A stretch of 32,917 nt of DNA, from positions 151,380 through 184,296 of the forward strand of contig CP064989.1 of the NCBI GenBank assembly GCA_016699875.1. The letters are read 5' to 3'. The translations under genes and the position numbers were made by a program. How positions within the stretch are numbered: position 1 is the stretch's first letter; each line of letters begins with the position of its first letter. Below the pieces are notes generated by a model. The model ran no database searches. It was not told the DNA's origin and saw nothing but the letters and a program-made list of their open reading frames with translations. Source of the DNA: Candidatus Moraniibacteriota bacterium (lineage in GTDB: Bacteria > Patescibacteriota > Minisyncoccia > Moranbacterales > UBA1568). This document shows positions 1-32,917 of the stretch, one piece after another.

Positions 1-630
1 CTCCTCGATTTTCCATATCTCTCCTTTGGGACCGCGTCCAAATGAAGGCGGATCCATGATAATCGCATCATACTGATGTCCGCGTCGCGCTTCCCGCTCA
101 ACAAATTTCAGAGCATCGTCGGGAATAAAGCGAACTGGCACATTGACAAGTCCACTCAGCTCAAGATTCTCCTTCGCGCGCGTCACCATACCCTTCGAGG
201 CATCCACATGACAAACTTCCGCGCCGGCGGCTGCCGCCGCAACCGTCGCGCCGCCGGTGTAGGCAAAGAGATTGAGAACGCGAATCGGCCTCGATGCCGA
301 TCGGATTTTCTCAGCCATCCAGTCCCAATTCACTGACTGCTCCGGGAATAAACCCGTATGCTTGAATCCCATGAGCTCGATACGAAAAACAAGCGAACGA
401 TATCGCATCGTCCATGTCTTCGGAATATCTTGGACAATATCCCACGCGCCACCGCCGTCACGACTCCGACGATACCGGGCGTGAGGCGCTTCCCACTCTT
501 TTCCGTTTCCTTTCGGCCATATCGCCTGCGGATCCGGACGTCGCAAAATAAACTCCCCCCAACGTTCCAGCTTCTCTCCGTCTCCGGCATCGATCAATTC
601 GTAGTCATTCCAATCAGTGGCAATACGCAT
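1..630 (-). CDS. Class I SAM-dependent methyltransferase (RlmI/RlmK-like rRNA methyltransferase family), N-terminal 210 codons; the 3' end runs off the left edge
   Basis: Absent from the ORF track because it has no in-window stop. My translation of the minus strand from ATG (630-628) gives MRIATDWNDYELIDAGDGEKLERWGEFILRRPDPQAIW...LNLFAYTGGATVAAAAAGAEVCHVDASKG...YDAIIMDPPSFGRGPKGEIWKIEE and stays open to base 1. SAM-binding motif I (FAYTGG..VDAS) and motif IV (DPPSF) are present. Confidence 0.75.
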   Translation of the reverse strand, partial: MRIATDWNDYELIDAGDGEKLERWGEFILRRPDPQAIWPKGNGKEWEAPHARYRRSRDGGGAWDIVQDIPKTWTMRYRSLVFRIELMGFKHTGLFPEQSVNWDWMAEKIRSASRPIRVLNLFAYTGGATVAAAAAGAEVCHVDASKGMVTRAKENLELSGLVNVPVRFIPDDALKFVEREARRGHQYDAIIMDPPSFGRGPKGEIWKIEE

Positions 631-683
631 ACGTCAAACAGAAAGAATAGAACCGCAGATCTCCAACAATATCATGAGAGCAC

Positions 684-777
684 AGGAAAAAAGAAAACAA
701 AGCGTTTCCGGTAAAAATTCTTTTTTGCGGCTTTCGTACGAAGTGTAAGACAAGCAAAAAAGAATTTTTACCGGAAA
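684..777 (-). terminator. Putative intrinsic terminator: perfect 24-bp stem, 25-nt loop with an inner palindrome, T-rich tail on the minus strand
   Basis: 705-728 (tttccggtaaaaattcttttttgc) is the exact reverse complement of 754-777. The loop contains the palindrome ttcgtacgaa (733-742). On the minus strand the hairpin is followed by cgctttgttttcttttttcc. It lies directly downstream of the sugar transferase stop at 792. Confidence 0.55.
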
Positions 778-791
778 GGCGCCTAACATGC

Positions 792-2219
792 TCACACATT
801 TCTTCGCCGTCGCAAGAGCACGCGGAGCGTTTTGAGGCAAATAGAAATATCGAGCCACAGCGACCAGTTCTCGATATAGAAAATATCGAGTTTATACTCG
901 CCTTCGAACGAAAGGTCGGAACGGCCCGATACTTGTGCCATACCGGTCACGCCTGGCTTGATCGTCAGGAGACGGCGGTGATACTCTTTATATTTCTCCA
1001 CCTCGCGCGCCTGATGCGGTCGCGGTCCGACCAGACTCATAGACCCCAAGAACGCGTTAAAGAATTGTGGCAACTCATCAATTGAGAAACGCTCGATAAA
1101 TGATCCGACCTTCGTTTTCCGCGGATCATCCTTGATTTTGTAGAGCACATCATCGCGCACATTCCGCTCGGCGATAAGCTGCTGTTCATAAGCAAGCGCG
1201 TGTTCGAAGTCGGGATTCTCCTTCGTAATACAGTACTTCCATCGTATATAGCGGAATTTGTAGACGAAAAATTCCTTCCCATCTTCGCCGATGCGTTTGT
1301 TTCGGTAAATCACCGGACCATCCGGATCTTCCAACTTGATAAGAATCGCCACTACAAGCATGAGCGGTGAGAAGAGCACGATGAGCAGTGCCGAGGCGAT
1401 AATATCAAACGCACGTTTCAAGATTTTTCCCCACCCATCGAGCGGCGTATGCTCCGCTTCAATAAATGGTTCCCCCTCAAACATTCGAATAGAGAACCGC
1501 GATGTCTGAAGTGTTGTCGGAATATATTTGTAGACGATATTGTTCACCTGGCAATAGTCGAGCAGTTTTGTCTGTTCTTCATCGGGCACGGACGGATCGC
1601 ACACAATAATTTCATCAACACCCCGCGTTTTCCGGATTTCTTTGATCTCGCGAATACTTGCCGAACCGATTGTCGCCGAAAGACGATATCCAAGCCACGG
1701 CTTCTCAATAAAAGTTTTTGAGAGACGTTCCAAGACGCCATTCCTCCCCACAAGCACAATTCGATGCACGCCAATGCCCCGATGTATCAACAACCACTGC
1801 TGCACCGAATGGATCAAAAATCGACCGATAACAACAAAAAGAACCGAGAGCGTCCACGCAAGCAATATAATAAAGCGTGACGAAAACCATTCGCGCTTCA
1901 AGAAAACCGCAATAATTAAAACAACGAGCGCAAGCGACGTCGCAGAGAACACCTTATACGCTTCCTGCCAGAACTTCCGCGTCGTGCGAATATCGTAGAG
2001 TCCCTCGAATGCGTAAATAAGTAGAAAAAACGGAGCTGTGAGAAGTGTAATCGTGAAATATTCGTCGAATGAAAATATGCCGCCAATGCGGCCAAGGTCA
2101 AAAAACATGCGCGTCTCCGGAAGATCGCGAATCATAAATGCCGAAAGCGCCGCACAAACTATCATGCAGTAATCCATCGGCACGCGAATGGCACTGAAGA
2201 AAAGTTCCGATCGCTTCAT
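792..2219 (-). CDS. Polyprenyl-phosphate glycosyl-1-phosphate transferase (bacterial sugar transferase, WbaP/WcaJ family)
   Basis: N-terminal TM bundle and a C-terminal sugar-transferase domain: FDIIASALLIVLFSPLMLVVAILIKLEDPDGPVIYRNKRIG...DELPQFFNAFLGSMSLVGPRPH...KPGVTGMAQVSGRSDL. I place the start at ATG 2219 (MKRSELFF). The track ORF extension up to 2309 overlaps the 3' end of rnpB. Confidence 0.9.
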   Translation of the reverse strand: MKRSELFFSAIRVPMDYCMIVCAALSAFMIRDLPETRMFFDLGRIGGIFSFDEYFTITLLTAPFFLLIYAFEGLYDIRTTRKFWQEAYKVFSATSLALVVLIIAVFLKREWFSSRFIILLAWTLSVLFVVIGRFLIHSVQQWLLIHRGIGVHRIVLVGRNGVLERLSKTFIEKPWLGYRLSATIGSASIREIKEIRKTRGVDEIIVCDPSVPDEEQTKLLDYCQVNNIVYKYIPTTLQTSRFSIRMFEGEPFIEAEHTPLDGWGKILKRAFDIIASALLIVLFSPLMLVVAILIKLEDPDGPVIYRNKRIGEDGKEFFVYKFRYIRWKYCITKENPDFEHALAYEQQLIAERNVRDDVLYKIKDDPRKTKVGSFIERFSIDELPQFFNAFLGSMSLVGPRPHQAREVEKYKEYHRRLLTIKPGVTGMAQVSGRSDLSFEGEYKLDIFYIENWSLWLDISICLKTLRVLLRRRRNV

Positions 2220-2243
2220 AAAAGATACGAAGATAAGAGCCAA

Positions 2244-2708
2244 GGAATATATCAAGACGGGCGATAAGCCGGATTCTGTCTTTATCTTTCCAAGAAAAAT
2301 AAATGGCAATCATTTCTCTTGTTGTTGCGTTGCCGCAACAATCCTTGCGGCACACCACGCTCTCTCCACAAAGGACAGAGAGCTTGGTACGGCCTTGCAC
2401 GCCAGTAAGGATTTAGCCGTTTCACCCTCCCGATTATATCGAGAGGCTCCATTTCGAATGTCGCCACTCGAAATGCCTCGATCAGTTTCCCGTTTCGAGC
2501 GTCTCTGTTCGCACCTCTCTCGCGCCGAAACGCGAGCGACGGGCGTTACCCGCTACCATTTTCTGACGCAGCTATCAGCACTCAGCTCCCAATATCCGAC
2601 CGATTGCCGGAAGCTGATTCCTGATCGCCGCGTCAGCACGTGTCCGGACTTTCCTCCCTTCCCACCGAGGTGGGATCGGGCAATTGCCTGCCCGCCTTGA
2701 TATATCCC
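2244..2708 (-). ncRNA. rnpB: RNase P RNA (bacterial type A), about 465 nt; ends approximate
   Basis: The minus strand contains the universal motifs GGGAGGAAAGTCCGGAC (complement of 2642-2658) and ACAGAATCCGGCTTAT (complement of 2264-2279). A 19-bp P1 helix closes the molecule: the complement of 2690-2708 (GGGATATATCAAGGCGGGC) pairs with the complement of 2244-2262 (GCCCGTCTTGATATATTCC) using two G-U pairs. AGAGAAATGATTGCC resembles the E. coli AGATGAATGACTGTCC segment. Confidence 0.85.
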
Positions 2709-2738
2709 CTCTTGTCAAAGACCAATTTCCACCAAACA

Positions 2739-2767
2739 ATACTACTACAAAATACAAGAAATGTCAA
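2739..2767 (-). promoter_or_regulatory. Sigma-70-like promoter upstream of rnpB
   Basis: Minus strand reads TTGACA (2767-2762), a 17-nt spacer, then TAGTAT (2744-2739). This is about 30 nt upstream of the P1 helix. Confidence 0.5.
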
Positions 2768-2834
2768 TGTTTACCCACAAGCGGATACTCGATAAATTGG
2801 CTCATAAAAGCCACGTTCCGAGAATGTTTCCCCG

Positions 2835-5222
2835 CTACGATACACGGAGAGTCCCTCCGATATGTGTCTCAATAGCCCGGACAATACCCGCAAAGACAAC
2901 GTCGGCCTCCTCGCCAGTCAGTGCCCTGTCCTCTCGTCCCATGCGAATATGGAAAGCAAGACTTCGCCCCTCATCGGGACTCATATAGCGGTCGAACAAC
3001 TCAGCATCCAATACCAATCCCTGACCGGAAGAAACGATACAATCCCGTACCTCAGCGACAGTAGTGCGCGAAGGAACAAAACAGGAAAGATCGCGCAACG
3101 TTTCCGGCTGCTTTCGGATCGGAGCAAAGATGCCTTCTCCCGGAATCGCCGAAAGCAATGCTCGCGTATCGAATTCGAAAGCAGCAACTCTCCCCGATAT
3201 ACCCATCCCCTTGAGAGGCGCCGGGTGCACCTCGCCCAAGGTACCAATACGCTCTCCACGGGCGGAAAATATATCCGCCGTACGGACGGGATGCCACAAA
3301 GACAAGGCGGTATTCTGATACGGGCGCACAGAATAAACAACTCGCAGCGAATCCAAGAGATGGGCCATTTCTGACATCAGTAAGACAAAAGGAGACGCCT
3401 CACCACCACGCTTCGACGAGACTCGAGCCACCCCGGACACCAACCTGGTTTCCACAACAGATTCTCCAGACCGCTCATACACCTTTCCAAGTTCGAACAT
3501 TCTGATATCGTGAAAACGCCGGCCATTGAAAGCAATATTCTTCAAAAGCCCCGGCAAAAGACTCTTTCGAACCAAAGTCTGATCCGGATTCATCGGATTG
3601 GCAAGAGAAAGGTGGGCATCTTTCTCGAAATGCAGCCGACTGGCATCCGATTCGCTATAGAAAGAATAGTTATATGATTCCGTGAATCCATTTGCCGAGA
3701 GGAAATCCCGAAGAGAGGCTTCGTGAGCACGGATCGGGTCATCAGAAGGAGAACCCAGTAAAAAGCTCGGCGCTACGCTCTCAATACGATCATAGCCGAT
3801 ACCTTTCCCAATCTCTTCGGCAATGTCCGCAACCGATTCAACATCAATCCGATAGGGTGGCGGCGTAGCGGATACCGTCTTCTCCTCAAGAGATACTTCA
3901 AACCCTCGCAATTCCAAGATTGACTTCATTTCTTTCACCGAGACGTCCGTACCCAAAAGAGATGTCACTGCCCGCGAAGAAAATTCGATAGATTTCGGCA
4001 GAGCAAAAGCACTGCGTTCCTCAGAAACGGAGACTACCTCACCGCCCGCAATATGTGATACCACCTCCAAGAGTCGCACCAATGCTCGCTCAGCAAGATC
4101 AGGAGAAAGACCTTTCTCGAATCGAGCCGAGGCGTCGCTCTCAATACCAAGCCGCGTCCGCGTCCGCCGGATAGAGACCGGATCAAAATGAGCCGCTTCA
4201 AAGAACACGTGCTTCGTCTTCGATGTCACTCCGGATGCGACACCACCCATAATGCCCCCTAAAGCAAGTGCTCGTTCGCTATCGGCAATGACAATATCTT
4301 CCGCGTCAAGCAAGTGCGACTTCCCATCCAAGAGCACAAGAGTCTCCCCGGGATTTGCAAGGCGCGGACCGATCTTCTTCTGTTCTGATCCGGCAATAGC
4401 ATCCCAATCGAATGCATGGAGCGGCTGCCCCAACTCAAGCATGATAAGATTGGTCGCATCAACAATGTTATTGATAGATCGCATTCCAAAGACGCTCAAC
4501 CGGTCAACAAGCCACTTGGGCGATACATCAACGGTGACATTCCGGACGAGCGCCCCGATATACCGATCACTTTTCCCCTTCGCTTCAAGTGAAATGGAGA
4601 AGAAAGATGAAAGCATATCCTCCGACTTCGGCAAAAGGAGTCCATCGTAATCATAATCCATCTTCCGATGTTCTAGTGCGGCAATCTCCCGCGAAAGCCC
4701 CACGTGTGACAAGCAGTCATGTGCTCGATCCGGCAGCACCTTCACATCAAGCACCGAGTCCGCAGTTGCCAAAAAGTCCGCAACTCCAGTACCTGCCTCC
4801 GCCTCTTCAGGCAAAACAAGAATACCTTCGTGATTCTCTCCAAGACCCAACTCCTTCTGGGAACAAATCATGCCGTCGGAAACAACGCCGCGAATATCCG
4901 TTTGTTTGATAAACACATCTCCGGGAAGCGATGCTCCCGGCAGAGCTACCGCCACCTTCTGGTTCAGTGCAAGATTCGGCGCACCGCACACAATTGTTTT
5001 CTCATTTCCTTCGCCAAGATTCACGCGCGCCACACGCAAGCGATCCGCATTCGGGTGTTGTTCAACCGAAAGTACTGTTCCAACAACGATATCCGGCAGC
5101 GAAAAACCCACCGGAACCACTTCTTCCACCTCAAATGCGCGCATCGTCAAAAAAGCCGCGAGCTCCTCGGGAGTTTTCTCTGTTCCGGAAAGTTCTTTGA
5201 GCCAACGATAGCTGAATTTCAT
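2835..5222 (-). CDS. pheT: Phenylalanine--tRNA ligase beta subunit
   Basis: 795 aa starting MKFSYRWLKEL, with an N-terminal tRNA-binding domain (VGTVLSVEQHPNADRLRVARVNLG) plus B3/4, B5 and FDX-ACB-like regions. ATG at 5222, 6 nt after the pheS stop. Confidence 0.97.
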   Translation of the reverse strand: MKFSYRWLKELSGTEKTPEELAAFLTMRAFEVEEVVPVGFSLPDIVVGTVLSVEQHPNADRLRVARVNLGEGNEKTIVCGAPNLALNQKVAVALPGASLPGDVFIKQTDIRGVVSDGMICSQKELGLGENHEGILVLPEEAEAGTGVADFLATADSVLDVKVLPDRAHDCLSHVGLSREIAALEHRKMDYDYDGLLLPKSEDMLSSFFSISLEAKGKSDRYIGALVRNVTVDVSPKWLVDRLSVFGMRSINNIVDATNLIMLELGQPLHAFDWDAIAGSEQKKIGPRLANPGETLVLLDGKSHLLDAEDIVIADSERALALGGIMGGVASGVTSKTKHVFFEAAHFDPVSIRRTRTRLGIESDASARFEKGLSPDLAERALVRLLEVVSHIAGGEVVSVSEERSAFALPKSIEFSSRAVTSLLGTDVSVKEMKSILELRGFEVSLEEKTVSATPPPYRIDVESVADIAEEIGKGIGYDRIESVAPSFLLGSPSDDPIRAHEASLRDFLSANGFTESYNYSFYSESDASRLHFEKDAHLSLANPMNPDQTLVRKSLLPGLLKNIAFNGRRFHDIRMFELGKVYERSGESVVETRLVSGVARVSSKRGGEASPFVLLMSEMAHLLDSLRVVYSVRPYQNTALSLWHPVRTADIFSARGERIGTLGEVHPAPLKGMGISGRVAAFEFDTRALLSAIPGEGIFAPIRKQPETLRDLSCFVPSRTTVAEVRDCIVSSGQGLVLDAELFDRYMSPDEGRSLAFHIRMGREDRALTGEEADVVFAGIVRAIETHIGGTLRVS

Positions 5223-5228
5223 ATGATA

Positions 5229-6314
5229 CTAGAACTGGTTGAGAAATCGAAGATCACCACTCTGAAAAAGGCGAACATCGGGAATCTTATATTGCATCAT
5301 AGCAAGACGTTCCAAACCGAATCCCCACGCATATCCTTGATACCGATCCCGATCATATCCCGCCGACACAAAAACATTTTGATTTACCATACCAGCCCCA
5401 CCAAGCTCAAGCCAACCAGCACCTCGGCATGACGAACATCCCGTACCACCGCAAGCAAGACAGGAAATATCGAATTCAAACCCTGGTTCAACAAAAGGAA
5501 AATAACTGGGACGGAGCCGAACATGAACAACTTTCCCAAAGAACCGCGAGAAAAAAAATTCTGCCATATACTTAAGATTCCCAACGTTCGCCGACTTCTC
5601 AACAGCAAGCATCTCAAACTGATGAAATGTGTGTTCATGCGTCGAATCCGTTGCTTCAGCCCGAAAACATCTCCCCGGAACAATAACTCGAAACGGCGGG
5701 GTATGCGTTTCCATGTATCTGGCCTGAATCGCGGATGTTTGAGATCGAAGCGCTAGTCGGTCATTTTTTTTCTTTTCAACTCCCTGCTCCCTGTTTATTT
5801 TTCCTTGCTCATTGATTCCTGATTTTAGCCAGAATGTATCTTGCATATCTCTCGCCGGGTGGTGCGCCGGCATGTTCAAAGCATCAAAGTTATAAAACTC
5901 TGTCTCGACTTCAGGACCGTCAGCAATATCAAACCCGAGCGACCGAAAAATCTTATAAATCTCCCGTTCCACCTGCGTTAGAATATGAAGATGTCCGACC
6001 GGAAGCACGTCTCCCGGATCCGTCACATCGATCCATTCCTTCTCCGCATCGAAGCTCGCCGATTCCAATCGTGCTGTCGCCGCTTCACACGCTTCGACAA
6101 TCTCTCGCTTTGCCACATTGGCACGACCTCCCAGCTCGCGCCGTTCCTCCGGCGAAAGCGTCGAAAGACTCTTCAAAAACTGCGTGAGCGCACTCTTCCG
6201 CCCCAAGAATTCCACCTGGCTCTCTCGCAGCATATCCAAACTCTCCACCCTCTCAAACGCCGAGACCGCCAGCCGTTTCAGCTCATCCAAAGTATCTGTA
6301 TTCATACCCCTCAT
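5229..6314 (-). CDS. pheS: Phenylalanine--tRNA ligase alpha subunit
   Basis: Class II aaRS core: MPAHHPARDMQDTFW, LRSQTSAIQARYM, GRCFRAEATDSTHEHTFHQFE, GFGLERLAMM. The track ORF begins at a TTG (6341). The first ATGs are at 6314 and 6305, so the start is uncertain by up to 12 codons. Confidence 0.95.
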   Translation of the reverse strand: MRGMNTDTLDELKRLAVSAFERVESLDMLRESQVEFLGRKSALTQFLKSLSTLSPEERRELGGRANVAKREIVEACEAATARLESASFDAEKEWIDVTDPGDVLPVGHLHILTQVEREIYKIFRSLGFDIADGPEVETEFYNFDALNMPAHHPARDMQDTFWLKSGINEQGKINREQGVEKKKNDRLALRSQTSAIQARYMETHTPPFRVIVPGRCFRAEATDSTHEHTFHQFEMLAVEKSANVGNLKYMAEFFFSRFFGKVVHVRLRPSYFPFVEPGFEFDISCLACGGTGCSSCRGAGWLELGGAGMVNQNVFVSAGYDRDRYQGYAWGFGLERLAMMQYKIPDVRLFQSGDLRFLNQF

Positions 6315-6399
6315 TGTATCCACACCCCTCTCCGCTGTCAAAAAGAAACGATCACCTCATATATACTTGTTCTAAGGAGGTGACCGTTGAATGTAAAGA

Positions 6400-6705
6400 C
6401 TATGATGAAGACCTCTTCTTTCTTCCTCCGGATAACTTCTTATCCTTCCGATTTTTTCGACCATTCCTCCTATTGGCATGCAGTTTATGCGCTCGCGTGC
6501 CCTCTTTATAGGTGGTAATAGTGCGATTCGGAGCCACAACAACGGTGATATAAATTCCATTTATGACAACCGTTACTCTTTGTGGCTGAGCAAATCTTAC
6601 TTTCAAAAGAATTCTCTGCACCTTCTGAAGTAGCTGAGCTCTTACTTCTTCAGGAATACGTCTTACTAACTTCCCACAGAAATGAACGCTGAAATGAGAA
6701 GACAT
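6400..6705 (-). CDS. Small hypothetical protein (101 aa) with a strongly basic C-terminal tail
   Basis: ATG at 6705 is preceded by GGAGG (complement of 6716-6720) at 10-nt spacing. Same strand as its neighbours. The pattern HFSVHF..KLVRR.IPEEV....VVINGIYITVVVAPNRTITTY loosely recalls small DUF4258-type proteins. That is only an impression. Confidence 0.45.
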   Translation of the reverse strand: MSSHFSVHFCGKLVRRIPEEVRAQLLQKVQRILLKVRFAQPQRVTVVINGIYITVVVAPNRTITTYKEGTRAHKLHANRRNGRKNRKDKKLSGGRKKRSSS

Positions 6706-6778
6706 TTTGAATATACCTCCAATCAGAGTAAGAAGAATACTTCGCGAGAAATATGAAAATGTAAAGAAAAGAACTGGA

Positions 6779-7969
6779 TCAGAAAACTACTCGGGCAAAA
6801 TCTTTCTTGCCACACCTTACTATCAATGATTTACCAAAATTTGTCAAGATGAAATCACGATCGGTGATTTTATTTCCATCCACCTCAACACCGCCCTGTT
6901 CGATCTTGCGCCGGGCATCGCCCCGACTCGTTGCAAATCCTTCTTGTGCCAGAAAATCAAGCAGACTCATATCGCCAGTCAATTTCACCTCATGAATGTC
7001 ATCCGGAATTTCCCGTTTCGAAAAAGTAGAGACAAAATGATTCTCAGCTTCACGCGCCGCCTCACTGTCATAATACAGCTTCACGATTTCGAAACCGAGC
7101 CGGAGTTTCGTATCACGGGGATTATTTTCCCGCAAAAGAGCGCTGATTTCTTCCATTGGCACGCGCGTGCAGTGCACAAAATAGCTCTCGATGAGTTCGT
7201 CGGGAATGCTCATGACCTTCCCGAGCATATCTTTCGATTCATCGGTCAGATTGATCGTATTCCCCCAGCTCGAACTCATCTTTCGTCCATCGGTACCGAG
7301 AATAAGATTGGTTGTGAGAATATCCTGCGGGGATTTCCCCATACGCTCCTGGAGTCGCCGCCCGGCAAGCAAATTAAACCGTTGATCCGTACCGCCAATT
7401 TCCACATCTGCGGAAACCTCAAAACTATCATGCCCCTGCATCAGCGGATAAAGCATCTCGCGAAGCGAGACGCGCTTTCCGGCATCGAGGCGTTTCCGGA
7501 TGTTATCACGAGCAATAAACTCAGCCACCGAAAAAGCATCCGCCTCTTTCCCGATTTCGGAAAAACCCAGTCGAGAGAGCCACGTCGAATTGGCATGAAT
7601 CTCCACGCGCGACATATCGAGGATCTTTCCCGCCTGCTCCGCATAGGTCGCCATATTGGCATGCACATCATCTTCAGAGAGCATCGGGCGCTCCGATTCC
7701 TTGTCGCTTGTATCACCGATCTGCCCGGTAAAATCGCCAACAATAAAGACAATCGTATGGCCCAGTTTCTGAAAATCCCGAAGTTTGAGAAGTGATACCG
7801 AACGCCCAAGATGAATATTCGGACTCGTCGGGTCAATACCGAGCTTCACCCGCAACTTTTCCCCGGAGAGAAGGCGCAACTTCAAATGCTCCCAGTCGAT
7901 CACCTCTGCCACACCGCGCGAAAGCAACTCGTCTATTTGTTTTTCAAGCTTCTGTTTTTCTGAATCCAT
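6779..7969 (-). CDS. tyrS: Tyrosine--tRNA ligase
   Basis: Class I signatures: GIDPTSPNIHLGRSV (HIGH-type) and KMSSSWGN (KMSKS-type), plus a C-terminal S4-like domain (SRGDARRKIEQGGVEVDGNKI). ATG at 7969. Confidence 0.95.
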   Translation of the reverse strand: MDSEKQKLEKQIDELLSRGVAEVIDWEHLKLRLLSGEKLRVKLGIDPTSPNIHLGRSVSLLKLRDFQKLGHTIVFIVGDFTGQIGDTSDKESERPMLSEDDVHANMATYAEQAGKILDMSRVEIHANSTWLSRLGFSEIGKEADAFSVAEFIARDNIRKRLDAGKRVSLREMLYPLMQGHDSFEVSADVEIGGTDQRFNLLAGRRLQERMGKSPQDILTTNLILGTDGRKMSSSWGNTINLTDESKDMLGKVMSIPDELIESYFVHCTRVPMEEISALLRENNPRDTKLRLGFEIVKLYYDSEAAREAENHFVSTFSKREIPDDIHEVKLTGDMSLLDFLAQEGFATSRGDARRKIEQGGVEVDGNKITDRDFILTNFGKSLIVRCGKKDFARVVF

Positions 7970-8018
7970 AACAATTTAATCTTTTATATTCTACCGACTT
8001 TACACATCATCCCTTCTC

Positions 8019-8140
8019 GTCATTCCCGCGAAGGCGGGAATCCAGTCACCACCCGCTAAACACAAACACTCTACAAAAAAATTTGCAGTATACCCTCTGA
8101 AAGTTTGTGGAACCTGGTTTCCCGCCTTCGCGGGAATGAC
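8019..8140. repeat. Inverted-repeat element: two identical 22-nt arms, each itself a hairpin, flanking a 78-nt spacer
   Basis: 8019-8040 (gtcattcccgcgaaggcgggaa) is the exact reverse complement of 8119-8140 (ttcccgccttcgcgggaatgac). Each arm contains the internal palindrome ttcccgc-gaag-gcgggaa. It lies between the stop of ORF 8147-8473 and the tyrS start. Confidence 0.65.
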
Positions 8141-8146
8141 GCCGTT

Positions 8147-8473
8147 TTAAATTCCCATTTTCCTTCGCGCCAAGCGGTACTGATCATCGGACATCATGCC
8201 GCTCTTCCTCGCTTGTTCAAGCTGTGCCAAGATTTCATCCTTATGCTTCATGATATTCTTCGGCGTCATCGCCTTCTTGAGGATTTTCTCTCGCTCCGCC
8301 GGCGACATTTTCATGAGCTGTTTCATGGCAAACTTTTGAAACACACCCATATTTTTCGGATCCGGCGCACCCGGCATCGAAGCGAGTTGTTCTTCAAAAC
8401 TTCGTTCATCTTTCTTCTCAACAACTTTTGGCTTCTTTTCATCTTTCGGTTTCTTGGAAAATGGATTCCACAT
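8147..8473 (-). CDS. Hypothetical Lys- and Met-rich small protein (108 aa)
   Basis: ATG at 8473, co-directional with secDF. 11 Met in 108 aa and amphipathic helical repeats (FQKFAMKQLMKMSPAEREKILKK). No clear SD. No family recognised. Confidence 0.4.
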   Translation of the reverse strand: MWNPFSKKPKDEKKPKVVEKKDERSFEEQLASMPGAPDPKNMGVFQKFAMKQLMKMSPAEREKILKKAMTPKNIMKHKDEILAQLEQARKSGMMSDDQYRLARRKMGI

Positions 8474-8550
8474 AAATTCGCAATTACTATTCTACTGTTC
8501 TACTGTTCAAACACTCGCTACAAACGATACCCTGCCGAAACTCACAGATT

Positions 8551-8582
8551 CCTGAAAAAGAACAGAAAGATGTGTTTTCTGT
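8551..8582 (-). terminator. Weak candidate terminator after secF
   Basis: The 7-bp stem acagaaa (8562-8568) / tttctgt (8576-8582) is followed on the minus strand by tctttttc. The stem is AT-rich, so the call is weak. Confidence 0.3.
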
Positions 8583-8591
8583 AGCAAACAA

Positions 8592-9734
8592 CTATTTTCT
8601 CCTGATACCCTTCTTTCGTCTTTTCTGACGACGCTTGGTTAATGGAGAAATGACCGATGGAGAAGAGGCCTCCGCACCGGGCGTCACAGGAGCTGAACCA
8701 AGAACCCCATCACCAAGTCCCAAAGAGGTCGGAGATGAAACAGATCGAGATACGACTTCCCTTCCGGCCGATTTTTGTTTTGATTCTTTTTTCTTTGCAT
8801 TCCCAGCCAAGGAAAGTTCGGCTTTCCGAAGCAGACGCTTCTTCCGGAAAATATTGCCGGATACCAAGAGTGCTGTCGCGATATAAATGGAAGAATACGT
8901 ACCGGCTGCCACACCGATAAGAAGCGCCAAAGAAAAAGATCGGATAGATTCACCTCCAAAAACACTAATCGCAATGAGCACGAGAATAACGGTAAATGAC
9001 GTATTGAAGGATCGGGCAATCGTCTGATTCAGCGATTGATTGACAACCTCCTCGAAATCTTCCATGCCACCGGATCGAATCAGATTCTCCCGGATACGGT
9101 CATAGACAACAATCGTATCATTCACCGAATAGCCAAGTATCGTAAGAAGTGCCGCAATAAATGGCGCGCCAACTTCCATGCCATAAAAATGACCGAGCAG
9201 GGAAAACGCTCCAAGCGTAATGATGATGTCATGCGCAAGCGCGACTGTCGCCTGAACACCATAGTGCCACGATGACACCGGACGCGACACGCCGCGAAAC
9301 GCCCAAGCGATATACAGAATAATGCCGATAACCGCCAAGAAGAGCGCGAGTACGGCATTCCTCTTGATACTCTCGGAAACCGAAGCGCCAATAAATTCAG
9401 AACGCACTAACTCGACCGACTCGTCGATTTTTTTCAATTCAGTAAGTACGGCCTCATTGATAGTCTCATCGGACGACGCATAGCGAATAAGCGCCGCATG
9501 ATCTCCTGACGGTTGCACCACCAAACTCCCGACGCCGGGAACGTCTTTCAGATGTTCTTCGATAGTATTTCGATCGGGAACATTCCCCTCGCTCCACGAT
9601 ACTTCAAGCAATGTCCCTCCTTTGAAATCGATGCCCAGCCTGAGTCCCCACACAGAAAGCATAGCAACGCTCGCCACCAAGAGCGCCGTCGAGAGCGCAT
9701 AGAAATATTTCCGCTGCTGAATAAGTCGTTTCAT
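8592..9734 (-). CDS. secF: Protein translocase subunit SecF with a long basic, low-complexity C-terminal tail
   Basis: LGIDFKGGTLLEV, six-TM SecF core (SVNDTIVVYDRIRENL, LNQTIARSFNTSFTVIL). I use ATG 9734 (MKRLIQQRKYFY), which sits 2 nt after the secD stop at 9737. The track extension to 9806 overlaps secD. Confidence 0.93.
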   Translation of the reverse strand: MKRLIQQRKYFYALSTALLVASVAMLSVWGLRLGIDFKGGTLLEVSWSEGNVPDRNTIEEHLKDVPGVGSLVVQPSGDHAALIRYASSDETINEAVLTELKKIDESVELVRSEFIGASVSESIKRNAVLALFLAVIGIILYIAWAFRGVSRPVSSWHYGVQATVALAHDIIITLGAFSLLGHFYGMEVGAPFIAALLTILGYSVNDTIVVYDRIRENLIRSGGMEDFEEVVNQSLNQTIARSFNTSFTVILVLIAISVFGGESIRSFSLALLIGVAAGTYSSIYIATALLVSGNIFRKKRLLRKAELSLAGNAKKKESKQKSAGREVVSRSVSSPTSLGLGDGVLGSAPVTPGAEASSPSVISPLTKRRQKRRKKGIRRK

Positions 9735-9736
9735 AC

Positions 9737-11434
9737 TCACAAAGAAGAAGAGGTATCCGGACGTTTCCGTTTCGGCAAGAGCAGAAACGGATATTTCTCT
9801 GTCCACGAACCAATGAACGCATCAAGCAGTGTTCGCGTCAGTACGATTGCCGTAAACATCGAAAACAAAACACCGATAAGAAGAATGAGCGCAAACCCTT
9901 TCACAAAACCCGTCCCCAGCCACATAAGAATAAGACAGGTCAAAAGCGTCGAGTAGTTTCCATCGCGTATCGACGGCCAGGCTCGCCGAAAACCTTCTTC
10001 AATAGCTTTCGAAAGATGTTTCCCCTGCTTCATTTCTTCCCAGGTCCGCTCGAAAATAAGAATATTCGCATCAACAGCCATACCGATCGAAAGAATAAAC
10101 CCGGCAATACCAGCAAGCGAGAGTGTAATGGGAAATGGCGTCAGACTCGAGAGTTTAAATATTGCAAAAAGAAGCCCGGCATACAGTGAAAGCGTAAACG
10201 CGGCAACCAATCCAAAGAATCGGTAGTAAGCAATGACAAAGAGCATCACCGCGCCAATGCCCACCACACCCGCAAAGAGACTCTGCCGAAGCGACTGCTC
10301 ACCGAGCGATGCCGACACAGTTTGTTGACCGATAAGCGTGATTGGTGCCGGAAGCGCTCCTTCGTTGAGTCGCGAGACAAGCGCCTTTGCCTCTGCAAGC
10401 GTATAGTTTCCCGTGATAACGGCTTGCCCGTTGGGAATTTCCGCCTGCACCGTCGGCGCACTGATAATATCGCCATCCAAAAGAATTGCGATCTGCTTGT
10501 CAATATTGCGCTTGGTGAGATCAGCGAAGAGCTTTGCTCCCTCGGTATCGAATTGGAGCGAAACCTGCGGAAGACCCAAGCCCTGCCCGCCACCATAATC
10601 CACAAAAGCATTCTTCAGATTCTTACCGGAGAGCCCGGTTGACTTGAATCGCGCTGTCTCTGGCAGCATGTCGAGCGTCTGCTTTGGAAACAAAATGTGC
10701 GAAGCGCGCACCTGATAATCATCACCCTCGCCCTTTTCATCCGTCTTCTTGATAATATGCCACCCGAAAGATGTTTCAACGAGATCCGGACACACAGTTC
10801 CGACCTTGAAATCCGAATTGAAAAGCACGTCGTCGAACTCCTTCACAAACTGTCCCTTCTTCACAAAATCCAAATCGCCGCCCTTATCAGCGGATCCGGG
10901 ATCCTTACTCTCCGTTTTCGCCAGTTCGGCAAAGTCAGCTCCTTTCTTGATGCGCTCGAACACCTCTTCCGCCTGTTTCTTTGATAATTCATTCAAGACA
11001 TCGAGTTGCTTCTGCACTGCTTCGGAGTTATCCTCTTGAAATTCAAGATAGGGCGTTTCTTTGAGCATCTTTTTCGCCTCGTCCACATCCTTCACTCCGG
11101 GCAATTCCACGATAATCCGATCCTCGCTGCCCGAACGCGAGAGCTGTACCAAAGGCTCTCCCACGCCGAATGCGTTTACGCGCCGCTCTATCACGGCAAG
11201 CGCCGCCTGGAGCGCGTCATTGCGCTTTTCCTCAGGAATCTGCGACGTATCCACGGCGTACTCAAGGTGAATACCGCCCTGCAAATCGAGCCCGAGATTC
11301 ACGCGCAACCCCAAGACCGCCGACCCGAGCCACGGCACGCGCGACACCGAACGAGGATACGCCAGTATCCCCGCGAAAACTGTGAGAAAAACAACTCCCA
11401 GCAACCGAAGCCGAAGTGCACGTCGTCTGTTCAT
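9737..11434 (-). CDS. secD: Protein translocase subunit SecD with an embedded parvulin-type PPIase-like module
   Basis: LGLDLQGGIHLEY, IERRVNAFGVGEPLVQ, AILLDGDIISAPTVQAEIPNGQAVITGNYTLAEAKALVSRLNEGALP and the C-terminal six-TM core (GMAVDANILIFER). ATG 11434 (MNRRRALRLRLLG) is preferred over the TTG at 11521. The parvulin-like segment is described in findings. Confidence 0.93.
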   Translation of the reverse strand: MNRRRALRLRLLGVVFLTVFAGILAYPRSVSRVPWLGSAVLGLRVNLGLDLQGGIHLEYAVDTSQIPEEKRNDALQAALAVIERRVNAFGVGEPLVQLSRSGSEDRIIVELPGVKDVDEAKKMLKETPYLEFQEDNSEAVQKQLDVLNELSKKQAEEVFERIKKGADFAELAKTESKDPGSADKGGDLDFVKKGQFVKEFDDVLFNSDFKVGTVCPDLVETSFGWHIIKKTDEKGEGDDYQVRASHILFPKQTLDMLPETARFKSTGLSGKNLKNAFVDYGGGQGLGLPQVSLQFDTEGAKLFADLTKRNIDKQIAILLDGDIISAPTVQAEIPNGQAVITGNYTLAEAKALVSRLNEGALPAPITLIGQQTVSASLGEQSLRQSLFAGVVGIGAVMLFVIAYYRFFGLVAAFTLSLYAGLLFAIFKLSSLTPFPITLSLAGIAGFILSIGMAVDANILIFERTWEEMKQGKHLSKAIEEGFRRAWPSIRDGNYSTLLTCLILMWLGTGFVKGFALILLIGVLFSMFTAIVLTRTLLDAFIGSWTEKYPFLLLPKRKRPDTSSSL

Positions 11435-11443
11435 AATACGCTC

Positions 11444-11472
11444 AGTATACGAACTTCCTCGCCTCCTCGCAA
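11444..11472 (-). promoter_or_regulatory. Possible sigma-70-like promoter immediately upstream of secD
   Basis: Minus strand reads TTGCGA (11472-11467), a 17-nt spacer, then TATACT (11449-11444). Only 9 nt separate the -10 element from the ATG at 11434. Confidence 0.3.
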
Positions 11473-11750
11473 CTCTTGACGTTTCCACAAGTATATGAAA
11501 AGGCGGATCACATCTCTGCAACCCGCCTATACTTTATCGTTTTTAACCCCCTCCTTGATCAGAGCGAGCTATGTCCCACCCCAGCCAAGGAATATCTTCC
11601 CGGCGAGACTAATGAAAATGCATACAAATCCAATGACTGCAAGGACGGCCAGTATCTCAACCGGCCGCTCCCTAAGAATTCGTAAGATTTCCATGCAACC
11701 ACTAGCCAGCCGACCAAGGGAGAGTACTTTCCAAAAATTCTTCAGATATT

Positions 11751-12008
11751 TCACTGTGGTTGCCTCGTCTCGTAGGAAGCATAGGATCGATCCTGACACC
11801 TTCTGTAAGCATCAGGAGGATATTGTTCTGACCATTGCCAACACTTGAAAGCCGTTGGTCGACTATCCATTCGGACAGAGGACAGCTGTTCATTCGGCAC
11901 AGCGGAACGAAAGAACATATGCCCAACCAGTGCCAAAGCAATGATGAGGCAAAAAGTAACACTGATGGCTCCACCTGCCGTGAACCGGTGTTGAAGATAT
12001 GACTTCAT
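11751..12008 (-). CDS. Possible small membrane protein (85 aa)
   Basis: The internal ATG at 12008 overlaps the stop of the upstream lipoprotein gene (ATGA). One predicted TM (AISVTFCLIIALALVGHMFF). The C-terminal half has no recognisable features, and competing ORFs exist in the other minus-strand frames. Confidence 0.3.
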   Translation of the reverse strand: MKSYLQHRFTAGGAISVTFCLIIALALVGHMFFRSAVPNEQLSSVRMDSRPTAFKCWQWSEQYPPDAYRRCQDRSYASYETRQPQ

Positions 12009-12457
12009 TTCCGTGACTTCCCGGGGCGAGCAGGACGGGACACTTTGCTCGTGGCAATCCTCCGATCCTTCTTTGCCATACGCACCCGCAATTTCACGAG
12101 CTGCTTCTGCTTGGCAAAAGCAAACCCCAATTCTTGGCATCTGCCATATCTGTCCAGTGTCGCGTGACTCTTGATAAGCGAGACACATTGAGGAAACGCT
12201 TTTGAAAATTTGAGCTGGAATCTCTGGTCATCGGAAAGACCGGCAATGATGTAATCGGTGAGACACTGCCGATAATCCTTATTAACTCCGTGGATCCGAT
12301 ATGTCGGCTCGCACTGTTCGAGCGGCGTCATGCTCGATTGGGGATTGCCAGCAACTATTGGCGCTGTGCCATTCCCCTGAAATATCCCAGGTCCGGCACA
12401 TCCGGACAGAACCAACAAGACGCCCAACGCGACAAGTAACCTAGTCCTAGTTTTCAT
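12005..12457 (-). CDS. Putative lipoprotein, function unknown
   Basis: ATG 12457 is preceded by GGAGG (complement of 12468-12472) at 10-nt spacing. Signal peptide with lipobox: MKTRTRLLVALGVLLVLSGC. Cys-rich mature part and a basic tail. Confidence 0.7.
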   Translation of the reverse strand: MKTRTRLLVALGVLLVLSGCAGPGIFQGNGTAPIVAGNPQSSMTPLEQCEPTYRIHGVNKDYRQCLTDYIIAGLSDDQRFQLKFSKAFPQCVSLIKSHATLDRYGRCQELGFAFAKQKQLVKLRVRMAKKDRRIATSKVSRPARPGKSRK

Positions 12458-12528
12458 TTTTAATGTACCTCCAAACACGACCGAAACTGGTCGTATTCTT
12501 TCTACCACGATTTTCAAACAAAGTCAAG

Positions 12529-13038
12529 TCATTTTGACAAAATAGACTGTGCCGATCGGAGAAGACTCTTGGCATTGTCGAATGTCGCCCGCTCAACCGC
12601 CCGATCAAATGACAGCCAGACACTATCGAGATGCTCTTCGGACAGACGAACCGGCGGCGCTTCCGGCACACTTTCCGCCAAGAAAAAATGCACCGTTTTA
12701 AAGATAAGAAGCGCACGACCCTCCTTCCGGCGGCGCTCCCGTTCTGTCCCTTTCGCCGTATAGAAAAAATGTATCCTTCGGTGAAAACCCGGTACAAGCC
12801 GCAAATTCGTGAGACCTGCTTCCTCTTCCGTTTCCCGGCGCGCCGCCATTTCCAATGTCTCACCCACTTCCACATGCCCCTTGGGAAAGTCCCAGTGCCG
12901 ATGGCGATACTGCAGAAGCAAAAACCGCCGCATCCCGTCCGGCTCACGTCGAAACACCACCGCTCCCGCCGATACCTCATAGGAAATCGGGAGACCAAAC
13001 AAACGATCTATCCCCGGTTTGTTATTAAAAAATTTCAT
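12529..13038 (-). CDS. NUDIX hydrolase
   Basis: Canonical Nudix box GHVEVGETLEMAARRETEEEAGL (GX5EX7REUXEEXGU). ATG at 13038. Confidence 0.9.
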   Translation of the reverse strand: MKFFNNKPGIDRLFGLPISYEVSAGAVVFRREPDGMRRFLLLQYRHRHWDFPKGHVEVGETLEMAARRETEEEAGLTNLRLVPGFHRRIHFFYTAKGTERERRRKEGRALLIFKTVHFFLAESVPEAPPVRLSEEHLDSVWLSFDRAVERATFDNAKSLLRSAQSILSK

Positions 13039-13054
13039 GATAATTTTGTCAAAG

Positions 13055-13405
13055 CTATGTATGCATAGCTATATTCATCCCTAACCACAGTACAAATAAT
13101 GCGCACAGAAAAGAAACTGCGAGTGAGAACACTATTCTAGTCTTTATTGAGCTAAAGAGAAATACACTGAAAAGACCAGCGGCAAAAAAGGTGAGAATAA
13201 ACCTACTTGCCGAATGAGCAGCAATTACTACCAAAGTATAGATCGGTCGAGAATGGTCAAGTTGCACCACATTATCTACGATGTTGACTCCTGTCCAAGC
13301 AACAAAACCGCCCTCCGTGATACACCAATAGATTGCAACAAAAAACAGTGGCCATCCAATTAAGTGGGTTAGCGCTCTCTCAATTCTACTACTGAGCTCC
13401 AACAT
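13055..13405 (-). CDS. Hypothetical integral membrane protein (116 aa, 3-4 TM)
   Basis: ATG at 13405. Hydrophobic segments WPLFFVAIYWCI, IYTLVVIAAHSASRFILTFFAAGLFSVFLF and IVFSLAVSFLCALFVLWL. Locally lower G+C. No family recognised. Confidence 0.55.
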   Translation of the reverse strand: MLELSSRIERALTHLIGWPLFFVAIYWCITEGGFVAWTGVNIVDNVVQLDHSRPIYTLVVIAAHSASRFILTFFAAGLFSVFLFSSIKTRIVFSLAVSFLCALFVLWLGMNIAMHT

Positions 13406-13440
13406 AGGGTCATAGGGTTACGTAAAATACACATTCATAT

Positions 13441-14199
13441 TTAGACATGTGAAAAAATACCACTTATACGCTCTCGGACAGCCAGAGCAGCAAGCTTCGC
13501 CAGAACATGATGTTCACCAAACCGATCGACATGAGCCGTTCCAGCACAAGCACCATCCCGCCACACGGAGAAAGACTCACCGGTCGGTACGCGCCCGACT
13601 TCCCTTGCCTGCCATTCGGAACCGTCTGAAAATCCAAACGATGTCCGACTTCCCGGAAACGCTTTCGAAATTTCCCGGAACCTCTCTGAATCGCCGTTAA
13701 ATATCAAGACTCCGCTCGGCTTCATACTCCGCACCAAAAGCCGATACTCTTTTGCCAGTGCATCGACACCCGGAAACCGTTCAACATATCGGCTCGTCAT
13801 ATCTGTGAGAACGACAACATCCGGATGGACAATCGAGAGAAGATACCGCATATCCCCACGATCCGACACGCCGAATTCCAAGACAATCACCCGGGGAAAA
13901 GAAGACCGAAACACCGCATGAATCGACTGCCACAAAATGGGTAGCCACGCCCGATAGTCGCCATACCCGCTTGAGAGCCCGAGAATGGAAAGCGGCATAC
14001 CGATATCGGTATTGAAATTCCGCGGCGTCACCCGCACCGAGCATGATTCCTTCTCCAGTATCGCCAATATCTCATCCTTGACAAACGATTTGTTCGTCGA
14101 ACCGGCGATGGCGATCACCAAAGGACGGTGAAGTGCAAGCGCAAGCTTCGCCATACATTTAAGAAAGTATCGGAGAAACAATTTCAGAATCCACCGCAT
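13441..14199 (-). CDS. Mur ligase family protein, MurF-like central domain only (252 aa), degenerate P-loop
   Basis: From ATG 14199: LVIAIAGSTNKSFVKDE aligns with the MurF GSSGKT P-loop. NFNTDIGMPLSIL, VLEFGVSDRGDMRYLLSIVHPDVVVLTDM and GEHHVLAKLAALA track the MurF central domain. The track ORF extension to 14421 overlaps the aminotransferase gene. Confidence 0.7.
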   Translation of the reverse strand: MRWILKLFLRYFLKCMAKLALALHRPLVIAIAGSTNKSFVKDEILAILEKESCSVRVTPRNFNTDIGMPLSILGLSSGYGDYRAWLPILWQSIHAVFRSSFPRVIVLEFGVSDRGDMRYLLSIVHPDVVVLTDMTSRYVERFPGVDALAKEYRLLVRSMKPSGVLIFNGDSERFREISKAFPGSRTSFGFSDGSEWQAREVGRVPTGESFSVWRDGACAGTAHVDRFGEHHVLAKLAALAVRERISGIFSHV

Positions 14200-14249
14200 A
14201 GAGAACTCTTGAAGAGACAAGGAATCGCTAACACAGATACAAAGACACT

Positions 14250-15455
14250 CTAAGGACGACGCTTTCGACAATATGCTTCGATTCGATCGAATGCGTGATT
14301 GATTTCTTCTTCCGTCTTGCCGAAGCTGAATCGGATGTGTCCCTCGCCGTTCTGCCCGAAGGCGACGCCCGGCACAGTTACCACTTGTGCCGACGAAAGC
14401 AATCCAAGCGACGCGCGCCACGAGAGGCTTCCCGGAAATTCATCGTTTTCATCAAACATCTCCGGCTGCAAAATTTTCGGAAAGACATAGTAGGCGCTTG
14501 TCGGTTTCCGGTAACGGAAAAATTCCGAGAGCCAGTCAAGACGGGAACATATGAGATCGCGGCGCGCCCGATACTCTACATTGAACCGTTCCACATCCTC
14601 ATCCGCCGTCTCGAGCGCGCCCATCGCCGCATACTGCGATATCACTGGCGCGCACGTAACCAACGAATCGTGCACTTTGAGAATTTCCGCAACAACCGAT
14701 CGGTCACTATGAAGATAGCCGATCCGCCACCCGGTCATCGCATACGTTTTGGAAAAACTGAAAAGCCGAATCACCCTCGATCGCAGCTCGGGAATTTCCG
14801 CAAGACTGAACAGTTTTTCCGTACGGTCAAAAACAAGATCTTTGTACACTTCATCGGAGATAAGAAAGAGGTTGTGCTTCTCCGCAAGCGCCGCCAGTCC
14901 GAGAAGCTGCTCCTTCGTATACGTCGTACCGGTCGGATTGTTCGGATTGCAATAGAAGATCGCTTTTGTCTTCGGCGTAATCGCCCGCTCATATTTCTCC
15001 AAATCAAACGCCCAGCCGTGCTCCTCATCAAGCGGAACGAAAACCGGCACGCACCCGGCAAGCATGATCACTTCCCGATAGGAGGTATAGGTCGGTTCCG
15101 GAATAATCACTTCGTCCCCCGGATTGGTAATCGCCAAGATCGTCGCCGTAATGCCCTCGATAGATCCTGCCGTCACCACTATTTCTTTCTGCCAATCATA
15201 GAACATATTCTCGCGAGCCAAACAGACTTCAATAAGCTCGCGCAATTCCGGCAAACCCGGCGAGAGCGAATAGCGCGCCACCACTCCATCGCGAAGCGCT
15301 CGCTCTACGCGGCGTTTGATGCACGACGGCGTATCAAAACTCGGCACGCCCTGCGCAAGCGAGATCGCATCCGGAAACTTCGAAGCCTGAAGCTCCATCT
15401 GCTTGATCACTGAAAGCCGAAGATTTCGAGTTCGCTCAAACACAAGCGTATCCAC
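14250..15455 (-). CDS. Pyridoxal-phosphate-dependent aminotransferase, class I/II (aspartate/aromatic aminotransferase-like)
   Basis: AISLAQGVPSFDTP, NPNNPTGTTYT and the PLP-lysine motif SFSKTYAMTGWRIGY. GTG start at 15455, 6 nt after the upstream stop. Confidence 0.93.
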   Translation of the reverse strand: MDTLVFERTRNLRLSVIKQMELQASKFPDAISLAQGVPSFDTPSCIKRRVERALRDGVVARYSLSPGLPELRELIEVCLARENMFYDWQKEIVVTAGSIEGITATILAITNPGDEVIIPEPTYTSYREVIMLAGCVPVFVPLDEEHGWAFDLEKYERAITPKTKAIFYCNPNNPTGTTYTKEQLLGLAALAEKHNLFLISDEVYKDLVFDRTEKLFSLAEIPELRSRVIRLFSFSKTYAMTGWRIGYLHSDRSVVAEILKVHDSLVTCAPVISQYAAMGALETADEDVERFNVEYRARRDLICSRLDWLSEFFRYRKPTSAYYVFPKILQPEMFDENDEFPGSLSWRASLGLLSSAQVVTVPGVAFGQNGEGHIRFSFGKTEEEINHAFDRIEAYCRKRRP

Positions 15456-15461
15456 ATCCGT

Positions 15462-16715
15462 TTATTCCCCGCGTATCGCCCGAATCGGATCTATCTTTGA
15501 CGCCTTCCACGCCGGATACGTCCCAAAGACTATTCCCGACAGAAAAGCAAACGCCACCGCAAACAGAACATTGTATATCGAAAACACAAAGGCAATCGAA
15601 AATCCAAGTGCTGCAATCGCCGAGAAAGCGAAGAAAATAATCACAAACGAAAGTGCGATCCCGATCGTCCCGCCGACAATCGCCACCAGAATCGCCTCCA
15701 CCAAAAACTGCCGCAAGATATCCCGCGGCCGCGCGCCCACCGCCTTGCGAAGCCCGATCTCCGGCGTCCGTTCGGCAACTGACACGAACATCACATTCAT
15801 AATGCCCACTCCGCCCACAACGAGCGAGATAGACGCGAGCGCCACCAAAAGAATTTGCACCGCACCAAAGACCGACTGCACCAAGGTCTGCGCCTCTTTG
15901 ATGGTCGTCACGGCATAGTCCTCTTGCCCGGCTTTGCGAATATCGTGCCGATCACGCAAGAGATCATATATCTCTCGCGCTGTCTCGTCGACGCGAGAGC
16001 CATCCCGTGCCGCCACTGTGAAGAAGCTCACGTAGTCGACACCGAGGATTTTCTTCTGCATGGTACGCAGAGGAATATACGCGAAATCATCGAAATTGAC
16101 AAACCCCGTCGAGCCGCGCTCTTTGATCACGCCCGCAACGCGATAACGCTGCCCTTTGATCGTAATCGACTGCCCCAACGCACTGCTCTCTCCGAAAAAC
16201 GTTTTCTTGATACCGGCGCCAAGCACTACTGTCTGCGCAATGCCTCGATCGTCGGCATTCGTATAGAAGCTCCCTTCGGTCAGAACAATATTCCGATCAA
16301 TTTGCGGCGCACCCGCCGTCGCTCCGAGAAGAAATATCTGTTTGTTTGTCTCATCCCGACTCGCGAGCGCCTGCCCAACGATGCCTGCATAGTACCCCGA
16401 GACATTCGGCAAGCGCGCAACCGCATCCGCATCGTCGAGCGTGAGCGTCGTCACTTGTATACCCTGCGCGATTCCCGTCGCATTCCCGGACGAATTCCGC
16501 CCTGCCGACGGCACCTTCACCTCGACCTGAATGCTATTGTCCCCGAAGCTCTTCACCTGATCGAGCACGAATCCCTCGACCGCATCCCCCGCCGACGCGA
16601 CTGTCATGATGGCGACTGTCCCGATGATAATTCCCGAGAGCGTGAGCAATGTCCTCCCGGCATTCGCCGCAAGACTCTTCACCGCAAAAGACAACGAAAG
16701 AAGCAGTTCGTGCAT
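15462..16715 (-). CDS. ABC transporter permease, MacB/FtsX family (copy 1)
   Basis: N-terminal TM, a large periplasmic MacB_PCD-like domain and a C-terminal FtsX domain (SISLVVGGVGIMNVMFVSVAERTPEIGLRKAVGARPRDILRQFLVEA). ATG 16715 (MHELLLSL) is preferred over TTG 16769. Confidence 0.9.
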   Translation of the reverse strand: MHELLLSLSFAVKSLAANAGRTLLTLSGIIIGTVAIMTVASAGDAVEGFVLDQVKSFGDNSIQVEVKVPSAGRNSSGNATGIAQGIQVTTLTLDDADAVARLPNVSGYYAGIVGQALASRDETNKQIFLLGATAGAPQIDRNIVLTEGSFYTNADDRGIAQTVVLGAGIKKTFFGESSALGQSITIKGQRYRVAGVIKERGSTGFVNFDDFAYIPLRTMQKKILGVDYVSFFTVAARDGSRVDETAREIYDLLRDRHDIRKAGQEDYAVTTIKEAQTLVQSVFGAVQILLVALASISLVVGGVGIMNVMFVSVAERTPEIGLRKAVGARPRDILRQFLVEAILVAIVGGTIGIALSFVIIFFAFSAIAALGFSIAFVFSIYNVLFAVAFAFLSGIVFGTYPAWKASKIDPIRAIRGE

Positions 16716-16881
16716 CCCGAAAAAAAACCCGTTACACTTCTTCACCTTATCACAAAGAAGACTCCACAAGAAGCGTTTTTTAGTATAAAACCAGAAGAAA
16801 AAGTGACTCTCTCACCCCCCCCTTCCTTTTTGCTCGCCTGCTTTGGCTTCGCCCCCAAAACTTTTCGGCGGGACGGCGGCT

Positions 16882-16903
16882 AATTTAGCTTCAATTTAGC
16901 TTC
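16882..16903. repeat. Tandem 11-bp direct repeat at the left composition boundary
   Basis: aatttagcttc occurs at 16882-16892 and again at 16893-16903. Confidence 0.8.
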
Positions 16904-17167
16904 ATCTGCTGTTTTATCTCTCTCAAATATGCTGTTGATTTCTGTTTCAATATATCGATATTAATACTTGTGTTTTTTTCAAAATTTTCAAAATCTTGAA
17001 AATCATCTCCTAAATTGTTTCTCTTAAAATAACTCAAAAAAAACCAAATTAATGACTAAATTATCCATAGCAACAATTGCCCCAAGTACGACAAACAAGC
17101 AAAAATAAGGGTTTTATTTGTGGAATTTTTTCTTCTGCAATATGAAGTAATTTTTTAAGTCCATATT

Positions 17168-17830
17168 TTATTTCTTATTCAAACGCTTTGCCTTTTGCGG
17201 AATTACATAAACAGTTTTGATGAGGTTTTCAACAATATCCATTGCGATATCAAGCTCCTCATCACTTGCGGCGATTGTTTCGTGTGCCGAATTATTGCCT
17301 AGCAGTCTTGTGCTGTGTAAGGTTTCTGCGCTGTCTTGAGTTAGTACGCCCTTGGTAACCAAATCATCAATCTTGTTTTCCAAATTGGCACCTCGTGCTT
17401 CTTTTTCTCTGCACACAGATTCAACCAAAGCTCTTATCCCTATTCCAGCAAGAATACCTAGCCGACCACATAAAGCCCCATGAGTTTCTTTATAAATTTT
17501 CAAAACCCCATCTGGCAGCAAATACATGTCTTTAACTTGTTTTCTGCCAGCAATTCTGCTTGGATATAGTTTTATATCCTCATCATAATAAACTTCGCCA
17601 GTTTCTGGGTCATAGCTCATATCTTCAGAACAAGAAGAAGTTGTGCGGAAAGAAACCTCTTTGCAACCCTGACAAATAATTATTTCGTAATAACGCGAAA
17701 CGGAAATTTCGTCTTCTGATTCCAAGACATTCACGGAAAATAAAACTTTATGACAAGTCTCGCCGTCGCACTTTATGCAAGCGAGATCGTATTCTTCGTC
17801 TTTGGTTTTATCATACTCAATCTTGCGCAT
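17168..17830 (-). CDS. Zinc-ribbon plus DUF4145 domain protein (220 aa)
   Basis: N-terminal four-Cys ribbon (CIKCDGETCH ... CQGCKEVSF). The C-terminal helical domain matches the DUF4145 pattern as I remember it (IRALVESVCRE...KIDDLVTKGVL...LHSTRLLGNNSAHE...DIAMDIVENLIKTVY). ATG 17830 lies 2 nt after the hsdM-hsdS stop (17833). Confidence 0.8.
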   Translation of the reverse strand: MRKIEYDKTKDEEYDLACIKCDGETCHKVLFSVNVLESEDEISVSRYYEIIICQGCKEVSFRTTSSCSEDMSYDPETGEVYYDEDIKLYPSRIAGRKQVKDMYLLPDGVLKIYKETHGALCGRLGILAGIGIRALVESVCREKEARGANLENKIDDLVTKGVLTQDSAETLHSTRLLGNNSAHETIAASDEELDIAMDIVENLIKTVYVIPQKAKRLNKK

Positions 17831-17832
17831 AT

Positions 17833-20325
17833 CTATAAAATATCGTTAATCAACTGGGATATTTTTTTCTCAAAAATATCAATCGTTTTTGCTGAAGCCG
17901 ACACACACTCTTTTTCTTTTGAAATTTCATCAACAATTTCTTTTTGAACTTCAATCGGTGGAAGCGGCACAGTTATTGTCGCAAAATTTTTCTGGTATAT
18001 GGCGGCAACGCTCGTTGTTCCACTCACCAAAGTTTTTATTTTTTGTTTGCCTTCCTCTGTATTGAGATAGTAGTTAACATAATCAGGATCAGTTTCTTTT
18101 CTGAATCTAATCCTTAAAATATTGTTGTTGAACAAATATTTTCCGTCTTCGCCGTGATAAACAGTAGATTTACCGACCAAATTCGGGGCGTTTCTTGTGT
18201 TGTAAATAAAATCGCCGTCGCTTAGAATGTATTTTTCTAATTCTTCTTTACTAGCCTCCACATGAGCAACGGAATCCAACTCTAGATTTCCGTCTATTGT
18301 GATGTTATCCATTTTTATATATGGATATGGAAAAACATCCGCTTGCATTGATTTATCTTTAACTAACCCAAGCTTTGTGTCCAAAAATAAATTGCCTAAT
18401 TCGATAATTTGCCAAGACGGATCAACCTTGATTGTTGGTTTATAATTACTGATAATTTGTTTTGCGCTGTCAATAATATGTTGATATTTTTCAATCTGCT
18501 CAACAATTTCTTTTTGAACTTCAATCGGCGGGAGTGGAAAAATAAATAATTCTTTAAGTTTTGATGGCCTTACTTCTTTGATCGTAACCCCTGTTGCTAA
18601 AGATTGGATATACTCTTTTTTGTTTTCTAAAATACGGGCTAGAAATTCAGGTAAAATTTTATTTTTATCAACAACAATCCCAGACAATCCTTGCTTTGTT
18701 GCTGTAGGAACTTTTGCAATTCCAACATTGCCAATAGTTGCACCCAAAGAAATAATTATTGATCCGACAGGCCAAACTTTAGCAGAACTATTTTCCAGCC
18801 CAAGTTTGGTTAATTTTTCCGTAGTGTCAAAAATTTCTGATTTAATATCTTTCACAACACACCAACAAATATCCCCGCCAAAATATTCTGGTTTTCTTCT
18901 AGACGGAGTGCCTCCATCTTTCATGTCAATCACAGTATCACCAAGTTTTACAAGAGGCCATTTTACATTAGAATAACTAAGCACAGTTTTATATCTCTCT
19001 CCCGAAAGATTATAATCTCCCGCCGCAATTATTTTTTCTTTGGAAACAATATGAGCGATTTGCTTTTCGTCTTCGCTAAATTTTTTATCGTCTAAAGACG
19101 ATTTGTATTTCTTGATAACTTCCAATGCCAAAGGCAAATCGTTTTTATTATGTTCCCGCCTTTGCGCGCCTAAATCAAAACCGTCATTTTGAATTTTTAC
19201 AAACAAAAAGTTTTTTGTTTTCTTTGAAATCTCATTATCAAAAAGTAAGATACTGGTTTTTACTCCCGCATAGGGATTAAATACACCGGCAGGAAGCGAA
19301 ACGACAGAAAAAAGCCCATCCTCAATTAATTTTTTACGCAACTGCGTATAAGCATTATTTGATTGAAAAATTATTCCTTCGGGAACGATTATTCCAGCCC
19401 GTCCTTTTATTGTTAAATGCTCAACGATATAATCCACAAAAAGCACTTCCGCGCGATTCGCCTGAATAGAAAATCTTTTGTGGGGAACAATTCCGCCTTT
19501 TGGTGTCATAAATGGCGGATTTGCCATTATTACATCAAATGTTTCGTCCCATCTTTTTTCGCTTGAAAGTGTGTCATATTCATGGATTTTTGGTTCTGGG
19601 AATCCATGTAGATACATATTCACAAGTGCCAATTTCACCATATCGGGCGAAATATCATAGCCCGACAAATTATTCATCAATTTCAATTTTTCATCTGGCG
19701 TGAGTGGTTTTTCTTTGTTGGTTTTCAAAATGTGCTTGTAGGCAGAAATCAAAAATCCGGCCGTCCCGCAAGCGGGATCAAGGATTGTTTCATTTTTCTT
19801 CGGATCAACCACTTCAACGATAAAATCAATGATGTGACGAGGCGTGCGGAATTGCCCCGCATCGCCTTGGCTTCCGAGAATGGAAAGCAGGTATTCAAAA
19901 GCATTGCCTAAATTTTCGCTATGTTCGTAATTAAATTCGTTGATCTCTTTGAGGAACAGCGAAAGTGTACGCGAGTCGTTGTATGGCAAAAATGCACCTT
20001 TGAAAATATCACGGAACAATTGCGGAATATGCGGATTTTTCGACATATTCGTAATTGCCTGAACATACAGATCGAGGCGTTCTTGTCCCGAAAGCCTGTT
20101 ATCCAAGAGTTTCGTCCAAGCGTATTGCGAAAATCCGTTGGCGAAAAATTTTGCCTCTCCGCCAAGTTCTTCCGATTCCTTGTCCATATCGTCCATAAAC
20201 TTATAGACGAGAGCGGTTGTGATTTGCTCAACTTGCGCCTTGGGGTCTGGCACTTTGCCGACAAGGATTTGCCTCGCAGAGTCAAGTTTTCTTTTTGTAA
20301 CTTGATCAAGCATATCAATATTCAA
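17833..20325 (-). CDS. hsdM: Type I restriction-modification methyltransferase fused to the specificity subunit (HsdM-HsdS fusion, 830 aa)
   Basis: N6-adenine MTase motifs: GQFRTPRHII, motif I DPACGTAGFL, motif IV VIMANPPF. These are followed by two target-recognition domains, each ending in a conserved helix (FPLPPIEVQKEIVEQIEKY and VPLPPIEVQKEIVDEISKE). The start is either TTG 20325 (11-nt overlap with the upstream ORF) or ATG 20313 (1-nt spacer). Confidence 0.93.
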   Translation of the reverse strand: MNIDMLDQVTKRKLDSARQILVGKVPDPKAQVEQITTALVYKFMDDMDKESEELGGEAKFFANGFSQYAWTKLLDNRLSGQERLDLYVQAITNMSKNPHIPQLFRDIFKGAFLPYNDSRTLSLFLKEINEFNYEHSENLGNAFEYLLSILGSQGDAGQFRTPRHIIDFIVEVVDPKKNETILDPACGTAGFLISAYKHILKTNKEKPLTPDEKLKLMNNLSGYDISPDMVKLALVNMYLHGFPEPKIHEYDTLSSEKRWDETFDVIMANPPFMTPKGGIVPHKRFSIQANRAEVLFVDYIVEHLTIKGRAGIIVPEGIIFQSNNAYTQLRKKLIEDGLFSVVSLPAGVFNPYAGVKTSILLFDNEISKKTKNFLFVKIQNDGFDLGAQRREHNKNDLPLALEVIKKYKSSLDDKKFSEDEKQIAHIVSKEKIIAAGDYNLSGERYKTVLSYSNVKWPLVKLGDTVIDMKDGGTPSRRKPEYFGGDICWCVVKDIKSEIFDTTEKLTKLGLENSSAKVWPVGSIIISLGATIGNVGIAKVPTATKQGLSGIVVDKNKILPEFLARILENKKEYIQSLATGVTIKEVRPSKLKELFIFPLPPIEVQKEIVEQIEKYQHIIDSAKQIISNYKPTIKVDPSWQIIELGNLFLDTKLGLVKDKSMQADVFPYPYIKMDNITIDGNLELDSVAHVEASKEELEKYILSDGDFIYNTRNAPNLVGKSTVYHGEDGKYLFNNNILRIRFRKETDPDYVNYYLNTEEGKQKIKTLVSGTTSVAAIYQKNFATITVPLPPIEVQKEIVDEISKEKECVSASAKTIDIFEKKISQLINDIL
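17931..17961. repeat. Copy 1 of the intragenic direct repeat in the hsdS portion
   Basis: caacaatttctttttgaacttcaatcgg (17931-17958) is identical to 18501-18528. Identity resumes after one mismatch. Confidence 0.9.
18501..18531. repeat. Copy 2 of the intragenic direct repeat in the hsdS portion
   Basis: A 28-nt exact copy of 17931-17958, offset by 570 nt (190 codons, in frame). Confidence 0.9.
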
Positions 20326-20743
20326 AGATTATATCTTCGAAATTACAATCCATTTTCTCTGGAAAAATTATCAAAAATGCAAATTTGTAATTGAGATGAC
20401 CTTTATCATTTTTTAGATCTGTTTTTGCATTTTCAATTTCATCAGCTGAATCATTAAATTTTTTTGTTTGAATTATAATCAAATTATCGTTTTGATTACC
20501 TCTAGAATGAATAACTATATCTGGTTTTATTAAATCGTTCTGACTATTTCTCTTGCTTCTTTCTTCAAAACGATTGTATTCACAATCAATATTATAGCCA
20601 GAGAAATGTCCCGAATTTTCTAGATAGTGCGCCAATCTATGTGACAAAGATTGCTCATGAATATCTCGGTTGCAATCGCCGACCATATATCCATTTTCTG
20701 TAACAACTTTTTTTAAAGCTTCCAAAATTATTTCTTTATACAC
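20315..20743 (-). CDS. Uncharacterised 142-aa protein embedded between hsdR and hsdM-hsdS; possible degenerate PD-(D/E)xK fold
   Basis: GTG start at 20743, 4 nt after the hsdR stop (20748). Its stop at 20315 abuts or overlaps the hsdM start. Motif order: helix with E30 (DIHEQSLSHRLAHYLE), NIDCEYNR, IKPDIVIH (P74-D75), LIIIQTKK (Q92-x-K94). Confidence 0.65.
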   Translation of the reverse strand: MYKEIILEALKKVVTENGYMVGDCNRDIHEQSLSHRLAHYLENSGHFSGYNIDCEYNRFEERSKRNSQNDLIKPDIVIHSRGNQNDNLIIIQTKKFNDSADEIENAKTDLKNDKGHLNYKFAFLIIFPEKMDCNFEDIIFEY

Positions 20744-20747
20744 AAAT

Positions 20748-23264
20748 TTATCTCATATATTGATTAACTGATACATAGTCTTTTACATATTCAGGAACAG
20801 TTTCCCGCCAGCCGTTTAATTCCTTAAATTCCGACATTGTAAACCCAGCGTACACATTCAACTCCGCAAATTGCTTTTTGTTGATAATCTCGCGGAATTT
20901 TTCGTCCGCAACATACGCTTTCAGATAATTTTTGATATGCGGAACATATTTGCTTTCGGGCTTGTAGATTGAGATAAATTTTTCGCACTCCTCTTCCAAT
21001 TTTTCATCTTTGGACTTGAAAACATCAATCAAGCCGAAAGCTCTTTCCAAAAATTCCCGCCAAGAAATACGGCGATCAAGATTTTCACTCTTGCGGATTT
21101 TTTCAAGATTTAAGAATAATTGCGGTTTATCTTCGTATTTGTCGCGCATAATTTGCACGGCTTTGTCCCACTGCTCGTTTTCAACGGCTGATTTTACTTC
21201 CGTGTCTTTTTGCAATTCTTCACGGGCTTTTTCAAAAAGTTTGCGATCAACTTTCATCCCCTCGATTCCGACAGGGGTTTCGGTGAGCGTTTTTACTTTA
21301 TCGGGATTGAAAACTTCTATTTCATCAATATCAACGCCGACAGGTCCTTCCCCGCCAGTTCCTTTTTGTTTGATTGGCAGTTGCAAAATTTCGTCATAAT
21401 CAAACTTTTCTTCAAAGTATTCGCAGTTGGCGAAGAAGTCGAAAAATTTGAAATGGTCTTTTGACGCTTTGTGTTTTTCACCGTATTCGTCGGTATATTC
21501 AAAGGTGAATTTTCTCGTGCCTCGTCCTTTGATCTGAATAAAATCAGTCGGTGAAAAGATCGGGCGCATAAGCGCGAGATTCAAAATGTCTTGGCAATCA
21601 TAACCAGTCGTCATCATTCCGACAGTTACACAAACCCTCGTTTTACTTGATTTGTAATTTTCCAAAAACTTGGTGTGTCCGTTTAGATTGTTATTTGCGA
21701 AATTGATTGTGAATTGCTGACTATCCGCAATATTTGAGGTGATTTGCACTGCAAAATCAGAATTGTATTTGTCGGGCCAAAGCTGGCTCGCCATTCGATT
21801 GAGTGTTTGCGTTATTTTGGAAGCATGTTTTTGGCTAACGCAAAATATAATGCTTTTGCCGATTTCACTACTTATCGGGTCCTTGAAAGCGTTTTCAATA
21901 AATGTCTGGCAAAAGACGTGATTGGTTTTTTCGGAAAAGAATTTCTTTTCAAAATCCTTTTGGAAAAATGTTTCTTCGCTCTCTGTGCCATTTTCATCTT
22001 CAACCATAACCGCATAACCCTTTTCCGATAGCAATTCGGTGGTGATGTCGGTTCGCGCGTCTGAAACGATAGGATTGATCAAAAATCCTTCTCGCACACC
22101 GTCAAGCAAGCTGAAACGGAAAGTCGGCTCGCCGTTTTTACAGCCAAAAGTCGTGTAAGTGTCCAAGAGTTGCCGTCTTTCCCAAGCTCGCGGATCTTTT
22201 TGTGAAAGTTTTTGCGGATCAATATTTTTCAAATAATCTCTCGGTGTTGCGGTTAAGCCCAATTTATAACCGATGAAATATTCAAAAACTGCTCGCGAGT
22301 TTCCGCCGATCGCGCGGTGCGATTCATCAGCTATAATCAAATCAAAATCAGTCGGCGAAAAAAGTTTTTTGTATTTATCTTGCGCCGAAAGACTTTGGAC
22401 TGTTGAAATGACAATTTCCGCCTTTTTCCAATCGTCGCGGTTTTGTTTGTAAATAACTGATGAAAAATCATTGCTCAAATAGCGGACAAAATTTTTGTGT
22501 GCCTGATCTTCCAATTCCAAACGATCAACCAAAAACAGAATTCTTTTAGCGTTTCCTGTTCGTAAAAATAGTTTGATAACGGCGGCGGAAATAAGGGTTT
22601 TGCCTGTTCCTGTCGCCATTTCAAAAAGAAAGCGATCATTTCCAGCTTCGGCGGATTTTTGCAAAGCGTGAATTGCTTTCAGCTGATACGGGCGCAAAAT
22701 TCGCAAGTTTTCGTCCCAAAGATATTGTTCGCGGGTTTCTTCTTTCTGATAACGAGGATCATCTTTGAAATTTGGATTTTGCGTAAGGGCGATATAATCA
22801 TCATTGACTTCTTCGTCCGCTAAACGCTGATTGTCGGGCTTGAAGTCCTGTCTGTGTTTCAACGATTCTTGCGTTGGAAATTCCGTGATAATTTCAGGAT
22901 CGCCTCGTTCCAAATCCCAAAAATAATGAAGATTGCCATTTGAGAGAATAACAAAGCGAGCGTTTTCGGTGTGAGCGTATTTTCTCGCTTGTTCTTTTCC
23001 GTCTAACGGATTTTTACCTTCCTTTTTGGCTTCCAAAACAACAAGCGGAAAGCCTGTTTCATCAAACAAAAGGAAATCAACAAAGCCGTTTTTTGTGGAC
23101 TCAAAATCTTCTCCAAAAGCGTCAATGTCTTTCTGTGTAAGCCTTACATTTGATTCAAGTTGGATATTTGCCTGTCCTTTCCCGTCATCAAAAAATCTCC
23201 AGCCCGCCTGCTCAAGCAGTTTGTTTATTTTTATTCGCGCTTTCGCTTCTTTTGAATGATCCAT
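20748..23264 (-). CDS. hsdR: Type I restriction endonuclease subunit R (EcoEI-like, 838 aa)
   Basis: HsdR N-terminal nuclease domain (KARIKINKLLEQAGWRF; VDFLLFDETGFPLVVLEAKKEG gives D...EAK). SF2 helicase motifs (MATGTGKT, DLIIADESHRA, VGMMTTGYDCQDI, QIKGRGTR). The C-terminal helical region resembles the EcoEI R C-terminal domain. ATG 23264 is preceded by GGAGGT (complement of 23268-23273). Confidence 0.93.
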   Translation of the reverse strand: MDHSKEAKARIKINKLLEQAGWRFFDDGKGQANIQLESNVRLTQKDIDAFGEDFESTKNGFVDFLLFDETGFPLVVLEAKKEGKNPLDGKEQARKYAHTENARFVILSNGNLHYFWDLERGDPEIITEFPTQESLKHRQDFKPDNQRLADEEVNDDYIALTQNPNFKDDPRYQKEETREQYLWDENLRILRPYQLKAIHALQKSAEAGNDRFLFEMATGTGKTLISAAVIKLFLRTGNAKRILFLVDRLELEDQAHKNFVRYLSNDFSSVIYKQNRDDWKKAEIVISTVQSLSAQDKYKKLFSPTDFDLIIADESHRAIGGNSRAVFEYFIGYKLGLTATPRDYLKNIDPQKLSQKDPRAWERRQLLDTYTTFGCKNGEPTFRFSLLDGVREGFLINPIVSDARTDITTELLSEKGYAVMVEDENGTESEETFFQKDFEKKFFSEKTNHVFCQTFIENAFKDPISSEIGKSIIFCVSQKHASKITQTLNRMASQLWPDKYNSDFAVQITSNIADSQQFTINFANNNLNGHTKFLENYKSSKTRVCVTVGMMTTGYDCQDILNLALMRPIFSPTDFIQIKGRGTRKFTFEYTDEYGEKHKASKDHFKFFDFFANCEYFEEKFDYDEILQLPIKQKGTGGEGPVGVDIDEIEVFNPDKVKTLTETPVGIEGMKVDRKLFEKAREELQKDTEVKSAVENEQWDKAVQIMRDKYEDKPQLFLNLEKIRKSENLDRRISWREFLERAFGLIDVFKSKDEKLEEECEKFISIYKPESKYVPHIKNYLKAYVADEKFREIINKKQFAELNVYAGFTMSEFKELNGWRETVPEYVKDYVSVNQYMR

Positions 23265-23522
23265 AAGACCTCCTTCATTAAATCAAATATACAGATAAAT
23301 TTCCCAATTCTCTCTTAATCCACCGCAAGGCAACCCAAATTTTATCTTTTTGCCCTTCTCTCACATTCCCCCCATACTACCCCCAACCAATCTCTCTGTA
23401 AAATGTCGAAATTCCTCAAAATAAACAAAAATATCCAGCAAAATCCCCATGAATCCCTTAGAGAAAAACAAAGGTTCTTCGATTTTCGATAGGAAAGAGA
23501 TCAGATATTACATCACCGAACT

Positions 23523-24266
23523 TCAATGTGGCATAAATGGAAAGTGCTTATTAAAATCCGCCAACTCTCTGACATACGACTGCACCAATAATACAGAAAC
23601 CGGCCAATACATCAGGTTGCCCAAGTATTTTGACCATTGTGACTGTATGGGCAAATCCGGAACAATTCGTATATTTCCTTCCTGTATTTCATCTTCACTT
23701 ATATGACCCAACGCAGTCACAAGATAGTTTCTACTTTTCCAATTTGTTCCGATGGAATTATGTACCCCAAGCACCGGAAAACGTTGACCCGCCTTTAACT
23801 TGTGTATTGTTTTAAGTGCAGATGGAATAAACATCTCGTCTCGGATTTGTATCGAGGACATTTGATTATCTTCCAAAAAAACATCAACCTGATTTTTTTG
23901 CTCTGCCGTTGGTCTATCAGGATAAACATCTTTTCTCTCTATAAAAGAACCGCTTCCATCGCTAAAGCCTCTATAAAAACTATCCTTTAGAACCTCCACC
24001 TGCGTCCCTTCCTGCAGAATCGGAAACACCCACGGATTTTTGTAGAGCGTCATGCTTATGGCTATGCACACAGCGATAAAAACGATAGAAAACATCTTGC
24101 GGTATTTCTGACCCGATCGAAACGAGAATATTATGAGAAACGCCATAAACGGCGTCGCCATCCAAAATCCAGTCTCACCAACATTGAACGCTCCACCGAG
24201 CGAGAAGACTGCCGATATAATGACTGCTACCACCGTGACAACTTTGACAAGTCGGGATTTTTCCAT
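23523..24266 (-). CDS. Hypothetical membrane protein (247 aa)
   Basis: ATG at 24266. Three N-terminal TM segments (VVTVVAVIISAVFSLGGAF, FWMATPFMAFLIIFSF, FSIVFIAVCIAISMTLY), a soluble region of about 150 aa, and a hydrophobic C-terminal segment (LMYWPVSVLLVQSYV). No family recognised. Composition is intermediate between the island and the flanks. Confidence 0.6.
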   Translation of the reverse strand: MEKSRLVKVVTVVAVIISAVFSLGGAFNVGETGFWMATPFMAFLIIFSFRSGQKYRKMFSIVFIAVCIAISMTLYKNPWVFPILQEGTQVEVLKDSFYRGFSDGSGSFIERKDVYPDRPTAEQKNQVDVFLEDNQMSSIQIRDEMFIPSALKTIHKLKAGQRFPVLGVHNSIGTNWKSRNYLVTALGHISEDEIQEGNIRIVPDLPIQSQWSKYLGNLMYWPVSVLLVQSYVRELADFNKHFPFMPH

Positions 24267-24316
24267 AAATAAGAAGTGGATTTAACTCAAATGATAAGAC
24301 ATCCTGGAAACGCGAT

Positions 24317-25564
24317 TTACTCATACCGCAGCGCCTCCATCGGGGAGACGCGGGCGGCGCGGCGGGCGGGATAGAGGCCGAAGATAATACCGATAAGAAG
24401 CGAAACAGCAAAGGCGACACCGGCAGCTTGAAAGGTGAGAAGAAATGTCCATTCGTAACCGGCCGCACGTATGCCGAGTGCGGAAAGATAGGTCAACAGG
24501 ACACCGAAGACAAAACCAAAAAACCCGCCGAGAAGCGAAAGAAACACCGCTTCGATAAGAAATTGCACCAAGATATCCGAATCGCGCGCACCCACCGCCT
24601 TGCGAAGCCCCACTTCGCGGATGCGCTGCTTAAGCGCAATCAGCATGATATTCATGATACCGATGCCGCCCACAAAAAGCGATATACTGGCAACGAACGA
24701 AAGAAAATATTTGAGTATATCAGTGATCGATCCCAGTATCGAGATCGCGTCGGCAGTGTTCCGAATTGAGAAATCGTCGGGCGAATCCGTCTTGATACGA
24801 TGCCGATCGCGAAGAAGCGCGCGTATCGTGTCGACCGTATGCGAAATATTTTTCTCGTCATCCACCTTGAGCCGCGCGAAATTAAGATAGTCGATACCAA
24901 GCAATATTTTCTGAGCGGTTTCGAGCGGGATATAGATCGTTGCATCCGTATTCGAAAAACTCGAGCTCCCCTTCGACTCGAGAACACCGACTACCGTAAA
25001 GCTCGTATCTCCCAGAGAGAATCGTCTTCCGATCGGGTCTTCCGTCCCAAACAAATCCGTCGCACGCGTCGCTCCCAAAACCGCAACACGACCGAGTCCG
25101 GATACTTCATCCGCAGAAAAGAACCTGCCATGAGCCAATGGGAGGTTCTCGACCTGAGGAAGCGCCGCGGAGACACCCTGATACGATACGGACAGCGATT
25201 CTCCCTGAAAAGTCGCCGTGGCCGAACCCGTCACATAGCCCGATCCGGCAACAATATGCGGTACACGACTCTTCTGCAAAATCGCATCGAGATCCTTATT
25301 GGTAAAGGTCGTCGTCACGACGCCGAAAACGCTTGCGGGCGGCCCCTTCGGATCGGACGCACCCGGAAGCACCGCGATCAAGTTCGATCCGACACTCCTG
25401 ATCTGGCCCAATATAAAATCCTGCGCCGACGCGCCGATAGACATAACAAGGAAGACCGCGGCGATGCCGATCACCATGCCAAGCACCGTGAGTATCGTAC
25501 GCCCCTTCGCAACGGAAAGATTCCGCAAAGCGACGCGAACAGACTGAAGTATTCTCCGAAACAT
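24317..25564 (-). CDS. ABC transporter permease, MacB/FtsX family (copy 2)
   Basis: Same architecture as 15462-16715 and alignable to it along the whole length (SISLFVGGIGIMNIMLIALKQRIREVGLRKAVGARDSDILVQFLIEA). ATG 25564 (MFRRILQSV) is preferred. The track extension to 25630 overlaps the upstream gene. Confidence 0.9.
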   Translation of the reverse strand: MFRRILQSVRVALRNLSVAKGRTILTVLGMVIGIAAVFLVMSIGASAQDFILGQIRSVGSNLIAVLPGASDPKGPPASVFGVVTTTFTNKDLDAILQKSRVPHIVAGSGYVTGSATATFQGESLSVSYQGVSAALPQVENLPLAHGRFFSADEVSGLGRVAVLGATRATDLFGTEDPIGRRFSLGDTSFTVVGVLESKGSSSFSNTDATIYIPLETAQKILLGIDYLNFARLKVDDEKNISHTVDTIRALLRDRHRIKTDSPDDFSIRNTADAISILGSITDILKYFLSFVASISLFVGGIGIMNIMLIALKQRIREVGLRKAVGARDSDILVQFLIEAVFLSLLGGFFGFVFGVLLTYLSALGIRAAGYEWTFLLTFQAAGVAFAVSLLIGIIFGLYPARRAARVSPMEALRYE

Positions 25565-25586
25565 GCTCTCAGTATAGCACTTCGAT

Positions 25587-27332
25587 CTACCCGAATGTGA
25601 AAGCGTGCACATGAGCAGCGCCCTCCTCAAATTTGAGCCGTAAGAGATGCTGTCCGGGAGAAGAAAGATGAATCAAGTGATAGAGCCGATCACTATCAAC
25701 AGTCACTGTACCACCTTCATTATCACTGCCAAAACTCTGAACTACCCCATCCAGAGAAACATGTACACGAGCAGAAACATCCGCACGCTCCGGCCGCATC
25801 ACCAAAAATACATCTTGCGCATCAAATTCGAACACGAGTTCGGCGCCGGGTGACGGCGTCGCATATTCTTGCCCGACCGTCCACATTCCCGAAAAAGCGA
25901 ATCGACTCAAAGAGAGTGCACTCGGCGCCGTATATATTGCTGGCATATCGATTTGTATCGGCTCCGGCGAGGAGAATCTCTCCATGCGAGCAGAACCCAC
26001 ATAAGTTTCCGGCGTTCTTGCAAAGACCGTATAGGAAGGATTATCCGTCGTTGTCGGCACATCCTGTTCCCCTGCTTCTCGGAGAAGTTCTTGAATGACA
26101 CGCTCACTCCCGTCGTAATCGCCTTCGCCGAAATGGTGATACCGAATATTCCCTTCCGCATCGATAAAATATTTTGCCGGCCAGTAGTGATTGTCATAGA
26201 CTCGCCAGGTCGCAAAGTTGTTATCCTGCACGATCGGATATGTGAGACCAAAGTCAGCAACCGCTTTCCGGACATTGTCGGCGCTTTTCTCGAACTCGAA
26301 TTCCGGCGCATGCACACCGATAATCACCAATCCTTTGTCGGCATATTTTTCATTCCACGCTCGAAGATACGGAAGCGTCCGCTGACAATTGATGCACGAA
26401 TAGGTCCAAAAATCGATAAGCACGACTTTACCGCGAAGAGCTTCGAGTGAGAGCGGCTCGCTATTAATCCAAACGCCTCCAGAAATAATTTCCGGCGCCG
26501 GAACACCCTTTGGCTGCAAATCAAAAAGTGGCTTCCCAGTCATATCCGAACCAGCATCTCCTCCCACCACTTGATCGCCGCGCAGTTTTGACAATTCTCC
26601 TCGAATAAATCCGGTATCTTCAAACGAGGTAAGACCGGAACCATAGTTTGGAAACACCGTAAGCACGAATGTTTGAAATTTCCGGTCCGCCTGCACCAAT
26701 ATGGCAAATGCCGTCACTATCATCACCACACCGAATGCTCGTTGAATCGCCGCACCATGAGACAAAAGCCATGGCACTCGCTGAAGGAGCGCTCGCCCTC
26801 CCCACATCACAAGAAGCATCGGAAACGCCGCACCCGCCGAATACGCCAGAGTGAGAAGAAATGCCGAGAAAGATACAGTGCCCGTTACCGCAAGCGTAAT
26901 CACCGAAGCAAGAATGGGACCCACACACGGCGTCCAAAGCAACCCCAAAGAAACACCGATAAAGAGACCTGGAAGAAATCCGCCTCTGGAAGAAACCGTC
27001 GGAATGAATCGAGTCAACTTTGAGGAAAGTGCCTCAAGCGCAAGCTGTACTCGTGGCACCAGAAGAGAAAACCCAAATCCGGCAATCACAACCACCGAAA
27101 GAAGTCGCAAAGTATCAGCAGACACGCCGATTGCGTTTACAATCGCCGAAAGAAAGAGCGTGAACAGCGTAAAGCTCAAAACAAACCCAACAACAACGCC
27201 TATCGGCCGCGACTTCCCTATTGCAGCATCACCAACACTCGACGACAGAATAATCGGCAACACCGGAAGAATACACGGCGAGAGCACCGTTACGATTCCA
27301 GCCGCAAAAGCGAATAAAACAAGAAGTATCAT
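25587..27332 (-). CDS. DipZ-like fusion: CcdA/DsbD-type thiol-disulfide transporter, TlpA/ResA-like thioredoxin domain and a C-terminal beta-rich domain
   Basis: N-terminal CcdA core (VLSPCILPVLP; LLWTPCVGPIL), a periplasmic thioredoxin fold with CxxC (DFWTYSCINCQRTLP), and a C-terminal domain of about 170 aa. The three-part architecture matches mycobacterial DipZ as I recall it. Confidence 0.88.
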   Translation of the reverse strand: MILLVLFAFAAGIVTVLSPCILPVLPIILSSSVGDAAIGKSRPIGVVVGFVLSFTLFTLFLSAIVNAIGVSADTLRLLSVVVIAGFGFSLLVPRVQLALEALSSKLTRFIPTVSSRGGFLPGLFIGVSLGLLWTPCVGPILASVITLAVTGTVSFSAFLLTLAYSAGAAFPMLLVMWGGRALLQRVPWLLSHGAAIQRAFGVVMIVTAFAILVQADRKFQTFVLTVFPNYGSGLTSFEDTGFIRGELSKLRGDQVVGGDAGSDMTGKPLFDLQPKGVPAPEIISGGVWINSEPLSLEALRGKVVLIDFWTYSCINCQRTLPYLRAWNEKYADKGLVIIGVHAPEFEFEKSADNVRKAVADFGLTYPIVQDNNFATWRVYDNHYWPAKYFIDAEGNIRYHHFGEGDYDGSERVIQELLREAGEQDVPTTTDNPSYTVFARTPETYVGSARMERFSSPEPIQIDMPAIYTAPSALSLSRFAFSGMWTVGQEYATPSPGAELVFEFDAQDVFLVMRPERADVSARVHVSLDGVVQSFGSDNEGGTVTVDSDRLYHLIHLSSPGQHLLRLKFEEGAAHVHAFTFG

Positions 27333-27344
27333 AGGAACTCTTTT

Positions 27345-27947
27345 TTATTTTATATTGCTGAGCAACTCCGCCATTTTTCCGCCATTCCATTTTGTAACTG
27401 CACCGCCATTTCCATCAACCTGAACAAAGGTGTGTTGATACGTAATACCGTATTCTTTGGCAAGCATCTTCTCATCATCATCCGTGTCAGTGTCGTTGTA
27501 ATTCACGCGAAACACCACAACATCTGAGGGCAGTTTCGCAATATTTTCACGAATATCCGCATCAGCAGGACGACAGATCGGACACCAATTCGCATAAAAG
27601 AAAAGGATTCGCCGCTTTCCAATTACCTGATCAAACACGCTCTTAGTATAATCCATATACTCTCCGGAACCCTTCACACCAGTTATCGAAGAAGTCTCTT
27701 GCCTGTCGGCGACATCGGTCGATATACCGTTCGATCCCATCCCATCGCCACTCTCCATCATTTCACCATCAATATTCTCCTCTTCCATTGCCGCTTCGCC
27801 GCTCATACGAGAGGCTCCGTCATCCTGCATGCTATCCGCTGGTTCCATCATTGACCGATCATCGCGATCGTTTCGAAAAACAGCCCACAAACCAATACCT
27901 GTCACAACGACCACAACAACTGCCAATAATGCTTTCTGCGCTTTCAT
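27345..27947 (-). CDS. Membrane-anchored thioredoxin-fold protein with a Met/acidic-rich linker
   Basis: N-terminal TM (ALLAVVVVVVTGIGLWAVF), a linker rich in M, D and E, and a thioredoxin motif FFYANWCPICRP. ATG at 27947. The stop lies 12 nt before the DipZ-like start. Confidence 0.85.
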   Translation of the reverse strand: MKAQKALLAVVVVVVTGIGLWAVFRNDRDDRSMMEPADSMQDDGASRMSGEAAMEEENIDGEMMESGDGMGSNGISTDVADRQETSSITGVKGSGEYMDYTKSVFDQVIGKRRILFFYANWCPICRPADADIRENIAKLPSDVVVFRVNYNDTDTDDDEKMLAKEYGITYQHTFVQVDGNGGAVTKWNGGKMAELLSNIK

Positions 27948-27990
27948 ACGTTTATATTTTATGAATTATCTTCTGAAGAATGACAGACAA

Positions 27991-28350
27991 TCAATACTGG
28001 CGCCGGGCAAATGATCGACCGGCTATCTTAGCGAAAACCATGCCCGCAAGTATGGAAGGGATCCACGGGTCGATACTATGGGAAAATGCTTGAACGACCG
28101 TCCCGAGAAGGAGAAGCATTGCTCCGACAATATACGCAAAACGCGCTGCAATAAACCGATGCAGATATTCTCGCTCATCAACAGCTCGTTCCCTCCAAAG
28201 CAACACAGCAAAAGCGGAGAACACCGCCGCAATACCGCCAAGCAATGTCATATGCACCGCATCGGTCATGAGAAAATCAAATGGATTTATAAAGCAGATG
28301 AGTAAGACAATAAGTGCTATTGCCACTATTTTTTCCGAGAAAACACCCAT
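27991..28350 (-). CDS. Hypothetical membrane protein (119 aa, 4 TM), partner of the upstream XRE regulator
   Basis: ATG at 28350, 21 nt after the regulator stop. Four hydrophobic helices. The small XRE regulator plus small multi-TM protein arrangement is a common pairing. Confidence 0.6.
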   Translation of the reverse strand: MGVFSEKIVAIALIVLLICFINPFDFLMTDAVHMTLLGGIAAVFSAFAVLLWRERAVDEREYLHRFIAARFAYIVGAMLLLLGTVVQAFSHSIDPWIPSILAGMVFAKIAGRSFARRQY

Positions 28351-28371
28351 GGAAGATGATGAAAAAATAGA

Positions 28372-28575
28372 TTATTTCAATACAAACAACGACTCCACAT
28401 TTTTCCGGAAAAACCGAGCTATCTTGAGGGCAAGCACGAGCGACGGCCCATAATGCCCCTTCTCAAGCGCGATAATCGTCTGTCTTGTCACGCCGACGCA
28501 TTCAGCCAGCTGTTCTTGAGTAATGCCTCGCTCCCTCCGATACTTCTCGACGCTGTTTTTCAGCACATCATTCAT
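28372..28575 (-). CDS. XRE-family helix-turn-helix transcriptional regulator
   Basis: YRRERGITQEQLAECVGVTRQTIIALEKGHYGPSLVLALKIARFF is a canonical Cro/CI-type HTH. ATG 28575 (MNDVLKN) is preferred over TTG 28608. Confidence 0.85.
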   Translation of the reverse strand: MNDVLKNSVEKYRRERGITQEQLAECVGVTRQTIIALEKGHYGPSLVLALKIARFFRKNVESLFVLK

Positions 28576-28658
28576 AAGCTTCTCGTGCAGAAGAGCTATC
28601 ACGCGCAATCATCTCAACAGAGCATTATTCTCCTACTCTTCTGTCACTCAATAACTGC

Positions 28659-28686
28659 ATTGTAAATCAGAACCGATCAATGTCAA
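28659..28686 (-). promoter_or_regulatory. Sigma-70-like promoter for the XRE regulator / membrane protein pair
   Basis: Minus strand reads TTGACA (28686-28681), a 16-nt spacer, then TACAAT (28664-28659). Confidence 0.5.
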
Positions 28687-28758
28687 GTTTACTTTACATA
28701 TAGAAATACCCGGCGCAGTTTTTCCGACAGCGAAGAGCACTCAAAGAAATCTCCTATC

Positions 28759-28785
28759 AAAAAGCGCCCCTGCTACGGAAGGCGC
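28759..28785 (-). terminator. Intrinsic terminator downstream of uppS
   Basis: GC-rich stem gcgcc(cc) 28764-28770 pairs with (gg)aaggcgc 28777-28785. On the minus strand the hairpin is followed by TTTTT (complement of 28759-28763). Confidence 0.6.
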
Positions 28786-28859
28786 AAAAACATTCGATAT
28801 TTTCTCCCTCTACACCTGACTTTTCCAGCACGCATATATACTTTCACCCTTCTTGTCCA

Positions 28860-29573
28860 TTACTTTCCGAATCGCCTGGCGCGACGGGCATATTCCTCGA
28901 TTGATTCGGCAAAGGCTTGTTCGTCGAAATCCGGGTAAAGTTTTTCGGAAAAATAGAGCTGCGCATCAGCGATATCCCACATCATAAACCCGGCAGAGAG
29001 ATGGGGCTCACCTCCGGTCCGAATGAGATAGTCAACCGGCGGAAGGTCGCGTGTCATAAGGGCCGCTTTCAGTCGTTCCGGTGAAACCGATTCCGACGAT
29101 ACGCCAGCTGAAATGAGTGATCGGACCGCTTCCAACATTTCGTCATTCCCGCTATACGCCAAGAAAAAATTGAGTGAGTAATCATCATACGATTTTGTCT
29201 CTTCCTCGCATCGAATAAGAATCTTCTTGAGACCGTCCGGAAATTGTTCTCGCCAATGACCGATCATGCGAATACGCGCACGATCTCGATGCACTGTTTC
29301 ATTCTCAATCATGCGTGTGAAATATTCTCCGTAGATACGAAGGAGAGCGCGCTTTTCTTCAAACGGACGCTTCGTGAGATTCTCCATGGACGATCCCCAA
29401 AACGAAAACGAACGAATACCGAGCTCGCGCGCCTTCTCTATGATTTTCTCGGTATTCTTGGCACCCGCTTCATGCCCATCCCAAGGATCAAGTCCGCGCG
29501 CCTTTGCCCACCGACGATTACCATCGGGGATGAGAGCCACATGGGCAGGAACAGAGGAGATCGGCTGCGACAT
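28860..29573 (-). CDS. uppS: Isoprenyl transferase (undecaprenyl-diphosphate synthase family, cis-prenyltransferase)
   Basis: HVALIPDGNRRWAK, FSFWGSSMEN, IRTGGEPHLSAGFMMWDIADAQLYF. ATG at 29573. Confidence 0.95.
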   Translation of the reverse strand: MSQPISSVPAHVALIPDGNRRWAKARGLDPWDGHEAGAKNTEKIIEKARELGIRSFSFWGSSMENLTKRPFEEKRALLRIYGEYFTRMIENETVHRDRARIRMIGHWREQFPDGLKKILIRCEEETKSYDDYSLNFFLAYSGNDEMLEAVRSLISAGVSSESVSPERLKAALMTRDLPPVDYLIRTGGEPHLSAGFMMWDIADAQLYFSEKLYPDFDEQAFAESIEEYARRARRFGK

Positions 29574-29602
29574 ACGCTCAAAGAAAAAACCAAATTAATA
29601 TC

Positions 29603-30673
29603 CTAATATTCCCGACTCATCATATAATCGGCAATGCCGATCAAAAAATCTTTCGCTTCCGCCGGAAGTTCAATCGGCACAATCTCCCGTCTCCCGATGT
29701 CGATATAGGACTTCGCTGTTTCTTTCGCCGATGCAAGCGCACCGGACTCTATGAGAATCTCGCGAAATCTATCGATATCCTGCCGAGAGAGATCCTTGCC
29801 CTTTCGCAGTATTTCAGAAAGCTCCTGCTGCGCATGTTTCGAGACAAGCGAAAGCGCTCGCGAGACCAGTATCGATATTTTCCCCTCTTCGATATCCGAT
29901 CCAATAGGCTTCCCCACTTTTTCTTCCGACCCAAACACACCAAGAATATCATCCTGAATTTGGAAAGCAATGCCAAGGGGAATCGCATATCGTCCGAATG
30001 CATCTGCCAATTCCTCGGACCCCCCTGCCAATATCACGCCCAACTGAAGCGGTCCATCTATGGTATAACGAGCCGTCTTGTGCTCGTACATAGCGAGAAT
30101 CTCTTTTTCTGTCGCCTTCCCGGCGAATTCTATCAGAATATCCTTTGCCTGCCCCACTACCGTGAACGAAATAATATCCTGCAATTTCGAAAGCGCACGA
30201 AGGATCCGGTCGGGAGGAAATCCAGACTCGAATATAATCTGGTTGCCGAGAGCGCCCACCATATCGCCGATGATAATCGCCATCGAACTGCCGAAGTGCG
30301 CCGAATCAGCATGTGGAAATAGCTTCTCCGCAGCGAACCGGAAATGCTCATGAGCCGTTTCAATGCCGTGTCGTTTTTCATCGCGATCAATAATATCATC
30401 ATGGATGAGCAAGAAAATATGGATCAGTTCTATCGAGACTGTCGCACGAAGCATTCGTTCTCGATCCGTACCGCCGGCAGCGAGGTACCCATAGTACATA
30501 AACGACGCCCGCAGTCGCTTCCCTCCGGACAAAACCAGCGACTTTACATATCGAAGCGCCTCAGTCATGAAGGGATCATGCTTCGTTGTCTCAGAAATAG
30601 TTCGATCAAGATAGCGAGCAATTTCCCGATCAACCCGAACCTTGAAGTGAGCAAGTTCTCTCTGTATATCCAT
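29603..30673 (-). CDS. Trans-polyprenyl diphosphate synthase (FPP/GGPP synthase family)
   Basis: First and second Asp-rich motifs are LIHDDIIDRDEKRHG and FQIQDDILGVFG. ATG 30673 (MDIQRELAHF) is preferred over TTG 30700. Confidence 0.9.
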   Translation of the reverse strand: MDIQRELAHFKVRVDREIARYLDRTISETTKHDPFMTEALRYVKSLVLSGGKRLRASFMYYGYLAAGGTDRERMLRATVSIELIHIFLLIHDDIIDRDEKRHGIETAHEHFRFAAEKLFPHADSAHFGSSMAIIIGDMVGALGNQIIFESGFPPDRILRALSKLQDIISFTVVGQAKDILIEFAGKATEKEILAMYEHKTARYTIDGPLQLGVILAGGSEELADAFGRYAIPLGIAFQIQDDILGVFGSEEKVGKPIGSDIEEGKISILVSRALSLVSKHAQQELSEILRKGKDLSRQDIDRFREILIESGALASAKETAKSYIDIGRREIVPIELPAEAKDFLIGIADYMMSREY

Positions 30674-30898
30674 AACGGAAAGGGCAACAAAAACAATCAA
30701 TACTTAAGTTTTCCAAGAAGAGCGCTCGACAATACTCCCCCTAAAAATCAATATTAAAACGTGAAACACACAGAGCGATTGTAGCATCGGACACCCCTCA
30801 TAAACAAGAAAGAAGCTACAAGCACTTCGTACCCTCGAAGCAAATACACATCCGATTACGTACGGGATATTAAACTACAAAGCCAACATATTGTCCAG

Positions 30899-30927
30899 TT
30901 GACGCCAAAAATAGCGCGCCGTACAAT
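30899..30927 (+). promoter_or_regulatory. Sigma-70-like promoter for the only plus-strand gene
   Basis: TTGACG (30899-30904), a 17-nt spacer, then TACAAT (30922-30927). This is about 90 nt upstream of ATG 31019. Confidence 0.5.
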
Positions 30928-31018
30928 AAACAAAGACGGTCGATCCGACTTCAACGCAAGCGGCTTACTCAGTGATTTCTGTTAACGATTGAATACTAGA
31001 AAGGCAGGTGACACACAT

Positions 31019-31690
31019 ATGCAAGACGAACACCAAGAGGAAGATTACCAAGAGGAAGAAGGCGGACTGAAAACATGGCTCGAAGACAATCTCCGCATCA
31101 TCTTGAGCATACTCGTTGTATTCGCGATAGCGGGCGGCATCTACTCTTACTCCCAGCGCTCACAGACGCCAGCACTCACCGAAGAAACGACAACATCCAG
31201 CGATGGGTCCGATCAGGCAACTCAGCCTGATGATCAGATAGCTCAAGATGACACCGAGAAAGACGAAACAGCTGATACGGCGCCGGAGGTCAAGAAAGAA
31301 GACGCTGCTGAAAACACAGCTACTGCCAAACCAGCCGAAGTAAAGCCTGTCGACACAACAAAGCCGGCACCAGTCATGACAGAGAGCAAAGAAACTGAAA
31401 CAGCATTCATCGAAACGGCAGCTCGCGGCGACAATCTGACACTACTCGCACGACAAGCAGCTGCTAACTTTCTCGAGAAAAACCCCGACTCAGCAATATC
31501 CAGAGAGCATAAGGTGTACATCGAAGATTACCTTCGCAAACACACCGTCTCCGGACCCATTCGTGTCGGCACCAGCGTAGAGTTTTCCAAAGATCTCATC
31601 CGAGAAGCTATCGAGAAGTCGAAGCAACTCAATGATCAACAACTCACGAATCTCAAGAAATATTCGAACCGAGCGCCTTCTCTCCGCTAA
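31019..31690 (+). CDS. Hypothetical membrane-anchored protein with an acidic low-complexity linker
   Basis: ATG 31019 is preceded by aaggcagg. The track ORF starts at TTG 30989. Acidic N-terminus, one TM (ILSILVVFAIAGGIYSY), a T/D/E/A-rich linker and a C-terminal globular part of about 90 aa. No family recognised. Confidence 0.6.
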   Translation: MQDEHQEEDYQEEEGGLKTWLEDNLRIILSILVVFAIAGGIYSYSQRSQTPALTEETTTSSDGSDQATQPDDQIAQDDTEKDETADTAPEVKKEDAAENTATAKPAEVKPVDTTKPAPVMTESKETETAFIETAARGDNLTLLARQAAANFLEKNPDSAISREHKVYIEDYLRKHTVSGPIRVGTSVEFSKDLIREAIEKSKQLNDQQLTNLKKYSNRAPSLR

Positions 31691-31870
31691 GCATACACCG
31701 CAAAGCCTCACGCTCTCTTGAGGGCAGGTCGCAGTCAATTGATGCAAGAGAAGTGGGCAAGAAACGAATGTAACACCGACTTGATAGGATTGATAGGGAG
31801 AGAGACAGAGGGACTGTTCAACAAAGCAAATTTGTTTTCGACTTTTCGTTCTTTTATTGGCACCTCAAAG

Positions 31871-31897
31871 CCCCGCAACGCGGGGTTTTGTGTTTTT
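31871..31897 (+). terminator. Intrinsic terminator
   Basis: ccccgc-aac-gcgggg (31871-31885) is followed by ttttgtgttttt. It lies in the convergent gap between 31690 and 31936. Confidence 0.6.
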
Positions 31898-31935
31898 CCA
31901 CACTCATCCTCTCTTTGTTTTATTCAAGAAACCTC

Positions 31936-32379
31936 TCACAATTCCTCAAAAGACACGCTGTCACCTTCCCGTATATTCCATATTTGACATGAACCGGCAT
32001 TCACTTCGAGCACACGGTCAGCAAGCTGATTGGGGCGATATACGCGCCGCTGATTATGAAAATCCACATTTTGTTCAATATGCACGATTTTTCCATTACG
32101 AATCCAAAGTATATCAAGCGGGAAACGCATATCCTTCATCCAGAAAGCGTATTGGTCGGCATGATCGAAAAGAAAAAGCATGCCGCAAGTCTTACAAATC
32201 GAATCTCTTCCGCCCAATCCACGCTCAAGATCTTCCCCTTCATCAACGATATCGACAGAAAACAAAGCGCTCCCAATACGAACCCGCGGACCCTCTGACT
32301 GGTATGCACTCAAAAGTAAAAACACAAAGAGAACCGCAAACAATGCTCCAAACACGGAAATAACTCTTCGATGTTTCAT
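31936..32379 (-). CDS. DUF192 domain protein with N-terminal signal/anchor
   Basis: MLFLFDHADQYAFWMKDMRFPLDILWIRNGKIVHIEQNV matches the DUF192 pattern. ATG 32379 overlaps the upstream stop (ATGA). Confidence 0.85.
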   Translation of the reverse strand: MKHRRVISVFGALFAVLFVFLLLSAYQSEGPRVRIGSALFSVDIVDEGEDLERGLGGRDSICKTCGMLFLFDHADQYAFWMKDMRFPLDILWIRNGKIVHIEQNVDFHNQRRVYRPNQLADRVLEVNAGSCQIWNIREGDSVSFEEL

Positions 32380-32917
32380 AACTCTTGGGAAGCCGAAAAC
32401 GACCCTGCCAACCCAACTCTCTTCTGTATTTGAAAGAGAAATACACCAACCAGAATACTCAGAACGAGAAAGGCTATTGTCTTACCGGTTGATCCGAATG
32501 AAAGCGCAATGCCTCCGACAAGAGCCGTATATGCTGCATATCCCAAAACAATGGCACGATCCGACCACCCAAGTTCACGCAGACGATAGTGGAGATGACG
32601 AAGATCACCGCCACGAAACGGTGACTGTCCACACCGCAGGCGCTCGACAAACACCCAAATCGCATCAAGCATTGGGAGAGATAAGACGAGAATGGCTGTC
32701 GCCAATTTGGCACCGGACAAAATAGAGAGTGACGCCAGTGAGAACCCTATAAAGAATGAGCCTGTAGTACCCGGGAAAAAATAGGATGGCGGAAAGTTAA
32801 ACACCAGAAGACCCAGCACTGCTCCCGCCAACACCACAGCAATAATGCCAAGAGGCGGCTGATCCACCCGCGAAGATATAGAGAGACAGAACAATGCAAA
32901 GAATGCGAAAATTGATA
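32376..32917 (-). CDS. Glycosyltransferase family 4 (MraY/WecA-type polyprenyl-phosphate sugar-1-phosphate transferase), C-terminal part; the 5' end lies beyond the right edge
   Basis: FFPGTTGSFFIGFSLASL, LSLPMLDAIWVFVERLRCGQSPFRGGDLRHLHYRL. The reading frame stays open from 32894 to the window end (..SIFAFFALFCLSIS), so the TTG at 32894 is internal. Confidence 0.85.
   Translation of the reverse strand, partial: SIFAFFALFCLSISSRVDQPPLGIIAVVLAGAVLGLLVFNFPPSYFFPGTTGSFFIGFSLASLSILSGAKLATAILVLSLPMLDAIWVFVERLRCGQSPFRGGDLRHLHYRLRELGWSDRAIVLGYAAYTALVGGIALSFGSTGKTIAFLVLSILVGVFLFQIQKRVGLAGSFSASQEL

Follow-up and report, generated by a model that had tools for sequence, protein, structure and literature searches.

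Two accessory genes in a Type I restriction-modification operon of a Candidatus Moraniibacteriota bacterium: a RAZR-like gene and a PD-λ-3 component A homologue possibly linked to hsdS

Introduction

Which role do two genes play that are located inside the Type I restriction-modification (R-M) operon of a Candidatus Moraniibacteriota bacterium, and do their products act together with the R-M complex or independently of it? Type I R-M systems rank with the commonest defences of bacteria, and DNA-mimic proteins are a routine means by which phages inactivate them. To our knowledge, only few guardian modules are known that punish an inhibition of R-M systems, i.e. PrrC, PARIS, Ronin and some retrons. 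Two further systems with a bearing on this locus, PD-T7-4 and PD-λ-3, reportedly go back to Vassallo 2022.

That Type I loci can carry defence genes is well established; known cases are PrrC, TgvAB, Ronin and the "guilt-by-embedding" cases of Payne et al. 2024. PrrC is an effector that is restrained by HsdMS (PMC12707154). Ronin consists of RonA, a transmembrane effector of about 61 aa, and an HsdMS decoy, and usually lacks hsdR; according to the proposed model, HsdMS sequesters the effector until Ocr or ArdA releases it (bioRxiv 10.1101/2023.04.06.535777). Here, we analysed a window of 32,917 nucleotides, i.e. the whole stretch of DNA from positions 151,380 to 184,296 of contig CP064989.1, which harbors an hsd operon with two such additional genes.

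Results

Four densely packed genes on the minus strand had been predicted from the sequence, and all four open reading frames were found with junctions as described: hsdR, a 142-aa ORF (p142), a fused hsdM-S gene and a zinc-ribbon/DUF4145 gene, referred to as RAZR-like gene below, follow each other in this order with gaps of 1-4 nt. Because each of them has many conserved homologues, the four ORFs are, judged by this conservation, genuine genes and not chance ORFs. Domain searches agreed with the prediction of a compact Type I R-M operon, all genes of which have the same orientation and two of which are non-canonical. The features of the region are as follows:

23374-23402, minus strand: candidate sigma-70-like promoter TTTACA-17-TAGTAT 5' of hsdR (lead only)
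23269-23274, minus strand: AGGAGG ribosome-binding site, 4 nt 5' of the hsdR ATG, read directly from the sequence
20748-23264, minus strand: hsdR, 838 aa, Type I restriction subunit
20315-20743, minus strand: p142, GTG start, PD-λ-3 component-A family
17833-20313, minus strand: hsdM-S fusion, 826 aa from ATG 20313 (830 aa with TTG 20325)
17168-17830, minus strand: RAZR-like zinc-ribbon/DUF4145 gene, 220 aa
16862-17167, minus strand: AT-rich non-coding 3' tail of the module, homologous to the copy in locus L018 (blastn)
16795-16823: terminator-like 12-bp stem after the 3' tail
16800-24300: low-GC island (GC 0.35-0.42 vs about 0.50 in the flanks) comprising the operon and one upstream ORF (p247)

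A canonical Shine-Dalgarno sequence precedes hsdR only, and the other three genes abut the preceding stop codon. The TAA of hsdR is followed after 4 nt by the GTG of p142, the TGA of p142 after 1 nt by ATG 20313, and the TAG of hsdM-S after 2 nt by the ATG of the RAZR-like gene, an arrangement which is consistent with translational coupling of the three downstream genes. For the p142/hsdM-S junction, the original prediction had allowed either an 11-nt overlap or a 1-nt gap. Alignment with the relatives L018, L004 and L006 identifies ATG 20313 as the conserved start (ATGCTTGATCAA), which leaves the 1-nt gap and discards the overlap, i.e. the alternative TTG start 11 nt inside the p142 ORF. The hsdR promoter candidate is listed as a lead only, because promoter-like sites occur in the region at chance frequency (20 found vs 19.0 ± 4.9 expected). 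At the 3' end of the module, the blastn alignment with L018 shows 85% identity down to position 17046 and 78% for positions 17041-16862.

The anticipated AT-richness is reflected in the low-GC island at about 16.8-24.3 kb, which is flanked on either side by a MacB/FtsX permease gene, the two being paralogues; searches for a tRNA, an integrase or bounding repeats gave no result. The operon has been acquired horizontally.

HsdR comprises an N-terminal PD-(D/E)xK nuclease domain (HSDR_N/HSDR_N_2, residues 55-127) and an SF2 motor (ResIII, 1.4e-39, and Helicase_C), and matches the PADLOC model REase_I (6.8e-57). Its best NCBIfam model is EcoAI/FtnUII (type IB-like) with 244 bits, which is under the cut-off of 550. 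The protein is 92% identical to HsdR of L018 and 62-85% identical to HsdR of L026-L036. In the hsdM-S product, HsdM_N and N6_Mtase (residues ~11-447; N6_Mtase 7.2e-55) are followed by two Methylase_S target-recognition (TRD)/conserved-region units (~454-826; 1.9e-31 in two stretches), with matches to PADLOC MTase_I (1.3e-99) and Specificity_I (7e-52). Compared with the relatives, the TRD regions diverge, and identity in the M part amounts to 83-89%. In contrast to classical Type I enzymes (M2S1), in which M and S are separate polypeptides, both are encoded here by a single 826-aa ORF, and this fusion is kept in L004, L006, L018 and L026-L038. According to these domain assignments, the locus is a Type I R-M system with an EcoAI-like HsdR and a fused HsdM-S.

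The two passengers had been considered uncharacterised, which did not hold for either of them: in its domain architecture, the DUF4145 gene corresponds to RAZR/PD-T7-4, and p142 is homologous to PD-λ-3 component A. The absence of any resemblance to PrrC or RloC was corroborated, since neither protein gave an AAA_13 or PrrC match.

The RAZR-like protein consists of an N-terminal Cys4 zinc ribbon (C18, C21, C53, C56) and a C-terminal DUF4145 HEPN domain (Pfam, 1.4e-16) with the motif R175-x7-H183 (H183 codon at 17282-17284); all four cysteines as well as R175, N179 and H183 are found without exception across 23 homologues. It matches PADLOC PD-T7-4 at 1e-8 and 32.9 bits over residues 5-201, covering both domains, and its clade scores 22-34 bits with this model throughout. 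An AF2 model (pLDDT 89) shows a β-sheet domain in the N-terminal region, and the C-terminal domain matched the HEPN toxins 7AE6, 5YEP and 7BXO in a fold search. The RAZR entries 9Y9C and 9Y6U were not among the Foldseek matches, and a comparison with PDB sequences gave no match. DUF4145 was placed in the HEPN superfamily in 2013 and noted to occur "in operon with R-M" (PMC3710099). RAZR (PD-T7-4) itself is a single-gene abortive-infection (Abi) RNase, characterised in 2026 in Nature, which is activated by assembly around phage ring proteins and cleaves ssRNA, resulting in an Abi phenotype; the catalytic residues of RAZR-Ec are R146/H154, i.e. R-x7-H (PMC13017515).

Both proteins share the order of zinc ribbon, linker and DUF4145 domain, the identical R-x7-H spacing, a similar size (220 aa here vs 211 positions of the PADLOC model) and a mostly single, stand-alone gene in the respective clade. 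However, the sequence relationship is distant (about 33 bits), the zinc-ribbon region of the RAZR-like protein is longer (about 90 aa), and its gene is located in a Type I operon, whereas the RAZR gene overlaps an integrase gene. The trigger, the 24-mer ring assembly and the RNA targets of RAZR would apply to the RAZR-like protein by extrapolation. All loci with a homologue of at least 81% identity (5/5) have the gene after hsdM-S, and 16 of the 17 homologues at 42-56% identity do not adjoin hsd genes, their Pfam-annotated neighbours being mostly housekeeping genes. By these comparisons, the protein appears to belong to a distant sister clade of RAZR/PD-T7-4, and its remoter relatives are mostly stand-alone. 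It is probably an independent RNA-cutting suicide enzyme. We infer that the gene is autonomous cargo. The physical association with the R-M complex, which had been predicted for both passengers, is not supported for the DUF4145 gene, given its homologues away from hsd genes and the exchange of this slot in sibling operons.

The protein p142 matches PADLOC PD-Lambda-3_A at 7.6e-12, and hhalign aligned it with 100% probability (E 4.1e-40) to a true PD-λ-3 A, namely a plasmid-borne protein that itself scores 2.3e-100 with the PADLOC model. By these profile comparisons, p142 is a true homologue of component A, although it is not among the named PDC or HEC candidates of PADLOC. Its AF2 model (pLDDT 91, pTM 0.86) shows the elements H-H-E-E-E-H-E with an α-β-β-β-α-β core, and the Foldseek matches are PD-(D/E)xK nucleases, i.e. 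the nuclease domain of DrdV (prob 1.0, TM 0.50) and further 3IJM, Cas4, NucC, EcoRV and Card1. As modelled, p142 thus has a PD-(D/E)xK-like fold. Its signature residues are E30, D53, E55, D75, H79, R81, Q92 and K94. Within the (D/E)xK triad, D75 and K94 are present, but the clade of p142 has Q at position 92, whereas 88 of the 93 locus-encoded homologues analysed carry E there; p142 may be catalytically altered or inactive.

PD-λ-3 is a two-gene system that acts by abortive infection (PMC13190303), and its loci encode an A-family protein followed by a Ymh-HEPN protein. All signature motifs of component A are also found in p142. However, p142 is only about 27% identical to component A, carries Q in place of the catalytic-position E, and is followed by hsdM-S and not by a HEPN gene. 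We also considered the locus as a PD-λ-3 system. Neither the operon proteins nor the upstream ORF p247 matched PD-Lambda-3_B or Hypoth_Ymh, and since component B (the Hypoth_Ymh HEPN protein) was thus not found beside p142, this assignment was rejected.

Comparison with related operons revealed two accessory positions. The closest operons (L018, HsdR 92% identical) lack p142 and have an 11-nt spacer in its place, and the p142 cassette fills exactly this hsdR/hsdM-S spacer of the sibling operons; a p142 homologue occupies the same slot in L026-L036 and L038. Since near-identical operons exist without it, p142 is, by this comparison, dispensable for this R-M family. The order hsdR, hsdM-S, RAZR-like gene without p142 is found in L018 and L004, and the fragment L006 has the same R/MS junction and gene order. 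The slot 3' of hsdM-S (slot 2) contains an Old-like gene in L026, an AAA_13/PDC-S06 gene in L031, the product of which gave a weak PrrC match, and a Ppl-like gene in L032. The identity of p142 between operons (55-63%) does not track that of HsdR (62-85%), a pattern that the shuffling of selfish cassettes would explain as well as a functional coupling.

The refuting outcome that had been proposed, a lack of enrichment beside hsd genes, did not occur for p142, the family of which is strongly enriched inside hsd operons. Among the loci of the best 80 of 390 metagenomic matches, many of them on short contigs, 25 of 50 in the K-type branch are located inside Type I operons of several architectures (11/16 are hsd-adjacent if both flanks measure at least 1.5 kb) and none of the 30 in the R-type branch is hsd-adjacent; de-replicated clusters with hsd-embedded members amount to 23/47, 14/37 and 7/25 at 90%, 70% and 50% identity, respectively. 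In 29 of 29 evaluable loci, the p142-family gene lies immediately 5' of the S-encoding gene with a spacing of -47 to +10 nt, often overlapping the hsdS start by 4 nt. This position holds across at least three operon architectures, even if other cargo is inserted between hsdM and p142. Generic cargo in these operons, in contrast, takes varied positions, after hsdM or between hsdS and hsdR. HsdR is retained in canonical form, including a nuclease domain of its own, in all these operons. In one cluster representative (P0261), an HsdS, the two halves of the protein are separated by an intact p142 domain.

In the available flanks of roughly half of the K-type loci, no hsd gene is seen (many contigs being short). 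Homologues of p142 are also found singly or beside a HEPN gene, and some are located among metabolic genes. Because of these hsd-less loci, the metabolic neighbourhoods and the HEPN partner in PD-λ-3, binding to S cannot hold for the whole family. The adjacency to hsdS could also reflect a preferred insertion hotspot.

Discussion

With modest confidence, we consider the best explanation of the locus to be a mobile Type I R-M operon with an autonomous RAZR-like cargo in slot 2 and a guard, p142, bound to the S subunit. The operon would be horizontally mobile, circulating mainly among Patescibacteria-type genomes, and has two accessory positions. Slot 2 is a site of swappable cargo, and the RAZR-like gene would be part of the operon for no other reason than joint transfer and expression. 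If trigger and mechanism of RAZR are extrapolated by analogy, its product would be an Abi RNase that acts alone and becomes active when it oligomerises on a phage protein. In slot 1, at the hsdR/hsdM-S junction, lies p142, which restriction and modification do not require. Because the p142 family is locked to the S-encoding gene, we infer that p142 is translated together with HsdS or HsdM-S and binds to it. As the most likely mechanism, it would be a latent DNase or a nuclease-fold sensor restrained by the methyltransferase core, which is released or activated once phage anti-restriction factors disable the R-M complex, and would thus represent a second line of defence in the style of PrrC and Ronin with a different effector.

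By analogy, such a guard role is plausible. With PrrC/EcoprrI and RloC, the locus shares an accessory gene within the hsd operon and, conceptually, the model of a latent effector that is restrained by the R-M complex and freed by phage anti-restriction; however, the ABC-ATPase and anticodon-nuclease domains of these proteins are present in neither passenger, and the fold of p142 is of the DNase and not of the RNase type. With Ronin, it shares the close linkage of a small effector gene to hsdS/hsdM, but the 61-aa membrane protein RonA is unrelated to p142, which is modelled as a soluble α/β protein, and p142 operons retain a complete HsdR. Slot 2 matches the situation of TgvAB (V. cholerae VPI-2), the C. 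jejuni rlo genes and the "guilt-by-embedding" cargo, i.e. defence genes between hsd genes, whereas p142 differs from such cargo in its fixed position relative to hsdS.

Alternatively, both passengers could be self-sufficient defence cargo that makes no contact with the R-M complex, the hsd operon serving them as a preferred insertion site from which they are expressed, a "defence island in miniature". Unrelated defence genes are commonly embedded in Type I loci (Payne et al. 2024), and TgvAB acts without HsdR; in addition, the content of slot 2 is interchangeable, the nearest operons lack p142, its alleles shuffle independently of HsdR, its homologues also occur alone or beside a HEPN partner, and the RAZR-like clade is mostly stand-alone. 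We regard this explanation as possible yet rather doubtful, given that the position of generic cargo varies, whereas p142 keeps its place 5' of the S gene over at least three operon architectures, frequently overlaps the hsdS start and is fused into HsdS in one case.

The same fusion, the translational coupling to the S gene, the conserved catalytic-type constellation of the family and the resemblance of the fold to nuclease domains of R-M enzymes such as DrdV would also fit an auxiliary restriction subunit, i.e. a nuclease or DNA-end-processing protein recruited via HsdS, which changes the mode or the site of cleavage by the Type I complex, for instance by directing cuts close to the recognition site or by degrading translocated loops, and does not serve as a suicide effector. 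This appears unlikely to us: HsdR in all these operons already has an intact nuclease domain, near-identical operons without p142 are maintained, the validated homologue PD-λ-3 A belongs to an Abi system that functions without R-M genes, and p142 carries Q at the catalytic E position. Very improbable, finally, is a split PD-λ-3-like pair of p142 and the DUF4145 protein (PD-(D/E)xK protein and HEPN RNase), merely separated by hsdM-S. Although an A-family and a HEPN protein are encoded in one operon here, as they are in succession in PD-λ-3, the two genes assort independently: the RAZR-like gene occurs without p142 in L018 and L004 as well as at the junction in L006, and p142 is accompanied by Old-like, AAA_13 or Ppl-like genes, not HEPN, in L026, L031 and L032. 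Furthermore, the HEPN families differ (DUF4145 vs Hypoth_Ymh), and hsdM-p142-hsdS operons show no recurrent HEPN partner.

Returning to the S-bound guard, no published description of a linkage between the p142 family and HsdS was found, and the position-locked link of a PD-λ-3-A-like family to hsdS, as seen in gene order, is possibly new. Going beyond this locus, we tentatively raise the idea, which we hold to be more doubtful than the explanation preferred here, that the K-type PD-λ-3-A branch is an unrecognised HsdS-docked nuclease module, a widespread "fourth subunit" of Type I systems, which would either guard against anti-restriction proteins as a DNase analogue of PrrC/RonA or add a second nucleolytic activity, and which would have acquired a HEPN RNase as its new partner in PD-λ-3.

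If the passengers are autonomous, the locus would be an ordinary case of the published "guilt-by-embedding" pattern. If, however, PD-λ-3-A-like proteins are HsdS-docked effectors, they would constitute a widespread new class of guardians or accessory proteins, as they occur across several Type I architectures and in bacteria from many environments; this would also explain the role of one PD-λ-3 component and provide a mechanistic handle on PD-λ-3. In addition, the locus shows that ultra-small genomes of the Patescibacteria type stack an R-M system, a RAZR-like putative RNase and a third module in one putatively translationally coupled operon of about 6 kb, and the four genes offer a small model of layered immunity that lends itself to experiments.

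Operon layout and genomic setting

ORF listing and direct reading confirmed the four co-oriented minus-strand genes of the original prediction:

hsdR: 20748-23264, minus strand, 838 aa
p142: 20315-20743, minus strand, 142 aa, GTG start, 4 nt past the hsdR TAA
fused hsdM-S: ATG at 20313, minus strand, 1 nt past the p142 TGA; the alternative start is an upstream TTG at 20325
DUF4145 gene: 17168-17830, minus strand, ATG 2 nt past the hsdM-S TAG

Domain scans agreed with the identities assigned to hsdR, the fused hsdM-hsdS and the zinc-ribbon/DUF4145 gene, revealing HSDR_N and ResIII/SF2 domains in HsdR (nearest family EcoAI/FtnUII), an N6_Mtase domain followed by two Methylase_S units in the M-S fusion and a DUF4145 domain in the last gene of the operon. 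For the junction of p142 and hsdM-S, an 11-nt overlap or a 1-nt gap had been proposed, of which only the gap stood. In three homologous loci from other genomes (L018, with a 92% identical HsdR, L004 and L006), hsdM-S follows directly after hsdR, and their nucleotide alignment showed the hsdR TAA, an 11-nt spacer and then ATGCTTGATCAA. From this alignment we conclude that hsdM-S starts at 20313; the p142 ORF takes the exact place of the spacer in the window. Only hsdR among the four genes has a canonical AGGAGG ribosome-binding site, and p142, hsdM-S and the DUF4145 gene each abut the preceding stop codon, a close packing which fits translational coupling of these three downstream genes. A promoter scan of the region was uninformative, with a match count at chance level.

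The operon is AT-rich as described, with a GC content of 35-42% over ~16.8-24.3 kb vs ~50% in the flanks. Two paralogous MacB_PCD/FtsX permease genes (15462-16769 and 24317-25630, minus strand) bracket this island; the R-M module may have been inserted between tandem permease paralogues, or the two genes could recombine with loss of the module. Around the island, no integrase and no flanking repeats were seen, neither a tRNA at its boundaries nor an Rfam match was found, and no bounding direct or inverted repeat was convincing. The low-GC island also contains a 247-aa ORF (23523-24266, minus strand) directly upstream of hsdR. Its N-terminal segments are hydrophobic and probably transmembrane, its C-terminal part is soluble, and it has no Pfam, NCBIfam or PADLOC match and no counterpart in the related hsd loci examined. 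Homology to the 92% identical operon of L018 begins exactly at the hsdR ATG, the regions upstream (from 23265 in the window) being unrelated. In several sibling operons (L028/L029:3263-3451, L032:233-502), hsdR is preceded by a small gene with HTH_17, which is absent from the window and could encode a controller protein.

The M-S fusion comprises 815-830 aa with two TRDs in the window and 610-626 aa in L026-29 and L038, where, of the S part, only the C-terminal conserved region still shows similarity and a single TRD is probably present. A 51-nt direct repeat (84% identical, 17917-17967 and 18487-18537), which encodes the repeated 'LPPIEVQKEIV' conserved region of the fusion, could offer a route to TRD loss or exchange.

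Two accessory positions in the R-M family

The existence of operons without p142 indicates that the gene is dispensable. Its precise replacement of the spacer relative to L018, L004 and L006 first suggested a one-off recent insertion, which we rejected because p142 homologues with 54-63% identity occupy the same slot in L026-29/L038, L031, L032/33 and L034-36. Nucleotide homology is unbroken over hsdR-p142-hsdM in the sibling operons. Since the divergence of p142 (55-63% identity) does not follow that of HsdR (62-85% identity), the sequences point to cassette exchange of p142 through the conserved flanks.

Where the 3' end of a sibling operon can be read (L026-29/L038, L031, L032/33), hsdM-S is followed by a gene other than DUF4145.

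Table. Cargo 3' of hsdM-S in sibling operons.
L026:8320-10772: Old-like ATPase and 172-aa ORF
L031:7429-9759: AAA_13/PDC-S06 protein, weak PrrC match
L032:6327-9014: Ppl-like protein

Cargo is exchangeable at the position 3' of hsdM-S. From the slot contents of the sibling operons we conclude that this R-M family offers two places for accessory genes, a slot in which p142 is optional and a 3' slot in which the cargo varies; the two assort independently.

p142 is a homologue of PD-λ-3 component A

Both passenger genes had been regarded as uncharacterised, which held for neither. p142 has no Pfam or NCBIfam match and does not match the PADLOC PDC and HEC candidates, whereas it matches the PADLOC model PD-Lambda-3_A (7.6e-12). 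The PD-λ-3 gene pair was located on an Enterobacter plasmid, where component A (159 aa, 2.3e-100 to the model, also without a Pfam match) precedes component B, a Hypoth_Ymh (HEPN) protein. When the p142 family was compared with this component A by profile, the probability was 100% (E 4e-40) and every motif was in common. PD-λ-3 works by abortive infection (PMC13190303) and is counted among the PD-(D/E)xK-containing systems (PMC10952713). On the plasmid (L115, NZ_CP043384, 5059-8648), genes with Mrr_cat restriction-endonuclease domains lie on both sides of the pair, which adjoins a MobF relaxase.

The p142 family comprises 1,983 cluster representatives at E<=1e-3 and >3,000 proteins at E<=1e-5 from bacteria and archaea, annotated only as "hypothetical". 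The AF2 model of p142 is confident (pLDDT 91, pTM 0.86) and has an α-β-β-β-α-β core, for which Foldseek returned weak matches, all of them PD-(D/E)xK proteins (DrdV nuclease domain, 3IJM, Cas4, NucC, EcoRV, Card1); a sequence-profile search of the PDB gave no meaningful match. A constellation of E30, D53, E55, D75, H79, R81, E92 and K94 is near-invariant, with Q at position 92 in the sub-clade of the window's p142. The p142 module also occurs in larger proteins, fused after a RusA resolvase domain (P0235) or placed N-terminally in proteins of 337 and 611 aa (P0194, P0189), the remainder of which has no Pfam match.

Linkage of K-type p142 genes to hsdS

Among the best 80 of 390 confirmed p142-family loci in a metagenome sample, iterative HMMs and Pfam were used to separate two branches, named by signature residues, and to call neighbours. 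None of the 30 R-type loci (EDDDHRER) is hsd-adjacent, and several are syntenic with TPP enzymes. The R-type, a paralogous branch of the p142 family, forms one cluster at 70% identity and is therefore probably confined to one lineage, where it would serve another role. Its members (L071, L076, L083, L091, L095-L104 and others) are ~170 aa long and never hsd-linked among the loci examined. We also considered whether ~515-aa ORFs upstream of non-hsd homologues were divergent HsdM proteins, which was rejected, as they are TPP enzymes.

The K-type (EDEDHR[E/Q]K), which takes in both the window's p142 and PD-λ-3 A, was enriched next to hsd genes, as the original prediction would have it: an hsd gene lies within 300 nt in 25 of the 50 loci from the same best 80 of 390, and in 11 of the 16 with both flanks of at least 1.5 kb. 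By a rough estimate rather than a computation, a random gene would abut an hsd gene in well below 1% of cases. After de-replication at 90, 70 and 50% identity, 23/47, 14/37 and 7/25 K-type clusters, respectively, contained hsd-embedded members. Non-hsd neighbours of the family are heterogeneous, with only sporadic defence genes.

Table. Operon architectures (at least three) of hsd-embedded p142 loci.
Architecture 1: hsdR-p142-hsdMS
Architecture 2: hsdM(~515-550 aa)-p142-hsdS-...-hsdR(~1,040 aa, HindI-like)
Architecture 3: hsdM(~815 aa)-p142-hsdS-hsdR

In all 29 evaluable loci, p142 is located immediately 5' of the gene encoding the S moiety, at a spacing of -47 to +10 nt and often with an overlap of 4 nt, and it stays there even where SLFN/AlbA_2-HATPase or YhcG/DUF1016 cargo parts it from hsdM. 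One protein, P0261, is an HsdS carrying an intact p142 domain in-frame between TRD1-CR1 and TRD2-CR2, a Rosetta-stone fusion which hints at a physical association of p142 and HsdS. All p142-embedded architectures encode a canonical HsdR with HSDR_N; a role of p142 as stand-in for a missing HsdR nuclease was rejected, given the HSDR_N of HsdR in the window and in the hsdM-p142-hsdS operons.

The latter operons often open with a ~222-aa RadC-like JAB gene upstream of hsdM (5 matches: L048, L075, L080, L094, L108), are accompanied by YgjP-like/SprT-like metallopeptidase genes (3 matches) and harbor extra cargo between hsdS and hsdR (AAA_15/21, AAA_14-DUF4143, Zeta-toxin-like); L082 and L084 are among the further loci concerned.

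The DUF4145 gene is RAZR-like

The second passenger likewise belongs to a known defence family, with a PADLOC match to PD-T7-4 across both domains (E 1e-8). PD-T7-4, since renamed RAZR, is an abortive-infection system of one gene, the product of which joins a Cys4 zinc finger at the N-terminus to a DUF4145/HEPN RNase at the C-terminus (catalytic R146/H154), assembles around phage ring proteins and cuts ssRNA (PMC13017515). DUF4145 was assigned to the HEPN superfamily in 2013, when its zinc-ribbon fusions and its occurrence 'in operon with R-M' were already listed (PMC3710099).

C18, C21, C53, C56, R175, N179 and H183 are invariant among 23 homologues, and the R-x7-H spacing is common to RAZR and the window's protein. 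Its AF2 model (pLDDT 89) combines a β-rich N-domain with a helical C-domain; in a fold search, the latter resembled HEPN toxins, among them 7AE6, with which RAZR was compared in its own paper (PMC13017515). The whole clade scores only 22-34 bits against the PD-T7-4 model, no meaningful PDB match was obtained by sequence profile, and the RAZR structure entries were not among the matches of the fold search. We therefore use the label "RAZR-like" for what sequence and model suggest to be a distantly related sister clade of the same architecture.

A scan of species-representative genomes yielded 22 DUF4145 loci. The five closest loci (L004-L007 and L018, 81-94% identity) have the gene downstream of hsdM-S at the same spacing. 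Among the other 17 (42-56% identity), only L017 is hsd-embedded (hsdM-X-hsdS), and the Pfam-matched neighbours of the remaining 16 are mostly housekeeping genes (tRNA synthetases, DnaA, gyrB, ligase). This is the pattern that would be expected of an autonomous single-gene system sometimes lodging in hsd operons. A phage-borne origin was rejected, since the RAZR-like protein has no homologue in phage GenBank and viral contigs rarely carry relatives of p142 (2 loci).

Discussion

Genes embedded in Type I loci have ample precedent: PrrC is held by EcoprrI and freed by T4 Stp (PMC12707154), TgvAB and the C. jejuni rlo genes also belong here (PMC11411939), and a systematic catalogue by Payne et al. 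lists 3,231 families that are embedded in BREX, DISARM and Type I systems (bioRxiv 10.1101/2024.01.29.577857). In Ronin, the toxin RonA is kept in check by HsdMS and set off by Ocr or ArdA; p142 itself is not RonA, which is a 61-aa membrane protein.

Most likely, the locus is a mobile operon of Type I in which three layers are stacked. These would be R-M proper, an autonomous RAZR-like Abi RNase in the swappable cargo slot, and a nuclease-fold protein of the PD-λ-3-A type with a functional tie to the S subunit. We favour the idea, by analogy with PrrC and Ronin, that p142 would act as a guard or latent effector. Weighing against such a role are Q92, the stand-alone and HEPN-partnered relatives and the independent shuffling of the cassette. 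That both passengers are pure hitch-hiking cargo is unlikely in our view, yet it is a reading to be taken seriously and set beside the position of p142 next to the S gene. It seems improbable that p142, with its predicted nuclease fold, serves as an auxiliary nuclease subunit. We give very little credence to p142 and the DUF4145 protein being a split PD-λ-3 pair; component B is a HEPN protein, but the two genes assort independently.

The locus had been ranked as a candidate for an undescribed R-M-coupled accessory module. This reading gains from the specific linkage of p142 to hsdS and loses in that both passengers come from defence families already known and the principle of embedding has been published, so that the locus, taken as a whole, is not categorically new. 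In the literature searched, the coverage of which was incomplete, we found no paper that connects PD-λ-3 A-like proteins with hsdS. The p142-hsdS linkage is a specific, testable and apparently undescribed regularity.

Follow-up and report, generated by a model that had tools for sequence, protein, structure and literature searches.

The three-gene form of PD-lambda-3 found in E. coli is the only one that has been validated as an abortive-infection system (PMC9519451 supplement; PMC13190303). In E. coli, component A is the first gene of a 2,759-bp operon; component B is a Ymh-type HEPN protein (Hypoth_Ymh/TIGR02391) and component C an Mrr_cat-propeller nuclease, the Mrr_cat domain of which carries a canonical E-C-K. 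The complete system has been seen on enterobacterial plasmids and chromosomes. A separate line of work has described accessory defence genes embedded in Type I restriction-modification (R-M) operons (PMC3710099; bioRxiv 10.1101/2024.01.29.577857), among them PrrC in EcoprrI, RloA-H, RhuM, DOC/Fic and HEPN proteins, and the PADLOC 'PDC' candidates. Genes embedded in this manner are often defence genes, and the arrangement is read in the literature as multi-layer defence. Here we compare with both a small gene, ORF X, present in a Type I R-M operon of a Candidatus Moraniibacteriota bacterium, within a 32,917-nucleotide stretch of DNA referred to below as the window.

ORF X (20315..20743, minus strand) encodes a protein of 142 aa with a GTG start and a TGA stop. 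It is flanked by an hsdR-type restriction subunit gene (20748..23264, minus strand; 838 aa) with ResIII, HSDR_N and HSDR_N_2 domains, and by an hsdM-hsdS fusion (17833..20313, minus strand) that combines N6_Mtase with two Methylase_S domains, that is, a methyltransferase and two target-recognition domains. On the minus strand the hsdR/X junction reads ...ATG AGA TAA ATTT GTG TAT AAA..., the GTG being 4 nt past the hsdR stop codon. The initial annotation had described a 142-aa ORF between hsdR and hsdM, a GTG start 4 nt after hsdR and an intact nuclease motif in HsdR itself; the sequence agrees on each point, the residue numbering is correct, and the HsdR motif is D63...E78-A-K80. At the other end of ORF X, the hsdM-hsdS frame probably begins with the ATG at 20313, 1 nt past the TGA, and the listed TTG at 20325 is probably a mechanical ORF start, since the orthologues begin at the residue aligned with M5. 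Such short junctions (4 nt and 1 nt) would fit coupled translation. A promoter scan revealed no excess of sites (20 vs 19.0 +/- 4.9 in shuffled sequence), and of the 12 terminator-like sites (shuffle mean 6.4 +/- 2.4) none falls, in minus-strand orientation, between two genes of the operon. Neither a tRNA nor an obvious integration signature was found at the island borders.

Profile comparison showed that X matches PADLOC PD-Lambda-3_A at E = 7.6e-12, with residues 8-126 aligned to positions 22-144 of the 159 in the profile, and the same profile is matched by 64 of 64 diverse members of the X family, at best with E = 2.5e-35. Given this significant match over most of its length, X is, on sequence grounds, a member of the uncharacterised PD-lambda-3 component A (PD-lambda-3 A) family. 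A direct BLASTP comparison with the protein of E. coli ECOR28 (RCP74640.1 / WP_001542736.1; PADLOC PDLC03986) gave 31% identity at E = 8e-15; both proteins are of similar size (142 vs 159 aa) and have in common the motif set E...CEYNR...PD..H...xK-K, whereas the E. coli protein has the canonical E-F-K where X has Q-T-K. The genomic settings also differ, as X is found in a Type I R-M operon and not in the three-gene operon: no match to B or C was found in the window, the genes around X being those for HsdR, HsdM-S and a DUF4145 protein. An exhaustive HMMER search (E <= 1e-3) indicated that the family comprises 3,407 representative clusters from bacteria and archaea, and no model was found in Pfam, NCBIfam or PHROGs for X or for the family. 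A DUF5715 match of X (E = 0.026) was rejected as noise.

ORF X is a genuine gene and no chance reading frame, as judged from its closest homologues, which match at up to E = 1e-50, from the number of family clusters and from pN values well under pS. In the X-family genes pN was 0.26-0.34 and pS 0.76-0.95, the latter saturated, so that dN/dS is not computable and the comparison reads as pN << pS. The family signature consists of E30, C54-E-Y-N-R58, P74-D75, H79 and E92-x-K94-K95. In X, residues 27-42 (DIHEQSLSHRLAHYLE) include E30 (codon 20654..20656, minus strand), the first acidic signature residue, at the N-terminal end of core helix alpha1; NIDCEYNR occupies residues 51-58 and contains the family-specific C54-E55-Y56-N57-R58 (20570..20584, minus strand) at the end of strand beta1. 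The 'PD' element and the invariant His, P74-D75-I-V-I-H79 (20507..20524, minus strand), are found at the start of strand beta2, and LIIIQTKK (88-95) in strand beta3 ends with Q92-T93-K94-K95 (CAA ACA AAA AAA, 20459..20470, minus strand; Q92 CAA at 20470-20468, K94 AAA at 20464-20462), where the family consensus is E-x-K-K. In an alignment of 159 members E30 is conserved in 157, E55 in 157, P74 in 158, D75 in 158, H79 in 159 and K94 in 155, and the counts within CEYNR are C 139, E 157, Y 157, N 147 and R 131 (+27 K). Family proteins are, on average, not of basic character: their median pI is 6.2, and that of X is 5.3.

Structural models point to a restriction-endonuclease-like fold. Two AF2 models (pLDDT 84.6 and 93.6) both display an alpha-beta-beta-beta-alpha-beta core, with the elements H30-42, E51-54, E76-79, E87-95, H100-116 and E119-127 in the model of pLDDT 93.6. 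The meaningful Foldseek matches were all PD-(D/E)xK proteins (the DrdV nuclease domain, 3ijm, EcoRV, Hjc, NucC and Cas4), with E = 2.5e-3 to 2.8e-3 and prob 1.0 for DrdV and E = 4.3e-5 for a viral 'PD-(D/E)XK nuclease'. Against the PDB the matches are fold-level (TM ~0.5, 12-18% sequence identity, none at E < 1e-3). LAGLIDADG matches in the PDB (E = 0.19) were rejected as noise, and a profile built from 64 family members matched no sequence in the PDB. X has its core fold in common with minimal PD-(D/E)xK nucleases (the N-terminal domain of Type IIL DrdV/MmeI-like enzymes, archaeal Hjc and 3ijm), as well as the order of the predicted catalytic elements, that is, helix Glu, beta2 Asp and beta3 (E/Q)-x-K. 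It differs from them by E55, H79 and the CEYNR motif, absent from the matches listed, and by having no recognisable DNA-recognition domain. The predicted catalytic signature of X comprises E30, D75 and K94, all near-invariant in the family, with Gln92 at the (D/E) position. The restriction-endonuclease-like fold suggested by the initial annotation is upheld by these data, and D75 and K94 prove to be conserved; to its question whether Q92 is conserved among homologues or replaced by E/D, the answer is replacement, Glu being the rule at this position.

At position 92, 255 of 269 family members have Glu (95%, including an orthologue from the same operon type), 10 have Gln and 4 another residue or a gap. 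This distribution indicates, from the alignment, that Gln92 is a derived minority variant of the canonical ExK site and no feature of the family. It arose several times, in one clade that includes the window protein and independently elsewhere; the nearest Gln-bearing relatives of X are solitary genes. In the variants the other signature residues are kept invariant under purifying selection, and two Gln-bearing genes compared with each other gave pN 0.26 vs pS 0.82. The replacement is an isosteric swap that removes one negative charge from the predicted metal site, and E30, E55, D75, H79 and K94 remain under selection. We infer that the Gln92 protein is still functional, with catalysis reduced or altered, and not a decaying copy.

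To examine the relationship between X and the R-M genes, we compared the operon with 80 sampled metagenomic relatives in which HsdR is 80-97% identical. X is absent from 80 of the 80. The spacing between hsdR and hsdM is 5-22 nt in 40 of 55 siblings, and in the other 15 the same slot holds unrelated cargo, such as RhuM (PDC-S05), Bro-N (PDC-S13), KilA-N (PDC-S22), a protease (Trypsin_2, PDC-S45) or an unknown gene. A blastn alignment with the X-less operon L056 (hsdR 91.5% and hsdM 88.9% identical in nucleotides) breaks exactly at 20748 and 20314, and the empty hsdR|hsdM junction has the sequence TAA-CCAAAAATATT-ATG. The inserted cassette (20315..20747, minus strand) is 433 nt in length, with a 4-nt 'ATTT' leader followed by ORF X, and it takes the place of the sibling spacer; the GC content of X is 28.2%, vs 37-40% for the adjoining genes. 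In a Paceibacterota operon (L003) with the order R-X-MS, in which HsdR is 67% identical to that of the window, X has Glu at position 92. This protein and the window X belong to separate sub-clades and occupy the same slot. Split or frameshifted copies were detected in L034 and L049/L050. The absence of X from all 80 siblings, the unrelated cargo in the slot and a family found mostly outside R-M systems show that X is optional, exchangeable cargo in a known insertion slot, dispensable for the operon and not part of the R-M enzyme. The view of X as an unexplained second nuclease of the Type I system is therefore not borne out.

The Zn-ribbon and DUF4145 (HEPN) protein encoded 2 nt past the hsdM-hsdS stop (17168..17830, minus strand) is a RAZR/PD-T7-4 homologue (DUF4145, 1.4e-16; PD-T7-4, 1e-8; phrog_1305). 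This gene, present in five of the 80 sibling operons, is a cargo item of its own that occupies the 3' slot. We weighed a link between it and X, by comparison with A and B in E. coli, and dismissed it, as all five siblings lack X.

In its genomic logic X resembles the embedded Type I genes cited above, since it lies between hsd genes, shares their orientation, is separated from them by short junctions and is missing from close relatives. It differs from PrrC (an anticodon RNase of HEPN type that also has an ABC ATPase domain, is almost exclusively embedded and acts as a latent toxin set free upon inhibition of the R-M enzyme) in having a small PD-(D/E)xK fold and in belonging to a family with mostly non-R-M locations, which sets it apart from a PrrC-type guard. 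Among 38 species-representative X-family loci, 6-8 have a Type I R-M context and about 80% are solitary, often amid housekeeping genes and without an immunity partner; the two peptide patterns on which the sample of related loci (the close-relative alignment) was based introduce a bias into it. In the Type I operons the family recurs in varied gene arrangements whose stop and start codons overlap or abut, such as M-X-S-R in Thermosipho, M-X-RhuM-S-R in Demequina, M-X-S-RhuM-R in Verrucomicrobia, M-X in Methanoperedenaceae and M-S-?-X-R in Anaeromassilibacillus, in addition to Omnitrophota and the Paceibacterota operon. No conserved partner gene was found beside 38+ X-family loci, and no PD-lambda-3 B or C beside the non-enterobacterial members. 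Solitary loci without an immunity partner would be odd for a freely active DNase, which makes the biological role less certain.

Several other explanations of ORF X were weighed against these data. That X is an integral extra subunit or cofactor of the Type I enzyme, for instance a second cleavage module or an assembly factor, would agree with its tight same-strand junctions and with the R-X-MS order kept in the Paceibacterota operon, but it is largely refuted by the closest sampled siblings, which keep R and M intact without X; given also that HsdR has its own D...EAK and that most X-family members do not lie near R-M genes, we consider it highly improbable. A different possibility is that Gln92 makes X a non-catalytic DNA-binding sensor, regulator or scaffold, marking or holding a substrate for the restriction enzyme or another effector. 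In classical PD-(D/E)xK enzymes a charge-neutral Glu-to-Gln swap at this metal-binding position usually cripples cleavage and spares binding, as in EcoRI E111Q, so that X could be non-catalytic, and a binding-only role could also need the site residues that remain conserved. The Gln precedents TnsA Q130 and Mrr QxK, for which our literature search returned no support, are not counted as evidence on either side. On the other hand, the literature writes the motif as '(D/E/Q)xK', which admits Gln at this position in active members of the superfamily, and the family-specific predicted ligands E55 and H79 could compensate for the lost charge. The Glu of the orthologue in the same slot implies no 'dead' role specific to R-M, and the solitary nature of the nearest Gln-bearing relatives also speaks against it; a non-catalytic X seems rather unlikely.

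X might also be a selfish element, a free-standing cassette akin to a homing endonuclease, which would propagate by cleaving unoccupied sites and bring its host no advantage. Such an origin would account for a precise, ORF-sized insertion of lower GC between two conserved genes, the patchy distribution with solitary copies in unrelated contexts and the broken copies mentioned above, and the two sub-clades found in one slot would suggest repeated targeting. However, the slot also takes non-nuclease cargo, so that the slot and not the nuclease explains the insertions, and family members occupy several positions in different Type I operons and many different sites overall. The stable linkage of the enterobacterial A to an HEPN partner within a validated defence system, together with conservation of the family that reaches deep across phyla under strong purifying selection, makes a selfish cassette unlikely. 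A housekeeping structure-specific nuclease, such as an Hjc/RusA-like resolvase or a repair enzyme present in the operon incidentally, is suggested by a size and fold like those of archaeal Hjc (Foldseek 2wiw, E = 0.011), by a weak Pfam Hjc match of the relative P0190 (E = 0.0027, 18 bits vs the 21.1-bit cut-off), by the fusion of the family member P0074 to RusA and by the many members amid housekeeping genes. The Hjc similarities nevertheless fall below significance, X itself having no match to the archaeal Hjc profile (PF01870), and its presence is sporadic and strain-variable. Embedding in defence loci is far above housekeeping expectation and one family protein belongs to a validated defence operon, which renders this explanation very unlikely.

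With modest confidence, we favour the explanation that X is an autonomous accessory gene for a probable nuclease, carried as a slot cassette and likely providing an extra layer of defence, in which Gln92 has altered the protein and left it functional. Nuclease activity, a substrate, a defence role and the effect of Gln92 are inferences. The product would be a small (~150 aa), probably oligomeric, metal-dependent PD-(D/E)xK nuclease, and the 433-nt cassette would have inserted precisely between hsdR and hsdM, a location in which X is presumably co-transcribed with the R-M genes and probably translationally coupled. Most likely it would act as a second, independent anti-phage or anti-MGE layer, comparable to PrrC, RhuM, DOC/Fic and HEPN proteins; alternatively, it may simply profit from co-transfer and co-expression with the R-M operon.

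The slot architecture removes the apparent anomaly of a 'second nuclease', which becomes exchangeable cargo outside the Type I mechanism, and its pattern is the one now used for finding defence genes ('guilt-by-embedding'). PD-lambda-3 A, which has no published function, gains a predicted active site that can be mutated (E, E, D, H, E/Q, K), and its family is seen to extend to thousands of clusters in many phyla without a Pfam or NCBIfam model. A tentative and still doubtful proposal is that PD-lambda-3 'A' is more than an accessory to a rare three-gene system of proteobacteria and is the founder of a very large family of stand-alone immune nucleases or sensors in bacteria and archaea, in which the E-to-Q forms are attenuated or binding-only. 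If this is true, A-type proteins would plug into varied partners, such as Type I R-M enzymes and Ymh-HEPN RNases, or act alone, and the recurrent E-to-Q variants would be tuned to limit self-damage alongside a co-expressed restriction enzyme. The repeated, selective E-to-Q switch offers a natural test of the catalytic charge that such a site needs. Near-identical R-M operons with an empty slot, X, RhuM, KilA-N, Bro-N or a protease likewise constitute a natural experiment, and a comparison of these slot variants could show directly if embedded genes cooperate with the restriction enzyme or work independently of it.

The small open reading frame that the initial annotation had placed between hsdR and hsdM proved to be real; it occupies positions 20315-20743 on the minus strand and encodes 142 aa from a GTG start (gene and product are called X here). 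On that strand the hsdR/X junction reads ...ATG AGA TAA-ATTT-GTG TAT AAA..., so that the GTG lies 4 nt past the hsdR stop, as had been proposed. The 838-aa HsdR-type protein encoded upstream contains ResIII, HSDR_N and HSDR_N_2 domains and has the nuclease motif of its own that was attributed to it (D63...E78-A-K80). Downstream, hsdM and hsdS are fused in one ORF (hsdMS; 17833-20313, minus strand) encoding N6_Mtase and two Methylase_S domains. Comparison with orthologues sets its start at the ATG at 20313, 1 nt past the TGA of X; this codon aligns with the orthologue starts, and the mechanical start, a TTG at 20325, is probably incorrect. Next, 2 nt past the end of hsdMS, comes a fourth gene (17168-17830). 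The four genes sit at 37-40% GC in an island of about 7.4 kb (approximately 16.9-24.3 kb; 35-42% GC versus about 50% in the flanks and genome). Nine close homologues are 52-65% identical to X and have 54 invariant columns in common, and an exhaustive profile search of 1.84 billion representative proteins retrieved 3,407 clusters (E <= 1e-3; 1,102 of them at E <= 1e-10), with members mostly of 140-190 aa. Against four relatives, X showed pS of 0.76-0.86 (synonymous sites saturated) and pN of 0.26-0.34. Judged from these comparisons, X is a true gene.

We compared the operon with 80 sibling operons from metagenomic loci (L056-L135), whose HsdR is 80-97% identical to that of the window; none of the 80 carries an X homologue. 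Among the 55 siblings with hsdR and hsdM both on the contig, hsdM starts 5-22 nt past the hsdR stop in 40, and a different gene occupies the junction in 15. The cargo encodes RhuM/PDC-S05 (6), Bro-N/PDC-S13 (2), KilA-N/PDC-S22, a trypsin-like peptidase/PDC-S45 and proteins of unknown type of 279 aa (2 loci), 193 aa and 87 aa. At the nucleotide level, the X-less operon L056 matches the window at 91.5% in hsdR and 88.9% in hsdM, and the match is interrupted exactly at positions 20748 and 20314, so that 433 nt (ATTT plus the X ORF) stand in place of the spacer CCAAAAATATT; the empty junction reads …TATATGAGGTAA-CCAAAAATATT-ATGCTTGATCAA…. The GC content of X is 28.2%, versus 40.1% for hsdR and 37.2% for hsdMS. 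The sibling junctions, the break points and the GC contrast together indicate that the hsdR|hsdM junction serves as a slot for cargo, of which X is one optional example. The idea of X as a second nuclease of the Type I enzyme did not survive this comparison, by which X is not part of that enzyme.

At least six unrelated cargo genes were seen in the slot, for example at L082:2796-3830, L080:3982-4836, L124:2886-3713, L129:2773-3612, L123:7514-8353 and L112:5524-6105. The 279-, 193- and 87-aa proteins had no match in Pfam or PADLOC and are candidate new defence genes. The hexamer AATATT directly before the hsdM start is common to the 3' end of X (GAA TAT TGA T ATG; window 20311-20325) and the spacer (CCAAAAATATT ATG; L056:3399-3412), and may represent microhomology at the right junction of the insertion, or coincidence.

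X-family genes recur in Type I operons of unrelated organisms in several gene orders (R, M, S and MS denote hsdR, hsdM, hsdS and the fusion), usually with overlapping or abutting stop and start codons. We found R-X-MS in Paceibacterota (HsdR 67% and X 57% identical to the window proteins), M-X-S-R in Thermosipho, M-X-RhuM-S-R in Demequina, M-X-S-RhuM-R in a verrucomicrobium, M-X in Methanoperedenaceae, M-S-?-X-R in Anaeromassilibacillus, M-…-X-S-…-R in Omnitrophota, and also the orders M-X-?-?-S-…-R and X-S-…-Fic-R. In a sample of one genome per species (38 loci), the Type I context was clear in 6 and possible in 2, a share far above that of a random gene, yet a minority. The remaining members are solitary, and no conserved partner gene was found for them. 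The window and Paceibacterota copies fall in different sub-clades and probably entered the same slot independently.

AlphaFold2 models of X reached a pLDDT of 84.6 with 9 sequences and 93.6 (pTM 0.87) with 64, with the order helix 30-42, strands 51-54, 76-79 and 87-95, helix 100-116 and strand 119-127. For both models, Foldseek matches in the PDB were essentially restriction-endonuclease-like proteins alone: the nuclease domain of Type IIL DrdV (E = 2.5e-3 to 2.8e-3, prob 1.0, TM 0.46-0.54), BstEII, Hjc, the R2 RLE domain, NucC, 3ijm, EcoRV, Cas4 SSO0001 and TT1808. Among viral models, Halogranum tailed virus 1 gave the top match, a 'PD-(D/E)XK nuclease' (E = 4.3e-5). Structure prediction and Foldseek thus corroborate the restriction-endonuclease-like fold suggested by the motif order, rather than another fold. 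Foldseek returned no solved PDB structure at E < 1e-3, and PDB sequence and profile searches returned nothing, which places X on a divergent branch of the superfamily.

The motifs quoted in the initial annotation were all found at their numbering, including P74-D75 and Q92-T-K94. In an alignment of the best 150 representatives and the 9 close homologues (159 sequences), D75 (158) and K94 (155) are conserved, as that reading anticipated, together with E30 (157), C54 (139), E55 (157), Y56 (157), N57 (147), R58 (131, plus 27 K), P74 (158), H79 (159) and K95 (128); E55 and H79 are two added invariant residues of the family. Model and alignment together show X to be a conserved, selected, small protein of predicted PD-(D/E)xK fold with a six-residue predicted site (E30, E55, D75, H79, Q92 and K94). 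Two-metal PD-(D/E)xK enzymes, such as cap-snatching endonucleases, have His/Glu/Asp/Glu/Lys sites, which His79 and the extra Glu55 of X may recall.

As to whether Q92 (codon CAA, 20470-20468) is conserved or has an acidic residue in its place in homologues, position 92 is Gln in 10 of 269 family sequences and Glu in 255 (another residue or gap in 4), so that Gln is a derived minority state. Its carriers are a monophyletic group that includes the window protein (family proteins P0001-P0005), independently P0007, and at least four more distant members (P0021, P0088, P0138 and P0139), all with the remaining signature residues intact. A single mutation of Glu can equally give Asp, Gly, Val, Ala or Lys, yet Gln makes up 10 of the 14 non-Glu states, a pattern that would point to selection for an isosteric, uncharged side chain and not to loss of constraint. 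The Gln-bearing gene pair with DNA (window X versus locus L001) gave pS 0.82 and pN 0.26. All other members embedded in R-M systems have Glu at this position and the nearest Gln-bearing relatives of X are solitary genes; the Gln state is therefore no adaptation linked to a place within R-M systems. One 328-aa protein, P0074, has a RusA Holliday-junction resolvase domain (E = 8e-8) in its N-terminal part and, in its C-terminal part, an X-family domain with Lys at position 92; no other informative domain fusion was found.

Pfam, NCBIfam and PHROGs yielded no model for X, and the 1,739 database family proteins, all annotated 'hypothetical', contain no Pfam domain. The PADLOC model PD-Lambda-3_A matches X (E = 7.6e-12) and 64/64 diverse family members (best 2.5e-35); by profile similarity, X is a PD-lambda-3_A family member. 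PD-lambda-3 comes from the functional screen of Vassallo et al. (PMC9519451), whose tables list three ECOR28 proteins (RCP74640-42; 'Nuclease, HEPN'; 2,759 bp), and acts by abortive infection (PMC13190303); component A of a validated abortive-infection system therefore belongs to the X family. We recovered the 2,759-bp operon on enterobacterial plasmids: A (159 aa) is 'hypothetical', B (267 aa) is TIGR02391/Hypoth_Ymh, a HEPN family (PMC3710099), and C (477 aa) has Mrr_cat and a propeller-like region. X and E. coli A share 31% identity (E = 8e-15); where X reads III-Q-T-K-K, E. coli A reads LVL-E-F-K-K. The system is present in 45 of 5,426 complete E. coli genomes, and some strains have A+B alone beside other defence genes. 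Complete PD-lambda-3 is reported in Proteobacteria only, whereas members of the A family occur in Paceibacterota, Dehalococcoidia, Thermotogae, Actinomycetota, Bacteroidota, Verrucomicrobia, Omnitrophota, Asgard archaea and Methanoperedenaceae. Since B and C are absent from the window, it holds no PD-lambda-3 system.

The chromosome of E. coli KFu022 (L136:5001-6305) carries A and B (Ymh-HEPN) as a pair that lacks the Mrr-type C; another hypothetical gene, of 312 aa, precedes it, a Qat system and a HEPN/Toprim-associated protein adjoin it, and the arrangement suggests a conserved A-B core with an exchangeable third gene. In Bathyarchaeia and an unclassified bacterium, X-family genes are split or frameshifted into two ORFs (L034:2899-3138 and 4182-4481; L049:714-1272; L050:286-844); these apparent pseudogenes indicate that family genes at times decay and are lost.

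The fourth gene (17168-17830, minus strand), 3' of hsdMS, encodes 220 aa, with a Cys4 Zn-ribbon at the N terminus and a DUF4145 (HEPN) domain at the C terminus, and matches PADLOC PD-T7-4 (1e-8), which identifies it as a RAZR homologue; RAZR is a HEPN RNase that acts by abortive infection when activated by phage ring proteins (PMC13017515). Only five of the 80 siblings have a RAZR-like gene (L081, L083, L084, L110 and L118, all without X), making it independent cargo in a 3' slot. That slot in the Paceibacterota R-X-MS locus holds a 644-aa OLD/AriA-like AAA_15 ATPase and a 172-aa unknown protein, not RAZR; a homologous ATPase lies two genes upstream of the X-family gene in a Freyarchaeota genome (loci L003:8320-10772, L017 and L023:4555-6486). 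Sibling hsdMS products have about 610-660 aa (one target-recognition domain) or about 805-845 aa (two), which suggests specificity switching through TRD gain and loss. The island lies between paralogous FtsX/MacB-like ABC permease genes (15462-16769 and 24317-25630, both minus strand; 35% identical, E = 1e-77), and the window contains no tRNA gene. Directly upstream of hsdR, a 247-aa ORF (23523-24266, minus strand, 42% GC) within the island encodes hydrophobic N-terminal segments and had no family match in an NCBIfam search.

X is thus an exchangeable cassette, co-oriented and tightly packed in a Type I operon for which it is dispensable, and on genomic criteria it fits the accessory genes embedded in R-M systems. 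It would act as a metal-dependent nuclease that probably adds a defence layer, or at least gains from co-transfer and co-expression, which is how Anantharaman et al. (PMC3710099) and Payne et al. have interpreted other embedded genes. Gln92 would probably lower or alter metal-dependent catalysis without abolishing function, because the rest of the site is selected, it is specifically Gln that recurs, and the literature accepts '(D/E/Q)xK' as a form of the motif (Payne et al.).

Among the alternatives, a binding-only or regulatory role for X is unlikely. Slightly less probable is a selfish, homing-endonuclease-like cassette, a model weakened because the slot also accepts non-nuclease cargo. We consider a housekeeping Hjc-like nuclease improbable, and a genuine Type I enzyme subunit, nearly excluded by the siblings, the most improbable of all.

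In the literature we found no description of the A family as huge, present in many phyla and without a Pfam/NCBIfam model, as an autonomous cassette landing repeatedly in Type I operons, or by its signature E/E/D/H/(E>Q)/K. X does not stand out as an anomaly of Type I restriction; it offers useful access both to a defence-associated nuclease family that is still uncharacterised and to the cargo-slot architecture of this operon lineage.
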